From: an uncultured cyanobacterium
GTDB lineage: Bacteria; Cyanobacteriota; Cyanobacteriia; Cyanobacteriales; Nostocaceae
Assembly: GCA_963706595.1 (NCBI GenBank)
Contig: OY970166.1
Span: 2,976,001-3,040,000 of the forward strand
Direction of reading: 5' to 3'
DNA: 64,000 nt
Shown: positions 1 through 64,000 of the stretch, piece after piece
Layout of the letters: each line of letters starts with the position of its first letter
Position numbering within the stretch: position 1 is the stretch's first letter
Made by a program: the position numbers and the translations under genes
Notes under the pieces: model-generated
The model's input: the letters and a program-made list of their open reading frames with translations, nothing else
Told to the model about the DNA's origin: nothing
Databases searched by the model: none

Positions 1-535
<535 letters not shown>

Positions 536-546
536 AAAACAAAAAT

Positions 547-1305
547 ATGAACATTACACAAAATAGAAACGAGAAGAGGGTTGCTCTTGTTACTGGTTCA
601 ACCTCTGGTATTGGCATGGCAATTGCAAAACAACTGGCCGCAGATGGATTTACCATCGCTTTTCATTCCAAATCTTCAATTGAAGCTGGTGAAGAATTAG
701 CGCAAGCTCATGAAGGCGCATCTTATACTCAGGCTGATTTGGCCGATCAAAGCCAAGTTCATCGCTTGGTCAGCGAAGTGTTACAGCACCACGGTCGCCT
801 TGATATACTGGTAAATAATGCGGGCATTAATGCAGTGATTCCACATACTTCTCTTCAGGAGGCATCTGCGGAGATTTGGCGGGAACTTTATGAGGTCAAC
901 GTCATTGCACCTTGGACACTTATTGCAGATGCTGAAGCTGCACTGAGAGAGTCATCAAGTGCTGATCGTCCCAGTTGCATTCTTAATATTAGTTCTCATG
1001 CAGGCATTCGTCCCAAAGGAGCCTCAATCCCCTACGCCGCTAGCAAGGCGGCTTTAAACCACATGACCAAGTTACTGGCAATGAATCTCGCACCAGATAT
1101 TCGCGTCAATGCAATTGCACCAGGTTTGGTAGATACGCCGATGAGCATAAATTGGACAGCGGCCCAAAAGCTCTGGAAGGAGCGATCGCCGATGGGACGG
1201 GGCGCACAGCCAGCAGAAATCGCTCAAGTGGCCTCTCTGCTGATTTCGAGTGACTATCTTACAGGCGAGATAGTTATTTGTGATGGCGGACTAAATCTCA
1301 CTTGA
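547..1305 (+). CDS. SDR-family NAD(P)-dependent oxidoreductase
   Basis: TGSTSGIG, NNAG, YAASK, RVNAIAPG motifs; ATG at 547 preferred over TTG at 532. Confidence 0.9.
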   Translation: MNITQNRNEKRVALVTGSTSGIGMAIAKQLAADGFTIAFHSKSSIEAGEELAQAHEGASYTQADLADQSQVHRLVSEVLQHHGRLDILVNNAGINAVIPHTSLQEASAEIWRELYEVNVIAPWTLIADAEAALRESSSADRPSCILNISSHAGIRPKGASIPYAASKAALNHMTKLLAMNLAPDIRVNAIAPGLVDTPMSINWTAAQKLWKERSPMGRGAQPAEIAQVASLLISSDYLTGEIVICDGGLNLT

Positions 1306-1365
1306 TGGCATCGAGCAATGAGCCTAACAAGCAGTAATAAAAGCGGTTAAAAAATAAACCATTAA

Positions 1366-2130
1366 TTAGCGGAAATTACCAGGATTCAAACGGCTAGGGC
1401 TTTGAGGTTGAGAATTACTTGCTGCGCCACTTGGTCGCAGAGTACCACCATCTTGAGGTGCGAGATAAGGTTTCAAATTAATACCACTTCTAGATGCAGT
1501 AGTGCGATTGTTACCACCACCGAGAAGTGTGCGCCCTAAATTGTATAATTCGTTTACTCCTCCCAGGTTGCGATCGCCATAAGTATTAACAGCAGTTGTC
1601 TGTTGTCCACTATCAGCAGTCGTCAAATTTTGGAAAACGCTATTACGGACCACAACAGGATCTTGTCCACGGGGTACTGTCAGCACAATGCGACAAAATG
1701 AGTTAGCCTGGGTGGTTACACAGACAATATTCTCATTATTTTCTACAGCCGTTTGCAGTTCTTGTAAACCATCGGGGCGATATAATTCCAAGCGGGTGGC
1801 GATCGCTTCACAGCGTTTTTGTGGACTCCAACCACCACCCAAAGCCGCTGGTGCTGCCCAAGGGAATAATTGCCCTGGTATATTTTGAGGCTGATACATA
1901 ACAGTATACTGCCCATTGTAAAATTGACAAGTAAACCGAGTCCCACTGGTTACAGTTGGTGTGCTTGTGGGTGTCCCTGTGGGCGTTGATGTACCGCCTG
2001 AAGGTACTGTTGGGACAACAACATCACCGGAATTAGAATCATCAAATTGAGCAAAAGCCGCCGAATTACCCAGGAATAAAGATAAGCCCAGACTGCTCAA
2101 AAATATAAACTTTAAAGGTTGTGAAGACAT
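1366..2130 (-). CDS. Secreted COP23-domain protein
   Basis: Signal peptide, P/T-rich linker, RFTC...GGWSPQKRCEAI...IVC...C pattern. Confidence 0.75.
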   Translation of the reverse strand: MSSQPLKFIFLSSLGLSLFLGNSAAFAQFDDSNSGDVVVPTVPSGGTSTPTGTPTSTPTVTSGTRFTCQFYNGQYTVMYQPQNIPGQLFPWAAPAALGGGWSPQKRCEAIATRLELYRPDGLQELQTAVENNENIVCVTTQANSFCRIVLTVPRGQDPVVVRNSVFQNLTTADSGQQTTAVNTYGDRNLGGVNELYNLGRTLLGGGNNRTTASRSGINLKPYLAPQDGGTLRPSGAASNSQPQSPSRLNPGNFR

Positions 2131-2220
2131 AAATTATTGCCCAGTGGAAATTGGGGAGGGAGTTGATAAATTAAGTGACGAACAATTTGGTATTTTTGAT
2201 TCATCCAGAATCGTGATCTT

Positions 2221-3156
2221 TCACAATCGGATAGAAATAGCTGCTTCTGGGTCGTATCCCCTACCTTGACAAAATTCATCTACCCAAGAAGCCAAACCGT
2301 AAGCATGATTACCAAGTGATGGCATAACTTTCTGGGTTATATCTTTGGGTTTTGGTGGGATTTTGCCATGCTTGTTATTGTCTGGAATTGGCGATTTAAA
2401 GCAGTCACGTAAAAATAAAATCCCAGTTAAACAATTTGTCCTCAGCAGAAGAGTACCAAACTTGATGGGTAGACGATAAAACTGGGAATCCTTAACTTTT
2501 CGGGAGGGTAGAGTTTTAGCTTTGTTCAGCACATCGATAGTAATTGCCAAAGGCGATTGCGCGGAGCGCAGTGCCAAAGGCGATCGCACTGGTTTATCTT
2601 CCAGTAGTAAACTTGAAGGTGATTTGGCGCAGTGTACCATCTTCGCAGAAGGACAAGAAGCAACCTGAGTCGCCACCGATGAAACAAGTTTTTGAGTGGG
2701 AAGAATCTCATAATTTTCTGTATATGCTGACACAGGTTTATTTAACCGTGGTAGATCAGAAGTGAGAGTTGCAGCCGGAGAAATCTGAGGAGCAACTGTC
2801 ACCAAGGCTACAGGTGTGCTTTGGGTATAGTTTTCTTGTAAAGACTCGCTTTCCAACTGAGTTGTAATTGGAGAATGCTCTGAGTTGATTAAACCTAATT
2901 CTTGATCAGGATTGAAATCCAGACCTAAACTTGTGACTATGTGATCGGGATTATTATTCAGATCCAGGATAAAAGACATAACCTGATCAAACTGTGGCTC
3001 TAAAACCGACAAAGTAGCCAAAATAAACCCAGACGAAGGACGGCGCAAACCATTGTAAGTACCCCAAACCCTCATCTTTACCAGCCAAGAACGATTTTGC
3101 TCATAGTAACTCAGCCATTTAATTTTCACAGATTGACGTAGCTGCTGAATATTCAT
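2221..3156 (-). CDS. DUF5331-like conserved cyanobacterial protein
   Basis: N-terminus MNIQQLRQSVKIKWLSYY...RRPSSGFILATLS; C-terminal WVDEFCQG. Confidence 0.65.
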   Translation of the reverse strand: MNIQQLRQSVKIKWLSYYEQNRSWLVKMRVWGTYNGLRRPSSGFILATLSVLEPQFDQVMSFILDLNNNPDHIVTSLGLDFNPDQELGLINSEHSPITTQLESESLQENYTQSTPVALVTVAPQISPAATLTSDLPRLNKPVSAYTENYEILPTQKLVSSVATQVASCPSAKMVHCAKSPSSLLLEDKPVRSPLALRSAQSPLAITIDVLNKAKTLPSRKVKDSQFYRLPIKFGTLLLRTNCLTGILFLRDCFKSPIPDNNKHGKIPPKPKDITQKVMPSLGNHAYGLASWVDEFCQGRGYDPEAAISIRL

Positions 3157-3179
3157 AAACTTGTATATTTTTAATTTGC

Positions 3180-3512
3180 TTAACCCTGGGTATGAAATCG
3201 ATAATAAAGCATTCTTTTGACACTTTGACCACCTAGCAAATGTTGTTCTACCACTAGAGGTACTTCATGAGGTATAACGCCGCCATACCAGACCATATCC
3301 GGTAACACCAGCACCATTGGACCGTTACCACATTGTCCCAAGCAGCCGCTAGCCGTTACCGTCACATCCGGAACTGGGAAAGCAGTAAAAGCCGCTAATA
3401 CCTCTGCTGCACCTTGCTTTTTACAAGTGCGATTTTGGCACACCCGCACACATCTAGCCGCAGAGTTAGCGTCTGTTTGAGGAGAGTTAGATGATTGACT
3501 GATATTAGACAT
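3180..3512 (-). CDS. Thioredoxin-like (2Fe-2S) ferredoxin
   Basis: VCQNRTC...GCLGQCGNGP motif; ATG at 3512 chosen because the longer ORF runs through repeat elements. Confidence 0.8.
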   Translation of the reverse strand: MSNISQSSNSPQTDANSAARCVRVCQNRTCKKQGAAEVLAAFTAFPVPDVTVTASGCLGQCGNGPMVLVLPDMVWYGGVIPHEVPLVVEQHLLGGQSVKRMLYYRFHTQG

Positions 3513-3596
3513 TGGTAAAATAATGGTAGATACCCTGAAAACTGGGAAATTGGAAGGAACCACAGTGTACACACAAGTCCAAAAACCTTTCATTTG

Positions 3597-3720
3597 GTAG
3601 GGTGCGTTATGGACTTTAGTCCTAACGCACCGAAATTTAGGATGGTGCGTTGCTGAAAACTGGGAAATTGGCATGATTCCTGCTCCCTCTCCTTACTAAG
3701 GAGAGGGCTGGGGTGAGGTT
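3597..3720. repeat. GTAG-type REP-like palindrome plus CCTCTCCTTA/TAAGGAGAGG hairpin element
   Basis: gtagggtgcgtta...taacgcacc and ctccctctccttactaaggagagggctggggtgaggtt; the hairpin family recurs near 13970, 29102, 31969 and 50472. Confidence 0.75.
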
Positions 3721-3726
3721 TAACGA

Positions 3727-4701
3727 CTAATTAACGACTAATCCTTTTGACGCTAGCCATTCGCTGTTGAAAATGCGTGACTGATACCGAGAACCGCTAT
3801 CACATAAAATGGTAGCAATAGTATGTCCTGGACCCATCTGCTTTGCCAAAGCCACAGCCGCCCCAACATTAATCCCCGTAGAACCGCCCATTAATATTCC
3901 ATCCTTTCGCAAAAGTTGATAAACCACCCGCAAAGCTTCTGTGTCATCTATTTGGATAGCATCATCAATGGGTGCGCCTTCCATATTGGCAGTGATGCGG
4001 CTATTACCGATACCCTCAGTGATAGAACTGCCCTCAATCTTGACCTCACCGGTTTTGATATAGCTATACAGTCCGCTACCCATCGGGTCAGCCACGACGC
4101 ATTTCACACCCGGATTTTTGGCTTTGAGATACAAAGACACACCAGCAAAAGTACCACCAGTACCAGTTGCAGCAGTCCAGCCATCAATTTTACCCTCGGT
4201 CTGTCTCCAAATTTCCGGCCCTGTAGTTTCGTAGTGCGCGAGACGGTTGGCTAAATTATCAAACTGATTTGCCCAAATAGCATTATCTAACTCGGCGGCG
4301 ATTCTCCCAGATAGTTTCACATAGTTATTGGGGTCTTTGTAGGGAACCGCCGGCACAGTCCGCACCTCTGCACCTAGAGTCGTCAGCGCATCAATTTTTT
4401 CTTGGGATTGGGTATTGGGAATAATAATCAGGCATTTATAGCCTTTGGCGTTGCAAATATGTGCTAAACCAATCCCCGTATTCCCTGCGGTTCCTTCAAC
4501 AACAGTACCACCGGGTTTGAGTAGACCCTTTTTTTCTGCATCTTCAATAATGTAAAGTGCGGCGCGGTCTTTGACGGAACCCCCAGGATTAAGAAATTCT
4601 GCTTTACCAAGGATTTCGCAACCTGTTTCCTCACTAAAGCTGTTTAAGCGAATTAGCGGTGTGTTCCCAACGCTGCCGATAAATCCATTTTTGATATCCA
4701 T
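3727..4701 (-). CDS. cysK: Cysteine synthase A
   Basis: [19 protein letters not shown] (PLP lysine), GTGGT, CDSGSRY. Confidence 0.92.
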
Positions 4702-4985
4702 TTCAACTTTACCTGAGTTCTGGTCTATAAAAATTTTGGCGTATTCCGGTGGTAATATTGACAGATTTTTCTACCAAAATACTAATACACCATATAGCAG
4801 ACAAATTAAATGTGACTATTTCTGGAATGCAGGCGCAGGTAATGGAATCTAAGTTCTAGCTTCCCATGAGTCAGCAATGGTAAATTCAGAAAAAGTTTCA
4901 CTGTAGTTAATTCAATTAGTTGTAAAATAAAATACAATAGACCTATTTTGTAAGTCCTGTTATCATTTCATTGTTTTAGCTGGAG

Positions 4986-5312
4986 TTGAGACTGATGACA
5001 TCTCAAGATGATCGCCATAACGAACTAGAGCAACGAGAACGTAAATTGCGGGAACGAGAAGTTGAATTACGACTGCGGGAAATGGAATCTGATATTAACT
5101 TGCCTGTTCATCAGACAATGAAGCATCAGCCGGAGAAGTCCCAAAAGCCGTGGATGAAAAAAATTGTTCTCGGTGGGAAATTATTTCTGCTCGGCGTTGC
5201 AGCATTGGTAGCTGTGAAAATATCTTCAGTCGTTGCGGGGATAATGATTGTCTCTGCATTGGGGTGGATATCTTACAAATTATTTTTGGATTCCAACAAC
5301 AAGCGTCGTTAA
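4986..5312 (+). CDS. Small coiled-coil plus two-TM membrane protein upstream of dynamins
   Basis: Charged ELEQRERKLRERE N-terminus, two hydrophobic segments, 12 bp from next gene. Confidence 0.7.
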   Translation: MRLMTSQDDRHNELEQRERKLREREVELRLREMESDINLPVHQTMKHQPEKSQKPWMKKIVLGGKLFLLGVAALVAVKISSVVAGIMIVSALGWISYKLFLDSNNKRR

Positions 5313-5324
5313 CTACGGGTAATT

Positions 5325-7409
5325 GTGATGAGTCAACAACTTGATACTGACAGATTTATCAACGATTTAGAACGGGTTGCTCAAGTGCGGGCAGAAATTT
5401 CTGGATGTCTGAGCAGAATGGCTGACACCATCCAAAAAGCTGAATTAGCTGGAGAATCTTCTTCCGGAAAACTCAGTTTAGAGCGAGATATTGAAGATAT
5501 TACAGTAGCCAGTAAAAACCTGAGAAAAGGTGTGTTTCGCCTGCTGGTTTTAGGCGATATGAAACGAGGTAAAAGCACGTTTCTAAATGCTTTGATTGGG
5601 GAGAATTTGCTCCCTAGTGATGTTAATCCTTGTACGGCGGTGTTAACGGTTTTACGTTACGGGGCTGAGAAAACAGTCACCATTCATTTTAATGATGGCA
5701 AAAATCCCCAAAGGCTAGATTTTCAAAGTTTTAAGTATAAATATACTATTGACCCAGCCGAAGCTAAAAAACTAGAACAGGAGAAAAAACAAGCTTTTCC
5801 TGATGTTGATTATGCAGTTGTAGAGTATCCTTTAGCATTGCTACAAAAGGGCATTGAAATTGTTGATAGTCCAGGCTTAAATGATACAGAAGCCCGCAAT
5901 GAATTGTCTTTAGGTTATGTGAATAATTGTCACGCAATTCTGTTTGTGATGCGAGCTTCTCAACCCTGTACTTTGGGTGAGCGGAGATATCTGGAGAATT
6001 ATATTAAAGGTAGAGGATTATCGGTTTTCTTTTTAATTAACGCTTGGGATCAGGTGCGAGAATCTTTAATTGATCCTGATGATGAAGAGGAGTTACAAGG
6101 GTCTGAAAACAGATTACGGCAAGTATTCAAGGCGAATTTAGCTGAATATTGCCGTGTGGATGGTCAGGATATTTACGAAGAACGGGTATTTGAAGTTTCA
6201 TCAATTCAAGCGCTGCGAAAACGACTGAAGAATCCCCAAGCCGATTTAGGGGGAACGGGTTTTGCAGAATTTATGGGTTCACTGAACACTTTTCTTACCA
6301 GAGAGCGCGCGATCGCCGAACTCCGCCAGGTTAGAACATTAGGTAGACAAGCCTGTAAGCATACCCAAGAAGCAATTTCTAGACGATTACCATTACTTGA
6401 TCAAGATGTCAATGAATTAAAAAAACGGCTGGATTCTGTAGAACCTGAGTTTAATAAACTGACTGGAATTCGAGATCAATTTCAAAAAGAAATCATCAAT
6501 ACCAGAGATAGCCAAGCCCGAAAAATTTCGGAATCTTTCCGTGGTTATGTTTTAAATTTAGGTAATACTTTTGAAACTGATTTTTTACGCTATCAACCAG
6601 AATTAAATGTTTTAGATTTCCTGAGTAGCGGTAAACGGGAAGCATTTAATCAAGCATTGCAAAAAGCCTTTGAACAATATATTGCTGATAAAGGTGCGGC
6701 TTGGACTTTAACTGCGGAAAAAGATATTAATAGCGCTTTTCAAGAATTATCTCGCAGTGCTGCACAGTATGGCGCATCTTACACCCAAGTCACAGACCAA
6801 ATTACCGAAAAACTCACCGGACAGCCAGTGAAAGTAAATACTCATTCCACCCCAGAAGATGATAAATCACCAGGATGGGCAAAATGGGCAATGGGATTGT
6901 TATCTTTATCTAGGGGAAACTTGGCTGGTGTAGCTTTAGCAGGTGCTGGATTTGATTGGAAAAATATTTTGTTAAACTACTTCACTGTCATTGGTGTTGG
7001 GGGAATACTCACGGCTGTGACAGGTATTTTTCTCGGTCCCATTGGCTTTGCTTTGCTAGGTTTAGGAGTAGGCTTTTTACAAGCAGACCAAGCACGTAAA
7101 GAGTTAGTTAAAACTGCCAAAACTGAGTTAGTGAAATACTTACCACAAATAGCCCATGAACAATCTCAAACCGTATACGATGCGGTGAAGGAGTGTTTTG
7201 ATTCTTATGAAAAAGAGGTAAGTCTGCGAATTAATGATGATATTGTCTCTCGCAAATCTGAGTTAGATAATTTAGTTCAGCAGAAAGAAACACGGGAAAT
7301 AAATCGCGAGAGTGAGTTACAACGGTTGAAAAAATTACAGGAAGATGTCATAGGTGAAATGCAACAAATTGAGTCTGTATATAGTGATTTATTGGCTTAC
7401 TATAGCTAG
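5325..7409 (+). CDS. Bacterial dynamin-like protein (Nostoc BDLP orthologue)
   Basis: GDMKRGKS P-loop, NPCTA, DSPG, hydrophobic paddle; closely resembles N. punctiforme BDLP as recalled. Confidence 0.93.
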   Translation: MMSQQLDTDRFINDLERVAQVRAEISGCLSRMADTIQKAELAGESSSGKLSLERDIEDITVASKNLRKGVFRLLVLGDMKRGKSTFLNALIGENLLPSDVNPCTAVLTVLRYGAEKTVTIHFNDGKNPQRLDFQSFKYKYTIDPAEAKKLEQEKKQAFPDVDYAVVEYPLALLQKGIEIVDSPGLNDTEARNELSLGYVNNCHAILFVMRASQPCTLGERRYLENYIKGRGLSVFFLINAWDQVRESLIDPDDEEELQGSENRLRQVFKANLAEYCRVDGQDIYEERVFEVSSIQALRKRLKNPQADLGGTGFAEFMGSLNTFLTRERAIAELRQVRTLGRQACKHTQEAISRRLPLLDQDVNELKKRLDSVEPEFNKLTGIRDQFQKEIINTRDSQARKISESFRGYVLNLGNTFETDFLRYQPELNVLDFLSSGKREAFNQALQKAFEQYIADKGAAWTLTAEKDINSAFQELSRSAAQYGASYTQVTDQITEKLTGQPVKVNTHSTPEDDKSPGWAKWAMGLLSLSRGNLAGVALAGAGFDWKNILLNYFTVIGVGGILTAVTGIFLGPIGFALLGLGVGFLQADQARKELVKTAKTELVKYLPQIAHEQSQTVYDAVKECFDSYEKEVSLRINDDIVSRKSELDNLVQQKETREINRESELQRLKKLQEDVIGEMQQIESVYSDLLAYYS

Positions 7410-7568
7410 TGGTTTGGGATGTGCATTTAATATGGAATAACGAACCGCCAAGTCGCCAAGAACGCCAAGGTTGAGAGGAATATTTTCGCTTTGTAGAGAC
7501 GCGATTCATCGCGTCTTTTCCTAATATATCGGGCAAGACTATAGATAATTTGCTAGCATCAGGGAAAT

Positions 7569-9758
7569 ATGCAACAACAGGGTGAAGGTTACAGGAATTT
7601 AGCAGATTCTCTTAAGTCTGCATCTGCATTACTGAATTTAGATTTTCGGTCATCATTAAATCAAGATATTCTTACTGTTTGCAATCATCTGGCTAATCCC
7701 AGTTTTCGGATTGCGGTTTTCGGACCTTTTAATCATGGCAAATCTACTTTATTAAATGCCATATTGGGAAATCGCACGTTACCAATTGATTTGATTCCCA
7801 CCACAGGCGCAATGATTACTGTGAAGTATGGTTTAGATGTGCGAACTCGCATTATGTTGGTAGATGGGACAGAAGTTGATCGCAGTGGGACGGAAATTTT
7901 ACAGAAATTTGCTATTCTTGATGGTGATAGACAGATGCGAAAAGATGTAGCATCTGTAGAAGTTTTTTATCCTCATCCACTGTTGAAAACTGGTGTGGAA
8001 CTTATCGATTTACCAGGAACAAATGACCGAGAGGCGCAAGATAATTTAGTTAAAGAGCAACTTTTAAGTGTAGATTTAGTAGTTCAGTTATTAGATGCAC
8101 GCAAGTTGATGACTTTAGGTGAACGAGAAAATTTGCGCGATTGGTTATCTGATAGAGGAATTAAAACAGTTATTTTTGTGGCTAATTTTCTGAATTTACT
8201 AGAAGTAGAAGAACAAAAACAAGTACAAAATCGCTTGCTATTTGTCGCAGAAAGTTTTCGTACAGATTTACCTCCAGGTTTTAGTAATTTATATCGGGTT
8301 GATGCTTTACCTGCTTTACGCGCTAGATTGAAGGGTGATGTGGCGGCTGCTAATAGTAGCGGTTTAGTGGCTTTTGAAACTGCTTTGCAGAATATTGTCA
8401 GTATTTTACAACAAAATAGCGGTGGTGTACGGTTGCCAAGGGTGCAGGCGATCGCCTCTCAAATTCAATTATCATTAAAGGCTAAAATTGACCCTCTGAT
8501 TCATGAGATCACAGCCTTGGATGATAAACAAAATAAAAAATTTGCGATTAAAGAAAAAGCTGCTAACTTAATTAGCCAAGGCTTTAGTAAAAGTTTAAAA
8601 GAGTTATGTAATTGGTTACATTTACCCAATTTACTGGCAAAATATCAAACTGATGGTGCAGTAGCATTAGCAGAAAGTAAATTTAAATCTTGGCAAAATG
8701 ACACGATAAAAAAAGATTTAATAGAGTTACAGTTAGCTGTAATGAAATGGCTATATCAAGCTTATGAATTTTTTCAAGAAGAACGACCAGAAGATTTATT
8801 AATTCGCTTACCGAGTGAACCACAAATCACTCTCCCGCCAAAACCAGGTAATACTGATCAGTTAAGTGAACCCGGTTCAATTGCAGTTGGTGGTGGTATT
8901 GGTTGGTTATTAGGTGGACCTGTGGGTGCTGCTGTAGTCGGGAGTATTTCTTATTTGTTAAATAAGAATATCCAACAACAAGATGATCAATTAGCTAATG
9001 AATCTTATCATCAGCAGGTTGCTAGAGTTTGTATCACAGTTATTGAGGATTATTTATCTAATTTGAGTAGTCAAGGTTTATCAATCTTGACTGAGTATGA
9101 ACAAAAAGCCGAAAAAGTTATTCGCTTTACAGTCAGCCAAGAAACACCAGAAGCTACTCAAAAACGTAAAGATTTGCAGCAATTACAAAATGCTTTTAAT
9201 CACTTATTGCGTGAGTTAGAAAAATCAAAAATTTCTTTAAATTATCCAACTTATCCAGAAGTCGCCAAAACCCAAAATACTCACCGTGTATACATTCCTA
9301 AAAGAGAGAAAGTGCAAACTTCCTCACCCAAGAATACTCAGCCAAGGGTAGAAACTCCAAAACAGCAAGTTCCCCCACCTCCTCAAACTTCTCCTCGTCC
9401 CCAAGAGGTGGACAAAAAATTTCGCAATTGGGAAATTGAAGAGGAAATGGCGCGCATGAAAGCACAAATGCGTTCTCCCGGTTCTCAAAATACCCAACAA
9501 CAGCAGCAAACCCAAAATAAACAATCATCTAATCCACCCAAAAATCAAGCGGAAAAAGATAAAATTGCTCGTGCTTATCGCATTTTAGGATTACAACCTA
9601 CTGCTTCTTTGGCTGATGTCAAACAGGCGTATAAGACTTTAGTTAAAAAATGTCATCCTGATTTATTTGTAAATCAGCCACAATTCCAAAAACAGGCAGA
9701 GGATAAGATGCGGTTAATTAATGAGGCTTATGATATTTTAGCGGATAATCATCAATGA
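7569..9758 (+). CDS. Dynamin-family GTPase with C-terminal DnaJ J-domain
   Basis: GPFNHGKS, IPTT, DLPG; Q/P-rich linker; AYRILGL...KKCHPDL...INEAY J-domain. Confidence 0.88.
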   Translation: MQQQGEGYRNLADSLKSASALLNLDFRSSLNQDILTVCNHLANPSFRIAVFGPFNHGKSTLLNAILGNRTLPIDLIPTTGAMITVKYGLDVRTRIMLVDGTEVDRSGTEILQKFAILDGDRQMRKDVASVEVFYPHPLLKTGVELIDLPGTNDREAQDNLVKEQLLSVDLVVQLLDARKLMTLGERENLRDWLSDRGIKTVIFVANFLNLLEVEEQKQVQNRLLFVAESFRTDLPPGFSNLYRVDALPALRARLKGDVAAANSSGLVAFETALQNIVSILQQNSGGVRLPRVQAIASQIQLSLKAKIDPLIHEITALDDKQNKKFAIKEKAANLISQGFSKSLKELCNWLHLPNLLAKYQTDGAVALAESKFKSWQNDTIKKDLIELQLAVMKWLYQAYEFFQEERPEDLLIRLPSEPQITLPPKPGNTDQLSEPGSIAVGGGIGWLLGGPVGAAVVGSISYLLNKNIQQQDDQLANESYHQQVARVCITVIEDYLSNLSSQGLSILTEYEQKAEKVIRFTVSQETPEATQKRKDLQQLQNAFNHLLRELEKSKISLNYPTYPEVAKTQNTHRVYIPKREKVQTSSPKNTQPRVETPKQQVPPPPQTSPRPQEVDKKFRNWEIEEEMARMKAQMRSPGSQNTQQQQQTQNKQSSNPPKNQAEKDKIARAYRILGLQPTASLADVKQAYKTLVKKCHPDLFVNQPQFQKQAEDKMRLINEAYDILADNHQ

Positions 9759-9799
9759 ATTTGGTCTTAGGTTAAATAATTTGTAGATTATAATTACAA

Positions 9800-9985
9800 T
9801 ATAGCGGTTCTCGGTTGAGTGAGATATAAGAACCCTACCCCCAACCCCCTCCCCGAAAGCGAGGAGGGGGCTATGATGTACTTCATTCAAGTGAGGTACA
9901 AGCACTAATAATTAAACGCAGATGGACGCAGATAAACGCAGATAATTTTGTACTTTATTAGACTGGGAAATGCTATACCGCTATA
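9800..9985. mobile_element. MITE-like element (TATAGCGGT/ACCGCTATA ends) with nested repeat insert
   Basis: Terminal inverted repeats; core near-identical to 31084-31182 and 41367-41472; extra AAACGCAGAT-type repeats inside. Confidence 0.7.
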
Positions 9986-10433
9986 ATTCTTCCCAAAATT
10001 TCTTGTTTAACAAAGCATCTACATCACTAGGAAATGGACAAACATCAGAAAAGTAAACATCAGGATAACCGTCTCTGACATTTTCCAAAGCCATTTCATA
10101 ACTTTTAGAGAGAATTTCTAAAATAAAATTTTTCAAACTGGGTGAATCTTCTAACTCAATTTGTAATCTTTGCCGAAAATTTCTAATTTCAATTTCCCAA
10201 CCTCGATAACAATCTGACATTGCTACATAACACCGCTTTAGTAAATGTTCCAATAAACGCACCAAAAAACCCTGCACTGTTTTACGCTGACTTTCCCCCA
10301 AAGACTCTACCTCTTCAATTAGATTTTCCCAATCTAAATTGTCTTTGTCTCTGGCTTTTAACTTACTGACGGTATCTTCAACCCAGAGATAAAAATCTTC
10401 ATCGTATAGGTTTTGGACTGATGTTTTACTCAT
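9981..10433 (-). CDS. DUF29 family protein
   Basis: LYDEDFYLW...LDWENLIEEVESLG...LLEHLLK...DSPSLK...CPF. Confidence 0.9.
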   Translation of the reverse strand: MSKTSVQNLYDEDFYLWVEDTVSKLKARDKDNLDWENLIEEVESLGESQRKTVQGFLVRLLEHLLKRCYVAMSDCYRGWEIEIRNFRQRLQIELEDSPSLKNFILEILSKSYEMALENVRDGYPDVYFSDVCPFPSDVDALLNKKFWEEL

Positions 10434-10479
10434 AATTTATATTTGCTGTTTCTTGTAACTTTACTTCGTATCTGGCAAA

Positions 10480-10518
10480 AATTACGAATTACGAATTACG
10501 AATTACGAATTACGAATT
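10480..10518. repeat. Heptamer tandem repeat (AATTACG)x5.5, STRR-type
   Basis: Direct reading; overlaps the 3' end of the Uma2 gene. Confidence 0.9.
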
Positions 10519-11075
10519 ATATTAATATCTTCATAAATATCTGCCATCGTTAAATTTAAACCAACAGAATCTAAAAGTAATTTATCATCTTTACATAAAA
10601 CTTCCATTGACCAGTTACCCGCAACTTCTCGGCGATAAACTTCTACTTTGATTTGGTCTTGATATACCAACACATATTCTTGCAAACTATCTAGCATTTG
10701 ATAATTAAGGCGTTTTTCTCGTTTATCTGTGGTTTCTGTGGAATTAGATAAAACCTCGATAATTAAGCTAGGACGAGTTTTAAAATACCTTTCTTTATCT
10801 TCAGGATCACAGGTAACTAAAATATCAGGGTAATATAATATCTCGGCGTTCTGTACTTTGATTTTAACTTTCATATCTGACATGAAAGCACGACAGGAAC
10901 TTCCGCGAAGATGGGAGCGCAATAGGTTGTAAATATTGCCTGATATTAGGTTGTGTTCTTCACTAGCACCCGCCATTGCAAAGATTTGTCCAGCTATGTA
11001 TTCATGACGAATATCGCTGGATTTCTCGGCTTCTAGGTATTCTGCAACTGTGAGAATATTTATAGAAGATTGCAT
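10503..11075 (-). CDS. Uma2-family putative endonuclease
   Basis: RHEYIAG, YYPDILVTC, IIEVLS.ST...D..EK motifs. Confidence 0.9.
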   Translation of the reverse strand: MQSSINILTVAEYLEAEKSSDIRHEYIAGQIFAMAGASEEHNLISGNIYNLLRSHLRGSSCRAFMSDMKVKIKVQNAEILYYPDILVTCDPEDKERYFKTRPSLIIEVLSNSTETTDKREKRLNYQMLDSLQEYVLVYQDQIKVEVYRREVAGNWSMEVLCKDDKLLLDSVGLNLTMADIYEDINIIRNS

Positions 11076-11112
11076 AGGTTTTATATGGGATGAATTGTTA
11101 TTGATTTTCGGA

Positions 11113-11697
11113 CTACCAAATTTTACTCATCTTCAAATTAAATCCTGGTAAAACGTTTTCACCACTCACAGTTTCAGGATTTTCTAAACATTCTTCTGGT
11201 TGTCCAGGACGATAAATATAAACTCGGCGATGTTTACGGTCAATTAACCAAGCTAATTGTATTTCTGGTTCCTGCATATATTCTGTCATTTTGTCTTTTA
11301 ATGGTTGCAGGTTATCAGAAGCTGACCTTAATTCAATCAGAAAATCTGGACAAATAGGAGCAAATTTTTGTTTTTGTTCTGGTGTAAGTTGATTCCACCG
11401 GGCTAATTTTATCCAGGAAGCATCAGGCGATCGCTCTGCACCTGTTGATAGTTTAAATCCTGTGCTAGAATCAAAACAAATGCCCGTATTGTCTTGTTCT
11501 GCCCAAACATATAACTGTCCAGCAATATTAAAGTTACGGTTTCCTGTTTCTGAACCTGTAGGTGGCATAATTGATATTTCTCCAAGTTTATTCCTCTCAA
11601 TGCGTAAGTCGCGGTTTTCTTGACAGAATTCAAAAAATTGATCATCTGTCATTACGATTGATGAGGGAAAATGTAATATCAAAGGGGATGAAAGCAT
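11113..11697 (-). CDS. Uma2-family putative endonuclease
   Basis: RIERN, RSPDASW, ICPDFLIELRSASD motifs. Confidence 0.9.
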   Translation of the reverse strand: MLSSPLILHFPSSIVMTDDQFFEFCQENRDLRIERNKLGEISIMPPTGSETGNRNFNIAGQLYVWAEQDNTGICFDSSTGFKLSTGAERSPDASWIKLARWNQLTPEQKQKFAPICPDFLIELRSASDNLQPLKDKMTEYMQEPEIQLAWLIDRKHRRVYIYRPGQPEECLENPETVSGENVLPGFNLKMSKIW

Positions 11698-11815
11698 GGT
11701 AAATCTCTCCTACTTTGCTTACCCAAACAACTTAATTATATCTATATATAAAAATGGTGGGTTACGCGATCGCTAACCCACCCTACGAATATACTAATAT
11801 TGGTGTTAATTAAAC

Positions 11816-12454
11816 TTACTTGTTAGGCTGAGGAGTCATCCGCAAATAAGGTTTGATTTCTTTGTAACCTTTGGGGAATTTCTCTTTGAGAACTTCAGGA
11901 TCTTTCAATGAGGGTACAATTACGCAGTCTTCTCCATCTTTCCAGTCAGTCGGGGTAGCTACGCTGTAATTATCTGTTAATTGCAGAGAATCAATTACTC
12001 GCAATAGTTCATCAAAGTTGCGTCCTGTGCTGGGGGGATAGGTGAAGCTAAGACGCAGTTTTTTGTGAGGGTCGATAACGAAGACCGAACGCACTGTGAT
12101 GTTTGCAGCTGCGTTGGGGTGAATCATGTCATAAAGGTCAGAAACCTTTTTGTCTGCATCTGCGAGAATGGGATAGTTGAGGGCGGTTCCTTGAGTTTCT
12201 TCGATATCTCCCACCCAGCCATTATGGGAGTCAACATCATCAACGCTGAGTGCGATCGCTTTCACGTTACGCTTGTCAAATTCGGGCTTTAGTTTGGCAA
12301 CTGTGCCTAATTCTGTGGTACAAACAGGTGTAAAGTCAGCAGGGTGAGAAAACAGCACTACCCAGCTGTCACCCGCCCATTCGTGAAAGTTGATATCGCC
12401 GTGTGTAGAGGCTTGTGTAAAGTTGGGTACTGTATCACCAAGACGCAGAGTCAT
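11816..12454 (-). CDS. 1-Cys peroxiredoxin (Prx6 type)
   Basis: FSHPADFTPVCTTELG, TGRNFDE, ATP.DW. Confidence 0.93.
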   Translation of the reverse strand: MTLRLGDTVPNFTQASTHGDINFHEWAGDSWVVLFSHPADFTPVCTTELGTVAKLKPEFDKRNVKAIALSVDDVDSHNGWVGDIEETQGTALNYPILADADKKVSDLYDMIHPNAAANITVRSVFVIDPHKKLRLSFTYPPSTGRNFDELLRVIDSLQLTDNYSVATPTDWKDGEDCVIVPSLKDPEVLKEKFPKGYKEIKPYLRMTPQPNK

Positions 12455-12645
12455 GCAAGATTCCCTGTAATTTAGAAAGGCTTATGTATTTTACATTGCC
12501 ATCATGACATACAACACAGTTTCTCCATTGGCTTTTAGAAGTTTTTAACAAAATTTTAGTTTTTTAACGTATCAGGAAATACAAATTAATTAAAGTTGAA
12601 TAAACATAGCATTTCTTAATCTGTGAGGTAGGGATTGGTCTGTGT

Positions 12646-13824
12646 TTATTTTGTGATAATTTTTTGGTAGGCTTGGATGATTTGACGCGCGATCGCACTC
12701 CAACTAAAATACTCTAAAGCATAATTTTGGGCATTTAACCCCCGTTTCTGACATTCTTGGGGATTTTGCAAAGCTTCTGCAATTAACTTGACAAAAGTTT
12801 CTACCTTTGTTGCACCTACCCAGCCTGACTGGCTATCACGCACCTGTTGCCAAATATGCACCTGGTCAGAAATAACTACGGGTATACCTGCTACCATGGC
12901 TTCAGCGACAGCAATACCAAAATTTTCATAGTAAGAAGGCAATACGAATAAATCAGCAGCTTGTAGTAAACTAGCTTTTAACTCACCACTAACAAAGCCT
13001 GTAATTGTAGTATGCGATCGCAATGGTGAATTAGCAATCTGATCTTTAATTTTTTGCTCATAATCTGGATCTTGAGAATTTGTCCCAGCTAAAACAAAGT
13101 GAAAACTGCACTTAGACTCTAAAAGCTTTTCTAGGGCTGGAATTAACAAATCTAACCCTTTTTTTTGGTCAATTCTCGACATAAACAACACCAACGGCAA
13201 ATCTTTAGGTATTCCCCATTGACTACGGACTAAACTCCCCCCATTTCCCAGCTTTTCTGAGGGAATTACACCCAAAGGAATCACCAAATCTCGTGTAACA
13301 ACCCCAAAGCGTTCTGATATTTTCGCTTCTTGTTCACTAGTAAAATGAATTGCGGCTGCATCAGCTAGATTTCGACGTTCAATAAGTCCAGCATAAAGCT
13401 GTTTTAATTGCTTTTTCTTCCGTAAATCAGCCGGATCAAGAGTTCCTAAAGGACGCAAAATATAAGGTAGCTTTTGCTGACGACATACCCTAGCCGCCGC
13501 ACTACTTACAGGAGAGAATAAAGCATGAATATGCGCCACATCATATTCACAAGCGTGAACTTTTAACCATTTCAATAAATCAAGAGAAAACTTATAGCGA
13601 CGAAATGGGGCGCAACGAAAATAAATGATTTCATAACCATTTTGTTTCACTGGACAATTTAAAGGCACATCCAGAGGTTTTTGTCCACTATCACCATTAC
13701 TATTAGTGGTGATAATCGTGACTTCTACTTTCTCTTTCGCCAAAGCAGAAGCCAGCCCAATTACCATTTGACTGGGACCGCCATAAACAACAGAAATTGA
13801 AGGAATAATTTGTAAAATTTTCAT
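12646..13824 (-). CDS. hpsP: GT4 glycosyltransferase, probably hormogonium polysaccharide HpsP
   Basis: YGGP N-terminus, ENFGIAVAEAM; last gene of the hpsL-led cluster. Confidence 0.7.
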   Translation of the reverse strand: MKILQIIPSISVVYGGPSQMVIGLASALAKEKVEVTIITTNSNGDSGQKPLDVPLNCPVKQNGYEIIYFRCAPFRRYKFSLDLLKWLKVHACEYDVAHIHALFSPVSSAAARVCRQQKLPYILRPLGTLDPADLRKKKQLKQLYAGLIERRNLADAAAIHFTSEQEAKISERFGVVTRDLVIPLGVIPSEKLGNGGSLVRSQWGIPKDLPLVLFMSRIDQKKGLDLLIPALEKLLESKCSFHFVLAGTNSQDPDYEQKIKDQIANSPLRSHTTITGFVSGELKASLLQAADLFVLPSYYENFGIAVAEAMVAGIPVVISDQVHIWQQVRDSQSGWVGATKVETFVKLIAEALQNPQECQKRGLNAQNYALEYFSWSAIARQIIQAYQKIITK

Positions 13825-14003
13825 TATTTTGTGTGATTATTTGCGTTCGTATGCGAACCTTTAACTATTAACCAAAGTGAGTTCGACGGAACCTAACCCC
13901 AACCCCTTCCCTACCAGGGAAGGGGCAAAAATCTCTAACTTGGTAGGAAATAATAGGCTTTTTAAGCCTCTCTCCTTACAGGGGAGAGGTTTGGAGAGGG
14001 GTT

Positions 14004-15176
14004 CTATCCGTTAACCAATTCTTGATAAAACTCAAATTGCTGCTGTGCTAAAGCCTGATTAGTATATTTTTTCATAGCTTTTTGATAACCTTTTTTACCA
14101 ATATTCTCAGCAAAATTTGGTTGGTCTATTAATTGCACTAAGCAATTAGCTAAAGCTGGAACATCACCTTCAGGAAATACTAAACCAGCATCGCCAATTA
14201 CATGGGGAATTTCCCCAGAATCAGAACCAATTACCGGAACTTGGCAAGCCATAGCCTCAATTATGACATGACCAAATTGTTCTTTCCAGCCCACAGCCGT
14301 TAAAGTTTTAAATTTATAAGTAGTTTCTGAAGGTAGTACCAAGGTACTCATTAAGTTGATATAATTGGCAACTTGATCATGGGGGACACTTTCTACTAAA
14401 ATTACTCGTTCTCTCAGATTATTTTCTGTGGTAATTTTAATTAATTCTGCTTGTAACTCTCCCCGTCCCAGTAGTAATAATTTCCAAGGTTTATCTTTGA
14501 TAGTTACTAAGGCTTGCAAAAGCGTTAATAAACCTTTTTCGGGGACAAAACGCCCCACAAATCCTATCACAAACTCATCAGATTTAATCCCCAATTTACT
14601 GGCTAATTCTGGTTGTTTTTTGGGAGTAAATAAGCGTTCATCAACACCCAATTGGGGCATCACTTTAATTTTACCTTGATATCCTTGTTGTCTGAGAACT
14701 TCTGCGCCGTCTTGATTACCAGAAATAATTCCGTGACTATGGTTAAGATTATATTTCTCTAATAAAGCAATAGGAAATTTTAGTTCGTAGGGCAAATTCC
14801 ACCAAGTAAAAAATATATTTTTTGCCTTAAGTCCTAATAGCTGATTGAGAAAAATCATTTGAGCATAAGCTAGTCCTCTAGAACCTTGTTCTACTTGGAT
14901 AATTTGGGGGCGAAATTCTCGTAATAAAGAGATTAAGTCAGTCCCAAAGGTGAGAAGTCCTTGATGATTTTGACTAAAGTTAGAAATTGGGACAATTTTA
15001 AAATTGCCTTCATCTCGGTATTGAGTGGTAATAACTTTGTTTTGGACACCCCCAGGTTTCCAGGTTTTAGGGACGATAACTGTTACTTCAATTCCTGGTT
15101 TTAATTGAGCTAAAGCTCGTAATTTTTCACAGTTCAGGTCTACAATGTAGGAATGACTAGCAACTAATATTTTCAT
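14004..15176 (-). CDS. hpsO: GT4 glycosyltransferase, probably HpsO
   Basis: WKEQFGHVIIEAMAC, FVGRFVPEKG; cluster context. Confidence 0.7.
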   Translation of the reverse strand: MKILVASHSYIVDLNCEKLRALAQLKPGIEVTVIVPKTWKPGGVQNKVITTQYRDEGNFKIVPISNFSQNHQGLLTFGTDLISLLREFRPQIIQVEQGSRGLAYAQMIFLNQLLGLKAKNIFFTWWNLPYELKFPIALLEKYNLNHSHGIISGNQDGAEVLRQQGYQGKIKVMPQLGVDERLFTPKKQPELASKLGIKSDEFVIGFVGRFVPEKGLLTLLQALVTIKDKPWKLLLLGRGELQAELIKITTENNLRERVILVESVPHDQVANYINLMSTLVLPSETTYKFKTLTAVGWKEQFGHVIIEAMACQVPVIGSDSGEIPHVIGDAGLVFPEGDVPALANCLVQLIDQPNFAENIGKKGYQKAMKKYTNQALAQQQFEFYQELVNG

Positions 15177-15247
15177 AAAATTTGGATATTTCTTAATAGT
15201 CAGATGTCAGAATTAAATTGTTTTAGCTAATGACCAATGACCAAAAA

Positions 15248-16228
15248 CTAAACTTTTTGATCAAGGTGACTATAAGTTTGACCATCATTCCAGATTGACT
15301 GAATGACAGTACCCAAGGCTTTGAGAAAACCCAAACTGTAAAAAATACCGCGAGTGACAATTTTTAAGGGTGAACCACTTTTGTTACAAGGCGGGTGTCC
15401 AAGAACATGACAGTCAAACAAAGCGGCGTATAAACGTAAGGCTTGGATGGTGTTGAGGTTTTTCAGCCCCATTAAGAAATGATTGTGGTAGAAGGTGAGT
15501 TGATACTTAAGCGATCGCATACTAATATCATGACAACCCCCAGTTTCTTCACCCAAATGGATCAAAAAAGCCTCTGGATCATACCAGATTTTATAACCCG
15601 TCTGGCGGATTCGCAAACAAAAGTCTGATTCTTCGCGCACCGCACTACCGCGAAACCTTTCGTCAAAGTGCAGTCCATATTTAGTAAAAATTTCGCGGCG
15701 AAAAGACATATTGCAACCCCTAGCTGTTAATACTTGCTGGGGTTTGATGGTGTGGACTAAATCAATGTGATACCAAGCGATTCCAGGGTCCATTGCTTGG
15801 GGAGGTAAATATTCAATCTGCAACTCCCCACCCGAATCACTTAATTTACCTCTATCAAATACTCGCCCAGCTACAGCCCCTATTTCTGGATTCTGCACAT
15901 AGTTTTTTGCATGGGCTGCTAAAAATTCCGGGGTGATTTCCACATCATCATCAATAAATAAAATGATTTCACCTTGTGAACGCCGCACGCCATAATTACG
16001 CGCCCCTGGTAAACTCGCCCAGTCTAAGCGAAACCATTGGATTTTAGCTGCTGCGGAGATTTCTTCCAGGTAAGCTTGAATTTCTGGTTCGTGTGTGGGA
16101 GATTGGTCTACTACCAAAACCTCAAAGTGAGGATAGTCCTGATTTAAAACATCTACAATGCTGTCCCGCAGAGTTTCTTCTCTCCCATAGGTGGGGATAA
16201 TGACGGAAATCAAAGGCAAATCATTCAT
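15248..16228 (-). CDS. hpsN: GT2 glycosyltransferase, probably HpsN
   Basis: SVIIPTY, FIDDD, GCNMSFRR; cluster context. Confidence 0.7.
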   Translation of the reverse strand: MNDLPLISVIIPTYGREETLRDSIVDVLNQDYPHFEVLVVDQSPTHEPEIQAYLEEISAAAKIQWFRLDWASLPGARNYGVRRSQGEIILFIDDDVEITPEFLAAHAKNYVQNPEIGAVAGRVFDRGKLSDSGGELQIEYLPPQAMDPGIAWYHIDLVHTIKPQQVLTARGCNMSFRREIFTKYGLHFDERFRGSAVREESDFCLRIRQTGYKIWYDPEAFLIHLGEETGGCHDISMRSLKYQLTFYHNHFLMGLKNLNTIQALRLYAALFDCHVLGHPPCNKSGSPLKIVTRGIFYSLGFLKALGTVIQSIWNDGQTYSHLDQKV

Positions 16229-16327
16229 GTGTTTTGATCTTCAAATAAACTTGCGGCTTGACCATCGAATTCTTTGTTGAAGTTACCATTTTTAATGCTA
16301 TTTCGCTGGTAACTGGAGTAGAAATAA

Positions 16328-17986
16328 TTAAACTTTTGCCCGGAAAGATTTCTTCTTTGTCGTTTCTATAGGCTGAACATTTTTTTGTTCTTGTTTATCC
16401 ACTACTGCCAATTTAAACAATACACCTGCAAAAAACCAGTAGTATACAGCCACTGGATCAACATCTAAAGGATAATAGTAAGTATTATAGCTAATAACCA
16501 GTATAAACACCCACACAGAAGCAGCATAAGTGCGTAAACTAGGGTCTTTAATGGAGCGATATGTTTTAAAAGCAGTAATTGTCAGGGTTGTGACCAAAGC
16601 TAAAAATCCTAGCACTCCCACAATACCTACCTCCCATAGCACCTTGGGGTAGTATGTTTCTACAAGCTTAGTTCTACCCAATGCCCTGGCTGAGTTAGTA
16701 GCCCGACCTAAGCCGCTACCGATGGGGCTGGCAACATTTTTCCAATTTTCTTCAAACTGATTGAGAATAAAATCTTCGGGGGGTGCAGCGGCGGCGCGAC
16801 CCGCAAAACTATCTATTCGTTCTTGCACAATATCTGGGTAACTTACCATCGCAATTCCTAGAATTAGGGCAAGTCCCATTCCCATCGGGATTAAACGTTT
16901 TAGGTTAGCAATTTGACCAGTCAGGATGAGCAAGAGTACGAAGCAGACTGGCACTAGGGCTAAGGCAATTCTCTGTCCGGAGACCACGGCATTGATAAAC
17001 ACCGTTGCCAAAGAACCTAAACCTAATAACCGCCAAATAAGTGAAGGATCAGCGAAACCTGTGGCAAAGGCAAAAAAGGTGCTAGAAATCAAAAACCATG
17101 CCCATTGCCAAGGGGCAACAAAGGTTCCTGGTAAGCGAATTACTCCCTGACTAGGACTATAAAGTAGAGAACCACCAAAATAACATCGAGCCTCTAGTGT
17201 GGCTTTAAATAAATCGTCACCTGAAGCATTTCTAGTGCCTTCACAGACTCCAGTTAGTAGTAACACATATTGAATAATTCCCAGCGTACAGCAGGTAAGT
17301 ATGATCCCCACCTGGAGGCGCGATAAAAATAGAAAGTCTTTTTTATTCCGAACTAAATAGTAAGCACAACCAATCAATGGCACATAACCCAAAAATACTT
17401 TTAGTCCCAGAATACCCATACCTATAGGATTTTCATCGGGGGGTTTTTGCAAGAGTCCCACTGTGGGGGGATTAAGGTGTTGTCCACCATTGATAAATAC
17501 AAGTGTTAATAGGCAACATCCAAATAAAATCAATAGAGGAGTTTTAATAGCTTTGGGAACTATTAGAGGTAGTCCTTGTTTGCGGCAGGTTTGCCACAAT
17601 GCAATCAAGGCGGGGATGTAAAAAGAATCTTTAGCCAGTTGCAAAACGGGACTGTTGCCGATGTAATAGGTGATAGTACCCCCAAATGGCATATAAATCA
17701 GAAAAGCAAATAAGGCTGTGCGGGGGTATTTGTAGGAAAAGGACATGATCAGAATTGCCGCCACCCCAGGAAGTGCTATCTTAATTCCACCGACAAAAAA
17801 AAGTAGAATCCCAAAAAATACACTTGTAAAGCCTGCCGCAGTCAGCAGGCTGGTAAATTCTTTACGTCCTTGAGCTTTTTTACGCTTTTGGGCTAACCGT
17901 TCTTTAAGCGTCAGGATAGAAGCTTCATTTGTCTCCGGATTTTTTGAGGTCTTGGATTTCCGGGGTTTTGACTTTAATTTAGGCAT
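16328..17986 (-). CDS. hpsL: Polytopic membrane protein (Wzy/O-antigen-ligase-like), probably HpsL
   Basis: About 12 TM segments, SGQR, GSGLG, E.G..G motifs; heads the glycosyltransferase cluster. Confidence 0.7.
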   Translation of the reverse strand: MPKLKSKPRKSKTSKNPETNEASILTLKERLAQKRKKAQGRKEFTSLLTAAGFTSVFFGILLFFVGGIKIALPGVAAILIMSFSYKYPRTALFAFLIYMPFGGTITYYIGNSPVLQLAKDSFYIPALIALWQTCRKQGLPLIVPKAIKTPLLILFGCCLLTLVFINGGQHLNPPTVGLLQKPPDENPIGMGILGLKVFLGYVPLIGCAYYLVRNKKDFLFLSRLQVGIILTCCTLGIIQYVLLLTGVCEGTRNASGDDLFKATLEARCYFGGSLLYSPSQGVIRLPGTFVAPWQWAWFLISSTFFAFATGFADPSLIWRLLGLGSLATVFINAVVSGQRIALALVPVCFVLLLILTGQIANLKRLIPMGMGLALILGIAMVSYPDIVQERIDSFAGRAAAAPPEDFILNQFEENWKNVASPIGSGLGRATNSARALGRTKLVETYYPKVLWEVGIVGVLGFLALVTTLTITAFKTYRSIKDPSLRTYAASVWVFILVISYNTYYYPLDVDPVAVYYWFFAGVLFKLAVVDKQEQKNVQPIETTKKKSFRAKV

Positions 17987-18216
17987 AAACAGAAAAATTA
18001 TAGATTACAAATAAATTGGAATTACTAGAAATTGTCTAATACCAGAATCATCATTATCATGATTTTCTTCTGTTTCTAGCATATAAATTACAATTGCCAA
18101 AATAATACATCAAAATTTTATATTTAGTTGAATATTTTATACTTCACAGCTTCTGCATTTGAATGAGGCTGTTCATCTGCAAAAGCTGTAATAAAAAATG
18201 TGTTTTGATGAAAGAG

Positions 18217-19692
18217 TTAAACTGCCAGGTGTTGCTGGACTTGAGATACTAATTCTTTTGTCCAGTGGTTAGCCAGTTCAGCATTAGCCGCTTCTACCAT
18301 GACTCTAATTACTGGTTCAGTACCAGAAGCCCGGACTAATATTCGACCTGCATCACCCATTGCGGCTTCGGCTAAAGCGATCGCCTGTTGTACTGGTATA
18401 CAATCTTGCCAATTCAAGCGGCGATCGCGATCAATAACGCGCACATTCCGCAAAAATTGGGGATAAGTCTCAAAGCTTTGATCTACCATTTCACTCAGGG
18501 GTACACCAGCCTCTTTGACTAAAGCTGCTATATGTAAAGCTGTTAATAAGCCATCACCAGTAATGGCATAATGGCGGCAAAGAATATGACCAGATTGTTC
18601 ACCACCTAACATTCCCCCAGTCCGCATCATTTCTGCTTGGACATATTGATCGCCCACCGCAGTCCGAATTAAATTCCCGCCTTGTTCTTGCCAAGCCCTC
18701 TCAAAGCCTAAGTTAGCCATGACTGTGGAAACAATCAAGTTATCTGGCAGTTGTTGCTGTTGTTTGAGGTGCAGTCCCCACAGATAAAGAATATAATCAC
18801 CATCGACTTGCCTACCAGTATGATCGACAGCTAAGACGCGATCTGCATCGCCATCAAAGGCAAAACCCAAGTCGGCTTGATGTTCCTTGACTGTGGCTTG
18901 CAAGATTCCTAAGTCAGTGGAACCGCAATTAACGTTAATGCGATCGCCATCAGCCTCATTATGTAAGCTGATTACTTCTGCCCCCAGTTCTGTAAATACT
19001 TTTGGCGCTAACCCAACTGCTGCACCCCAGGCTAAGTCTAAGACAATTTTCAGCCCTTGAAGATTCACCGTTTGCTGCAAAGATTCTTTCAAGGTTTCGC
19101 CGTACTGACTCACTAATTCCCGGCGTGAATAATGTCGTCCACAATGACTAACTTTACCTGTAACTGTATGTCCCCGGAGTCCCGCCTCAATCTCTGCCTG
19201 CAATGCTGGAGACAACTTAGAACCATTGCCATTAAAAATCTTAATCCCGTTATCTTCTGGCGGGTTATGACTAGCAGAAATCATCACTCCACCAATGGCT
19301 GCACTGATGCTAGTTAAATAAGCAACCGTGGGAGTGGGACATAACCCCAAATACCAAACCTCTACCCCGGCTGCTGTCAACCCTGCACTTAAAGCCATTG
19401 CCAGCATATCGCTAGAATTACGGGAATCTTGCCCCAGGATGACTGGCCCTGCTTGACAACTATGATTTTGCAAAACCATCCCCGCCCAAAAACCTACTTG
19501 TAATGCTAAGGGCGCATTCAGTAATTCTCCCACTTCTCCCCGAATGCCATCTGTGCCGAACAAGGCATTTTTCGGTAGTAGTGATCCTAAGTTAAGCGCA
19601 AAATTGCCATCCAAACCTTTCCCTGATTTGTGCGATTCGGACTTAGAACTACCTCTAATCTCGCTTTGGGTTTTATTTATAGATGTCACCAT
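18217..19692 (-). CDS. glmM: Phosphoglucosamine mutase
   Basis: [35 protein letters not shown]. Confidence 0.93.
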
Positions 19693-20232
19693 AGGTTTAA
19701 ACTCCTCACACCATCACATTGGCAAATATTACTTTACACGTTAGTTCAGCAATTTCAACTGAGCTAACTGTTTATCTGTAATATATACTCGTTTTTATTT
19801 CAAAAATCCGCATAATCCCATATTTTTAAGTAAATTTACGTAAATTATTCTTTCAGAATGTCAGTATTTTATGTGACGCGTATTTTCTAGTATTTGATAG
19901 TTGGCAATTAAATTCTGACTAGCGATAGTTATTAGCGGCTATTTGGCAAGTTAATCAAAGGCTCAAAAACTGTGAATATGAGAATTTGACAGCAATATTA
20001 ACGCTAAAACCAAAATTTAGCTCAGGATTACAAAAAGTGCCGGAAATGTTTCTCATGCAGTTCTCAATTACTTAGTCCATTGACGTTTGAATCAAAGTCC
20101 AAGTTGGCATTACTTAAAAAATTTTAATATAAATTCTCATCAAATAGTTTTAATCTAACGTTTTGATGGCCTGTTTTAGCCATTCATAAATCGTAACTTC
20201 AGCAATTAACCTTTTAAGTTGAGAAATTTAGT

Positions 20233-20949
20233 ATGAGCAGCAATTTAGCCAGCAAATTACGTCTAGGCACTAAAAAAGCCCATACGATGGCAGAAAATGT
20301 GGGTTTTGTCAAGTGTTTTTTAAAAGGAGTCGTTGAGAAAAACTCTTACCGCAAACTAGTTGCGAACTTTTATTTCATCTACTCCGCGATGGAAGAGGAA
20401 ATGGAAAAGCACCGTCAGCACCCGATTCTCGGCAAAATTAACTTTCCCCAACTCAACCGCAAGCAGACCTTAGAGCAAGATTTGAGTTACTATTTTGGTG
20501 CTAACTGGCGGGAAGAAGTTAAACTTTCGCCAGCCGGGGAAGCTTATGTGCAACGCATCCGTGAAATTTCACAAACAGCACCAGAATTATTAATCGCCCA
20601 TTCCTATACTCGGTATTTGGGTGATTTATCGGGGGGTCAAATCCTCAAAAACATTGCTGTGACAGCGATGAACTTGTCTGACAATGAAGGTACTGCTTTT
20701 TATGAATTTGCAGAGATTACCGACGAGAAGGCATTTAAAGCCCAATACCGTCAGACTTTGGATGAATTACCTCTGGATGAAGCTTCAGGCGATCGCATTG
20801 TCGATGAAGCTAACTCCGCTTTTGGCATGAACATGAAGATGTTCCAAGAATTAGAAGGTAATTTGATTAAATCTATCGGTGTGATGCTGTTTAACAGTCT
20901 CACACGTCGCCGTAATCGTGGCAATACCGAATTGGCTACGGCTGAGTAA
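20233..20949 (+). CDS. ho1: Heme oxygenase (biliverdin-producing)
   Basis: TKKAHTMAE, AHSYTRYLGDLSGGQIL. Confidence 0.92.
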   Translation: MSSNLASKLRLGTKKAHTMAENVGFVKCFLKGVVEKNSYRKLVANFYFIYSAMEEEMEKHRQHPILGKINFPQLNRKQTLEQDLSYYFGANWREEVKLSPAGEAYVQRIREISQTAPELLIAHSYTRYLGDLSGGQILKNIAVTAMNLSDNEGTAFYEFAEITDEKAFKAQYRQTLDELPLDEASGDRIVDEANSAFGMNMKMFQELEGNLIKSIGVMLFNSLTRRRNRGNTELATAE

Positions 20950-20972
20950 ATTTTTGTTGTAGGTAAAATCTA

Positions 20973-21031
20973 GGGGCAGCTTCTTTGGGGTCATCTTATT
21001 TGAGATGAGGCGATCGCAAAGAAGTTGCCCC
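20973..21031 (+). terminator. Long stem-loop between ho1 and cobW
   Basis: GGGGCAGCTTCTTTG pairs with CAAAGAAGTTGCCCC; inner TCATCT/AGATGA stem; no clear U-tract. Confidence 0.45.
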
Positions 21032-21100
21032 AAATGTTATGACTGGGGGACAATGGGAATAGACGCAATTATCGCCTCGGTGCATATCTTTAACTAAACA

Positions 21101-22141
21101 ATGGCAACAAAAATTCCGGTTACAGTGATTACAGGCTTTTTAGGCAGTGGTAAAACTAGCTTAATTCGCCACCTCCTCCAAAACAACCAAGGACTCCGCA
21201 TTGCTGTGTTAGTCAACGAGTTTGGCGAACTGGGTATTGACGGTGAATTGTTGAAATCCTGTCAGATTTGTCCCGAAGAGGGGGACGATAACAGTAATAT
21301 TTTTGAATTAACTAATGGCTGCTTATGTTGTACCGTGCAGGAAGAGTTTTATCCCACGATGCAAGAATTAATCAAGCGGCGAGATAGCATTGACTGTATT
21401 TTAATTGAAACTTCGGGTTTAGCTTTACCCAAACCTTTAATTAAAGCCTTTCGCTGGCAAGAAATTCGCGCTGCGGCTACAGTGGATGCTGTGATTACGG
21501 TGGTAGATTGTGCAGCAGTCGCATCAGGCACATTTGCTAGTAGTCCAGAGGCGATCGCATCCCAACGCCAAGCAGATGATAGTCTAGAACATGAGACACC
21601 CTTGCAAGAACTGTTTGAAGACCAACTGGCTTGTGCAGACTTGGTAGTGTTGAATAAAACTGATTTAGTCGATATTGCTACCAAGCATCGAGTAGAGGAA
21701 TTGATTAAGCAAGAATTGCCCAGAGTGGTGAAGATTGTGTCAAGCGATCGCGGTAAACTGGATGCCTCTATTTTACTAGGATTCCAAGCGGCAGTTGAAG
21801 ATAATTTAGATAGTCGTCCCAGCCATCACGACACCGAAGAGGAACACGAACACGACGAAGAGATTACCTCAACTCACTTAGTTTTAAACCGCACCTTTGA
21901 CCCCGAAAAACTACAACAACAACTGCAAAAACTCGCAAACCAACAAGAAATTTATCGCATCAAAGGCTTTGTCGCAGTAGCAAACAAACCCATGCGTCTA
22001 GTAATGCAAGGTGTCGGCACTCGATTTGATAAATTTTATGACCGTCTTTGGAAACCACAAGAACCTCAACAAACCAGCTTAGTTTTCATTGGTCGTGATT
22101 TGCAAGCTTCAGAAATCGAATCACAATTGGTAGCTTTATAA
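21101..22141 (+). CDS. cobW: Cobalamin biosynthesis GTPase CobW
   Basis: GFLGSGKT, GCLCC, ETSGLALP, HETPL.ELFEDQL, His-rich linker. Confidence 0.9.
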   Translation: MATKIPVTVITGFLGSGKTSLIRHLLQNNQGLRIAVLVNEFGELGIDGELLKSCQICPEEGDDNSNIFELTNGCLCCTVQEEFYPTMQELIKRRDSIDCILIETSGLALPKPLIKAFRWQEIRAAATVDAVITVVDCAAVASGTFASSPEAIASQRQADDSLEHETPLQELFEDQLACADLVVLNKTDLVDIATKHRVEELIKQELPRVVKIVSSDRGKLDASILLGFQAAVEDNLDSRPSHHDTEEEHEHDEEITSTHLVLNRTFDPEKLQQQLQKLANQQEIYRIKGFVAVANKPMRLVMQGVGTRFDKFYDRLWKPQEPQQTSLVFIGRDLQASEIESQLVAL

Positions 22142-22154
22142 TCTCCCCAAATCT

Positions 22155-22631
22155 ATGAATATCTCTCAACTATTTGACATTTCTAATATTTTCGTTTTAC
22201 CCTTTTGGGTGTTGATGATTTTTCTCCCCAAGTGGAAACTAACCCGGCGGGTAATGGAATCATATCTACCTTTTGTAGTATTGGCTGGCGCATATTTGTA
22301 TTTGTTTGTCAACAGCATTACACCAGAAAATGCCGCCGCTTTATCCAATCCCCAATTAGCTGATATTGCCCGATTTTTGGGTGATGAAACAGCAGCAGCA
22401 ACCGGATGGATTCATTTTTTAGTGATGGATTTATTTGTCGGTCGTTGGATATATTTAGAAGGGCAGAAAACAGGTATTTGGACAATTCACTCAATTGCTT
22501 TGTGTTTGTTTGCTGGTCCTTTGGGTTTACTATCCCATATCTTAACTTACTGGATTACTAAGGCATTTTTTCCCAATTCACAGACAACTGAAGCGGTAGT
22601 AGAAGAAGCTGTTGCTTCCAGTCACAGTTAG
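22155..22631 (+). CDS. ABA4-like (DUF4281) membrane protein
   Basis: VLPFW, GWIHFLVMDLFVGRW, GPLGLL. Confidence 0.8.
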   Translation: MNISQLFDISNIFVLPFWVLMIFLPKWKLTRRVMESYLPFVVLAGAYLYLFVNSITPENAAALSNPQLADIARFLGDETAAATGWIHFLVMDLFVGRWIYLEGQKTGIWTIHSIALCLFAGPLGLLSHILTYWITKAFFPNSQTTEAVVEEAVASSHS

Positions 22632-22652
22632 ATAGTCCAGAAAAACATGATT

Positions 22653-22749
22653 GTAGGTTGGGTTGAACGCAGTAAAACCCAACAAAGCCTAGCAAATGTT
22701 GGGTTTTGTGCCATTCCTTCGCCACGCTGACGCGAACAACCCAACCTAC
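22653..22749. repeat. Inverted pair of GTAG-type REP-like elements
   Basis: gtaggttgggttg...aacccaac and the inverted copy ending caacccaacctac. Confidence 0.7.
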
Positions 22750-22757
22750 TTAGATAT

Positions 22758-23003
22758 TTATCTTTGTTTATTAGTAGTAGAAGAGGTTGAAAGTTGAGGA
22801 TGTCGATAATTTGCATCTACCCAACAGCGTGGTAAACTTTCGCCAGAGGGGAATACGAGATTTTGTTTTTGATAAGTATCAGGTTCTTGTTCTTCTTCAC
22901 CTAATTGATCTTGGGCGTGGATAATATTAGTATTGGGGTCAATTAATTCTTGAAAATCAAGAACTTTGATGATATCCTCAGAATTTTTGAGTTGTAAAAA
23001 CAT
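22758..23003 (-). CDS. Conserved small cyanobacterial protein
   Basis: GEEEQEP...LVFPSGESLPRCW motif. Confidence 0.75.
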   Translation of the reverse strand: MFLQLKNSEDIIKVLDFQELIDPNTNIIHAQDQLGEEEQEPDTYQKQNLVFPSGESLPRCWVDANYRHPQLSTSSTTNKQR

Positions 23004-23086
23004 ATAAATTACCTGATTAAATTTCTATGCAAGATTAACGCGAATTCATGGAAAAATTCGTTGATAAATTAACTACTCATGTTTAC

Positions 23087-23311
23087 TTAACTAGACTCTT
23101 CCACCAATTTCTTAAACCGCAGATATGCTTGTTCTGGTGTCAGAGGTTGAGATTCTTCTTCATTGGGGATATAGTATTGCCTGCTATCAGGAAAATGGCG
23201 CACCAAAAAGCTAGGAATTAAACCCAATTTTAAAGCTTTTTTACCAAGTTCTTCGGCTGTTTCGGCTAAAGTGTATTCATCGTGAAACTGATATGCACTC
23301 ATATCTGTCAC
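23087..23311 (-). CDS. Hypothetical protein
   Basis: 74-aa ORF with AGGAG directly upstream, co-oriented with neighbours. Confidence 0.6.
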   Translation of the reverse strand: MTDMSAYQFHDEYTLAETAEELGKKALKLGLIPSFLVRHFPDSRQYYIPNEEESQPLTPEQAYLRFKKLVEESS

Positions 23312-23364
23312 CTCCTAGTCGAGGCTGCCAAAAACGCAAATTATCAACACTCAGAAGGCAGAAA

Positions 23365-23682
23365 TTAACTCTGGCGTTGATATTTCTCTAAAATATCTAC
23401 TAGGTTTACTTGACATTGCAGTGGTAGGAGATCATTTAAAGGCAATTCTTTTCTCCCACCGCCAATTTTGACGGGGATAGATTCTAACACTGCAATAACT
23501 CGGTCTTCATTGACAGTTTGAGAAGTAATTAAGGGATACATCTGTTCAGCAACTACAGTATGTAGTTTGGCATCCGACAAATAAAGATGCCATTTGGCAA
23601 TGTCTATATAAACAGCCTCGCCAATTTCAGCAGCTAGGGCTTCCAGTAATTCTGCGGTTTGAGTTGTTGCCATAAAAATCAC
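23365..23682 (-). CDS. DUF3181 family protein
   Basis: VYIDIAKWHLYL.DAKL, V.IGGG motifs. Confidence 0.8.
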   Translation of the reverse strand: MIFMATTQTAELLEALAAEIGEAVYIDIAKWHLYLSDAKLHTVVAEQMYPLITSQTVNEDRVIAVLESIPVKIGGGRKELPLNDLLPLQCQVNLVDILEKYQRQS

Positions 23683-23793
23683 CTTAGATCAACAAAGAGA
23701 GTTAACTATCAAGGTCTTTAACTATTATCGCGCAATTATTCAGCTGGATCTACTGCCACAGGTTACAATCGCCCTAGCCTTAACACTCCGTCT

Positions 23794-24052
23794 TTAGGTG
23801 GATTTAGTTGGAGTTTCCGTATAGTTAGCGATCGCACTAATATAAATCAGATGCACCAACAAGACTAATATCCAACCTGCGGTTAACCAGGGTAGCCATT
23901 CCCAGGTAGTTGCTTTTAAGTTGTGGAAAAACCATAAACTAGAATTAACAGTCTGTAGTCAGTGCGACATGAACAGCAAAATTAATCCGGTCGTCTAACT
24001 TGCGGAATGCTGGGTCTTTGCGGTCGGGTTTGCGAGGCCAACGAGGAGGCAT
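23794..24052 (-). pseudogene. 2TM-domain protein with +1 frameshift (absent from ORF track)
   Basis: MPPRWPRKPDRKDPAFRKLDDRINFAVHVA, then NSSLWFFHNLK...LVHLIYISAIANYTETPTKST* in the next frame; span 259 nt. Confidence 0.8.
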
Positions 24053-24252
24053 AAATATTTATTACAGACTTGAACACGGTAGAAACACAGCTGTTTGGCC
24101 ATGTACTTACTCATTCTAAAGCAAAAAATTGGTTCATCAACCAATTGGGTGAGGTTTTAATTTATTGGAGTTAAAGGTGATTCGTCTTTTTGATAGAGGC
24201 AGTTAATACATCGACTTGTCAGGATCTAAATAAGCGTTAGAGGTAGATCAAA

Positions 24253-24450
24253 ATGACGAAAGCAAATCCTGTAGAAATCCAAAAACATTTGAAAGGTTTT
24301 GATTATCCGGCGGGAAAGTCAGATTTAATCAAGCACGCTAAACAACAGGGTGCTGATCAAGATGTCATCTCAATATTAGAACAACTACCAGAAAATCAAG
24401 AGTACCAAACTCCAACTGATCTCAACAAAGCCATCGGCAAGATTATCTAG
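24253..24450 (+). CDS. DUF2795 family protein
   Basis: [14 protein letters not shown]...LEQLP; AGAGGT RBS. Confidence 0.8.
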
Positions 24451-24958
24451 ATTGTGCTAATAGCGAGGAATAGTCGCCTGATTTTCCGCCAGTTTTACTT
24501 ACTAATTGAATCGATTCAATGACAATAGACTTTTCTAAAGCTTTAGCCATATCGTATAAAGTCAAAGCCGCTACAGAAACGGCTGTTAAAGCTTCCATTT
24601 CCACGCCTGTTTCGGCTTTGGTTTTGACTGTGGCATGAATTTGATAACCGGGTAGTTGGGGGTCTGGTGTAACTTCTACTGTAATTTTTTGTAGTGGCAA
24701 GGGATGACACAGGGGAATCAATGTCGCCGTCTGTTTAGCTGCCATAATTCCCGCCAATCTCGCTGTTGCCAAGACATCGCCTTTTGGGGCATTGCCAGCT
24801 TGAATGGCGGCAAAGGTTTCTGGCAACATTCGCACCTTAGCCACAGCTACTGCTTCCCTGATTGTGGGCATCTTAGCAGACACATCTACCATCTGTGCTG
24901 CGCCCTGATGATCAAGGTGGGTTAATTCGGCAGAATTAGATAAAAAATTGTCTTGCAT
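24443..24958 (-). CDS. moaC: Cyclic pyranopterin monophosphate synthase
   Basis: [28 protein letters not shown]. Confidence 0.95.
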
Positions 24959-24994
24959 TATTTTGATAGTAGTGTTATGATGAAATTCTTGTGA

Positions 24995-25068
24995 GGGTGT
25001 GTAGCTCAGTGGACTAGAGCACGTGGCTACGGACCACGGTGTCGGGGGTTCGAATCCCTCCTCGCCCG
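24995..25068 (+). tRNA. tRNA-Arg(ACG)
   Basis: Cloverleaf: TAGCTCAGTGG D-arm, CGTGG-CTACGGA-CCACG anticodon arm, GGTTCGAATCC T-arm. Confidence 0.95.
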
Positions 25069-25077
25069 CTTGAAAAA

Positions 25078-25118
25078 AGAAAAGGCAAAGTAGATATGTT
25101 TCTATTTTGCCTTTTTTT
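25078..25118. terminator. Probable bidirectional intrinsic terminator
   Basis: AAAAGGCAAAGTAGA / TCTATTTTGCCTTTT stem with A and T tracts, between tRNA and convergent MFS gene. Confidence 0.7.
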
Positions 25119-25123
25119 AATTT

Positions 25124-26358
25124 TTAGTTGCCATTATTTAAAGCATAAGTATCTTCAGCCCGGCCTAAAGCAAAGCGCAAGGAGTTGCTGAGGTCATGGC
25201 TGGACTGGGTGAGAAAGATGATAATCGCCAGAAAGGTTAAACCAGCACCATAACCAAACATATTGCGGTAGCCGACTTGTTCGGCGATGGAACCGAGAAC
25301 TGGCCAGCGATCGCAATGCCAATATCTAATCCCACCATAGACACGCCAAAGATTCGCCCTCGTTCATGAGGGTGGGCGCGGTCGGTCATCATTGCGGCCA
25401 TCATCGGAATTGCGGTTCCAGAAGCCGCACCTTCGACAAATGCTGATAGTAAGAACATCGGGGCGCTGTTGGCTTGCCATATACCTACCATCGCTAAGGT
25501 AAAGGCAATCAAGCTGAGGGTGATAAATAAACCTCTGCCATAGCGGTCAGAAGCCCGACCAATAAACAACCTGACATTAAAACTAGCGATCGCTGCTACT
25601 GTGTAAAACAGTCCTGGATTCAAATCTATATTAGTGGATTTGATAAATAAGGGGACAAAGGTATGCAAAGTCCCTAAAGCCACACCAATTAACAACATGA
25701 CAATTGCGGGAATCCGCACGCGGGGACTAAATAACAGTTTCCAAAATTGGTTGTCAGTGGGGCGGCTGTGGGGCGGATCATCAACAGGCGGATTGACAAT
25801 AGGTATTATACATAGCATTCCTATAAAACCCAAAGCCGCAGATAAAATAAATAAAGGGGTATAACCAGCTGCGGCTTGTAAATATCCCCCCAAGGCTGGA
25901 CCAATAGCCACACCAATGGGATTTACCAAACTCATGTAGCCAATAACTTCACCACGATTTTTAGCCGGGGCTAAATCTCCCACCAATGCCATGTAAGCAG
26001 TAGCAAAAGCCGCAATACTGATGCCGTGAAAGGCACGTAACACCATTAATGGCATAAGTGAGGTGGTGAAGATGTAACCTAGAGGTGCGATCGCAGCTGC
26101 TGACATTCCAATCAGCATCACAATCTTACGACCCCGCCGATCTGCTAAATTGCTACACCAAGGGCGAAATAATAACATCCCGATGGCAAAACTGCCCATT
26201 ACAATGCCAATCTGTTGACTAGTTGCGCCTAAATCTTCGATATACAGGGGTAACGTGGGCAATAACGAGGCAATGCTAGACCAGAATAATAAACCTGCTG
26301 TAAATAACACCAGCAGGTTACGTCGTAGTTTAGCGTCCAATGTATGAAGAACTTTCAA
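25124..26358 (-). CDS. MFS transporter, with a 1-nt deletion frameshift near 25302
   Basis: LADRRGRK and ASDRYGR motifs; restoring one base gives GPVLGSIAEQVGYRNMFG...RFALGRAEDTYALNNGN*; span 1235 nt. Confidence 0.85.
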
Positions 26359-26402
26359 AATAGATGTAAGTTTATTTCCAGAGTGTTAATCACATTGTTA
26401 CG

Positions 26403-27413
26403 TTACTTAACATTTTTCGCTACTACTTCTCGGACTCGATAGATGGGGCGACCTTGAGATTCATGGTAAGTCCGCATCAATAACTCAGCCAACAAACCAA
26501 AGCAAAACAACTGCACCCCAGTCACTAGCAGCAGAACTGCCAAAATCAGCAAAGGGCGATTACCAATGGCTTCACCTAAAGCTAATTTAATAAAAGTTAA
26601 GTACATCCCAATCAGCGTTCCTGTCACCATCGAACCTAAACCCAACAGCCCAAAAACGTGCATGGGACGGGTGAGAAACTTCTTCATAAAGTAAATAGTT
26701 AACAAATCCATCATCACGCGGAACGTCCGCCAAATCCCATATTTACTGCGACCGAAACGCCGCGCATGGTGACGCACTGGGATTTCGGTAATTCGCGCCC
26801 CTTCAATGTAAGCCAAAGCAGGCAAAAATCGGTGCAGTTCGCCGTAGAGATTCATATCTGCTACTACTTCCGACCGATAAGCTTTGAGAGAACAACCATA
26901 ATCATGTAACTTAACTTCTGTCACCTTCCCAATCAGCCAATTGGCAATTTTAGAAGGAATTAACCGGGAAATGACAGCATCTTGGCGTTGATGTCGCCAA
27001 CCACTCACCAAATCATAGCCTTGTTCTAACTTCGCTAATAATAAGGGAATATCAGCCGGGTCATTTTGCAAATCAGCATCTAAGGTGACAATTACTTTGC
27101 CGATAGCATACTTAAACCCAGCCGCCATGGCTGCACTTTGTCCGTAATTGCGACGCAGCAGCACCGCTTTTAAATCAGTGCGGATTTGCGCTTGTTCCTT
27201 AAGAAATTCAGCCGAACCATCTGTAGAACCATCATCCACACAAATGATTTCATAACTAAAATTACTATCGCTGATATTAGAAGCGATCGCCTCCAGCAAA
27301 AGTGGTAAACTCTCCACCTCATCCCGCACCGGCACAACCACCGAAACATCGGGGACAATCACCGAAATCGCCCCACTTTCCTCATTTAACCTGCCAATTA
27401 ACCCACTCCTCAT
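26403..27413 (-). CDS. GT2 polyprenol-phosphate glycosyltransferase (ArnC/DPM-like)
   Basis: DDGSTDGS, RNYGQSAA, DADLQNDP, two C-terminal TMs; ATG 27413 preferred. Confidence 0.88.
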   Translation of the reverse strand: MRSGLIGRLNEESGAISVIVPDVSVVVPVRDEVESLPLLLEAIASNISDSNFSYEIICVDDGSTDGSAEFLKEQAQIRTDLKAVLLRRNYGQSAAMAAGFKYAIGKVIVTLDADLQNDPADIPLLLAKLEQGYDLVSGWRHQRQDAVISRLIPSKIANWLIGKVTEVKLHDYGCSLKAYRSEVVADMNLYGELHRFLPALAYIEGARITEIPVRHHARRFGRSKYGIWRTFRVMMDLLTIYFMKKFLTRPMHVFGLLGLGSMVTGTLIGMYLTFIKLALGEAIGNRPLLILAVLLLVTGVQLFCFGLLAELLMRTYHESQGRPIYRVREVVAKNVK

Positions 27414-27448
27414 CTTCCTCAGCGTCCTCTGCGTCTCTGTGGTATGCG

Positions 27449-28156
27449 CTACGCGCACGTTTCACGAATGTAACTCTTCATCACCCTACCCGCACCTCGC
27501 AGTTGCTGATAATATGACTGACTCACCCCATCGCCCTGTTCCGAGAGCATATCAATCCCGATCCCATTACGTCCCTGATCTTTTCCCGAACTATGAATGT
27601 AATAACTATCGCCCAAATACAGCCCGACGTGAGTTGCTTTCTGAGAAGTGCCAAAAAACACTAAATCCCCAGGTAATAACTCAGCCACAGGAATTTTCTC
27701 AGTAAAAGCTTCCTGTTGATAAGCATCTCTAGGTAACCAAACACCCACCGACACAAAAGCCGCCTGCATTAACCCCGAACAGTCGTAATTGGGCGCGACT
27801 GTACCACCCCACAGATAATAATTTGACTGCTGCATGGCTTTTTGAGTAAAACCAATGATATCTGGTAGTAGTTTCCTAATCTCAGACTCAGAAAATGATT
27901 TAGCCTGATAAAGTACAGTAGCAGGTTGTAATATACCCAAGTCGGCAAAAGATACCCACCCTGGATAGTCATCCTCACACAAACACACTTCCACTGCTGA
28001 CACCTGATGATTTGATCTGATTCGCAAATGTCGCCCAGCAGCAGCTTGAGTTGTCAGGCGCGTACATTCAGGAGAATCATATAAATTCAGATCAGCGATA
28101 CAGTGGTATTCTGCCGATATCGAATTTAGGATTTGGGATTCTGGATTAGAGAGCAT
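27449..28156 (-). CDS. NlpC/P60 (C40) peptidase with N-terminal SH3-like region
   Basis: YLWGG...YDCSGL, PGDLVFF, HVGLY, YIHS. Confidence 0.9.
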   Translation of the reverse strand: MLSNPESQILNSISAEYHCIADLNLYDSPECTRLTTQAAAGRHLRIRSNHQVSAVEVCLCEDDYPGWVSFADLGILQPATVLYQAKSFSESEIRKLLPDIIGFTQKAMQQSNYYLWGGTVAPNYDCSGLMQAAFVSVGVWLPRDAYQQEAFTEKIPVAELLPGDLVFFGTSQKATHVGLYLGDSYYIHSSGKDQGRNGIGIDMLSEQGDGVSQSYYQQLRGAGRVMKSYIRETCA

Positions 28157-28162
28157 TCTGCA

Positions 28163-29101
28163 ATGATTTTCTTTAGAAAAGACGAACAACTCGAAAATCT
28201 TGGTAATGGCATTTTAGAGGCAACTTGGGCAACATTTCCCACCTTAGCCCGTAACCAAGTCGCTTTAACTTGGATTGTCTATGATCCCCCAGTACCTGTA
28301 AATACTGGTGGGGCTTTGACTCCTGACGCTTTTTGGAATCATTCAGTCCGTGGTTTTACCTATCGTGGTGTGGAACGAATTTACCCCGCCAGTGTAGTTA
28401 AACTGTTTTATTTGGTCGCTGTGAACGAATGGCTGGAAAAAGGCATGACTTCATCTTCTCAGGAGTTGGAACGAGCCTTGCGGGATATGATTGTTGATTC
28501 TAGCAATGATGCGACTAGTTTAGTTGTAGATATCCTCAGTGGTACGACTTCTGGACCAGAGTTACCTGTTGGTCCCTTTGAAACTTGGAAATATCAGCGT
28601 CATATTGTTAACCGCTATTTTCAATCTTTGGGTTGGGAGGAAATGGAAACAATTAATGTCTGTCAAAAAACTTGGGGTGATGGACCTTATGGCAGGGAAC
28701 GGGCGTTTTATGGGGAAATGCTAGATAATCGGAATATGGTGACTACTAATGCGATCGCCAAGTTAGTTCATAGTATTGTGGGTGGGGTGGCAGTGTCTAG
28801 CGCGCGATCGCAAGCCATGATGAGTTTGCTCAACCGTAGTCTCAACCCTGATGATTTGCCTACTGATGTCGAAGAAGACCAAGTAACAGGTTTTTTGGGC
28901 AGTGGACTCAGCCCAGATGCTCAAATTTGGTCAAAAGCAGGTTGGACAAGTCAAGTTCGCCATGATGCAGCGTATATTGAGTTACCCGAACAGCGCCCGT
29001 ATATCTTAGTAGTATTTACTGAAGGTAAAGCCAACGCTAAACGCCGGGATATTCTACCTTTTATTTCTCAGCTATTTGCCAAAGAAATTAGTAGCCTATA
29101 A
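28163..29101 (+). CDS. Serine hydrolase, class A beta-lactamase-like
   Basis: PASVVKL (SxxK), SSNDAT (SxN), SKAGW; ATG at 28163. Confidence 0.85.
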   Translation: MIFFRKDEQLENLGNGILEATWATFPTLARNQVALTWIVYDPPVPVNTGGALTPDAFWNHSVRGFTYRGVERIYPASVVKLFYLVAVNEWLEKGMTSSSQELERALRDMIVDSSNDATSLVVDILSGTTSGPELPVGPFETWKYQRHIVNRYFQSLGWEEMETINVCQKTWGDGPYGRERAFYGEMLDNRNMVTTNAIAKLVHSIVGGVAVSSARSQAMMSLLNRSLNPDDLPTDVEEDQVTGFLGSGLSPDAQIWSKAGWTSQVRHDAAYIELPEQRPYILVVFTEGKANAKRRDILPFISQLFAKEISSL

Positions 29102-29124
29102 AACCTCACCCCAACCCTCTCCTT

Positions 29125-29535
29125 AGTCAGGAGAGGGAGCAAGAATCATTTTAGTAGGGTGTGTTGTCGCGTAGCGCAACGCACAATTTTCAATTATCTG
29201 TCAGTCCACTACCATTTTTTGCAACATTTTAAGCTTGTCACGCCAGTAGCCTGAGTCAGGAGAGGGAGCAAGAATCATTTTAGTAGGGTGTGTTGTCGCG
29301 TAGCGCAACGCACCATTTTCAATTATCTGTCAGTCCACTACCATTTTTTGCAACATTTTAAGCTTGTCACGCCAGTAGCCTGAGTCAGGAGAGGGAGCAA
29401 GAATCATTTTAGTAGGGTGTGTTGTCGCGTAGCGCAACGCACCATTTTCAATTATCTGTCAGTCCACTACCATTTTTTGCAACATTTTAAGCTTGTCATG
29501 CCAGTAGCCTGAGTCAGGAGAGGGAGCAAGAATCA
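29125..29535. repeat. 129-bp tandem repeat, three full copies plus 24 bp
   Basis: Units start at 29125, 29254, 29383, 29512; only two single-base differences seen. Confidence 0.95.
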
Positions 29536-29744
29536 GAAGAATTGAATATACGTTCGCCATAGCATCTTACCTGATAAGTAAATTTAATCATGTACCTTGA
29601 GATAGATTTAAGCATAATTCATTAAACAGTATATTTAGATATACAGGACATCATGGTTCCCGAAATATCATGCTAAATAACTGATTTTCATGGCAAAATT
29701 TCCCATCCTGATTTAGTGTTAATTAATTTGTTTTTAGGTTTTCT

Positions 29745-31055
29745 ATGACATCCCCTGAGCCGCAAACTGAATTTGGAAAAAATCTTTCACAAACCTCAAA
29801 CAAGTCACTCTTAAAACAACGACGGTGGCTGCGATTATCGTTAGCTTTTATACTAATTTTTGGGGGTGGAACGGCTACACTTTGGCGTGTTTTAACCCCT
29901 ACAAATCAAGCACAACTTACTAATATTAAAACTCCAGGTGTCAGAGTCAAGGTATCACCAGTACAAATTGGTACAGTTGAGGAAAGTTCAGACTTTGTTG
30001 CTAGCTTAGAGTCTCAGCGTTCAGTACAGATACCATCAAAAATTTCGGGACAAGTTACCCAAATATTTCTGAAATCGGGAGATCCAGTTACAGCCGGCAC
30101 AGCCATTATCCAAGTAGACTCTAGACAAGCAACAATCGATGAAATTAATACTGCTAGACAGGCTGCTATAGCAAAACGAGAAAATGCCCGTGCTAAACTT
30201 CAGTCTCTGGAAGCAGCACGCCAATCTCAAACTGTTGATTTGCAATTGAAGCAACAGGACTATGAAAGGTATGCTAACTTAGCAGCGCAGGGAGCAGTAT
30301 CTCGACGTTCTAGGGATGAGTATGGGAGTATTGTAGCTACAGCCAAGGCTTATCTGAGCGCAATTAATGCCCAGATTCAAGGAGAGCAAACCACCATTTC
30401 ACAGGCTGAAAAATCTGTGCAGCAAGCCGAGGAAAATATTAAGAACCAACAAATCCAGCCTCGGAGCTATAAAATTACAGCACCTTTTAGCGGCATAGTT
30501 GGCAATATTCCCGTGAAAGTAGGTGATTTAGTGAATACTTTTACGCCACTGGTGACAGTTTCTCAGAAACAACCTTTGGAAGTGAATATTTCTGTTCCAC
30601 CTGAACAAAGTAACCAATTACTTCAGGGAATGCCTGTAGAAGTTTTGAATCCGCAAGGTGAAATTTTAAGTAGTAGTAAAATATCTGTAATTGCTCCTGA
30701 TACTAATAATGAGAAGCCATCAATTCTGGTAAAAGCACTTTTTAATAATTCAGAAGGTCAGCTAAAACCAGAACAATTAGTGCGGGCTAGAGTAATTTTT
30801 AATCAGCGTTCTGGGGTATTAGTCCCTACAAAAGCAGTGTCTCGTTTAGGTGGAGAAACTTTTGTCTATGTGATCAAAACGGAAAAATCTCCACAAGGAA
30901 TATCTCAATTAATAGCTCGACAAAAGCAGGTAAAATTAGGCAATATCAGAGATAATCATTACCAAGTTTTGGCAGGATTACAACCTGAAGATCAAATTAT
31001 TACTTCAGGATTGCTGAATGTTAAAGATGGTGTGCCGATAGTGCCTGAATCTTGA
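29745..31055 (+). CDS. RND-type efflux periplasmic adaptor (membrane fusion protein)
   Basis: N-terminal TM, ISGQV...GD.V, coiled coil, ITAPFSG.V, GL...D.II. Confidence 0.88.
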   Translation: MTSPEPQTEFGKNLSQTSNKSLLKQRRWLRLSLAFILIFGGGTATLWRVLTPTNQAQLTNIKTPGVRVKVSPVQIGTVEESSDFVASLESQRSVQIPSKISGQVTQIFLKSGDPVTAGTAIIQVDSRQATIDEINTARQAAIAKRENARAKLQSLEAARQSQTVDLQLKQQDYERYANLAAQGAVSRRSRDEYGSIVATAKAYLSAINAQIQGEQTTISQAEKSVQQAEENIKNQQIQPRSYKITAPFSGIVGNIPVKVGDLVNTFTPLVTVSQKQPLEVNISVPPEQSNQLLQGMPVEVLNPQGEILSSSKISVIAPDTNNEKPSILVKALFNNSEGQLKPEQLVRARVIFNQRSGVLVPTKAVSRLGGETFVYVIKTEKSPQGISQLIARQKQVKLGNIRDNHYQVLAGLQPEDQIITSGLLNVKDGVPIVPES

Positions 31056-31083
31056 TATTCATTAATTGGTAATTGGTAGAGAC

Positions 31084-31182
31084 GTTATCAGTTAAGTGAG
31101 ATATAAGAACCCCACCCCCAACCCCCTCCCCGCAAGCGAGGAGGGGGCTATGATGTACTTCATTCAAGTGCATACCGCTATA
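31084..31182. mobile_element. MITE-like element, left end truncated
   Basis: Near-identical to 41374-41472 in the same orientation; ends ACCGCTATA. Confidence 0.75.
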
Positions 31183-31231
31183 ATTAGTAATTAGTAATTA
31201 GTAATGAATAAAAGTTTTTACTAATTACCAG

Positions 31232-31558
31232 TTAGGGTGAAATTTTTTCATCTTGGTTTTTACTCCGGAATCTTGATATAGTATTGAGGTCATCTTCTTC
31301 CTGCTTTAGTACATAGTACAGTTCAAAATTATGTTGAAGATTGAGCCAAAACTCAGAACTATTTCCCAAAAACTTAGATAGACGTAATGCAGTACTTGGG
31401 GTTACACCACGCTTCCCATTCACTAGTTCATTAATTCGTTGGTAGGGAACATGAATTGCTTGTGCAAGTTCGGTTTGTGATATCCGCATTGGTTCTAAAA
31501 AGTCCTTTAGCAGAATTTCTCCTGGATGTGTGGGAATCCGATTTTTTGGGGTTCTCAT
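31232..31558 (-). CDS. higA: HigA-family antitoxin
   Basis: PTHPGEIL, HTH, TALRLS, FWLNLQ. Confidence 0.9.
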   Translation of the reverse strand: MRTPKNRIPTHPGEILLKDFLEPMRISQTELAQAIHVPYQRINELVNGKRGVTPSTALRLSKFLGNSSEFWLNLQHNFELYYVLKQEEDDLNTISRFRSKNQDEKISP

Positions 31559-31572
31559 ATCTCTATTACTTC

Positions 31573-31866
31573 TTAATGATAATCCACTATTTCAACAAGA
31601 GCAGGTCCTTCTGGTGTCCATGCAAAACAAACTCTATATTTGTCATTAATGCGAATGCTGTAATAACCTTTTTTATCTCCTTTTAGTGCTTCTAACTTAT
31701 TTCCTGGTGGTACTTTCATATCATCTATGCAAAAAGCCGCATTTAATTGGTCTAATTTTCTCTGTGCAATTTCCCAAAGATGAGTGGGGCAATTCTTCCG
31801 AGCATCTTTTGAATCGTTCCCATCGAAAATATCTTCAGTTCCTTTATCTTTAAATGATAATATCAT
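31573..31866 (-). CDS. higB: HigB (RelE/ParE-like) toxin
   Basis: MILSFKDK, PPGNKLEALKGD, SIRIND, EIVDYH; toxin-first order. Confidence 0.9.
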   Translation of the reverse strand: MILSFKDKGTEDIFDGNDSKDARKNCPTHLWEIAQRKLDQLNAAFCIDDMKVPPGNKLEALKGDKKGYYSIRINDKYRVCFAWTPEGPALVEIVDYH

Positions 31867-31921
31867 TTTAGCATGATAACACGGGTGATATGCTAAGATA
31901 TCATAATTATCAATTTAATTT

Positions 31922-32060
31922 GGGTTAGAAAATATCGGCTGGGTCGGCTGAGTTTAATTTTCGCATCAAACCTCACCCCAACCCTCTCCTTAGTAAGGAG
32001 AGGGGGCAGGAATCAGGGTTAAAAAATATCGGCTGGGTCGGCTGAGTTTAATTTTCGCAT
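31922..32060. repeat. 45-bp direct duplication of the devC 3' end around a hairpin element
   Basis: 31922-31966 and 32016-32060 differ at one base. Confidence 0.9.
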
Positions 32061-33176
32061 GGCGATCGCACCGGAAATTAAACACATGATAATTGTTAAA
32101 ATTAGAACTAAAATTATTCTGTCAGGTGTCATAAATAGTGGTAACTTGGTGACATTGCGGGTAAAAGCATACATCACAAAGGAAACAAAGCCACCAGGAA
32201 TAAAACCGCAAATAGCTAATATTAAAGCCTCTTGAAATACAACCAATAATAAATAAGTATTACGATAACCCATGGCCTTAAGTGTGGCATATTCCGGCAA
32301 GTGATCCATGACATCACTGTAAATAATTTGATAAACAATAATTACACCCACTAAAAAGCCGATGGTGACACCCAAGGAAAAGATAAAACCAATCGCGCCG
32401 TTTTCTTGCCAATATTTCTTTTCAAAATCAATAAATTCTTGACGGGTAAAAACTTGCACATCATCATTCAAGTAAGATTGTAATGCTTTGGCGACTAAAT
32501 CAGCATCACTACCCGGCTTGAGATTAATTAAACCTAAATTAACTTGACCTGGTTGTTGTCCTGAAAAAATCCGCAAATAGTTTTGATCACTTGTGATCAC
32601 ACTACCATTAGCAACAAAAGAAGCGCCAACTTCGTATAAACCGCCAATTTTTACTTTACGTCCTTGCAGTTCTGTGGTAATAGATTTACCCTGAGAAATT
32701 TGGGCGATCGCCTGTTCATATTTCCCACTAGAATTGCGGTCAAATAACAGCGTATTGGGATATTTAATCTGATCTAATTTTTGATTAACTGCTGGTAAAT
32801 TGAACGCAGGTTTTTCAGGATTAAAGCCAATTACCAAAATAGATTCATCCAACTTCGTTTGGGGACTTTTCCAAACACCCAAGCGGACATATAAAGGATT
32901 AACAGACTCAACCTCAGACAAATTAGCAGCTTGAAACAACCGCCGACGCGGAAAACTACTGAGAAGCCCCAAATTTTGGGCTTGACGACTCACTAACACC
33001 ACATCAGCTTGTAAAAGTTCATGAAAGCGAGTATTACTATCATATAAAGCCGACTGAAAGCCCAACTGCATTAACATCAAAAAATCAGCAAAAGTGATTC
33101 CACAAAGAGCAACTAAAAACCGCCCTTTTTGCTTCATTAATTGCCGCCAAGCCAAAGGAATTTTACGCTTAAACAT
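32019..33176 (-). CDS. devC: DevC-family ABC exporter permease
   Basis: IPLAW.QL, QLGFQSALY, EYATLKAMGY, ADPADIF. Confidence 0.9.
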   Translation of the reverse strand: MFKRKIPLAWRQLMKQKGRFLVALCGITFADFLMLMQLGFQSALYDSNTRFHELLQADVVLVSRQAQNLGLLSSFPRRRLFQAANLSEVESVNPLYVRLGVWKSPQTKLDESILVIGFNPEKPAFNLPAVNQKLDQIKYPNTLLFDRNSSGKYEQAIAQISQGKSITTELQGRKVKIGGLYEVGASFVANGSVITSDQNYLRIFSGQQPGQVNLGLINLKPGSDADLVAKALQSYLNDDVQVFTRQEFIDFEKKYWQENGAIGFIFSLGVTIGFLVGVIIVYQIIYSDVMDHLPEYATLKAMGYRNTYLLLVVFQEALILAICGFIPGGFVSFVMYAFTRNVTKLPLFMTPDRIILVLILTIIMCLISGAIAMRKLNSADPADIF

Positions 33177-33225
33177 AAGGATAATAACTAATGACCAATG
33201 ATTTACCCTGAGCGTAGCCGAAGGG

Positions 33226-34440
33226 CTAAGGACTAATGACTATTTCAACATTCACCTGAAGATTAGTAAAATTAGCCACTTGCTGACTAGAAGCTTCATC
33301 TAAACGAATTTTGGCTTCAATTACTCTCGCATCTGTAGCTGCGGTGGGGTCACTATCTAACACATCTTTCTTCGCCACTTTTAAACCAATACTATCCACT
33401 CTTCCGCTTAATTCACCTGTAAAAGCATTACTAGGACTGGTAATATTAGCAGTTTGACCAGGGCGAATCTTGCCAATATCACTTTCATAAATTTCCGCGA
33501 TCGCATACATTTGATCAGTTTCCCCCAGTTCCACAATTCCCTCCTCACCGATGGTTTCACCGGGACGAGCTTGAACCCGCAGAATTTGACCTGCTTGGGG
33601 AGCGCGAATGTATGCAACATCCAGTTCAACTTGCATTTTTTCCACAGTGGCGATCGCACTATCCACTTCTGCTTGTGCTATAGCTACATCTGTGGGACGC
33701 ACCTCCGATGTTTGCTGTAAGGTGGCTTTGGCTTCTTGAATTTGGGCGGTGAGAGTGCGTTGAGTTCTGCCTAAACTGGCTTTAGCACCATTTAATTCCG
33801 CTTGGGCGGTGCTGACGGTTAATCTGCGAGTATCTAAAGCTGAAGCCGCGATCGCACCTTCCTTGTAAAGACTTTCATAGCGGCGAAATTCCATCTCTGC
33901 ATTTTGTAACTCAGCTTCCAGACGAGCATTTGTAGCTTGCTGGGTTGGGATTTCTCCCTCTAACTGTGCTTGCAGATTTCTGACAGTGGCTTCTCTCGCG
34001 GAGATTTCACCTTGTTTTGCACCGGCTTTCACCTGATTAAGACGTGAAATTGCTACTTGGACTTGTTGCTGTGCTTCCTTGAGATTAGCTTGTAGGCGAT
34101 CGCGATTATCCAAAATAGCAATCACCTCACCCGCGCTCACTTGCTTACCTTCCTCAACCAACAATTGAGCCACACGACTACCACCACTAGGATCAGTAGG
34201 AGCCGAAATTCTAATTACCTCACCGGCTGGTGACAATCGTCCCAGCGCATTCACCTTTGGAATTACTGGCGGACTAACCTGAGTTGACACCACTGGAGTT
34301 GTTTGATTAGTTGTGGGACGGGTTACATAGACTACACCCGCCCCCATGGCCATCACAGAAGTAATACCTAAAGCGACTAACCAACGCAAATTGGGCGCAA
34401 ACAAAGACGACTTTCTAATTTCTTCAGAATTTCGTAACAT
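33226..34440 (-). CDS. devB: DevB-family ABC exporter membrane fusion protein
   Basis: ALGRLSPAGEVI, AGAKQGEI, AEIYESDI, DARVIE, TNLQV.V. Confidence 0.9.
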   Translation of the reverse strand: MLRNSEEIRKSSLFAPNLRWLVALGITSVMAMGAGVVYVTRPTTNQTTPVVSTQVSPPVIPKVNALGRLSPAGEVIRISAPTDPSGGSRVAQLLVEEGKQVSAGEVIAILDNRDRLQANLKEAQQQVQVAISRLNQVKAGAKQGEISAREATVRNLQAQLEGEIPTQQATNARLEAELQNAEMEFRRYESLYKEGAIAASALDTRRLTVSTAQAELNGAKASLGRTQRTLTAQIQEAKATLQQTSEVRPTDVAIAQAEVDSAIATVEKMQVELDVAYIRAPQAGQILRVQARPGETIGEEGIVELGETDQMYAIAEIYESDIGKIRPGQTANITSPSNAFTGELSGRVDSIGLKVAKKDVLDSDPTAATDARVIEAKIRLDEASSQQVANFTNLQVNVEIVISP

Positions 34441-34471
34441 TCAATAGTTCCTTAAATAGCAGGTTAAAATA

Positions 34472-35916
34472 TTAAATTCCAGTCCCCCTCCTCGCTTGCG
34501 GGGAGGGGCTAGGGGTGGGGTTCCTATTCGCCCCTGTTTCTGCGAGTTCTTCATACTTAAAGAAACCAGGATTTAGAATTCCACAAGGGTCATATTTCCG
34601 TTTCATATTATTGACAGTAGACCAGTAATTTCCGAATTGCGATCGCCATCTTGGCAAATCAAAATCTGCCCAAGTCGCCATATATCTTTTACCACCCATT
34701 TTCAAACCCAAATCAGTCAGTAAATTTAACTGTTCTAGCACAGGTTCAACCTGAGATTTAGGAATAGTCGGATACATTCCCAAACCGATAATTAAATCAT
34801 CATCAGGTAAAGGAAACATAGGCATTTTATGCTTACCAGAATTGAGACAAAAAGAACCCACAGGAACAGTGCGGAAATCAACAAACCCTGGTAAACGCTG
34901 GAGAGCAATATCAATAAATTCTTTTGCTCTAGACCCTGGTAACAGTACATCTATCCAAGCATTAGCAGTATTGACAGGATGAGGAAGTTGTCCTAAAGGT
35001 TGAATGAACTGCTCAAAAGTCAAATCTTCTGTATGAATATGACGATAAAAATTTAAACCAGCAAGCAATTCTGCATCATTTATCTCATTTACAGAATCAA
35101 CTTCCACAGTAACTTGCATCCTATAAAACCATTGAATTAACGGTTTCATCTGATTTTCTTTCCTACTTATGCCTTGTAAGCAGGGTGAAAATAAAGATAC
35201 TAAACCATCTATCCGACCTTCTGAAACCAGACGACGTGCATCAGATAAAAGCTGATCTAAATCGTCATAGCAAAGAAAATAACTGCGAGTGTAAGGGCGA
35301 TATTTTCTCAAGCGATTTTTGACTTTAGTAATAATACCAAACTGACCATAACCACAAAGAACGTGATTAAAAAGTTCGCTATTTTCTTCTGGCGTACACC
35401 AAACAATATCACCACTCCCAGTAACAACTTCTAAACCCAAACAATTATCAGCTTGAGAACCGTAACGAAAAGAACTTAAACCCAACCCAGCCGCAGAGAG
35501 AGTTCCCCCAAAGTCACTTCAAAGTTATTAGTCAGAACAGGCGGAATTACACCATGAGGTATAGCAGCATCAACGATTTGCTTCCAAGTCACACCAGGAT
35601 CAGCTTGAAACCAAAGTTCATTAGGACGAAATTCATCAATTTGATTAAGACTCCTCATATCTAAAAGAATGCCATCTTGATTCAAAGATTGACCACTTAA
35701 AGAATGTCCCGCAGCCCGTGAAGAAATTGTTAAACCTTGTTTAGCAGCATATTTAATTGCTGCTGCAATATCACTGGAATTTTGGGGACGAATCACAACT
35801 TGAGGTTGTCTTTTAACAATATTCCCAAAATCCTGAGAAACTGCTTCTAACTCTGATTCCTTATTACTAATTTCCCCAGAAACAATCTGTTTTAAATCGG
35901 TTATAATCTTGTTCAT
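34472..35916 (-). CDS. FAD-binding oxidoreductase (VAO/cytokinin-dehydrogenase-like), split by a 1-nt deletion at 35505-35509
   Basis: RAAGHSLSGQS; adding one G restores VTLGGTLSAAGLG; GYGQFGIIT; YDP.GILNPG; span 1445 nt. Confidence 0.85.
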
Positions 35917-36085
35917 TTTTTTTATTGTAATTAAGATTTTAATCTAACCACAGAGACGCAGAGTACACAGAGGAATAAAGAACGAGCATCTCAATGATAA
36001 AACCCTCTTATACCCTCTTCCCTTGGCGTTCTTTGCGTCTTGGCGGTATGCGCTGCGCGCACGCTACGCGAACGTTTCTCCAAAA

Positions 36086-36736
36086 TTAATTAAAAACCCG
36101 CATTTTCAGCATCTTAAAACCAACCTTAAACAAACTAGGAATCAATCCCATAAAAGAAAAAACACGAGATATCACCTGAAAAAGATTATTTTGAGTATCT
36201 ATCTTAGCCCCCAGCAAATTATCTGCATTCCTTTCATACTTAAATACACAAACACAATCACCCTCAGCTTGTTTACTCAAAATAGCCGCCTTTATTCCCG
36301 GAAAAGCCCTTCTAGTAGCTTCTTGTTCCATCTCACAAAATACACGACAAGGACTATCAAAACCGTATTCTTTAGCGATAGATAAAACAGGACAAACCCG
36401 TTGAATTTCTAATGCTGCATCTGTGCCATGTTGAGAAACATCTACCACATCCATCACAAAGCCCATCAAACCCAATAACGGTGCAGCTTGGGTGAAACCT
36501 TTGGCTAAAGTATTATGATCGATGAAAGTACCCATCAACGCCTTTTGTTGTTCAGGATATTTTTCCATCATCTGTTCAAAAGCAGCAGCTTCTCCTTTTT
36601 CTGCAACCAGATTTTTGTATTTTTGAAATCTCTTCCTAAACAAATTCACGGCTTTAGATTCATCTAGATTGATGATATCTTCCATGCGGAGATTCCCTGT
36701 AAACAGTTCTTTTTCTATGCTCATTTTTTTGTCCAT
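36086..36736 (-). CDS. ATC-hydrolase/V4R-like Cys-rich protein, TolI-like
   Basis: CP-x13-C-x3-C...GD.VC.F pattern; located next to a HemF paralog. Confidence 0.65.
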   Translation of the reverse strand: MDKKMSIEKELFTGNLRMEDIINLDESKAVNLFRKRFQKYKNLVAEKGEAAAFEQMMEKYPEQQKALMGTFIDHNTLAKGFTQAAPLLGLMGFVMDVVDVSQHGTDAALEIQRVCPVLSIAKEYGFDSPCRVFCEMEQEATRRAFPGIKAAILSKQAEGDCVCVFKYERNADNLLGAKIDTQNNLFQVISRVFSFMGLIPSLFKVGFKMLKMRVFN

Positions 36737-36839
36737 ACTATTAAGATGGAATAACGAACCGCCAAGCCGCCAAGAACGCCAAGTTAGAGAGGGAATATTG
36801 ATTAGTTACAAGTTGATAAGGATTGGTGTAAATAGTGTT

Positions 36840-37121
36840 TTAGATACTTGAGTAGATGCAAAGGCAAATTATCCAAGCTAGTACATATTTACAAGCATTA
36901 AGAAAGGATAATGCAATGTCTATTTCTAGTTCGCTGGTAATATATGTATTGTGTGTTGTTTTATTCAAAGTGATATTTTTTGACATTACCTGTAGTGGCT
37001 GTTTGTGGGTTTGGGTGCGAGTGTTGAATAAGGTTTTAGCTATTGATTGTCTGATGTTGACGGATTTGGGTTTTCTCATTGCAGCATCGCCTTTATTAAA
37101 GTGTCTATCAGTTGCAATCAA
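36840..37121 (-). CDS. Small hypothetical protein with hydrophobic C-terminus
   Basis: Fills the gap after the hemF-like gene, co-oriented; no recognisable motif. Confidence 0.4.
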   Translation of the reverse strand: MIATDRHFNKGDAAMRKPKSVNIRQSIAKTLFNTRTQTHKQPLQVMSKNITLNKTTHNTYITSELEIDIALSFLNACKYVLAWIICLCIYSSI

Positions 37122-37127
37122 AAAATT

Positions 37128-38132
37128 TTATAGCCACTTACGAGGATTTCTTAAAACTTCTTTCAACATGGCTTCTTTACTACCAGCAATAGGTTGATCA
37201 TCGTATTCCCAGTTAGCAGCAGGAGGCATACAATTAAACACACTTTGCTGCTTCACCATACCACTGGCTAAACCAAAACGAATGCCGCGATCGCACGATA
37301 AAATAAACTCCACATATCGCCCACGCACTAAATGTTGCCAATACTTATTTGCTTCTGTAAAAGACATATTTTTACGTCTTTCCAAAATAGGCATATAAGC
37401 AGGGAGAAAAGCATTAGCACAATTAGTCACTAATGACAGCAGCTTTTCGGGATTTTCGTGATTTAAATTGTCAAAGAAAATACCACCTACACCTCGATGT
37501 TCGCCACGATGTGGGATGTGGAAATATTCATCACAGGCATTTTTAAAGCGGGGGTAATAAGCAGAACCATACTGATCACAAACATCTTTATGCACCTGAT
37601 GAAAATGAACTGCATCTTCCTCAAAAAGATATGCTGGTGTTAAATCAGCGCCACCTCCGAACCACCAATACACAGGTTGGTTAGCATTACGAATCTCGAA
37701 ATAGCGATAGTTAACATGAGCCGTGGGAGCCATCGGGTTATGAGGATGGATAACAAAGCTAGAACCTGTAGCGAAAAAGCGGTTCCCTTTGCTAGTAGTC
37801 ATTTTATCGGCTGCATTTGTAGCGAGAGCGCCTGATTTCTCAAAGGACATTCCCGGAGGTAGCTCACCTTCTATGGCTACATAATTAACTCCGACCTTTT
37901 CCAACACATTACCATTGTGCAGAACCCGGTCAATATATATAGCGTCTTCACTACTTTCACCAACCGTCCAGAGTCCCTTGCGATCGCGATTCCAGGACTG
38001 TTCAGAGAACTTTTTACCATCTAAAGCTTCCAGCGCTTGGCAAGTATTATCAAACATTTGTCTGAAAAACTTGTCGATTACCCCACGCATGATTGGTTGT
38101 TGAATCAATGATTTTTCGAGGACATGGTTCAT
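37128..38132 (-). CDS. hemF: Divergent oxygen-dependent coproporphyrinogen III oxidase paralog (HemF2-like)
   Basis: EKVGVN, HPHNP..PT.H.NYRYF, WWFGGGADLTP, RGVGGIFFD, RGRYVEF...DRG..FGL. Confidence 0.85.
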   Translation of the reverse strand: MNHVLEKSLIQQPIMRGVIDKFFRQMFDNTCQALEALDGKKFSEQSWNRDRKGLWTVGESSEDAIYIDRVLHNGNVLEKVGVNYVAIEGELPPGMSFEKSGALATNAADKMTTSKGNRFFATGSSFVIHPHNPMAPTAHVNYRYFEIRNANQPVYWWFGGGADLTPAYLFEEDAVHFHQVHKDVCDQYGSAYYPRFKNACDEYFHIPHRGEHRGVGGIFFDNLNHENPEKLLSLVTNCANAFLPAYMPILERRKNMSFTEANKYWQHLVRGRYVEFILSCDRGIRFGLASGMVKQQSVFNCMPPAANWEYDDQPIAGSKEAMLKEVLRNPRKWL

Positions 38133-38280
38133 GATGATCTCCCCACTATTGATGAAGTACGTCTATATTTACCAAAAATCATGAATGCTACAAAACTGAT
38201 TCAAAACCGTAAGCCAGCACCCAAAACAAATTCGTTTGATCTGTGGTTCCTGATCTCTTTCCTTTCTTCACCCCAAAGCA

Positions 38281-39315
38281 TTACTTCACATCAACAATTT
38301 GTTGCTGTTTATCCTGACTATATGCAGAAAATTCAGCCTGAGACTTTTGCAGAAACTGACGAAAAGTAATATCTAAAGCATCAGCCGCAACATGAAGTTC
38401 CTCTGATATTTGCGGCATTGATTGAGAGTTTAAAGTGGAAACTACTATTGTGTCTTCTTGGGCTAGTTTGTGGTCAATTTTTCTAAAGAAACCATCTAAC
38501 CAAGGGAAGGGTAAAACATTGCGATATAACACGCGTTTGACACGAGTCCTATTTTGATCAATCGGTAGGTGAGCAACTAAAATGCCAAACTTAATATCAA
38601 ATCTACTACCACGACCGACACTAATTTCTGCCAGAGTAACATTAGGCAAATATAAAGTCAATTTGGTTTTCAATTCTGGTCGTCCACCGAGTAAAAAGTT
38701 CAAGAAACTTTTCGAGTTACCTAAAGATTCATAATTAACTTTAGCAACTGCACCCCAATCATATTTATCAACTTGATATTTAATAGTTGTATCGATGGGG
38801 ATTCTCTGACCAAACGATTTTTTATGGACTGCAATCACATGGGTAAAATCAAGATTAGCTTCCATGAGACGAGCATAGTTAGCATTATCTATACTGTCAT
38901 CATACACAGGACGCATAGTCGAGACCATGTATTCGGGAAAAGTTGGTAGAGGAGGATGTTCGGCTTCTGGTAAGTCCCCATAAAACAGCCAGACAAAACC
39001 ATATTTTTCTTGAACTGGGTAGTTATCAACAAGAGCTTTTTTAGGAATAGCAACTTCAGTCCCATTAGAAGGAATTTCAACACATTGCCCATCAGCTTGA
39101 AACTTCCATCCATGATAAGGACAACGAAGACAATCTTTTTCAATCCAACCCAGAGACAAAGCAGCACCACGATGGGGACATTGATCATTCAAAGCTACTA
39201 TTTGTTTTTGAGAATTGCGATAAAGCACAAATCTCTGATTAAACATCAAAACTTGCTTGGGCTGATTAGTAACTGCCGAGCTAAATTCACAAGCATACCA
39301 AAAATTTTTCAACAT
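38281..39315 (-). CDS. Rieske non-heme iron oxygenase
   Basis: CPH-x16-CPYH Rieske ligands; DFTHVIAVH iron site; QED. Confidence 0.9.
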   Translation of the reverse strand: MLKNFWYACEFSSAVTNQPKQVLMFNQRFVLYRNSQKQIVALNDQCPHRGAALSLGWIEKDCLRCPYHGWKFQADGQCVEIPSNGTEVAIPKKALVDNYPVQEKYGFVWLFYGDLPEAEHPPLPTFPEYMVSTMRPVYDDSIDNANYARLMEANLDFTHVIAVHKKSFGQRIPIDTTIKYQVDKYDWGAVAKVNYESLGNSKSFLNFLLGGRPELKTKLTLYLPNVTLAEISVGRGSRFDIKFGILVAHLPIDQNRTRVKRVLYRNVLPFPWLDGFFRKIDHKLAQEDTIVVSTLNSQSMPQISEELHVAADALDITFRQFLQKSQAEFSAYSQDKQQQIVDVK

Positions 39316-39370
39316 ATTTGTCTCCTATCCTTTTTAGATATCTTGACCTCAAAGCCGAAAAAAATCTCAT

Positions 39371-40438
39371 CTAATTCATCAATGAAGTGTAAATAGACTG
39401 TGATTGATGGTAATGAGAATTATCTAATTCATATTGCTCAGAATTTAAACCCCATCCCATAGTTAAATATTTTTGGCGAAGCTGACGATAAGCCAGAGTC
39501 AAAGCATCAGCAGGAACATGAACTTCAGTTAATAAATTATCAGGAATTAACTGGGGAGTTTGTGACTCAGTTACTACCTTATCTTCTAAACCAACTTTAT
39601 GATGAAAATTGATAAATAATCTGTCTGCCCAAGAATAGGTAAAGAAATTACGCAGTTGAATGCGTTTACTAATGGTTGTGTTCTCATCAACAGGAACATG
39701 AATAGCATAGTTGATAATTTTGCCCCGACCAAAGTCACTTTCAATTTTAGTTATGTTTGGTAAATAAAAGGTAGTTGTGGCATTTAGTTGTGTTTGTTTG
39801 GGACGAAAAAAAGATTTAAAAATGCCATTTTTGGGCTGAGTGTAATTCTTGTAGATAATTTTCGTACTTATGCCCCAAGCTTCATCTTTAACTACATAGT
39901 CTGCTACTTTTGGATCTTGTGCAAATCCTGCACCAAAAGAATTAGCATGGACTGCATAAAGATGGGCAGGATCAAGGGCATTTTCTATGACACGAGTGTA
40001 ATTAGTTTGCATTCCATATTCTATATAAATAGGATGCATTTTCGGGTCTTCGTATTCTGGAAATGGAGGAATTGGTGGCCGTTCTGATTCTGGCAATTCT
40101 CCATAAAATAGCCAGATAAAACCATATTTCTCTTGTACAGGATAACTATTTACATTAGCTCTTTTCGGAATGGGTATACCAACTTCATTAGAAGGAATTT
40201 GCACACATTTTCCATCAGCTTGAAATTTCCATCCATGATAAGGACAACGAATACAGTTGTCTTCTAGCCAGCCCATAGATAATGCTGCACCGCGATGAGA
40301 ACACTGGTCTTTCAATGCAACTACTTGACCTTGAGAATTGCGATAGAGGACAAACTTCTGATTTAACATCGCAATTTGCTTCGGCTTCTTAGTAATAGCT
40401 GAACTAAATTCACAAGCGTACCAGAAGTTTTTTAGCAT
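39371..40438 (-). CDS. Rieske non-heme iron oxygenase
   Basis: CSH-x16-CPYH; ENALDPAHLYAVH; EDKVVTESQ. Confidence 0.9.
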   Translation of the reverse strand: MLKNFWYACEFSSAITKKPKQIAMLNQKFVLYRNSQGQVVALKDQCSHRGAALSMGWLEDNCIRCPYHGWKFQADGKCVQIPSNEVGIPIPKRANVNSYPVQEKYGFIWLFYGELPESERPPIPPFPEYEDPKMHPIYIEYGMQTNYTRVIENALDPAHLYAVHANSFGAGFAQDPKVADYVVKDEAWGISTKIIYKNYTQPKNGIFKSFFRPKQTQLNATTTFYLPNITKIESDFGRGKIINYAIHVPVDENTTISKRIQLRNFFTYSWADRLFINFHHKVGLEDKVVTESQTPQLIPDNLLTEVHVPADALTLAYRQLRQKYLTMGWGLNSEQYELDNSHYHQSQSIYTSLMN

Positions 40439-40796
40439 CCCTAATTTCCTAAGCTTTTAACGAAAGTTCTTATTTATACTAAAATGCGGTCGAAAAGACG
40501 GAGTTTCTGAGGCTGTGGCAAAATCTAACTGATCTTTTGGCTTGTAGTGAGTGCTTTAACGCCCAAAAAATTTTTCCCCGTATTTTTTGTACTTTTTTGA
40601 ACAACAATCATTTGGTTTTGTTTTTGATGAAAATATTTATTCCAGGATAAATGAGCCAAATTTAGAGAAATTTAGCTGCTGTTGGGATTTTGATATGTGT
40701 TTTCGCAATTTGACACTTTCTGGCTTCTCTTGCCTTTGTTTTGTGTCACCCTTTGGATAGAGTTACTTCTCTTTCCGGGGGTATAGGTGATACTAT

Positions 40797-40859
40797 ACCA
40801 ATGCACTGGTGCATTAGTCAACCAATGAATAATTTTACCTGATGAACCATTACACCAAT
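40797..40859. promoter_or_regulatory. Candidate operator region between Rieske operon and RHH gene
   Basis: Palindrome AATGCAC-TG-GTGCATT (40800-40815) and ACCAAT at 40797, 40821, 40854. Confidence 0.35.
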
Positions 40860-40894
40860 AAACTAGTGAATAAGTTTATTCGTTGGAGTATAGT

Positions 40895-41104
40895 GTGGCA
40901 CAAGGAGAAGCTTCGATTCGGGTTTACTTACCCCCTGACATCAAAGACAGGTTTAAAACAATTTGCTTTTTTAAGGGATTGAATATGTCTGACGTTTCGG
41001 CTGAACTTATTGAAGACTGGTTAGCTAAAAATGACATGGAACTGCCAAATTCTCAGAAAACCGCATCTGCGCCCGCTATTAAAAAGGGTGATATGTCAGC
41101 ATGA
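40895..41104 (+). CDS. Ribbon-helix-helix (CopG/ParG-like) DNA-binding protein
   Basis: SIRVYLP..IK.RFK..C...G.NMSDV..ELIEDWL; GGAG before GTG 40895. Confidence 0.75.
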   Translation: MAQGEASIRVYLPPDIKDRFKTICFFKGLNMSDVSAELIEDWLAKNDMELPNSQKTASAPAIKKGDMSA

Positions 41105-41366
41105 TTCAAGGAAGTTGATTAAATAACCTGCGCCTTTAATTCTGCTGGTGTTTGGGCTGTGTAGTTTTACTGGTGTTGGAGGTCATCAAAGCCAATCTAT
41201 ATCTATGCTAGAAATTTCTGAGATTTTTTGACTCATTTTGTAGCTAATGGGGTGACAACTATGGTTGAAAACCCTATCTAGCCACTGTTTAAGTCACAGT
41301 TATGCAAAAAAGTCCGGTCAGTTTTTTGTAACTCAACCGAACTTATAAAAAATTCCAGCGTTTGGG

Positions 41367-41472
41367 TATAGCGGTTATCAGTTAATTGAGATACAAGAAC
41401 CCCACCCCCAACCCCCTCCCCGCAAGCGAGGAGGGGGCTATGATGTACTTCATTCAAGTGCATACCGCTATA
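41367..41472. mobile_element. Complete 106-bp MITE-like element
   Basis: TATAGCGGT...ACCGCTATA terminal inverted repeats; internal CCCCCTC hairpin. Confidence 0.8.
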
Positions 41473-41570
41473 TTAAGTATTGGGTATCAAGTATTATTGA
41501 CACTCCCTAGTCCCCAGTCTCTGGTACAGGTAGGCGTTTGCAATCATTCAAAAGCCTAGAAAATAAGCTT

Positions 41571-41599
41571 TTTGACTTTTGACTTTTGACTTTTGACTT
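41571..41599. repeat. Heptamer tandem repeat (TTTTGAC)x4
   Basis: Direct reading. Confidence 0.85.
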
Positions 41600-41610
41600 C
41601 CGCCTTGCGG

Positions 41611-43211
41611 CTAGCTATATCCATCCCAGGCTAGAGGAAAGGTGTAATCTGAGAACAAGGGAAAATCTGGGTTTTCCTTACGGGTTTCTTCGTCGAGGAC
41701 TTTTACTACTTTGTGATAAATGTCTTCTGCTTGTTGTGGGGAATCGCCAATGCTGGTTAATCCCAATTTGCCAAACTGGGAAAGACAACCCATGAGATGA
41801 AAAACTGTGCCTGTTTCTGTACAGCTATCAAAGTGCAGTCGGTGATGGGCGATAATATCCATTAAATCGTTGGGTAATAATCCCCGATAGCGGTCTTTTT
41901 GCAGGTTGTCGGTGGCTATATAGTATTTGGGTCGTCCTTGCTGACTGTAAAATAACCCGGTGGAAAGGTCGTAGCGTCCATTTGTTAACAATTTCAGGGT
42001 CATGAACGGATGCGTAGTTCCACCTTTACGCAAGTTAATTTCAATGGCTTGAATGTCCCACTGGCCGTTTCCTTGGTCTACGGTGATAAAGTCTACGCCA
42101 AATCTTTCAACTGCACCTTTTTCTGAGAGTTTTCTGCCGATTTGTAAACCGCATTGCTGTAATTGCAGCCGATAGCGGGAATCAGCCGGAAATCTACAAC
42201 CCAGATAAATTTGTCCGTCTGGTCCGCCGAGTATTTGGTCATGGGTGGAGACAATTTCGACTTCACCTGTGGGTGTGATGCGTCCTTGGACACTAGGCGA
42301 TCGCTTGATTTCTCCTTCGACAAATGCTTCGGCGATCGCACCTAACTCTGTAACCGGTTAGCAAAATTTCCCCAAGTCTCGTGTGTGGATTGAAAGCGCA
42401 TGGTGGGGAAGCGATCGCTAATTGCTGCTACTGTTTGGCTATGAGACACTTTCCCCGGTGCTAAATCCATAATTGGTCTCAAATCTAGCAGTGCATTTCC
42501 TTCTCCAGAAATGCCTTCATTGAGTTTGACAACTATTCTTTGTAATGTCGGTTGGCGTTCCCATAATTTACCCGCAACTTCTGCCAAATCTTGCTGATTA
42601 CAGACTTTTTCGCTGCCATCTGGTAGAGGAACTCCACTTTGGGCAAAGATTTGGCGACTACCGCTTTTTGTCCCCCAAATCTGTAAATTTGGTGCAACAG
42701 CATACAATGGCACATTTAATTCTAGAGATAATTCGGCTTCTAAAAATGTGGAATTGTAGCAAGTCATAAATGATTTTTCTAGTCTCAAGGCTTGGCGAAT
42801 TCGCTCTAGTAGCCGAGGACGTTCTAAAATCTTAGCCGTTAGGGGTCTAAGGGAAGAATCATAAGTGGACAGTAGCAGCAAGCGATTACGCGCATGGGAA
42901 AAGGGAATTCCCGGTAAAAGTTGCAAATAGTAATCAATCACACTCGGATGTAAAGGCATTGATGTGACGTAAATCAACCGAGTCCGGGGGTTTCGCAAGC
43001 GCATTAAAGAGAATAATAGTCTTTCTTCATAATGCTCACAACCTTCGATTTTATGCAGTTCATGCTGGTCGATGCTGAGGGAGGGAATAATTAAAATATC
43101 CGCCTCACCATAGTCAAATAGCTCAATGGTCGGCCAGCGATCGCATAAAGTTAACTGAAGATGGCGAAACTTTTCAACTTTGTCTAATTCTGAAATATTC
43201 AGCATCTCCAT
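41611..43211 (-). CDS. PGM1-related ATP-grasp peptide ligase, split by a 1-nt deletion near 42354
   Basis: HYEERLLF, KLNEGISGEGNA; continues in another frame AEAFVEG...SPSVQG...STHDQILGG...EINLRKGGTTHP; span 1601 nt. Confidence 0.82.
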
Positions 43212-43719
43212 AATCCCTTCTCTGTATTGATCCCCAATACTGCCTTCTTACTCTGGTATATACCAAAGCCAGTCAGATACAGCTAATATGCAACACTTCT
43301 TTGACTGCTGTTAACCTATGTTGAGTGAAGAACTAAAAATACACAAAAGCACAAACAGCTATTTTGCTCAGATATTGCCTGTATTGTTAAAACCGGAGAA
43401 ACAACTATAGCTATCTCCATTCAGTTGTGAGAAAGCACTTAGATTTGACTCCACAACTAAAAGTCAAATTTTATTCAGCCCTGCCCATTAAAAATCACTG
43501 TGGATGGCTATCTTTGTCATATTTGACGATATTTAGCACTGATTTAAATGCAACATAGATTTTACCAATTATTTGTAAATAAACCAACATAAATAAATTA
43601 TATGTATAGAGATGTTGCGTACCCCGTTTTGCTTGAGTTAGTTGGTCAATTCCCTCCTAAAATAAAAAACATTATCTAAAAAGTTTATTACTGTACTTAT
43701 TGCTAATATCGGGAGGGGA

Positions 43720-44661
43720 ATGATGGTCCGTCCAATAATTTTGGGAATTGTCGGTGATAGCGCCGCAGGCAAAACAACACTGACTAGGGGAATTGCTCAG
43801 GTACTAGGTCCAGAAAATGTTACCCTCATCTGTACTGATGATTATCACAGTTATGATCGTCAGCAACGTGCAGAAATGGGTATCACAGCCCTTCATCCTG
43901 ATTGTAATCATTTAGATATCATGCAGCAGCATTTATCGCTGCTACGCACAGGACAACCGATTCTCAAACCGGTTTACAGTCATTCAACTGGGAAATTTGA
44001 GGCTCCACAATACATTAAGCCCAATAAATTTGTGATCATTGAAGGCTTACTCGGTTATTCTACCCGTGCAGCCCGTGAGGCTTACGACGTAAAAGTTTAT
44101 CTTGCACCTCCCGAAGAACTCCGCGCTGAGTGGAAAGTGAAGCGGGATACTCAAAAACGAGGCTATACTGCTGAACAGGTATTGGCAGAACTAGAAAAGC
44201 GTGAACCAGACTCAGCAAATTATATTCGTCCTCAGCGTCAATGGTCGGATATAGTGGTGAGTTTTTATCCCGCCAATGAAGAAGACGAGGATAATAATGG
44301 ACATTTAAACGTGCGGTTGGTACTGCGACCAACAATCCCTCATCCTGATTTTACTTCAATTTTGAACTTAACTAACGGTAATTCTGAGTCAGCGATTCGC
44401 CTGGGATTAGATAGGGATATGAGTAAACCTGTGGATGTGTTGGAAGTTGATGGTCATGCGACTTTGGAACAGGTGAATAAGTTAGAGCATATTTTATGTT
44501 CAGATATGCCTTACTTATTAAATGTGTGCGATCGCGAGAGTAATCCAGAATTGGGTAAAATTGCGGGAACAACTGGAGAGACATTGCAAAGTTATCCTTT
44601 AGCGCTGACGCAGTTGATTATTACCTACCACATGCTCAAAGCAACGCAAATGTATCAGTGA
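43720..44661 (+). CDS. prk: Phosphoribulokinase-family protein (second-copy type)
   Basis: GDSAAGKTT, DDYH, ITALHP, EGL, RD..KRG, YIRPQR. Confidence 0.8.
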   Translation: MMVRPIILGIVGDSAAGKTTLTRGIAQVLGPENVTLICTDDYHSYDRQQRAEMGITALHPDCNHLDIMQQHLSLLRTGQPILKPVYSHSTGKFEAPQYIKPNKFVIIEGLLGYSTRAAREAYDVKVYLAPPEELRAEWKVKRDTQKRGYTAEQVLAELEKREPDSANYIRPQRQWSDIVVSFYPANEEDEDNNGHLNVRLVLRPTIPHPDFTSILNLTNGNSESAIRLGLDRDMSKPVDVLEVDGHATLEQVNKLEHILCSDMPYLLNVCDRESNPELGKIAGTTGETLQSYPLALTQLIITYHMLKATQMYQ

Positions 44662-44693
44662 TATCCTCTTACAACTGTAATTGTGATTTAATC

Positions 44694-44809
44694 AGGACTT
44701 ACGCAAAATTATGAAAAAACGAACCACATTCGCGTAGCGTCTCCCCTTGGGAGAAGGACGCAAAGAACACAAAGGAAAGAGGGTTTGAGAGAGCTATTGC
44801 GTAAGTCCT
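44694..44809. mobile_element. MITE-like element with 13-bp terminal inverted repeats
   Basis: AGGACTTACGCAA ... TTGCGTAAGTCCT. Confidence 0.75.
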
Positions 44810-44818
44810 AATAAATAT

Positions 44819-45289
44819 TCACGCAGCAGCCTCTTGACGGAAATAACCTCCAGCTACAGCAGTATATAGTCCTGATTCAATTAGCCATCTTTGAGAATCA
44901 TCAATTTCTTCGGTAAGTTTCTCAGAATGAATAATTTTACTCAGCCAGGATGCAACAATTAATTCCAGACTTTGACCTGTGATGTCATTAGCAGATACTC
45001 CTGCTTGTTCAAAGTCGGGTTGAAGAAAAGGGCGTGCGTCTATATTATAAGTGGGTTGAATTTCGTCTACTTGTGCAGCCGCACCAGTCCACAAGTAGAA
45101 TTTATCTGGAAAAACCATCAGAAAGTAAGGCGCTTTTGGGAAAGTACCGTGCGCCAACATATTGCGCCGCAGTTTTTCCGCCCATTCTGAAGAAGTATTG
45201 AGTTTGTTTTTAATCTCGACAACCAGCACTAATTGATTGTCTTGGTTATACACAGCTAAATCCCAACCAGCATCCCGACGAGTAAACAT
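44819..45289 (-). CDS. Hypothetical protein, possible PD-(D/E)xK fold
   Basis: WDLAVY...VVEIK pattern. Confidence 0.6.
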   Translation of the reverse strand: MFTRRDAGWDLAVYNQDNQLVLVVEIKNKLNTSSEWAEKLRRNMLAHGTFPKAPYFLMVFPDKFYLWTGAAAQVDEIQPTYNIDARPFLQPDFEQAGVSANDITGQSLELIVASWLSKIIHSEKLTEEIDDSQRWLIESGLYTAVAGGYFRQEAAA

Positions 45290-45599
45290 GATTTAAAACC
45301 TTTTTACACGGTTAACTATTGATCATTTTGACGCAGAATCGGGTAAGTCTTCATCTATAGAACCCATTTGATTATTGTTGGCGTAGCCTGCGCTTGGCGC
45401 TTACAAACACATAGTAGCGTGGCAAGCTTAAATATAGTGCATTAGTTTAGAGGTAAAAAAACGCCGATAAACGCCGATAAACGCGGATGATATGGATTGA
45501 CAGCAGAACGAGTGCGCGATCGCAGTAATAGTAGTTTATTTTTGCTAAACTAAGAATTTGCTCGCCTTCCTCCCACTGCTGCAACATAACCAAGAAGAG

Positions 45600-45893
45600 A
45601 TGATGGCTGAACTCAAACTCAGGTCAAAAGATCCAGATTCCCTGAGAAGAATCATTCAAAGTGCTTTGTCAGAAAGATTGCAAAGTGTTAAAGCTGGAAT
45701 TCAAAGGACAGAAGAACGCCTTCAGGAATTTGAAACTAAGTATCAATTATCAACGGTGGAATTTATCCGCCGCTTTAATAATGATGAATTCTCCCATAGT
45801 TTTGACTTTGATGAATGGATTGGGGAATCTAGAATGTTGGCGCATTTACAACAGACAAAAGAAGCTATAGAGGAAGTCAATTTTGTTAATTGA
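45600..45893 (+). CDS. Putative antitoxin (TumA-like)
   Basis: LQEFETKYQLSTVEF...FDEW pattern; overlaps the start of the DUF6516-like gene. Confidence 0.6.
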   Translation: MMAELKLRSKDPDSLRRIIQSALSERLQSVKAGIQRTEERLQEFETKYQLSTVEFIRRFNNDEFSHSFDFDEWIGESRMLAHLQQTKEAIEEVNFVN

Positions 45894-46272
45894 AGACTAT
45901 TTTCAGGAAATTCAACTTTTGATTGAATCCTCTAAAATAGTACAATTATTTAATATTACTAATGAAAAAAGAGGGTTATAGGAAGGCTTTATTAAAGGAC
46001 ATATCAGCTTTAAAGATAACTCATTACTGCATTTGCGAGAATTTGTCTATGTTGAAATCCAGATAGATAGAAAAATGTATAGTTATCAATATATGAATAC
46101 ACACAATAATCTAATATTTCGCTATGACAATACCGAACATCACCGAAAATTAAATCTTCCTACTTTTCCGCATCATAAACATAATGGTAGTGAGCAGAAT
46201 GTTATTCAATCAAATGCTCCTTTTTTAGTTGAGGTACTTCAAGAGGTTGAAAAAATATTAGAGACTGCCTAA
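45883..46272 (+). pseudogene. DUF6516/TumE-like toxin gene with in-frame TAG at 45979-45981
   Basis: TTG 45883 is in frame with YSYQY...LIFRYDN..HH...TFPHHKH; a single stop interrupts it. Confidence 0.75.
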
Positions 46273-46289
46273 TCGCACTGTGAAAGTCC

Positions 46290-47279
46290 CTACAAACCCG
46301 ATTCAGCCAAAGCCACAGCACCCCAAAGCGGCGCATCATCACCCAAAGCCGCCGGCACAATTGCAAAATCAACTTCCGGTAAAGCAGTCTCCCGTGACAC
46401 CTTACGTACAACATCCCACCAATTATCCCCAGCCTTAATTACACTCCCACCCAAAATAAACAACTGTGGATTAATCAAATTTGCCACATTACCAATACCC
46501 ACACCCAAAGCCCAAGCACCCTTAAATAAAACATCCTGCGCTAACTCATCACCTTGCGCCGCAGCATCACTCACCACCTTTCCCGTAATCAAATCCAAAT
46601 CATTACCCACCAACCCCCTCAAAATCTTTCCTTTGCGTCCTTGGCGACTAACGCCCTGGGGGCATACGCTGCGCGAAGGCGGTTCGTCCTCCAAAACTCC
46701 CCTAACATCCTTCGCCATATAAGGCCCCGAAGCCAACCTTTCCACACAACCCCGCTTCCCACACAAACACACAGGCCCCGCAGGGTCTACAACTATATGA
46801 CCAATTTCACCAGCCATTCCGCCCACACCCCGCCAAGGCTGACCATTGAGTATCCAACCACCACCGACACCAGTGCTAATAGTGATATAAAACAAGCTGT
46901 GATTTCCCTCACCAGCACCAAAGCGATATTCACCCAAAGCCGCCACATTAGCATCATTATCCACAGTCACAGGAACCCTAAACTCGTCCTCTAGCAATTC
47001 TTTAAGGGGAATATTTTCCCAACCAGCGACGTGGTGAGACAGTCGCACAGTCCCAGTAGACGCGTCTACTGGTCCCCCAAAACTAACACCAATTGCATCA
47101 GGTTTTTCTCCTTGCAGTAAAGAATTAATCAGGTCGCGCATGATCTCCAAGTCAGTGCTAGCATTGGCATTAGTTGGCGAAAGGCGACGTTCATACCGTA
47201 ACCATTTTCTAGAACCAGAATTTACCAGTGCTGCGGCCAGCTTCGTTCCGCCAAAATCCAGCGCTAAAATTAACGTCAT
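46290..47279 (-). CDS. ROK-family sugar kinase
   Basis: LDFGGTK, DNDANVAALGE, STGVGGG, GEIGH, CLCGKRGCVE. Confidence 0.92.
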   Translation of the reverse strand: MTLILALDFGGTKLAAALVNSGSRKWLRYERRLSPTNANASTDLEIMRDLINSLLQGEKPDAIGVSFGGPVDASTGTVRLSHHVAGWENIPLKELLEDEFRVPVTVDNDANVAALGEYRFGAGEGNHSLFYITISTGVGGGWILNGQPWRGVGGMAGEIGHIVVDPAGPVCLCGKRGCVERLASGPYMAKDVRGVLEDEPPSRSVCPQGVSRQGRKGKILRGLVGNDLDLITGKVVSDAAAQGDELAQDVLFKGAWALGVGIGNVANLINPQLFILGGSVIKAGDNWWDVVRKVSRETALPEVDFAIVPAALGDDAPLWGAVALAESGL

Positions 47280-47381
47280 AATTTCCTCCAAACATTCCCA
47301 AGAAAAACAGATAATTATCCAGAAACTACCCAAAAGCTGATAGCGTCAAACAATAGAAAATATCTTTGTGGAAGTTACAGC

Positions 47382-49106
47382 TTGAAAACCCGTTCTAATT
47401 ACTGGCAATTATCACCTTATCTCCGACCCCATTGGCAAAATATTACCAAGGGATTTATTGGCATTATCGGTTATGTACTGGCGACGTTAACCTTAATTAA
47501 TCTTGCGGGTAGATTGGCAACTCCCTTTGGTGAAGGTAATGTAGTAGCGATCGCGCAATTAGCTGGAATCCTAGTTTTAGTATTTCTGGTGCGGGGCTTT
47601 TTTCAGTCTGTGCAAGATATGTACATGGCAAAAGTGGCTTTAAGGGTGGCTTTTGACCTCCGCAAGCGGGTTTACTCCCATTTGCAAAAACTGGATCTCA
47701 GTTATTTTGAAACAGCAAAAGCTGGTGATTTATCTTACCGCCTCACCGAAGATATTGACCGGATTGGGGAAGTGGTCAATAAAGGATTTCACGACTTTAT
47801 CCCCTGCGCTTTGCAATTGCTGGCTATCCCCATCTACATGATTTACCTGAATTGGCAATTAACACTAGCGACAGTGGTTGTTGCGCCACTGATGGGTATT
47901 TTAATTGGCTGGTTTGGGGAAAGGTTACGTAAGTATTCTCTCAAAAGTCAAAATCGTGTTTCTGGCTTATCGGCAATTCTCACAGAAGTATTTAGCGGTA
48001 TTCGTTTAGTACAAGCTTTTGCTGCTGAAAACCATGAAATTGCTCGCTTTAGTAATGAAGCAGAGCGTAGTTTCCAAGCTAAATTCTCTGCCGACCGTTT
48101 AAAAGCTATTCAAATACCCATCGTGGGCTTTCTAGAAGCTTTAAGTGCAGTGTCTTTAGTTATAGTGGGAGCATGGCAAATTGCCCAAAATAACTTAACA
48201 GTGGGAGAGTTTTTCAGCTACTTAACGGCGGCGGCGTTGTTAATTGACCCCATTGGTCATACTACTAATAATTACAACGAGTTTAAACAAGGTGAGGCTT
48301 CCGTTGACCGGATTTTTGAATTGATGGCTATTCAACCAACGGTATTAGAAAAGCCCAATGCGATCGCCTTACCCCCAGTCAAAGGAAAAGTAGAATATCG
48401 TCATGTTTCCTTTGCCTACAAACCCGGCGAACCTGTATTAAAAGATATCAGTTTATTGGCATTACCAGGAGAAGCGATCGCCTTAGTTGGTGCTTCCGGT
48501 GCGGGTAAAACCACCTTTGTGAATTTACTTCCCCGCTTTTATGATCCAGAAGTCGGTGAAATCTTGATTGACGGTGTAGATATTCGGGATGTGAAGCTTC
48601 AGAGTTTGCGGCGACAAATTGGGATTGTTCCCCAAGAAACCGTGATGTTTTCCGGGACAATTGCTCAAAATATTGCTTTTGGTCAGAATTCCTTTGACAT
48701 GGACGCAGTAGCAGAAGCCGCTAAAATTGCCAACGCCCACCAATTTATTACTCAGTTACCAGAGGGTTACTATACCTGGGTGGGAGAAAGAGGAGTCAAT
48801 TTATCTGGTGGACAACGCCAAAGAATTGCGATCGCCCGTGCGGTATTTCTCAACCCGCAAATCCTGATATTAGACGAAGCCACATCAGCCTTAGATTCCG
48901 AATCAGAAGCCTTAGTCCAAGAAGCCTTAGAAAGACTAATGCAGAATCGCACAGTATTTATTATTGCTCACCGTTTAAGCACAGTCCGAAGATGCGATCG
49001 CATATTAGTTCTAGAACGGGGACAAATTGTCGAATCAGGAACCCACGAAGAACTGCTAAAACTTGAGCAACGCTACGCAAGATTTTACGCCCAACAATTT
49101 AGTTAA
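47382..49106 (+). CDS. ABC transporter fused permease/ATPase (MsbA-like)
   Basis: GASGAGKTT, LSGGQRQR, ILDEATSALD, IAHRLST. Confidence 0.93.
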   Translation: MKTRSNYWQLSPYLRPHWQNITKGFIGIIGYVLATLTLINLAGRLATPFGEGNVVAIAQLAGILVLVFLVRGFFQSVQDMYMAKVALRVAFDLRKRVYSHLQKLDLSYFETAKAGDLSYRLTEDIDRIGEVVNKGFHDFIPCALQLLAIPIYMIYLNWQLTLATVVVAPLMGILIGWFGERLRKYSLKSQNRVSGLSAILTEVFSGIRLVQAFAAENHEIARFSNEAERSFQAKFSADRLKAIQIPIVGFLEALSAVSLVIVGAWQIAQNNLTVGEFFSYLTAAALLIDPIGHTTNNYNEFKQGEASVDRIFELMAIQPTVLEKPNAIALPPVKGKVEYRHVSFAYKPGEPVLKDISLLALPGEAIALVGASGAGKTTFVNLLPRFYDPEVGEILIDGVDIRDVKLQSLRRQIGIVPQETVMFSGTIAQNIAFGQNSFDMDAVAEAAKIANAHQFITQLPEGYYTWVGERGVNLSGGQRQRIAIARAVFLNPQILILDEATSALDSESEALVQEALERLMQNRTVFIIAHRLSTVRRCDRILVLERGQIVESGTHEELLKLEQRYARFYAQQFS

Positions 49107-49165
49107 AATCCTTAACTACCCTCTTAAATCTGCGTTTATCTGCGTTTATCTGCGTTTACTCACCA

Positions 49166-49201
49166 TAAAAAACGCCCCCTGTTTCCAGGAGGCGATTTTT
49201 A
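49166..49201. terminator. Bidirectional terminator downstream of psbA
   Basis: AAAAAACGCC.CCTG / CAGGAGGCG.TTTTT hairpin between convergent genes. Confidence 0.65.
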
Positions 49202-49219
49202 TTCAGCTAAACTTAATGA

Positions 49220-50302
49220 TTAACCGTTGATAGCAGGTGCAGTTAAAGCAACGGGAGCGACATCAGCAGCAGCCAAGTCTAGGGGGAAGTTGTGAGCGTT
49301 ACGCTCGTGCATTACTTCCATACCCAAGTTAGCGCGGTTGATTACGTCAGCCCAGGTAGCGATAACGCGACCTTGAGAATCAATTACCGATTGGTTGAAG
49401 TTGAAACCGTTCAAGTTGAAAGCCATTGTGCTGATACCCAAAGCGGTAAACCAGATACCGATTACAGGCCATGCAGCTAGGAAGAAGTGAAGTGAACGGC
49501 TGTTGTTGAAGGAAGCGTATTGGAAGATTAACCGACCAAAGTAACCGTGAGCAGCTACGATGTTGTAGGTTTCTTCTTCTTGTCCGAACTTGTAACCGTA
49601 GTTTTGTGATTCGGTTTCGGTTGTTTCACGTACCAAAGATGATGTTACCAAGGAACCGTGCATTGCGGAGAACAAAGAACCACCGAAGACACCAGCTACA
49701 CCCAACATATGGAAGGGGTGCATCAAGATGTTGTGTTCTGCTTGGAACACAATCATGAAGTTGAAGGTTCCGGAGATACCCAAAGGCATACCGTCAGAGA
49801 ATGAACCTTGACCAATTGGGTAGATCAAGAATACTGCTGTAGCAGATGCCAAAGGCGCAGAGTAAGCTACACAGATCCAAGGACGCATACCCAAGCGGTA
49901 AGATAGTTCCCACTGACGACCAAGGTAGCAAGCGCAACCGATCAAGAAGTGGAAAATTACCAATTGGTAAGGACCGCCGTTGTACAACCACTCATCTAAG
50001 GAAGCTGCTTCCCAGATTGGGTAGAAGTGCAAGCCGATAGCGTTAGAAGAAGGAACAACTGCACCAGAGATGATGTTGTTTCCGTAAATCAAGGAACCAG
50101 CTACGGGTTCACGGATACCGTCGATGTCTACTGGAGGAGCAGCTACGAATGCGATGATGAAGCAGGTTGTAGCAGCTAGTAGGGTTGGGATCATAAGAAC
50201 GCCGAACCAACCGATGTAAATTCGGTTATCGGTGCTGGTGATCCACTCGCAGAAGCGATCCCATACGTTAGCGCTTTGGCGCTGTTGTAAGGTAGTAGTC
50301 AT
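49220..50302 (-). CDS. psbA: Photosystem II D1 protein, Gln130 form
   Basis: 360 aa from [31 protein letters not shown]. Confidence 0.98.
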
Positions 50303-50360
50303 GTTTTTATAATTGCTGTTGTTTTTATGAATCAGGTAGGTCTTTTTACCTGTTGTACAC

Positions 50361-50389
50361 ATACTAAACCATTTATTTAGATTTGTAAA
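50361..50389 (-). promoter_or_regulatory. psbA sigma70-type promoter
   Basis: TTTACA-17 bp-TAGTAT on the minus strand. Confidence 0.7.
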
Positions 50390-50554
50390 GCTTTTTAACA
50401 AATATATTTACAATTGCCCTGTAAAAACCTCCAAAACCAGATGCTGCTTATGAATGGGGTTTTAATATAAGAACCTCACCCCCAACACCTCTCCTTAGCA
50501 AGGAGAGGGGAGATGGGAATCTGAGCGAATCAACATCTATATATATAGTGTCTT

Positions 50555-51526
50555 ATGGGAAATTCTCATTCTTCCACCGTCACCTATAGCCCGGCTTATA
50601 CCATCGTTCCGACTTACGAGTGCTTCAATCGCTGTACATACTGCAACTTTCGCACCGCACCAGGTCAAAGCCCCTGGATGACTTTATCGGTAGCAGAAAG
50701 CATTTTCCTACAACTGCAAAGCCAGCAAGTATGTGAAATCCTCATTCTCAGTGGTGAAGTACATCCCCATTCACCCCAGCGTCAGCAGTGGTTTCAGCGA
50801 ATTTATGATTTGTGTGAGTTAGCTTTGGGAATGGGATTTTTACCACATACTAATGCGGGAATACTGAGTTTTGCGGAAATGCAAAAGCTGAAGAATGTCA
50901 ATGTTTCGATGGGTTTGATGCTGGAACAGTTAACCCCAGCATTTTTACAGACTGTGCATCGACACGCGCCGAGTAAATTACCAGAAATTAGGTTGCAACA
51001 ATTAGTATGGGCGGGAGAGTTGCAGATTCCCTTTACCACGGGTTTGCTTTTAGGAATTGGGGAAACTGAAGATGATTGCTGGGAGACTTTAGCGGCGATA
51101 TCTGATTTACATCAGCGTTACCATCACATTCAAGAAGTCATCTTGCAACCCCACAGCCCAGGAAATCAGCAAAGCTTTGATGCAGCAGCTTTTGATCCTC
51201 ATCAATTACCAGAAGTGATTGCGATCGCACGTCAAATTTTATCGCCAGATATTACAATTCAAATTCCGCCGAATTTAGTTCAAGATGATGGATGGTTACT
51301 GGCTTGTATAGAAGCGGGCGCGAGAGATTTAGGCGGAATTAGCCCCAAAGATGAAGTTAATCCTGATTATCCCCATATTCAGGAACAGGCTTTGAGAGAA
51401 ATTTTACAGCCTGCGGGGTGGGAATTAGTGCAACGGTTGCCTATTTATTCCCAGTTTGATAGTTGGTTGACTGGGGAATTGCAAAAAGCAGTTAAGCGAT
51501 CGCGCAATACTATGTTATTAATCTAA
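50555..51526 (+). CDS. cofG: FO synthase subunit CofG (radical SAM)
   Basis: TYECFNRCTYCNF, PHTNAG, SMGLMLE, PFTTGLLLGIGE, DLGGISP.D.VNP. Confidence 0.9.
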   Translation: MGNSHSSTVTYSPAYTIVPTYECFNRCTYCNFRTAPGQSPWMTLSVAESIFLQLQSQQVCEILILSGEVHPHSPQRQQWFQRIYDLCELALGMGFLPHTNAGILSFAEMQKLKNVNVSMGLMLEQLTPAFLQTVHRHAPSKLPEIRLQQLVWAGELQIPFTTGLLLGIGETEDDCWETLAAISDLHQRYHHIQEVILQPHSPGNQQSFDAAAFDPHQLPEVIAIARQILSPDITIQIPPNLVQDDGWLLACIEAGARDLGGISPKDEVNPDYPHIQEQALREILQPAGWELVQRLPIYSQFDSWLTGELQKAVKRSRNTMLLI

Positions 51527-51618
51527 CAGGTTTAGCGCGATCGCTAACCAAGAGCGATTACTTTACTACGGATGATCCAGAACATATACATCTACCTTGA
51601 GTTTGCCCAGATTTGACA

Positions 51619-52080
51619 ATGATCAATGATCAGGAATTACTTCATGGCGCTGCGTTGATGCGGCTAGTTGATCATGGAGAACGTCTCACAATCTCTCACG
51701 CATCTTGGATACATTCATCTATTTATCTAGTTGAAACTGAAACCAGTCAATCGGCTATTCTTTTTAAGGTTTCCAAAAAGCCCAAATCCGCATGGCCATT
51801 CACTTTAAGCAATCAAGAAGAATTAGCTTTAGCTACTCTGCATAGTAAATATCACAGTATTTCCGTATTTTTGGCATTCATCTGTCATAAAGACGGTATC
51901 TGTTGCATCTCTGAAGAAAGGCTTTGGACTATCCTAGACAAAAATTCTGGTATTGCAGGACAGCATATATCCATGTCTCGCAAGACACATGGTAGTTATC
52001 ATATAAGTGGACCAGGTAGACAACAGATGGATCAGACAGTCCCTCAGAATGACTGGCCTCGCGTACTATTTTCTAATTAG
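51619..52080 (+). CDS. Hypothetical protein, first gene of the Z1 module
   Basis: 153-aa ORF ending 10 bp before the Z1 gene; HGAAL and WPFTLS..E patterns. Confidence 0.65.
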   Translation: MINDQELLHGAALMRLVDHGERLTISHASWIHSSIYLVETETSQSAILFKVSKKPKSAWPFTLSNQEELALATLHSKYHSISVFLAFICHKDGICCISEERLWTILDKNSGIAGQHISMSRKTHGSYHISGPGRQQMDQTVPQNDWPRVLFSN

Positions 52081-52090
52081 GACAACACCG

Positions 52091-54310
52091 ATGAGTAAGA
52101 TTGATATTGCAACGGATGGATATTGTATTAATAAGGTTATTGACAGACTTAAAAGCAAAATTGGAGATACAGCCGCAGGACAATTAAAACAAACTGCTGT
52201 TGAGGTAGTTCAGAATTGTGTTGATGTCTACTCTACAAGTTTTGGTTATGGTGATGTTGGTGCTATAGGTACAGGTATTGTTAGTCAGCCTCATAAGGGA
52301 GAAATAGCTGATGGTACTACCGGACTAATTTATGGCAAAGTTCAAAGCGGTAAAACCAATACTACCATTGCTACACTGGCACTTGCTCAGGCTAACCATT
52401 TCCGTTGCTTCATTGTGTTAACATCTGATAACACGTGTTTAGGCGAACAAACTGCGGCTCGTTTTGCCGATCAACTTAAAGGTGGTCCGGTTGTTTTTAA
52501 TTGGCAAAAATGGAGAAATGATCCAGAAGACTTTGCCACTAACGAACTACTTGATTATATCCAAGATACTGGTGTTGTCCTAGTATCTACAAAAAATAAA
52601 AGTCACTTAGATAATTTGTTAAAAGTTCTCAAGTCCGCTAAAGCAAGTAGTGTACCTACTTTAATATTTGATGATGAAGCTGATAATGCTAGCCCAAATA
52701 CTAACGAAGCAAAACAGGCTAAAAAAGGTAAAGACACAGTTCCAGATAGTGCAATTTTTGAAAAAATTGGTAACATTCGGAAAGAGGTAGCTAATCATAT
52801 ATATGTGCAGATTACTGCAACTCCCCAAAGCCTTCTACTACAAAATATTAATCATCCCTGTAGACCAGTTTTCTGTGCTGCTCTTCCTCAACCTGGTGAT
52901 AGTTACATTGGAGGAGATTTATTTTTTTCAGACAACAGCAAATATTGCTGCACAAAAGTTGAACTAGAAGAGTTAGATAAATTAAAAAAACAGGGAGGAA
53001 AGATTAACCCTGGTAATAATTGGGATATTCCTCCTGGATTGAGACTATCTCTATGCTGTTTCTTCTTAGGTTCAATATATAAGATAAAATCTGCAAAAAA
53101 TTCAGATGCTAAATACTCTTTTCTAGCTCATATTGATCATAAGCGCATCACTCATAGTACTTTAGAAAAAGTTATTCGTGGCTTTGTTGTAGAGCTTGAT
53201 AAGGCTCTTCGAGGAAAGCTATCTGCTACAAAGCATCAAGAAGCAATGAAATGGTTAAGTCAAGCTTACATAGAGTTAAGTGAAACAGCAAAAAATCTAC
53301 CGCCACTCAAGGATTTAGTTATAGAGTTAGAGCATGAGCTAAGAAATGCCATACCAAAAGTTATTGATGCCAGCAATCCAGATAAAGAAATAAAGTATAG
53401 CCCAGGAATGAACATTCTTATAGGAGGTAATAGGCTTGGACGTGGTGTAACTATCGAGGGATTAATGATTACTTATTACGGGCGTGATGCCAAGCAAAAG
53501 ACGATGGATACAGTTCATCAGCACGCACGAATGTTTGGTTATCGTCAGGAATTACTTGATGTGACGCGCCTTTTTTTACCTCAGCATATTTTAGAAGATT
53601 TTCGAGCGATTCATGAAGCTGATGAGGGAATGCGCCAAGCTATAGGTGATGACCCTAAAAATATTAATATTAAGCCCGTTTGGGTAGGTTCTAAGCTGAA
53701 AGCAACTCGTTCTAATGTCTTAAATCCAGCAGCAATTAATGCTTTTACACCTGGGAAAGCTATTTTTCCCCCTGATCCACTCTGGAAAGCTTCGGAAATT
53801 AAGAAGCATACAGAAGATTTAACCAAGCTTTTAGAGCCGTATAGCGATGAAGATATGCTATATGAAGTAGATATCAACTTTTTACTGAATATTCTGTCAT
53901 ATATGCCAAGTCGCCCTGCGGGTAATTATCCCTGGGAGGATAAACGAGTTCAAGAGGCACTCAAAGCAATGAAGAATACGGCTGGTATTCAGCAGGGACG
54001 GTTGAATGTTCGTCGGGGGAAAGAGACAAAAGGGCAGGGACTGAGATTAAAAAATAGACCAGCAAAAGATGGGTCAGGAACTTGGAGAGGAACTTCTGGT
54101 TTTACGAGTCCTGAATGGGTAAATAAGGCAAAACAGGAATATCCTAATCTTCCTACACTTATTGTCATTTTGGAACAAGGTAGAAAAGAAGATGGCTGGG
54201 AAGGTTTCCCGTTCTATCTTCCAACCTTAGTTCTACCTAAAAACAAATTTGTCTTCATGTTCAATTACTCAGACAATGCTGAGGATTTGGAAGATGATAT
54301 AGATTTATAG
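52091..54310 (+). CDS. SF2 helicase-like ATPase with Z1 domain
   Basis: GKVQSGKT, DDEADNAS, TATPQ, GGNRLGRGVTIEGL, DT..Q.ARMFGYR. Confidence 0.85.
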   Translation: MSKIDIATDGYCINKVIDRLKSKIGDTAAGQLKQTAVEVVQNCVDVYSTSFGYGDVGAIGTGIVSQPHKGEIADGTTGLIYGKVQSGKTNTTIATLALAQANHFRCFIVLTSDNTCLGEQTAARFADQLKGGPVVFNWQKWRNDPEDFATNELLDYIQDTGVVLVSTKNKSHLDNLLKVLKSAKASSVPTLIFDDEADNASPNTNEAKQAKKGKDTVPDSAIFEKIGNIRKEVANHIYVQITATPQSLLLQNINHPCRPVFCAALPQPGDSYIGGDLFFSDNSKYCCTKVELEELDKLKKQGGKINPGNNWDIPPGLRLSLCCFFLGSIYKIKSAKNSDAKYSFLAHIDHKRITHSTLEKVIRGFVVELDKALRGKLSATKHQEAMKWLSQAYIELSETAKNLPPLKDLVIELEHELRNAIPKVIDASNPDKEIKYSPGMNILIGGNRLGRGVTIEGLMITYYGRDAKQKTMDTVHQHARMFGYRQELLDVTRLFLPQHILEDFRAIHEADEGMRQAIGDDPKNINIKPVWVGSKLKATRSNVLNPAAINAFTPGKAIFPPDPLWKASEIKKHTEDLTKLLEPYSDEDMLYEVDINFLLNILSYMPSRPAGNYPWEDKRVQEALKAMKNTAGIQQGRLNVRRGKETKGQGLRLKNRPAKDGSGTWRGTSGFTSPEWVNKAKQEYPNLPTLIVILEQGRKEDGWEGFPFYLPTLVLPKNKFVFMFNYSDNAEDLEDDIDL

Positions 54311-54385
54311 AGTGAAAAAACAAGTATCTAATGTAGCGATCGTATCGCATCTTATGACAAAGCCCTGGCGATTAATTTTATAACA

Positions 54386-54450
54386 CATTTAGCCTGCCTA
54401 CGCAGGCTAAATGTGTGTAGCGCCAGACAGACTTCTAGTCTGAGGGTTCT
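54386..54450. repeat. Palindromic repeat, left copy flanking TA module
   Basis: tttagcctgc..gcaggct...cagacttctagtctgagggttct; second copy at 55287-55347. Confidence 0.75.
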
Positions 54451-54477
54451 GAACTACTAGAAAGGAATGCAAATTAA

Positions 54478-54801
54478 ATGCCAGAAACAATTAATATTGA
54501 ACAAGCAGTATTGAATTATTTACGCATTCTCTCTAACGAGAAGCAACAAGAAGTCCTAGACTTTGTGGAATTTCTTGCCCAAAAGACGGCAAATCATCAG
54601 CAATTAGACCGAGAAGATTCATCAAATCCTCAACAGCAAGCACGGATATCTCTTCAAGAAATTGCTCGGCTACCTGTGGCAGAACGGCACAAAATACTAG
54701 AACCTTTTATTGCCGCCACAGCCGAAGATTTTTTGAATGACCCGGAATTAACAGAGTTTGCCGTTTTGGATGGTGAAGACTGGGAAACGGAAAATGACTA
54801 A
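54478..54801 (+). CDS. DUF2281-like putative antitoxin
   Basis: LS.EKQQEVLDFVEFL; overlaps MazF start. Confidence 0.7.
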   Translation: MPETINIEQAVLNYLRILSNEKQQEVLDFVEFLAQKTANHQQLDREDSSNPQQQARISLQEIARLPVAERHKILEPFIAATAEDFLNDPELTEFAVLDGEDWETEND

Positions 54802-55159
54802 TCCTCAAAATGGTGAAATTTGGTTAGTGCAACTTGATCCAACCAAAGGACAAGAAATTCAGAAGACTCGCCCTGCTGTTGTCATTAGTTCTGATATTTT
54901 CAATTCTATACCAATGCGAATTATTATTCCTGTGGCAACATGGCAACCTAAATTCCAAAATCGCCCTTTCATGATTCCGATCCAGAAAAAAGATGAAAAT
55001 GGGTTAGACTCAGACTCAGCAGGTAATGTGTTGCAAGTTCGTAGTGTAACAACACAGAGATTTGTCAGGTGTTTAGGAAAAGTATCAACAGCCGTTAAAC
55101 AAGAATTATTAAATGGTTTAATTATCTGTATTGATTACGCTCCGGAAAGCCATGATTGA
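54794..55159 (+). CDS. mazF: PemK/MazF-family toxin
   Basis: GEIWLVQLDPTKGQEIQKTRPAVVIS, QVRSV...RF. Confidence 0.88.
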   Translation: MTNPQNGEIWLVQLDPTKGQEIQKTRPAVVISSDIFNSIPMRIIIPVATWQPKFQNRPFMIPIQKKDENGLDSDSAGNVLQVRSVTTQRFVRCLGKVSTAVKQELLNGLIICIDYAPESHD

Positions 55160-55286
55160 ACAGGAGCTTTCATGTAAAATTCTCAAAACCCTTGCGGATT
55201 GCTTCACTCCGCTACGCTCCGTATGGCTAACGCCACGCTCCGCTAACGCAATGACATACATTGCAATTTTCACGCTTACTTGCCTG

Positions 55287-55347
55287 CATTTAGCCTGCGT
55301 AGGCAGGCTTTGTCTGTGTAGCCCCAGACTTCTAGTCTGAGGGTTCT
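55287..55347. repeat. Palindromic repeat, right copy flanking TA module
   Basis: Same-orientation copy of 54386-54450. Confidence 0.75.
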
Positions 55348-55469
55348 AGAGCAAAATTCCCCAAAAATACAGAATGCTTCCTCCAAAAGAAAGAGCTTGC
55401 AGACAAAACCCTGTTGTAAAATAGACATAAGTAAGAATTCGGGGGGCCATTTACTGGTCATAAACGCCT

Positions 55470-57221
55470 ATAGAAACTATTGTTGGCAATCTCCAAGGAC
55501 TAAAAGCCAGTCAGCTGAAACAACTACAGCGACTGTACCACCAGCGCATCCCAGGCGATCGCATCACCACGCCTGATTTCTCCCAGCGTCTGGCAGCAAT
55601 TAGCACAGAAATCAATCAGCCGATATGTGCCTACCTCAACCGTCGCGGACAAGTGATGCGTGTAGGGGTAGGTACACCACGTCAAACGCAAATACCACCG
55701 CTAGAACTGCCCCGTTACGGTGCAGAACGTCTGAGCGGTATTCGTTGTATAGCTACCCATCTCAAGCCAGAACCGCCCAATGAATCGGCACTGACAGCGA
55801 TGGCGTTGCAACGCTTGGATGCTTTGGCCGTGATAAATATCACCGGCACAGGATTTACAAAGCGCGGTGGCGGTTCCACTGGGTACGTCAAAGAAACTTA
55901 TTTGGCTCACCTAGTCTCAAGTACCAAACACCTCGTATCAACTCCGCAATTGGTAATCAGCGATGAAAAGTCTCTCGCGCAAGACACAGCCCTATACTCT
56001 AGCGTATCGCCGCCTATGAGCTTAGATATGCTGTCAGAGCATGACTTTATCGAGTTGGTGGAAGGTCTGGAAGCAGAATTTCAACGGGATTTTGTCGCCC
56101 AGGAAGTAGATGCAGACCATGATCGGGTGCTACTTGTGGGACTGATTACCGATAAAACCACTCCCCAACAATTCCAGGACACCATAGTGGAATTAGCCCG
56201 GTTAGTGGATACGGCTGGCGGAGAGGTATTGCAGACAGTACAACAAAAGCGATCGCGCATTCATCCGCAGACGGTAGTTGGTGAAGGTAAAGTTGAAGAA
56301 ATCGCCTTAACCGCCCAAACTCTGGGAGCTAATCTCGTTGTCTTTGACCGCGACCTCTCACCCGCCCAAGTTCGTAACTTGGAAAGAAAAATTGGTGTCC
56401 GGGTAGTTGACCGCACCGAAGTTATTTTAGATATCTTTGCCCAACGCGCTCAGTCCCGTGCTGGTAAATTACAAGTAGAACTTGCACAGTTAGGATATAT
56501 GATGCCGCGACTCAGTGGCAGAGGTCTAGCTATGTCCCGGTTAGGTGGTGGGATTGGGACACGTGGACCTGGTGAAACGAAACTGGAAACAGAACGCCGG
56601 GCGATTCAAAAACGGATTTCCCGACTGCAACAAGAAGTCAACCAGTTACAGGCGCATCGTTCGCGGTTACGCCTGAGACGGCAAAATCAGGAAGTTCCCT
56701 CTGTGGCTTTGGTTGGCTATACCAACGCTGGTAAATCCACTTTGTTGAATGCTCTCACCAATGCGGAAGTTTACACAGCCGACCAGTTATTTGCAACTCT
56801 TGACCCCACCACCCGCCGTTTAGTAATTGCTGAGGGTGACACTGGTGCAACTCAAGAGATTTTACTTACCGATACAGTAGGTTTTATACACGAACTTCCT
56901 GCTTCCTTAATGGACGCTTTTCGCGCCACCTTAGAGGAAGTCACAGAAGCCGATGCTTTACTGCATTTAGTTGATTTATCTCATCCGGCTTGGTTGAGCC
57001 ATATTCGCTCAGTCAGGGAAATTTTGGCACAAATGCCCGTAACTCCCGGACCAGCACTGGTGATTTTCAACAAGATTGACCAAGTAGATAGTGCGACACT
57101 GGCGATCGCTCAAGAAGAGTTTCCCTTGGCTGTGTTCATTTCCGCCAGTCAACGATTAGGATTAGAAACCTTACGCCAACGTCTGACTCAACTGATTCAA
57201 TATGTGGTTGACGCTCGGTGA
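55470..57221 (+). CDS. hflX: GTPase HflX, apparently initiated at ATA
   Basis: GYTNAGKST, LFATLDPT, DTVGF, NKID; conserved N-terminus (I)ETIVGNLQGLK lies 61 codons upstream of the tracked ORF. Confidence 0.9.
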   Translation: METIVGNLQGLKASQLKQLQRLYHQRIPGDRITTPDFSQRLAAISTEINQPICAYLNRRGQVMRVGVGTPRQTQIPPLELPRYGAERLSGIRCIATHLKPEPPNESALTAMALQRLDALAVINITGTGFTKRGGGSTGYVKETYLAHLVSSTKHLVSTPQLVISDEKSLAQDTALYSSVSPPMSLDMLSEHDFIELVEGLEAEFQRDFVAQEVDADHDRVLLVGLITDKTTPQQFQDTIVELARLVDTAGGEVLQTVQQKRSRIHPQTVVGEGKVEEIALTAQTLGANLVVFDRDLSPAQVRNLERKIGVRVVDRTEVILDIFAQRAQSRAGKLQVELAQLGYMMPRLSGRGLAMSRLGGGIGTRGPGETKLETERRAIQKRISRLQQEVNQLQAHRSRLRLRRQNQEVPSVALVGYTNAGKSTLLNALTNAEVYTADQLFATLDPTTRRLVIAEGDTGATQEILLTDTVGFIHELPASLMDAFRATLEEVTEADALLHLVDLSHPAWLSHIRSVREILAQMPVTPGPALVIFNKIDQVDSATLAIAQEEFPLAVFISASQRLGLETLRQRLTQLIQYVVDAR

Positions 57222-57265
57222 TTTTGTTCTAGTTCATCCCAAATATAGTACATTTATACTGAATT

Positions 57266-57293
57266 AAAGTCCCTTTAACCGGGCTTTTTTTTT
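57266..57293 (+). terminator. Intrinsic terminator after hflX
   Basis: AAAGTCC...GGGCTTT stem followed by a long T tract. Confidence 0.6.
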
Positions 57294-57677
57294 GAGCAAA
57301 TGATATCTATTTGCATTTGACTTTCCTCTACTCCTGACACATCAATAATTTTTTTATAGGTAAACATAAGCTCAAAAAGCTTGCTAAAGCTACTTTTTTA
57401 CTTCACAATACTAAATTAGTATAATCACCAGATAGTAGCGTCTGAATATATTACCAAGCTTTAGCGTGAGATTTTAATAAAAACTATTTCTATTAAAAAC
57501 TGAACAGCACTTTTTTTATAAGCTTGATCGCTGACTAGCAAGTGGTAAAGATTACATGAGTCATTAATAAAGATTGCATGAATTATCAATCAGATATATT
57601 GACTTGTATCATTTTTTGTAGGATCTTATAATGAAGGTGTATAACAAGTTACTAAAAATCAGGGTAACAAAACAACA

Positions 57678-58349
57678 ATGCTCAACAAAATTTCTACTTT
57701 ATTAGCTTCTGCGGCGATCGCTACTGGTACTGTTGCTACACTAGCTGCTGCACCCGCTTATGCGAATACTGGCATTTGCGCCCTATCAAATGTCCAATAT
57801 AATTCTGGTGGTGGATTGGTTAACGCAACCAAATGCGTAGGTGAGTTGGAAACTAATAGCACACAGTGGAATTTTAATAACGATGTTACAGGAACTGGCG
57901 ACCCATTACTGAGTCGATTGAATACTTTGTTTAATCTGTCCCCAGCAGAGTACACATGGTCTTTTGTTGGTAAAGATGAGTCAACTGGGGCGAATAGTCC
58001 AACAAATGGTTTTAATGGTAGGGAGAATGCTAAGTCAGGAAGCTGGAGTGTTGCAAACGCTATAACTGGCCCATTTGCGATTAGTTTGAAAGCAAGTACA
58101 GGATTCGCTGTGTATCTGTTTGAGAACTTCAACGATTCAGTAACAAGCGGATTTTGGAATACTCAGGCTCTACGTAACAATGGTGGGAACCAACCTAATC
58201 TGTCTCATATCTCCTTATTCAAGGCGACTTATGTTCCTCCCGAACCTCCTACTCCCAGACCCGTCCCCGAACCTGCGACAGTCCTGGCTCTAGGTCTACT
58301 AGCTAGTGGTATGGTAATGTCCCGTCGTCGTCGCACCATTCCTAACTAA
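57678..58349 (+). CDS. PEP-CTERM sorting-domain secreted protein
   Basis: Signal peptide; VPEPATVLALGLL...SRRRR. Confidence 0.9.
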   Translation: MLNKISTLLASAAIATGTVATLAAAPAYANTGICALSNVQYNSGGGLVNATKCVGELETNSTQWNFNNDVTGTGDPLLSRLNTLFNLSPAEYTWSFVGKDESTGANSPTNGFNGRENAKSGSWSVANAITGPFAISLKASTGFAVYLFENFNDSVTSGFWNTQALRNNGGNQPNLSHISLFKATYVPPEPPTPRPVPEPATVLALGLLASGMVMSRRRRTIPN

Positions 58350-58593
58350 TACTCCGCAACTGTCATCCTACCCATATCATAATTGGCAGCGCTAGAACTA
58401 ACGCTGCTAAAGATTTTTTTGTGGGTATTTTGTTGATGGAGTTTCATACATATTTAAATCAATCAACAGAAAGCGGTGCTAGTGTCGTCAAGTCGTATCT
58501 GATGAACAGGTTCCGTTTTTTATTGCTCATAAAGCGGTTATAGCCAGGACAAAGTTCTAAAATTGAGGAGTATTCAATCTAATTAAAGACTTT

Positions 58594-58860
58594 ATGGCTG
58601 CCAACGTTGAAGTTTACACTTGGAGTACTTGCCCATTTTGCATCCGTGCTAAAAGTTTATTGAAGAAAAAAGGCGTTAATTTTACTGAATATTGTATTGA
58701 TGGAGATGAAGCAGAACGGGCTAAAATGGCCGAAAGAGCTAACGGTAGACGCTCACTACCGCAAATTTTTATTAATGATTACCATGTTGGTGGTTGTGAT
58801 GACATCCACGCGTTAGAAAGTCAAGGTAAGCTGGATGAGTTACTAGCTGCTGGTGCGTAA
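58594..58860 (+). CDS. grxC: Glutaredoxin 3
   Basis: CPFC, SLPQIFI, GGCDD. Confidence 0.93.
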   Translation: MAANVEVYTWSTCPFCIRAKSLLKKKGVNFTEYCIDGDEAERAKMAERANGRRSLPQIFINDYHVGGCDDIHALESQGKLDELLAAGA

Positions 58861-58955
58861 CTGAAAATGGAATTGTTTCCACAGCCGCAATTGTGAATTA
58901 GTCCAATCATCAGGGGATAATCTAAGAAGAAATTCCCGGTGATTGAGGCAACAAC

Positions 58956-59924
58956 GTGAAACTGGCTTTTATTATTGATCCCATCCATCAACTTGACCCG
59001 TGTCATGATACCAGTGTTGCTCTGATGGAAGCAGCACAAATCTTAGGACATGAAATTTGGGTAACTCAGGCGAATCTGCTCAGTGTAGTAGATAGCAAAG
59101 CCTGGGCTATTTTACAGCAGGTTGAATTAGTTCCAGTGCAGTTAGTGGAGGGACGCTGGATTGCGGCAAATCCTTGGTATAAATTGAGCGCTCCCAGCTT
59201 TACCTCCCTAGAAGCAATGGACGCTGTGTTCATGCGGACAGATCCCCCAGTCAATGATTCTTATCTCTACGCAACTTACGTTTTAGACTACATTGACCAA
59301 AATAAAACTTTATTAGTTAATAGTCCTAGTGGTATCCGGGGAGCAAATGAAAAAATGTATGCCCTCCAATTTATCAATGCAATTCCAGAAACTATTGTCA
59401 GTGCAGACAAGCATTTAATTAGGCAATTTCTCGAAGCCAAGGGTGCAGCAATTATCAAGCCACTGGGTAACAAAGCTGGGGAGGGGATTCTATTTTTAGA
59501 ACCAAGCGATCGCAATTTCAACTCCATTGTTGAACTTAGTACACTGCGCGGTCGATTACCAGTGATGGTACAAACTTATTTACCAAAAGCTAAAGAAGGA
59601 GACAAGCGAATTATCCTGCTCAATGGTGAACCCATTGGGGCGCTGAATCGCCTTTCTAGCGGCAGTGATTTTCGGAATAATATGGCCGCTGGTGGGACTG
59701 TGGCTCCCACTACAATCACCCCCAGAGAGTATGAAATCTGTAATGAATTAGCCGAGACTTTACGTCAAGATGGCTTAATTTTTGTGGGGATTGATGTCAT
59801 CGGCGGTTATCTGACTGAAGTCAACGTCACCAGTCCGACCGGTCTTCGGGAAATTGACCGACTAGATGGGACTCATCTAGGCGAGCAGGTGATTTTATGG
59901 CTTTCGCAAACGTTAAAAAAATAA
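58956..59924 (+). CDS. gshB: Glutathione synthetase
   Basis: MRTDPP, ANEK, GDKRI, TEVNVTSPTG. Confidence 0.95.
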   Translation: MKLAFIIDPIHQLDPCHDTSVALMEAAQILGHEIWVTQANLLSVVDSKAWAILQQVELVPVQLVEGRWIAANPWYKLSAPSFTSLEAMDAVFMRTDPPVNDSYLYATYVLDYIDQNKTLLVNSPSGIRGANEKMYALQFINAIPETIVSADKHLIRQFLEAKGAAIIKPLGNKAGEGILFLEPSDRNFNSIVELSTLRGRLPVMVQTYLPKAKEGDKRIILLNGEPIGALNRLSSGSDFRNNMAAGGTVAPTTITPREYEICNELAETLRQDGLIFVGIDVIGGYLTEVNVTSPTGLREIDRLDGTHLGEQVILWLSQTLKK

Positions 59925-60299
59925 ATAATTGCCTAAGTTTAGTTGATACCCCGGTTTTTTCCCGTCTGTTTTGGTTATTTACTAGGATCAAAAAATGAGC
60001 GATCGCCTCAGTGGGGGGCTTTCCTCCGGAACGCTGCGCGAACGCCCATCGCATCCTTCCGGCTCGGATTTTCACTTTTATTGCCAAAGCAAAATTAGAC
60101 ATCTGAATTTGTGGACTCCTGTCTAAGTTAATTTGATTTGTGGATGGCGTTCACAAGTTGGATCACCAATTTACTGCTTTGGCAATAGCAACCATATCAC
60201 TTTCCCTCACATAGTGACACTCTAAACCACTAGATTTTGTCCAGCGTTCAGCCAAATCTGAAACTGCAAATTTTATTGACAACTTAAATCCCCAATCAA

Positions 60300-61586
60300 T
60301 TAATTCCTTGGTGTCCGCCGATTGCGGAGAAAGTCTGGAATATCCAAGCCCGTTTTTTCTTTAGTAGGTTCCACAACTGGTGTGGGAGGATTAACTGGTG
60401 GTGGCTGTGGCGTTGACCGTTTGGAATTAGGTGCTACCCTGACATTAGCCACATTTTGGTTTGGTGGTACTTGGATTTCACCAGTAAACCCAGTTGCAAT
60501 TACAGTAATTCTCACCTCACCTTGGAGCCTGTCATCAATCACCGCCCCAAAAATAATATTGGCATTGGGATCAACTACTTCATATATCGCTTCGGCGGCA
60601 GCATTCACTTCATGTAAGGTGAGGTCACTGCCACCAGTAATATTAAATACAACTCCTCTGGCTCCTTCAATAGAACATTCTAATAAAGGCGAAGAAATAG
60701 CCGCGATCGCTGCTTCTCTAGCTCTTGATTTTCCAGAACTGACTCCTATCCCCATTAATGCTGATCCAGCATCCGCCATCACGGCTCTGACATCCGCAAA
60801 GTCAACGTTTACCAAGCCGGGGATAGTAATAATATCAGAAATACCTTGTACACCTTGACGCAACACATCATCTGCATAGCGAAAAGCTTCTTGTACAGGG
60901 GTTTGCTCTGGTATGACCTCCAGCAACTTATTGTTAGGGATAATAATCAGTGTATCTACTCTACTTTTTAACCCTTCAATACCTTGTTCAGCTTGACTGG
61001 TGCGGCGGCGACCTTCAAAAACAAATGGACGTGTAACAACACCCACAGTCAGAGCGCCCATTTCCTTGGCTACCTCTGCCACAATCGGGGCTGCACCTGT
61101 TCCAGTACCGCCTCCCATACCAGCAGTAATAAACACTAAATCAGCACCTTCTAAAGCCGTAGCAATTTCATCTCGTGACTCTTCAGCTGCCTTTTGACCA
61201 ATAGCCGGATTACCACCTGCACCTAAACCTCGTGTGAGTTTCTGTCCAATTTGTAATCGACTCGGCGCACCTGCCAAAGTCAAAGCTTGAGCATCAGTGT
61301 TAATTGACCAAAACTCTACTCCGGAAACATCAGATTCAATCATGCGGTTAACCGCATTTCCACCCCCACCACCAACACCAATTACTTTGATGTTGGCTAC
61401 CCGACCGGGAACAATCTCGCCAATCCGACTATTTTCCGTAGACATCTTTTTACTGTCGTGGTTTTGTCCAAAGTTCAGCCCAGAGTTGTTAAAGGGATTG
61501 GTTGAGTTAACTGCTAACGGAAACCCGTGCTGTCCCACAGATTGGGAGTTTTTATAGGTAAGCTCTTGGTTATTATCAAGTGTCAT
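60300..61586 (-). CDS. ftsZ: Cell division protein FtsZ
   Basis: [29 protein letters not shown]. Confidence 0.98.
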
Positions 61587-61979
61587 GGGATTTGTGAAAG
61601 GTAGATAAACGACTTTTTCAGGTATTATTCACCAGAACCTTCGCATCAAGGAAGCCTCTGGCTTGATTTAGACATGAGGTTTCTGATCTTAGAGTCAACT
61701 ATAGTTTGACACTGCAAAAATTTATGGCACTGTTCCTTATTGTGATCATGACTCCCAACCGTAACCAGATTCTTAGTGCGAAAGTTTGCTAGGGGAGCAG
61801 CTTAGTCGCGCCGCGCCGGAGACAATAGCACAGCTAATTCTAGAGAAGTATACTGAGATTTACTTAAAATTTATCTGTATAACTTCAAGGAAATATTAAT
61901 ATTTTCACTACTACGTTGCCGACTTAGTACATAATAACCTCCACTATTTTTTGTTAATGCTTTAGATTAGCAGATGTTT

Positions 61980-62801
61980 CTAGGGTGTTTGGGGATTAAG
62001 TTTTGGGGTTGTTTGGTTCGTATGTACTAATGGGGATGCTGGATTTTTCAAATCAATGTAGTTTATTTGACTAAAATCAATTTTTGCAGATAACGCTCGC
62101 ATTTGGGCGAGGACTTTGATTTGTTCGCTTAACTGAGGACTAATAGCACCAAGATGTACATTTCCTAGTTCTGTTTTTAAAATGAGATTTGTGGGATTTT
62201 GCCAATCTATTTCCCTTATTTTCACAGAACTTTGACTTAGGGAAGAATAAACTTGACTCCAATAGGAGCGATATTGTTCTGGTGTGCCAACAACTTTGAG
62301 AGTTGGCAGTTTGATGCTGGGATTGACTAATCTGTATTTTTCTACGGGGATCAAAACGCCACTAGCATCTAATAAGCCCGCAGGTGAACTTTTTTTGGGC
62401 ATCTGAGCGATGGCTACAGGTATTCTTTCCTGAATTTCGATGTTTAATCCAGGAGGAAAAAGGCGGCGATTGACAGTTGCTTGGGCAATAGTAGGTTGTT
62501 GCTTCAAAGAGTCGGCGATCGCATTCGGTTGGATTCGCCATAAAGACTGAGGATAGGATATCACCAGTAATGACTGAATTGCTGCTGCCGATAGTAATTG
62601 ATCACCTGATTTGATCACAATTTGCTTGGGAGCATTTAGCACCCATATTGGTTGGAGTGCCACCCAGACCAAACCACCAGCTATGCCACTAGTGGCCAGA
62701 GTTCGCCAAATCGCCTGAATGATGGTTATCTGGCGCTGCCGACGGATTTTTTGACGGCGCTGGACTAAATCCTTTTGGGAAACTGATACTATGCCAGCCA
62801 T
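61980..62801 (-). CDS. ftsQ: Cell division protein FtsQ
   Basis: Basic N-terminus, TM, POTRA-like RRLFPP...ER.P, YIDL; upstream of ftsZ. Confidence 0.9.
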   Translation of the reverse strand: MAGIVSVSQKDLVQRRQKIRRQRQITIIQAIWRTLATSGIAGGLVWVALQPIWVLNAPKQIVIKSGDQLLSAAAIQSLLVISYPQSLWRIQPNAIADSLKQQPTIAQATVNRRLFPPGLNIEIQERIPVAIAQMPKKSSPAGLLDASGVLIPVEKYRLVNPSIKLPTLKVVGTPEQYRSYWSQVYSSLSQSSVKIREIDWQNPTNLILKTELGNVHLGAISPQLSEQIKVLAQMRALSAKIDFSQINYIDLKNPASPLVHTNQTTPKLNPQTP

Positions 62802-63308
62802 TCAAACCTCTTTGTGGTTGCAGTTAAACAATTTTAGATTTTGGTTCGACCCACAGATAAATCCAGGGGCTTGTACTATTAAGGAACTATTGGTCAAATT
62901 ATTTACTCGGCTCGGTTTATAGATATTGGTTAGTTAACCTATCAGTATCTATTAATTTTTCTCCTCAAGATTTTTTCACATAAACTAGACCAGTATTTAA
63001 GTACTATAATGACTAGTATCTTTTCTATTCGAGTTTGCAGTGTTAAGTTTAAACCGAACGTAACCTTTTTGGCAGGTGGTAGCTATTACTAGCTGGTAAA
63101 AACTTCACAAAAAAAAGTACCGACTAACATAACACAATATGTAATATTAGTAATCCCGTTGACAGTAATGATATTCGGGAGAGACAAATTATGAGTTAAT
63201 TAGGCGCTGGCATGACTGGCGAGAAATTTTTTGTAGATCAGAAATTTTTAACCGAGAGCGTACATATCTGAATTTCCGACCATAGTTGTGAGCTTTTACC
63301 GAAAATAA

Positions 63309-63860
63309 CGCCAGCTGAAATTGCTGCAACAGCGTGTTTCCAGAAAACGATTAGGCTCGAACAATTGGAAGAAAGCACAAAAGAGAGTTGCCTCATTGCA
63401 TGAGTACGTTGCTAATTGTCGTAAAGATTGGCACAGAAAACTGTCTCACCAAATCTGTGACAGCGCCGGAATGGTGTTTGTTGAGGATTTAAATTTAGTT
63501 GGTTTGTCCCGTGGAATGTTGGGTAAACATTGCCTGGATGGGGGGTTCGGACAATTCTTTAATATCCTTGAACAAACTTGTTTTAAACGTGATGTCTATT
63601 TTCAAAAAGTAGATGCGCGGAAAACAAGCTAAATCTGTCCCAACTGCGGAATTAAGACAGAAAAGAAAGAATTTTCACAACGTACTCATGTTTGCTCAAA
63701 TTGCCGCTATACGACTGATAGAGATGTTGCAGCTGCTCAAGTAGTCGCAATCCGCGGACTTGCAGCCGTAGGGCATACGGTCAAGATGCTGGCTGAGGGT
63801 AAATTCATTGGAATCCCCGCGAAGCAAGAATCCTCGTACCTTTAGGTCGAGGAGTGTCAA
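63309..63860 (+). mobile_element. tnpB: IS200/IS605-family remnant: 5'-truncated tnpB with internal stop and intact right end
   Basis: FVEDL, TS*ICPNCG...HVCSNC...DRDVAAA; subterminal CCTCG/CGAGG hairpin then TCAA at 63857-63860. Confidence 0.88.
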
Positions 63861-64000
63861 CAACTCAAAGAGCGATCGCCGGAGGCGGGGCTTTGCCTAT
63901 CGCTCTCTAATAAATCGGCACTCTTTTCCTGATCACCATAATTTTCCATCGCGGCTCGTGGCAAAGTGGCTAAAAAGGCTTTAAGTCTCATGCGCTCAAT
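63857..64000 (-). CDS. Possible 3' end of a gene entering from the window edge
   Basis: Open frame IERMRLKAFLATLPRAAMENYG...SLSC*; stop falls in the IS terminal TCAA. Confidence 0.4.
   Translation of the reverse strand: MERMRLKAFLATLPRAAMENYGDQEKSADLLESDRQSPASGDRSLSC

Follow-up and report, generated by a model that had tools for sequence, protein, structure and literature searches.

What would be made by a gene cluster in which orthologues of the tolyporphin enzymes HemF2 and TolI are found together with two Rieske oxygenases and an exporter, and in which the genes for sugar attachment are missing? This question is raised by a locus within the 64,000 nucleotides analysed here (the window), and the answer that comparative sequence analysis provides is that a reduced but conserved tolyporphin-type cluster occurs in Nodularia, which forms blooms, and in related cyanobacteria; its product is probably a sugar-free pigment not yet isolated from its carriers. 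According to PMC8401325 and PMC10459692, tolyporphins have one known producer, with candidate clusters in eight strains, and no published description of the compact form was found in a search that covered Ushimaru et al. 2023 through the reviews PMC10548856 and PMC10459692.

The initial annotation had described a run of two Rieske genes, hemF, a small ORF, an ATC-hydrolase-like gene, an FAD oxidoreductase gene, devB and devC, with a divergent RHH regulator, and all of these genes are at the places it gave. A chance neighbourhood is ruled out, given that 25 other genomes show the same gene order (a contig end truncates the locus in three of these), and so do all 8 of the additional regions inspected. 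These 26 compact genomes form one clade in the HemF2 tree (SH-aLRT 99) and in the TolI tree (98), and 24-25 of them fall into one clade (support 100) in the Rieske and DevC trees, all supports coming from quick, midpoint-rooted IQ-TREE or FastTree runs. Purifying selection acts on all seven large genes (median dN/dS 0.09-0.20; 15-16 pairs against locus L008), and the compact cluster is best read as a branch of the tolyporphin pathway that has been retained by vertical descent.

The hemF gene (37128-38132, minus strand; PF01218, E 3e-113), called divergent in the initial annotation, turns out to be of the HemF2 porphyrinogen decarboxylase type by identity, by phylogeny and by diagnostic columns. 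Its product is 70.7% identical to the HemF2 of HT-58-2 BGC-2, 56.6% to that of BGC-1 and 39.7% to HemF1, is placed among HemF2 proteins in the tree, has the HemF2 residue at 29 and the canonical one at 3 of the 39 diagnostic columns, and matches the C-terminal HemF2 signature stretch; the reviews PMC10548856 and PMC10459692 do not make clear which HT-58-2 HemF2 copy was assayed, and to the BGC-1 copy the window protein has 57% identity. That it could be the sole, housekeeping hemF is excluded, as anticipated, by the second copy present in 26 of 26 genomes.

The claimed homology of the next large gene (36086-36736, minus strand) to TolI is likewise real. The Pfam match (PF14196, ATC_hydrolase-like, E 1e-4) lies below the cut-off; the protein is 60% identical to Oculatella MBE9181928 (123/204) and to MBD2726596 (both in Table S1 of PMC8401325), 60-61% to both HT-58-2 TolI proteins, and lies inside the tol clade with support 100. 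TolI is an Fe-S protein, and the Oculatella enzyme has been shown to strip vinyl groups; Cys115, Cys130, Cys134 and Cys163 are kept in all 70 tol-type sequences. No solved structure of a TolI relative was retrieved by sequence search; an AlphaFold model (pLDDT 73) gives only middling Z-scores with H-NOX, V4R, BcsD and TRAPP-type folds (best 9.6, rmsd 3.5, 134 aligned residues), a resemblance that is no more than suggestive. The small ORF between the two genes (36840-37121, minus strand; 79 aa from the ATG at 37079, that is, 36840-37079) corresponds to ARV59270 of BGC-2 and combines a variable basic N-terminus, a conserved E-x-D-I-x-L-x-C...[RK]Y motif and, according to hydropathy, one C-terminal hydrophobic helix. 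A profile matches 68 of 69 cyanobacterial loci, 59 of them seeds, the only locus with no match in place being BGC-1, where the copy is relocated; the ORF encodes a conserved, predicted membrane peptide that almost every tol cluster has.

The FAD oxidoreductase gene (34472-35916, minus strand) encodes the TolJ orthologue, with 55-74% identity to the HT-58-2 TolJ pieces, a GH[ST] motif and a cytokinin-dehydrogenase-like character, the best PDB matches of the intact protein being cytokinin dehydrogenase-type flavoproteins (E 1e-47). In the window it is split into 146 and 337 aa by the loss of one base in the G run at 35505-35509, and in the relatives it is intact (25/25 related compact loci plus 8/8 further regions, 33/33 altogether). 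Split genes are found genome-wide in the source genome (7/151, against 1/125 in a reverse control), and the frameshift is probably an assembly error, a truly broken tolJ in the source strain being rather unlikely. The cluster ends with a DevB-family membrane fusion protein (33226-34440, minus strand; TIGR02971 above cut-off) and a DevC-family ABC permease (32019-33176, minus strand; TIGR01185 above cut-off). No devA follows in the window cluster, six DevA genes lie elsewhere in the genome, and devA is missing from 12 of the 24 complete compact loci. DevC is 47% identical to that of BGC-2, in a clade separate from the HT-58-2 one. A heterocyst glycolipid exporter was considered and dismissed, since neither devA nor hgl genes adjoin and the DevC clade is separate.

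What the two Rieske oxygenases contribute is the central issue. Both A (39371-40438) and B (38281-39315), on the minus strand, combine PF00355 with PF19112 (VanA_C type), A having both the Rieske and the mononuclear-iron motifs. Their presentation in the initial annotation as a novel addition was overstated: A is 62% identical to ARV59275 and B 69% to ARV59276 of BGC-2 (50% to each other), and identity and phylogeny make them one-to-one orthologues, HcaE-a and HcaE-b, of the duplicated hcaE genes already reported in HT-58-2 BGC-2, Oculatella LEGE 06141 and Nostoc FACHB-892 (PMC8401325). It is the compact form, not the Rieske pair, for which no earlier description was found. A Rieske gene is present in 61 of 69 loci, and the eight others comprise four with a P450, three cut by a contig end and one (L032) with neither. 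Ten loci have both Rieskes together with a TolH-type P450, which argues against a simple substitution of one by the other. Furthermore, a sister pair (45-57%) occurs with neither hemF2 nor tolI, which shows that the subfamily is not confined to tetrapyrroles. Among characterised Rieskes, those closest to the pair are monooxygenases acting on C-H bonds or methyl groups (SxtT-type, E 1e-32; NdmA; the sterol demethylase SdmA) rather than pyrrole dioxygenases, and the ESM Atlas returned generic VanA-type clusters only.

How is such a cluster regulated? Divergently from the operon lies a gene for a ParG-like RHH regulator (40883-41104, plus strand; PF09274, E 4e-4), called in 22 of 25 related compact loci, whose true start is probably the GTG at 40895, judging from a GGAG 6 nt upstream. 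Two palindromic, operator-like sites with a 22-bp motif (40797-40818 and 40854-40875) recur, spaced by 57 bp, in all 25 upstream regions that were compared; they score 33 and 29, the next site scoring 15 and the shuffled maximum being 16, and no third site in the source genome rises above the shuffled background. The former overlies the spacer of a predicted σ70-type operon promoter with an extended -10 (TTGACT-18-TATAGT; 40792-40821, minus strand), a role suggested by its being the top site of a scan that overall gave no excess of sites over shuffles, and by the conservation of this block across compact loci. The RHH protein would repress the operon through the twin operators, which would leave it nearly silent until an inducing signal arrives. 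Transcription of the cluster is very low in N. spumigena CCY9414 under N2 fixation, where the housekeeping hemF exceeds the cluster hemF 5-26-fold, and P limitation changes the expression of none of the cluster genes (PMC9846622 supplement). An NtcA box, searched with a consensus, is absent upstream in the window and in 22 of 24 other regions; the supplements of PMC3610870 have no row with a transcription start site for the cluster, and no row matching four terms in the differential-expression file of PMC5853447 placed a cluster gene. Four public sequencing runs yielded only contigs of relatives; two of these runs, from RNA libraries, cover most cluster genes, which gives no measure of transcription level, and the tolJ frameshift site is not among the indels listed for them.

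As the initial annotation had noted, early hem genes are missing from the cluster: hemA, hemB, hemC, hemE and hemF1 are all absent from the surrounding 10 kb, both in the window and in the complete compact loci; hemA, hemL and the housekeeping hemF are located elsewhere in the source genome. Its statement that glycosyltransferase and P450 are lacking also holds for the tol-type enzymes in compact genomes. A TolD orthologue was found in 0 of 26, versus 6 of 14 comparison genomes, with no match at E<=1e-10 in the source genome and best matches of 24-36% in the other compact ones, against 49-76% for true orthologues. For the tol-type P450s (TolG/TolH), the best compact-genome matches reach 39-48%, and the tol-P450 clade contains no compact-genome P450 in a tree covering 22 of the 26 genomes. 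No TolA/TolB sugar-nucleotide genes lie inside the cluster. A first order-wide count of 6/401 under-sampled the family and is superseded by a family-wide one, in which tol-type TolI is found in 71 of 389 genomes (and in 9 of 10 other genomes of the source genus), Rieske genes in 66 of those 71, and TolD in 6 of 389, so the pathway appears common and mostly sugar-free; for these counts, 4-5 candidates were scored in each genome, such that weak paralogues could escape, and related genomes are not independent.

A pathway can be proposed on these grounds. Protoporphyrinogen IX, supplied by the housekeeping HemF in an established pathway whose gene is present, would have its two remaining propionates decarboxylated by the cluster HemF2 to a tetravinyl porphyrinogen, from which TolI would remove the four vinyls as acetaldehyde to give tolyporphyrinogen P; orthology to enzymes whose activities are reported in PMC10548856 and PMC10459692 makes these two steps likely. 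The two Rieskes might then replace the TolG/TolH P450s and oxygenate the free beta-pyrrole positions, with TolJ oxidising the product to pigments without sugars, hydroxy-oxo chlorins or dioxobacteriochlorins of the tolyporphin Q or J type (P + O2, P + 2 O2); the composition of tolyporphin J (C24H22N4O4, that is, P plus two O2) matches the two Rieske paralogues. The hydrophobic pigment would be exported to the envelope by DevBC with a borrowed DevA, and membrane anchoring of the enzymes may be the role of the small peptide. The whole chain, from protoporphyrinogen IX to an exported sugar-free hydroxy-oxo tetrapyrrole, is put forward tentatively, at somewhat below even chances. One point against it is that three strains with fuller clusters gave no tolyporphins that could be detected (PMC8401325). 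The view in the initial annotation that the product would be a different one goes too far, since it could be one of the sugar-free tolyporphins already known (P, Q or J).

Chlorophyllide a oxygenase and pheophorbide a oxygenase are Rieske enzymes that oxidise a methyl group and open the ring of tetrapyrroles, respectively. After the same first steps, the Rieske pair could likewise oxidise methyls (to hydroxymethyl, then to formyl with TolJ) or open a meso bridge, yielding a new sugar-free chromophore. This is an unlikely outcome, yet the closest characterised relatives point towards methyl or C-H oxidation, and the ten loci with a TolH-type P450 suggest a separate job for the Rieskes. Such products would escape assays set up for dioxobacteriochlorins at 676 nm. 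Against this outcome, the window Rieskes have no Pfam match to the PaO C-terminal domain at E<=0.01, having VanA_C instead, and HT-58-2 possesses the pair, yet its 18 known tolyporphins, according to PMC10459692, are dioxobacteriochlorins, oxochlorins and one porphyrin. Distinctly less probable is that the cluster stops at tolyporphyrinogen or tolyporphin P as a disposal or export valve for excess protoporphyrinogen, the Rieskes acting on something else or being a co-travelling module. It would agree with the missing hem genes that could raise flux, the low basal transcription, the Rieske pair found apart from tol genes and the attached exporter; however, the Rieskes are the first genes of the operon and share its promoter, the Rieske trees mirror the tolI/hemF2 clades, nearly all tol-type genomes have them, and the photoactivity of tolyporphin A makes a harmless product class unlikely.

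Could the scaffold itself be another one? A shift in HemF2/TolI specificity within the clade (partial decarboxylation or de-vinylation, or another porphyrinogen) would fit its own long branch and a HemF2 that has 57% identity with the one in BGC-1 and departs from the HemF2 residue in 10 of the 39 diagnostic columns, but the 60% identity of TolI to the assayed enzyme, its four kept cysteines and the C-terminal HemF2 signature make this very unlikely. Least probable is that a larger tolyporphin cluster has decayed to a relic that now makes no product: the losses of hem, P450 and sugar genes, and of devA in half of the complete loci, the tolJ frameshift and the near-silent transcription would suit it, whereas purifying selection, the intact tolJ of all relatives, the kept operators and the genome-wide gene splits of the source assembly speak against it. 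The preferred reading remains the one leading to an exported, sugar-free hydroxy-oxo tetrapyrrole. In a bolder version, the Rieske pair and TolJ act on a porphyrinogen free of side chains by undescribed chemistry, be it oxidation of methyls, opening of the ring at a meso position or a route to oxo-chlorins that needs no heme enzyme. An undescribed, inducible, exported tetrapyrrole could then be made by almost every Nodularia species, the Baltic bloom former among them, and by about 18% of the species in the family. We consider this rather unlikely; if true, glycosylated tolyporphins would be a rare offshoot of a common Rieske-based pathway. The compact cluster is a simple system for finding the roles of two Rieske iron oxygenases: the questions of what HcaE and TolJ do, what induces the genes and what the pigments serve for come down to five enzymes, a single peptide and a repressor whose operator is defined, available in cultured, sequenced strains.

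Compared with known systems, the Rieske pair shares domain architecture and metal-binding motifs with VanA_C-type monooxygenases (SxtT family, NdmA, SdmA) and is far under their family cut-offs (SdmA 121 bits versus 600), and TolJ has the GHS motif in common with cytokinin dehydrogenase-type covalent flavoproteins, a distant match. TolJ with HemF2 alone gave no new product in E. coli, according to the reviews PMC10548856 and PMC10459692. Among the features defining tolyporphin BGCs in PMC8401325, the window has HemF2, TolI, a frameshifted TolJ and DevB/DevC at the cluster end, and lacks clustered early hem genes, TolD and a TolG/TolH P450. With HT-58-2 BGC-1 it shares HemF2 (57%), TolI (60%), TolJ (55-60%) and the small membrane peptide, located elsewhere in that cluster; unlike the compact form, BGC-1, the cluster of the HemF2/TolI/TolH chemistry of Ushimaru et al. 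2023, lacks Rieske genes and includes seven hem genes, deoxysugar genes, a C-glycosyltransferase and a pair of P450s. Both HT-58-2 clusters, like the compact one, have devBC with no devA. The closest likeness is to the BGC-2, Oculatella and FACHB-892 clusters, with the same hemF2-small ORF-tolI-tolJ core order and both hcaE Rieskes (62% and 69%); in contrast to them, the compact cluster does without hemA/B/C/E, hemF1, P450, TolD, TolC and sugar genes, and has its Rieskes moved ahead of hemF2, a DevC from another lineage and its own RHH regulator with twin operators.

All the genes of the tolyporphin-related tetrapyrrole cluster claimed in the initial annotation were found in place in the window. 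The minus strand carries the genes of Rieske A (39371-40438) and Rieske B (38281-39315), a HemF2-type hemF (37128-38132), a small ORF (36840-37079), the PF14196-like gene tolI (36086-36736) and the FAD oxidoreductase gene tolJ (34472-35916), with devB and devC at the end of the cluster, and a ParG-like ribbon-helix-helix (RHH) gene (40883-41104) is divergent on the plus strand. The closest protein relatives come from named Nodularia. There is no devA in the cluster, and six DevA genes over the cut-off are encoded elsewhere in the genome of the window (G000). After devC, the segment 31232-32060 contains a HigB/HigA-type toxin-antitoxin pair and, beside it, 50 nt of the 3' end of devC in duplicate (31917-31966 and 32011-32060); among related loci, the pair occupies the same position in L127 and L130 and is absent from L008, L126 and L128.

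The G000 copy of tolJ has lost one base in a run of G (35505-35509), which splits it; the initial annotation mentions neither this nor the missing devA. The gene is intact in 25/25 compact loci (see below) and 8/8 further regions. Split genes amount to 3/17 near the cluster and to 7/151 sampled genome-wide, versus 1/125 in the reverse comparison, and the frameshift is probably an assembly error; the contigs compared at this point all came from relatives. Compared with close relatives, one-base losses are also observed in a PGM1/ATP-grasp gene (41611-43211, near 42354) and an MFS gene (25127-26358, near 25307), and a P450 gene at G000:C1:5110356-5111763 is likewise split.

The TolI-like assignment proved sound: the window protein shows 60% identity (123/204, E 6e-97) to MBE9181928 of Oculatella LEGE 06141. 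Table S1 of PMC8401325 lists this accession as TolI, and PMC10459692 reports Oculatella TolI as the enzyme that removes four vinyl groups. Identity to both TolI copies of HT-58-2, a tolyporphin-producing cyanobacterium with a pair of clusters named BGC-1 and BGC-2, is 60-61%; the four cysteines, invariant in 70/70 tol-type sequences, are kept, and the protein belongs to the tol clade, which has support 100 and from which 10 remoter homologues of other contexts are separate. Shorter TolI-like paralogues (45-55%; L134:7708-8268, L075, L078), found in HT-58-2 and anaerobic bacteria, keep the four cysteines and miss the C-terminal tail. Their neighbours, one family of which is Pfam-confirmed, are presumably hydrogenase- or NADH-dehydrogenase-like genes, and these paralogues give a hint about the origin of TolI.

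The window HemF, correctly described as HemF2-like, shows 70.7% identity to HemF2 of BGC-2, 56.6% to that of BGC-1 and 39.7% to HemF1. At 39 diagnostic columns, where the residue common to six canonical HemF differs from the one common to both HT-58-2 HemF2, it carries the HemF2 residue in 29, the canonical one in 3 and neither in 7. Nor is it the sole hemF, since a canonical second gene is present in 26/26 compact genomes (that of G000 being 78% identical to HemF1). The pieces of the FAD oxidoreductase are 55-74% identical to TolJ, and Rieske A and B, which form two old paralogue clades, 62% and 69% identical to the two BGC-2 Rieskes. The pair is thus present as annotated, but not as an addition to tolyporphin clusters: duplicated hcaE genes of BGC-2, Oculatella and FACHB-892 are already in print, their relevance termed unknown in PMC8401325. 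A sister module, consisting of two Rieskes around a six-helix-type membrane protein (with no Pfam match), appears in 7/10 regions retrieved (L164, L165, L167-L171), without hemF2 or tolI and often beside an RTX-repeat protein.

A TolI profile search of the species-genome collection gave 112 relatives, and the best 80 of these include 68 cyanobacterial tol loci. In 25 of the 68, and likewise in the window, the genes run rhh, Rieske A, Rieske B, hemF2, small ORF, tolI, tolJ, devB, devC (the compact type), an order that recurs in 8/8 additional regions retrieved; devA is found in 12/24 complete compact loci, contig ends cutting L011, L016 and L026. Hosts comprise Nodularia, Anabaenopsis, Umezakia, Chrysosporum, Cyanocohniella, Trichormus, Komarekiella, Halotia, Atlanticothrix, Dendronalium, Amazonocrinis and Nostoc-named records. 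All 26 compact members form one clade in the quick HemF2 tree (SH-aLRT 99) and in the TolI tree (support 98), and compact clades with support 100 hold 25 rows for Rieske B, 24 for DevC and 24 for Rieske A. The compact form is a real, conserved variant of the known pathway, apparently undescribed so far. Rieske A of the compact locus L010 (6351-7403) groups with BGC-2-type sequences outside the compact Rieske A clade, possibly through replacement or conversion. In the compact loci L021, L026, L027, L079, L131 and L133, a PF13456 (RNase H-like) gene separates tolJ from devB. Hem, P450 and TolD genes are likewise missing from L033 and L045, whose gene order differs. L071 has two tandem tolI genes (7482-8781) downstream of hemF2, and no tolJ in the stretch examined. 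A second widespread tol type, from Nostoc (L057, L059-L070, L074; one record titled as plasmid), combines one Rieske, hem genes and a divergent heme-oxygenase-like di-iron gene, and has neither P450 nor TolD in the range covered.

The product of the small ORF is a peptide that carries a conserved acidic-hydrophobic motif plus a single hydrophobic helix, and whose profile (59 seeds) matches 68/69 cyanobacterial loci (weakest L047, E 0.016). BGC-1 is the exception, with a copy near devC instead (L088, E 3e-15, non-seed); in BGC-2 it is the hypothetical protein ARV59270, and it is missing from the tol gene list in PMC8401325.

In 25/25 regions examined upstream of the operon, a 22-bp palindrome is present twice at a distance of 57 bp, one copy overlying the spacer of a predicted promoter, in a scan that as a whole gave no excess of sites over shuffles; no third site rises above shuffled background in G000. 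From these sequence features we infer a self-contained operon with predicted repression by the RHH protein. In N2-fixing N. spumigena CCY9414, whose counterpart (NSP_RS06540-06570) was assigned by gene order, flanks and a named orthologue table, the data of PMC9846622 place the five enzyme genes at 1-7 x 10^-4 % of transcripts and the cluster hemF 5-26-fold below the housekeeping one, with 0/7 cluster genes flagged for P regulation. Tolyporphins in HT-58-2 reportedly rise with nitrate omission; the cluster being near-silent in N2-fixing CCY9414, nitrate omission is therefore not its switch there. Such low transcription fits repression, and equally little or no product.

Concerning absent genes, no orthologue of the glycosyltransferase TolD was found in 26/26 compact genomes (best matches 24-36%), but 6/14 comparison genomes have one (49-76%, query itself aside). 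Searches with the P450 TolH gave best matches of 39-48% (two genomes had none at threshold), near the 49-51% of BGC-2-type P450s, and therefore a P450 tree was built. In it, 14 tol-cluster P450s form a single clade (100) that includes neither the best matches of 22 compact genomes (two were lost at a motif filter) nor three G000 P450s tested. Among 389 family genomes, 72 have a TolI match (71 tol-type and one 45% paralogue), 74 a Rieske match (66 also with TolI) and 6 a TolD match; in the genus, 9/10 other genomes have TolI.

By analogy with published work on orthologues, HemF2 and then TolI would probably convert protoporphyrinogen IX to tolyporphyrinogen P. These first two steps are well predicted, and a shift in their substrate is improbable. 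Rieske A and B might then oxygenate the free beta positions, and TolJ might oxidize the product to hydroxy-oxo pigments of the Q/J type (P, Q and J are sugar-free tolyporphins); this whole chain is put forward tentatively. Beta-oxygenation agrees with the presence of a Rieske in 61/69 loci (the other 8 comprise 4 with a P450, 3 incomplete and 1 with neither) and with tolyporphin J being P plus two O2. Against it, 10 loci have both Rieske and P450, the sister Rieske pair is found without tol genes, and the nearest characterised Rieskes act on C-H or methyl groups. As an alternative, methyl oxidation or ring opening by the pair is rather unlikely.

A further argument against the product chain is that no tolyporphin signal came from three strains whose clusters are fuller (PMC8401325). 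A disposal route stopping at P is doubtful. Median dN/dS is 0.09-0.20 across seven large genes (versus L008; 15-16 pairs per gene from 17 chosen loci), values that are approximate at dS ~0.9, and that the cluster is a relic seems very improbable. The Q/J-type chain is the tentative working proposal.

Within the literature searched, which leaves most subscription journals outside, nothing was found for tolyporphin with Rieske, for Nodularia with coproporphyrinogen and gene cluster or, since 2023, for Rieske, porphyrinogen, cyanobacteria, vinyl and natural product; tolyporphin with Nodularia returned general papers, TolI with tolyporphin and vinyl led to the two reviews PMC10548856 and PMC10459692, and the large tolyporphin review nowhere mentions Nodularia. 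Judged from its sequence, the compact cluster may work like a tolyporphin cluster. Unlike the published definition of the latter, it has no clustered hem genes, TolD or P450, and it is therefore classed as a variant, whose closest known system is BGC-2 of HT-58-2.
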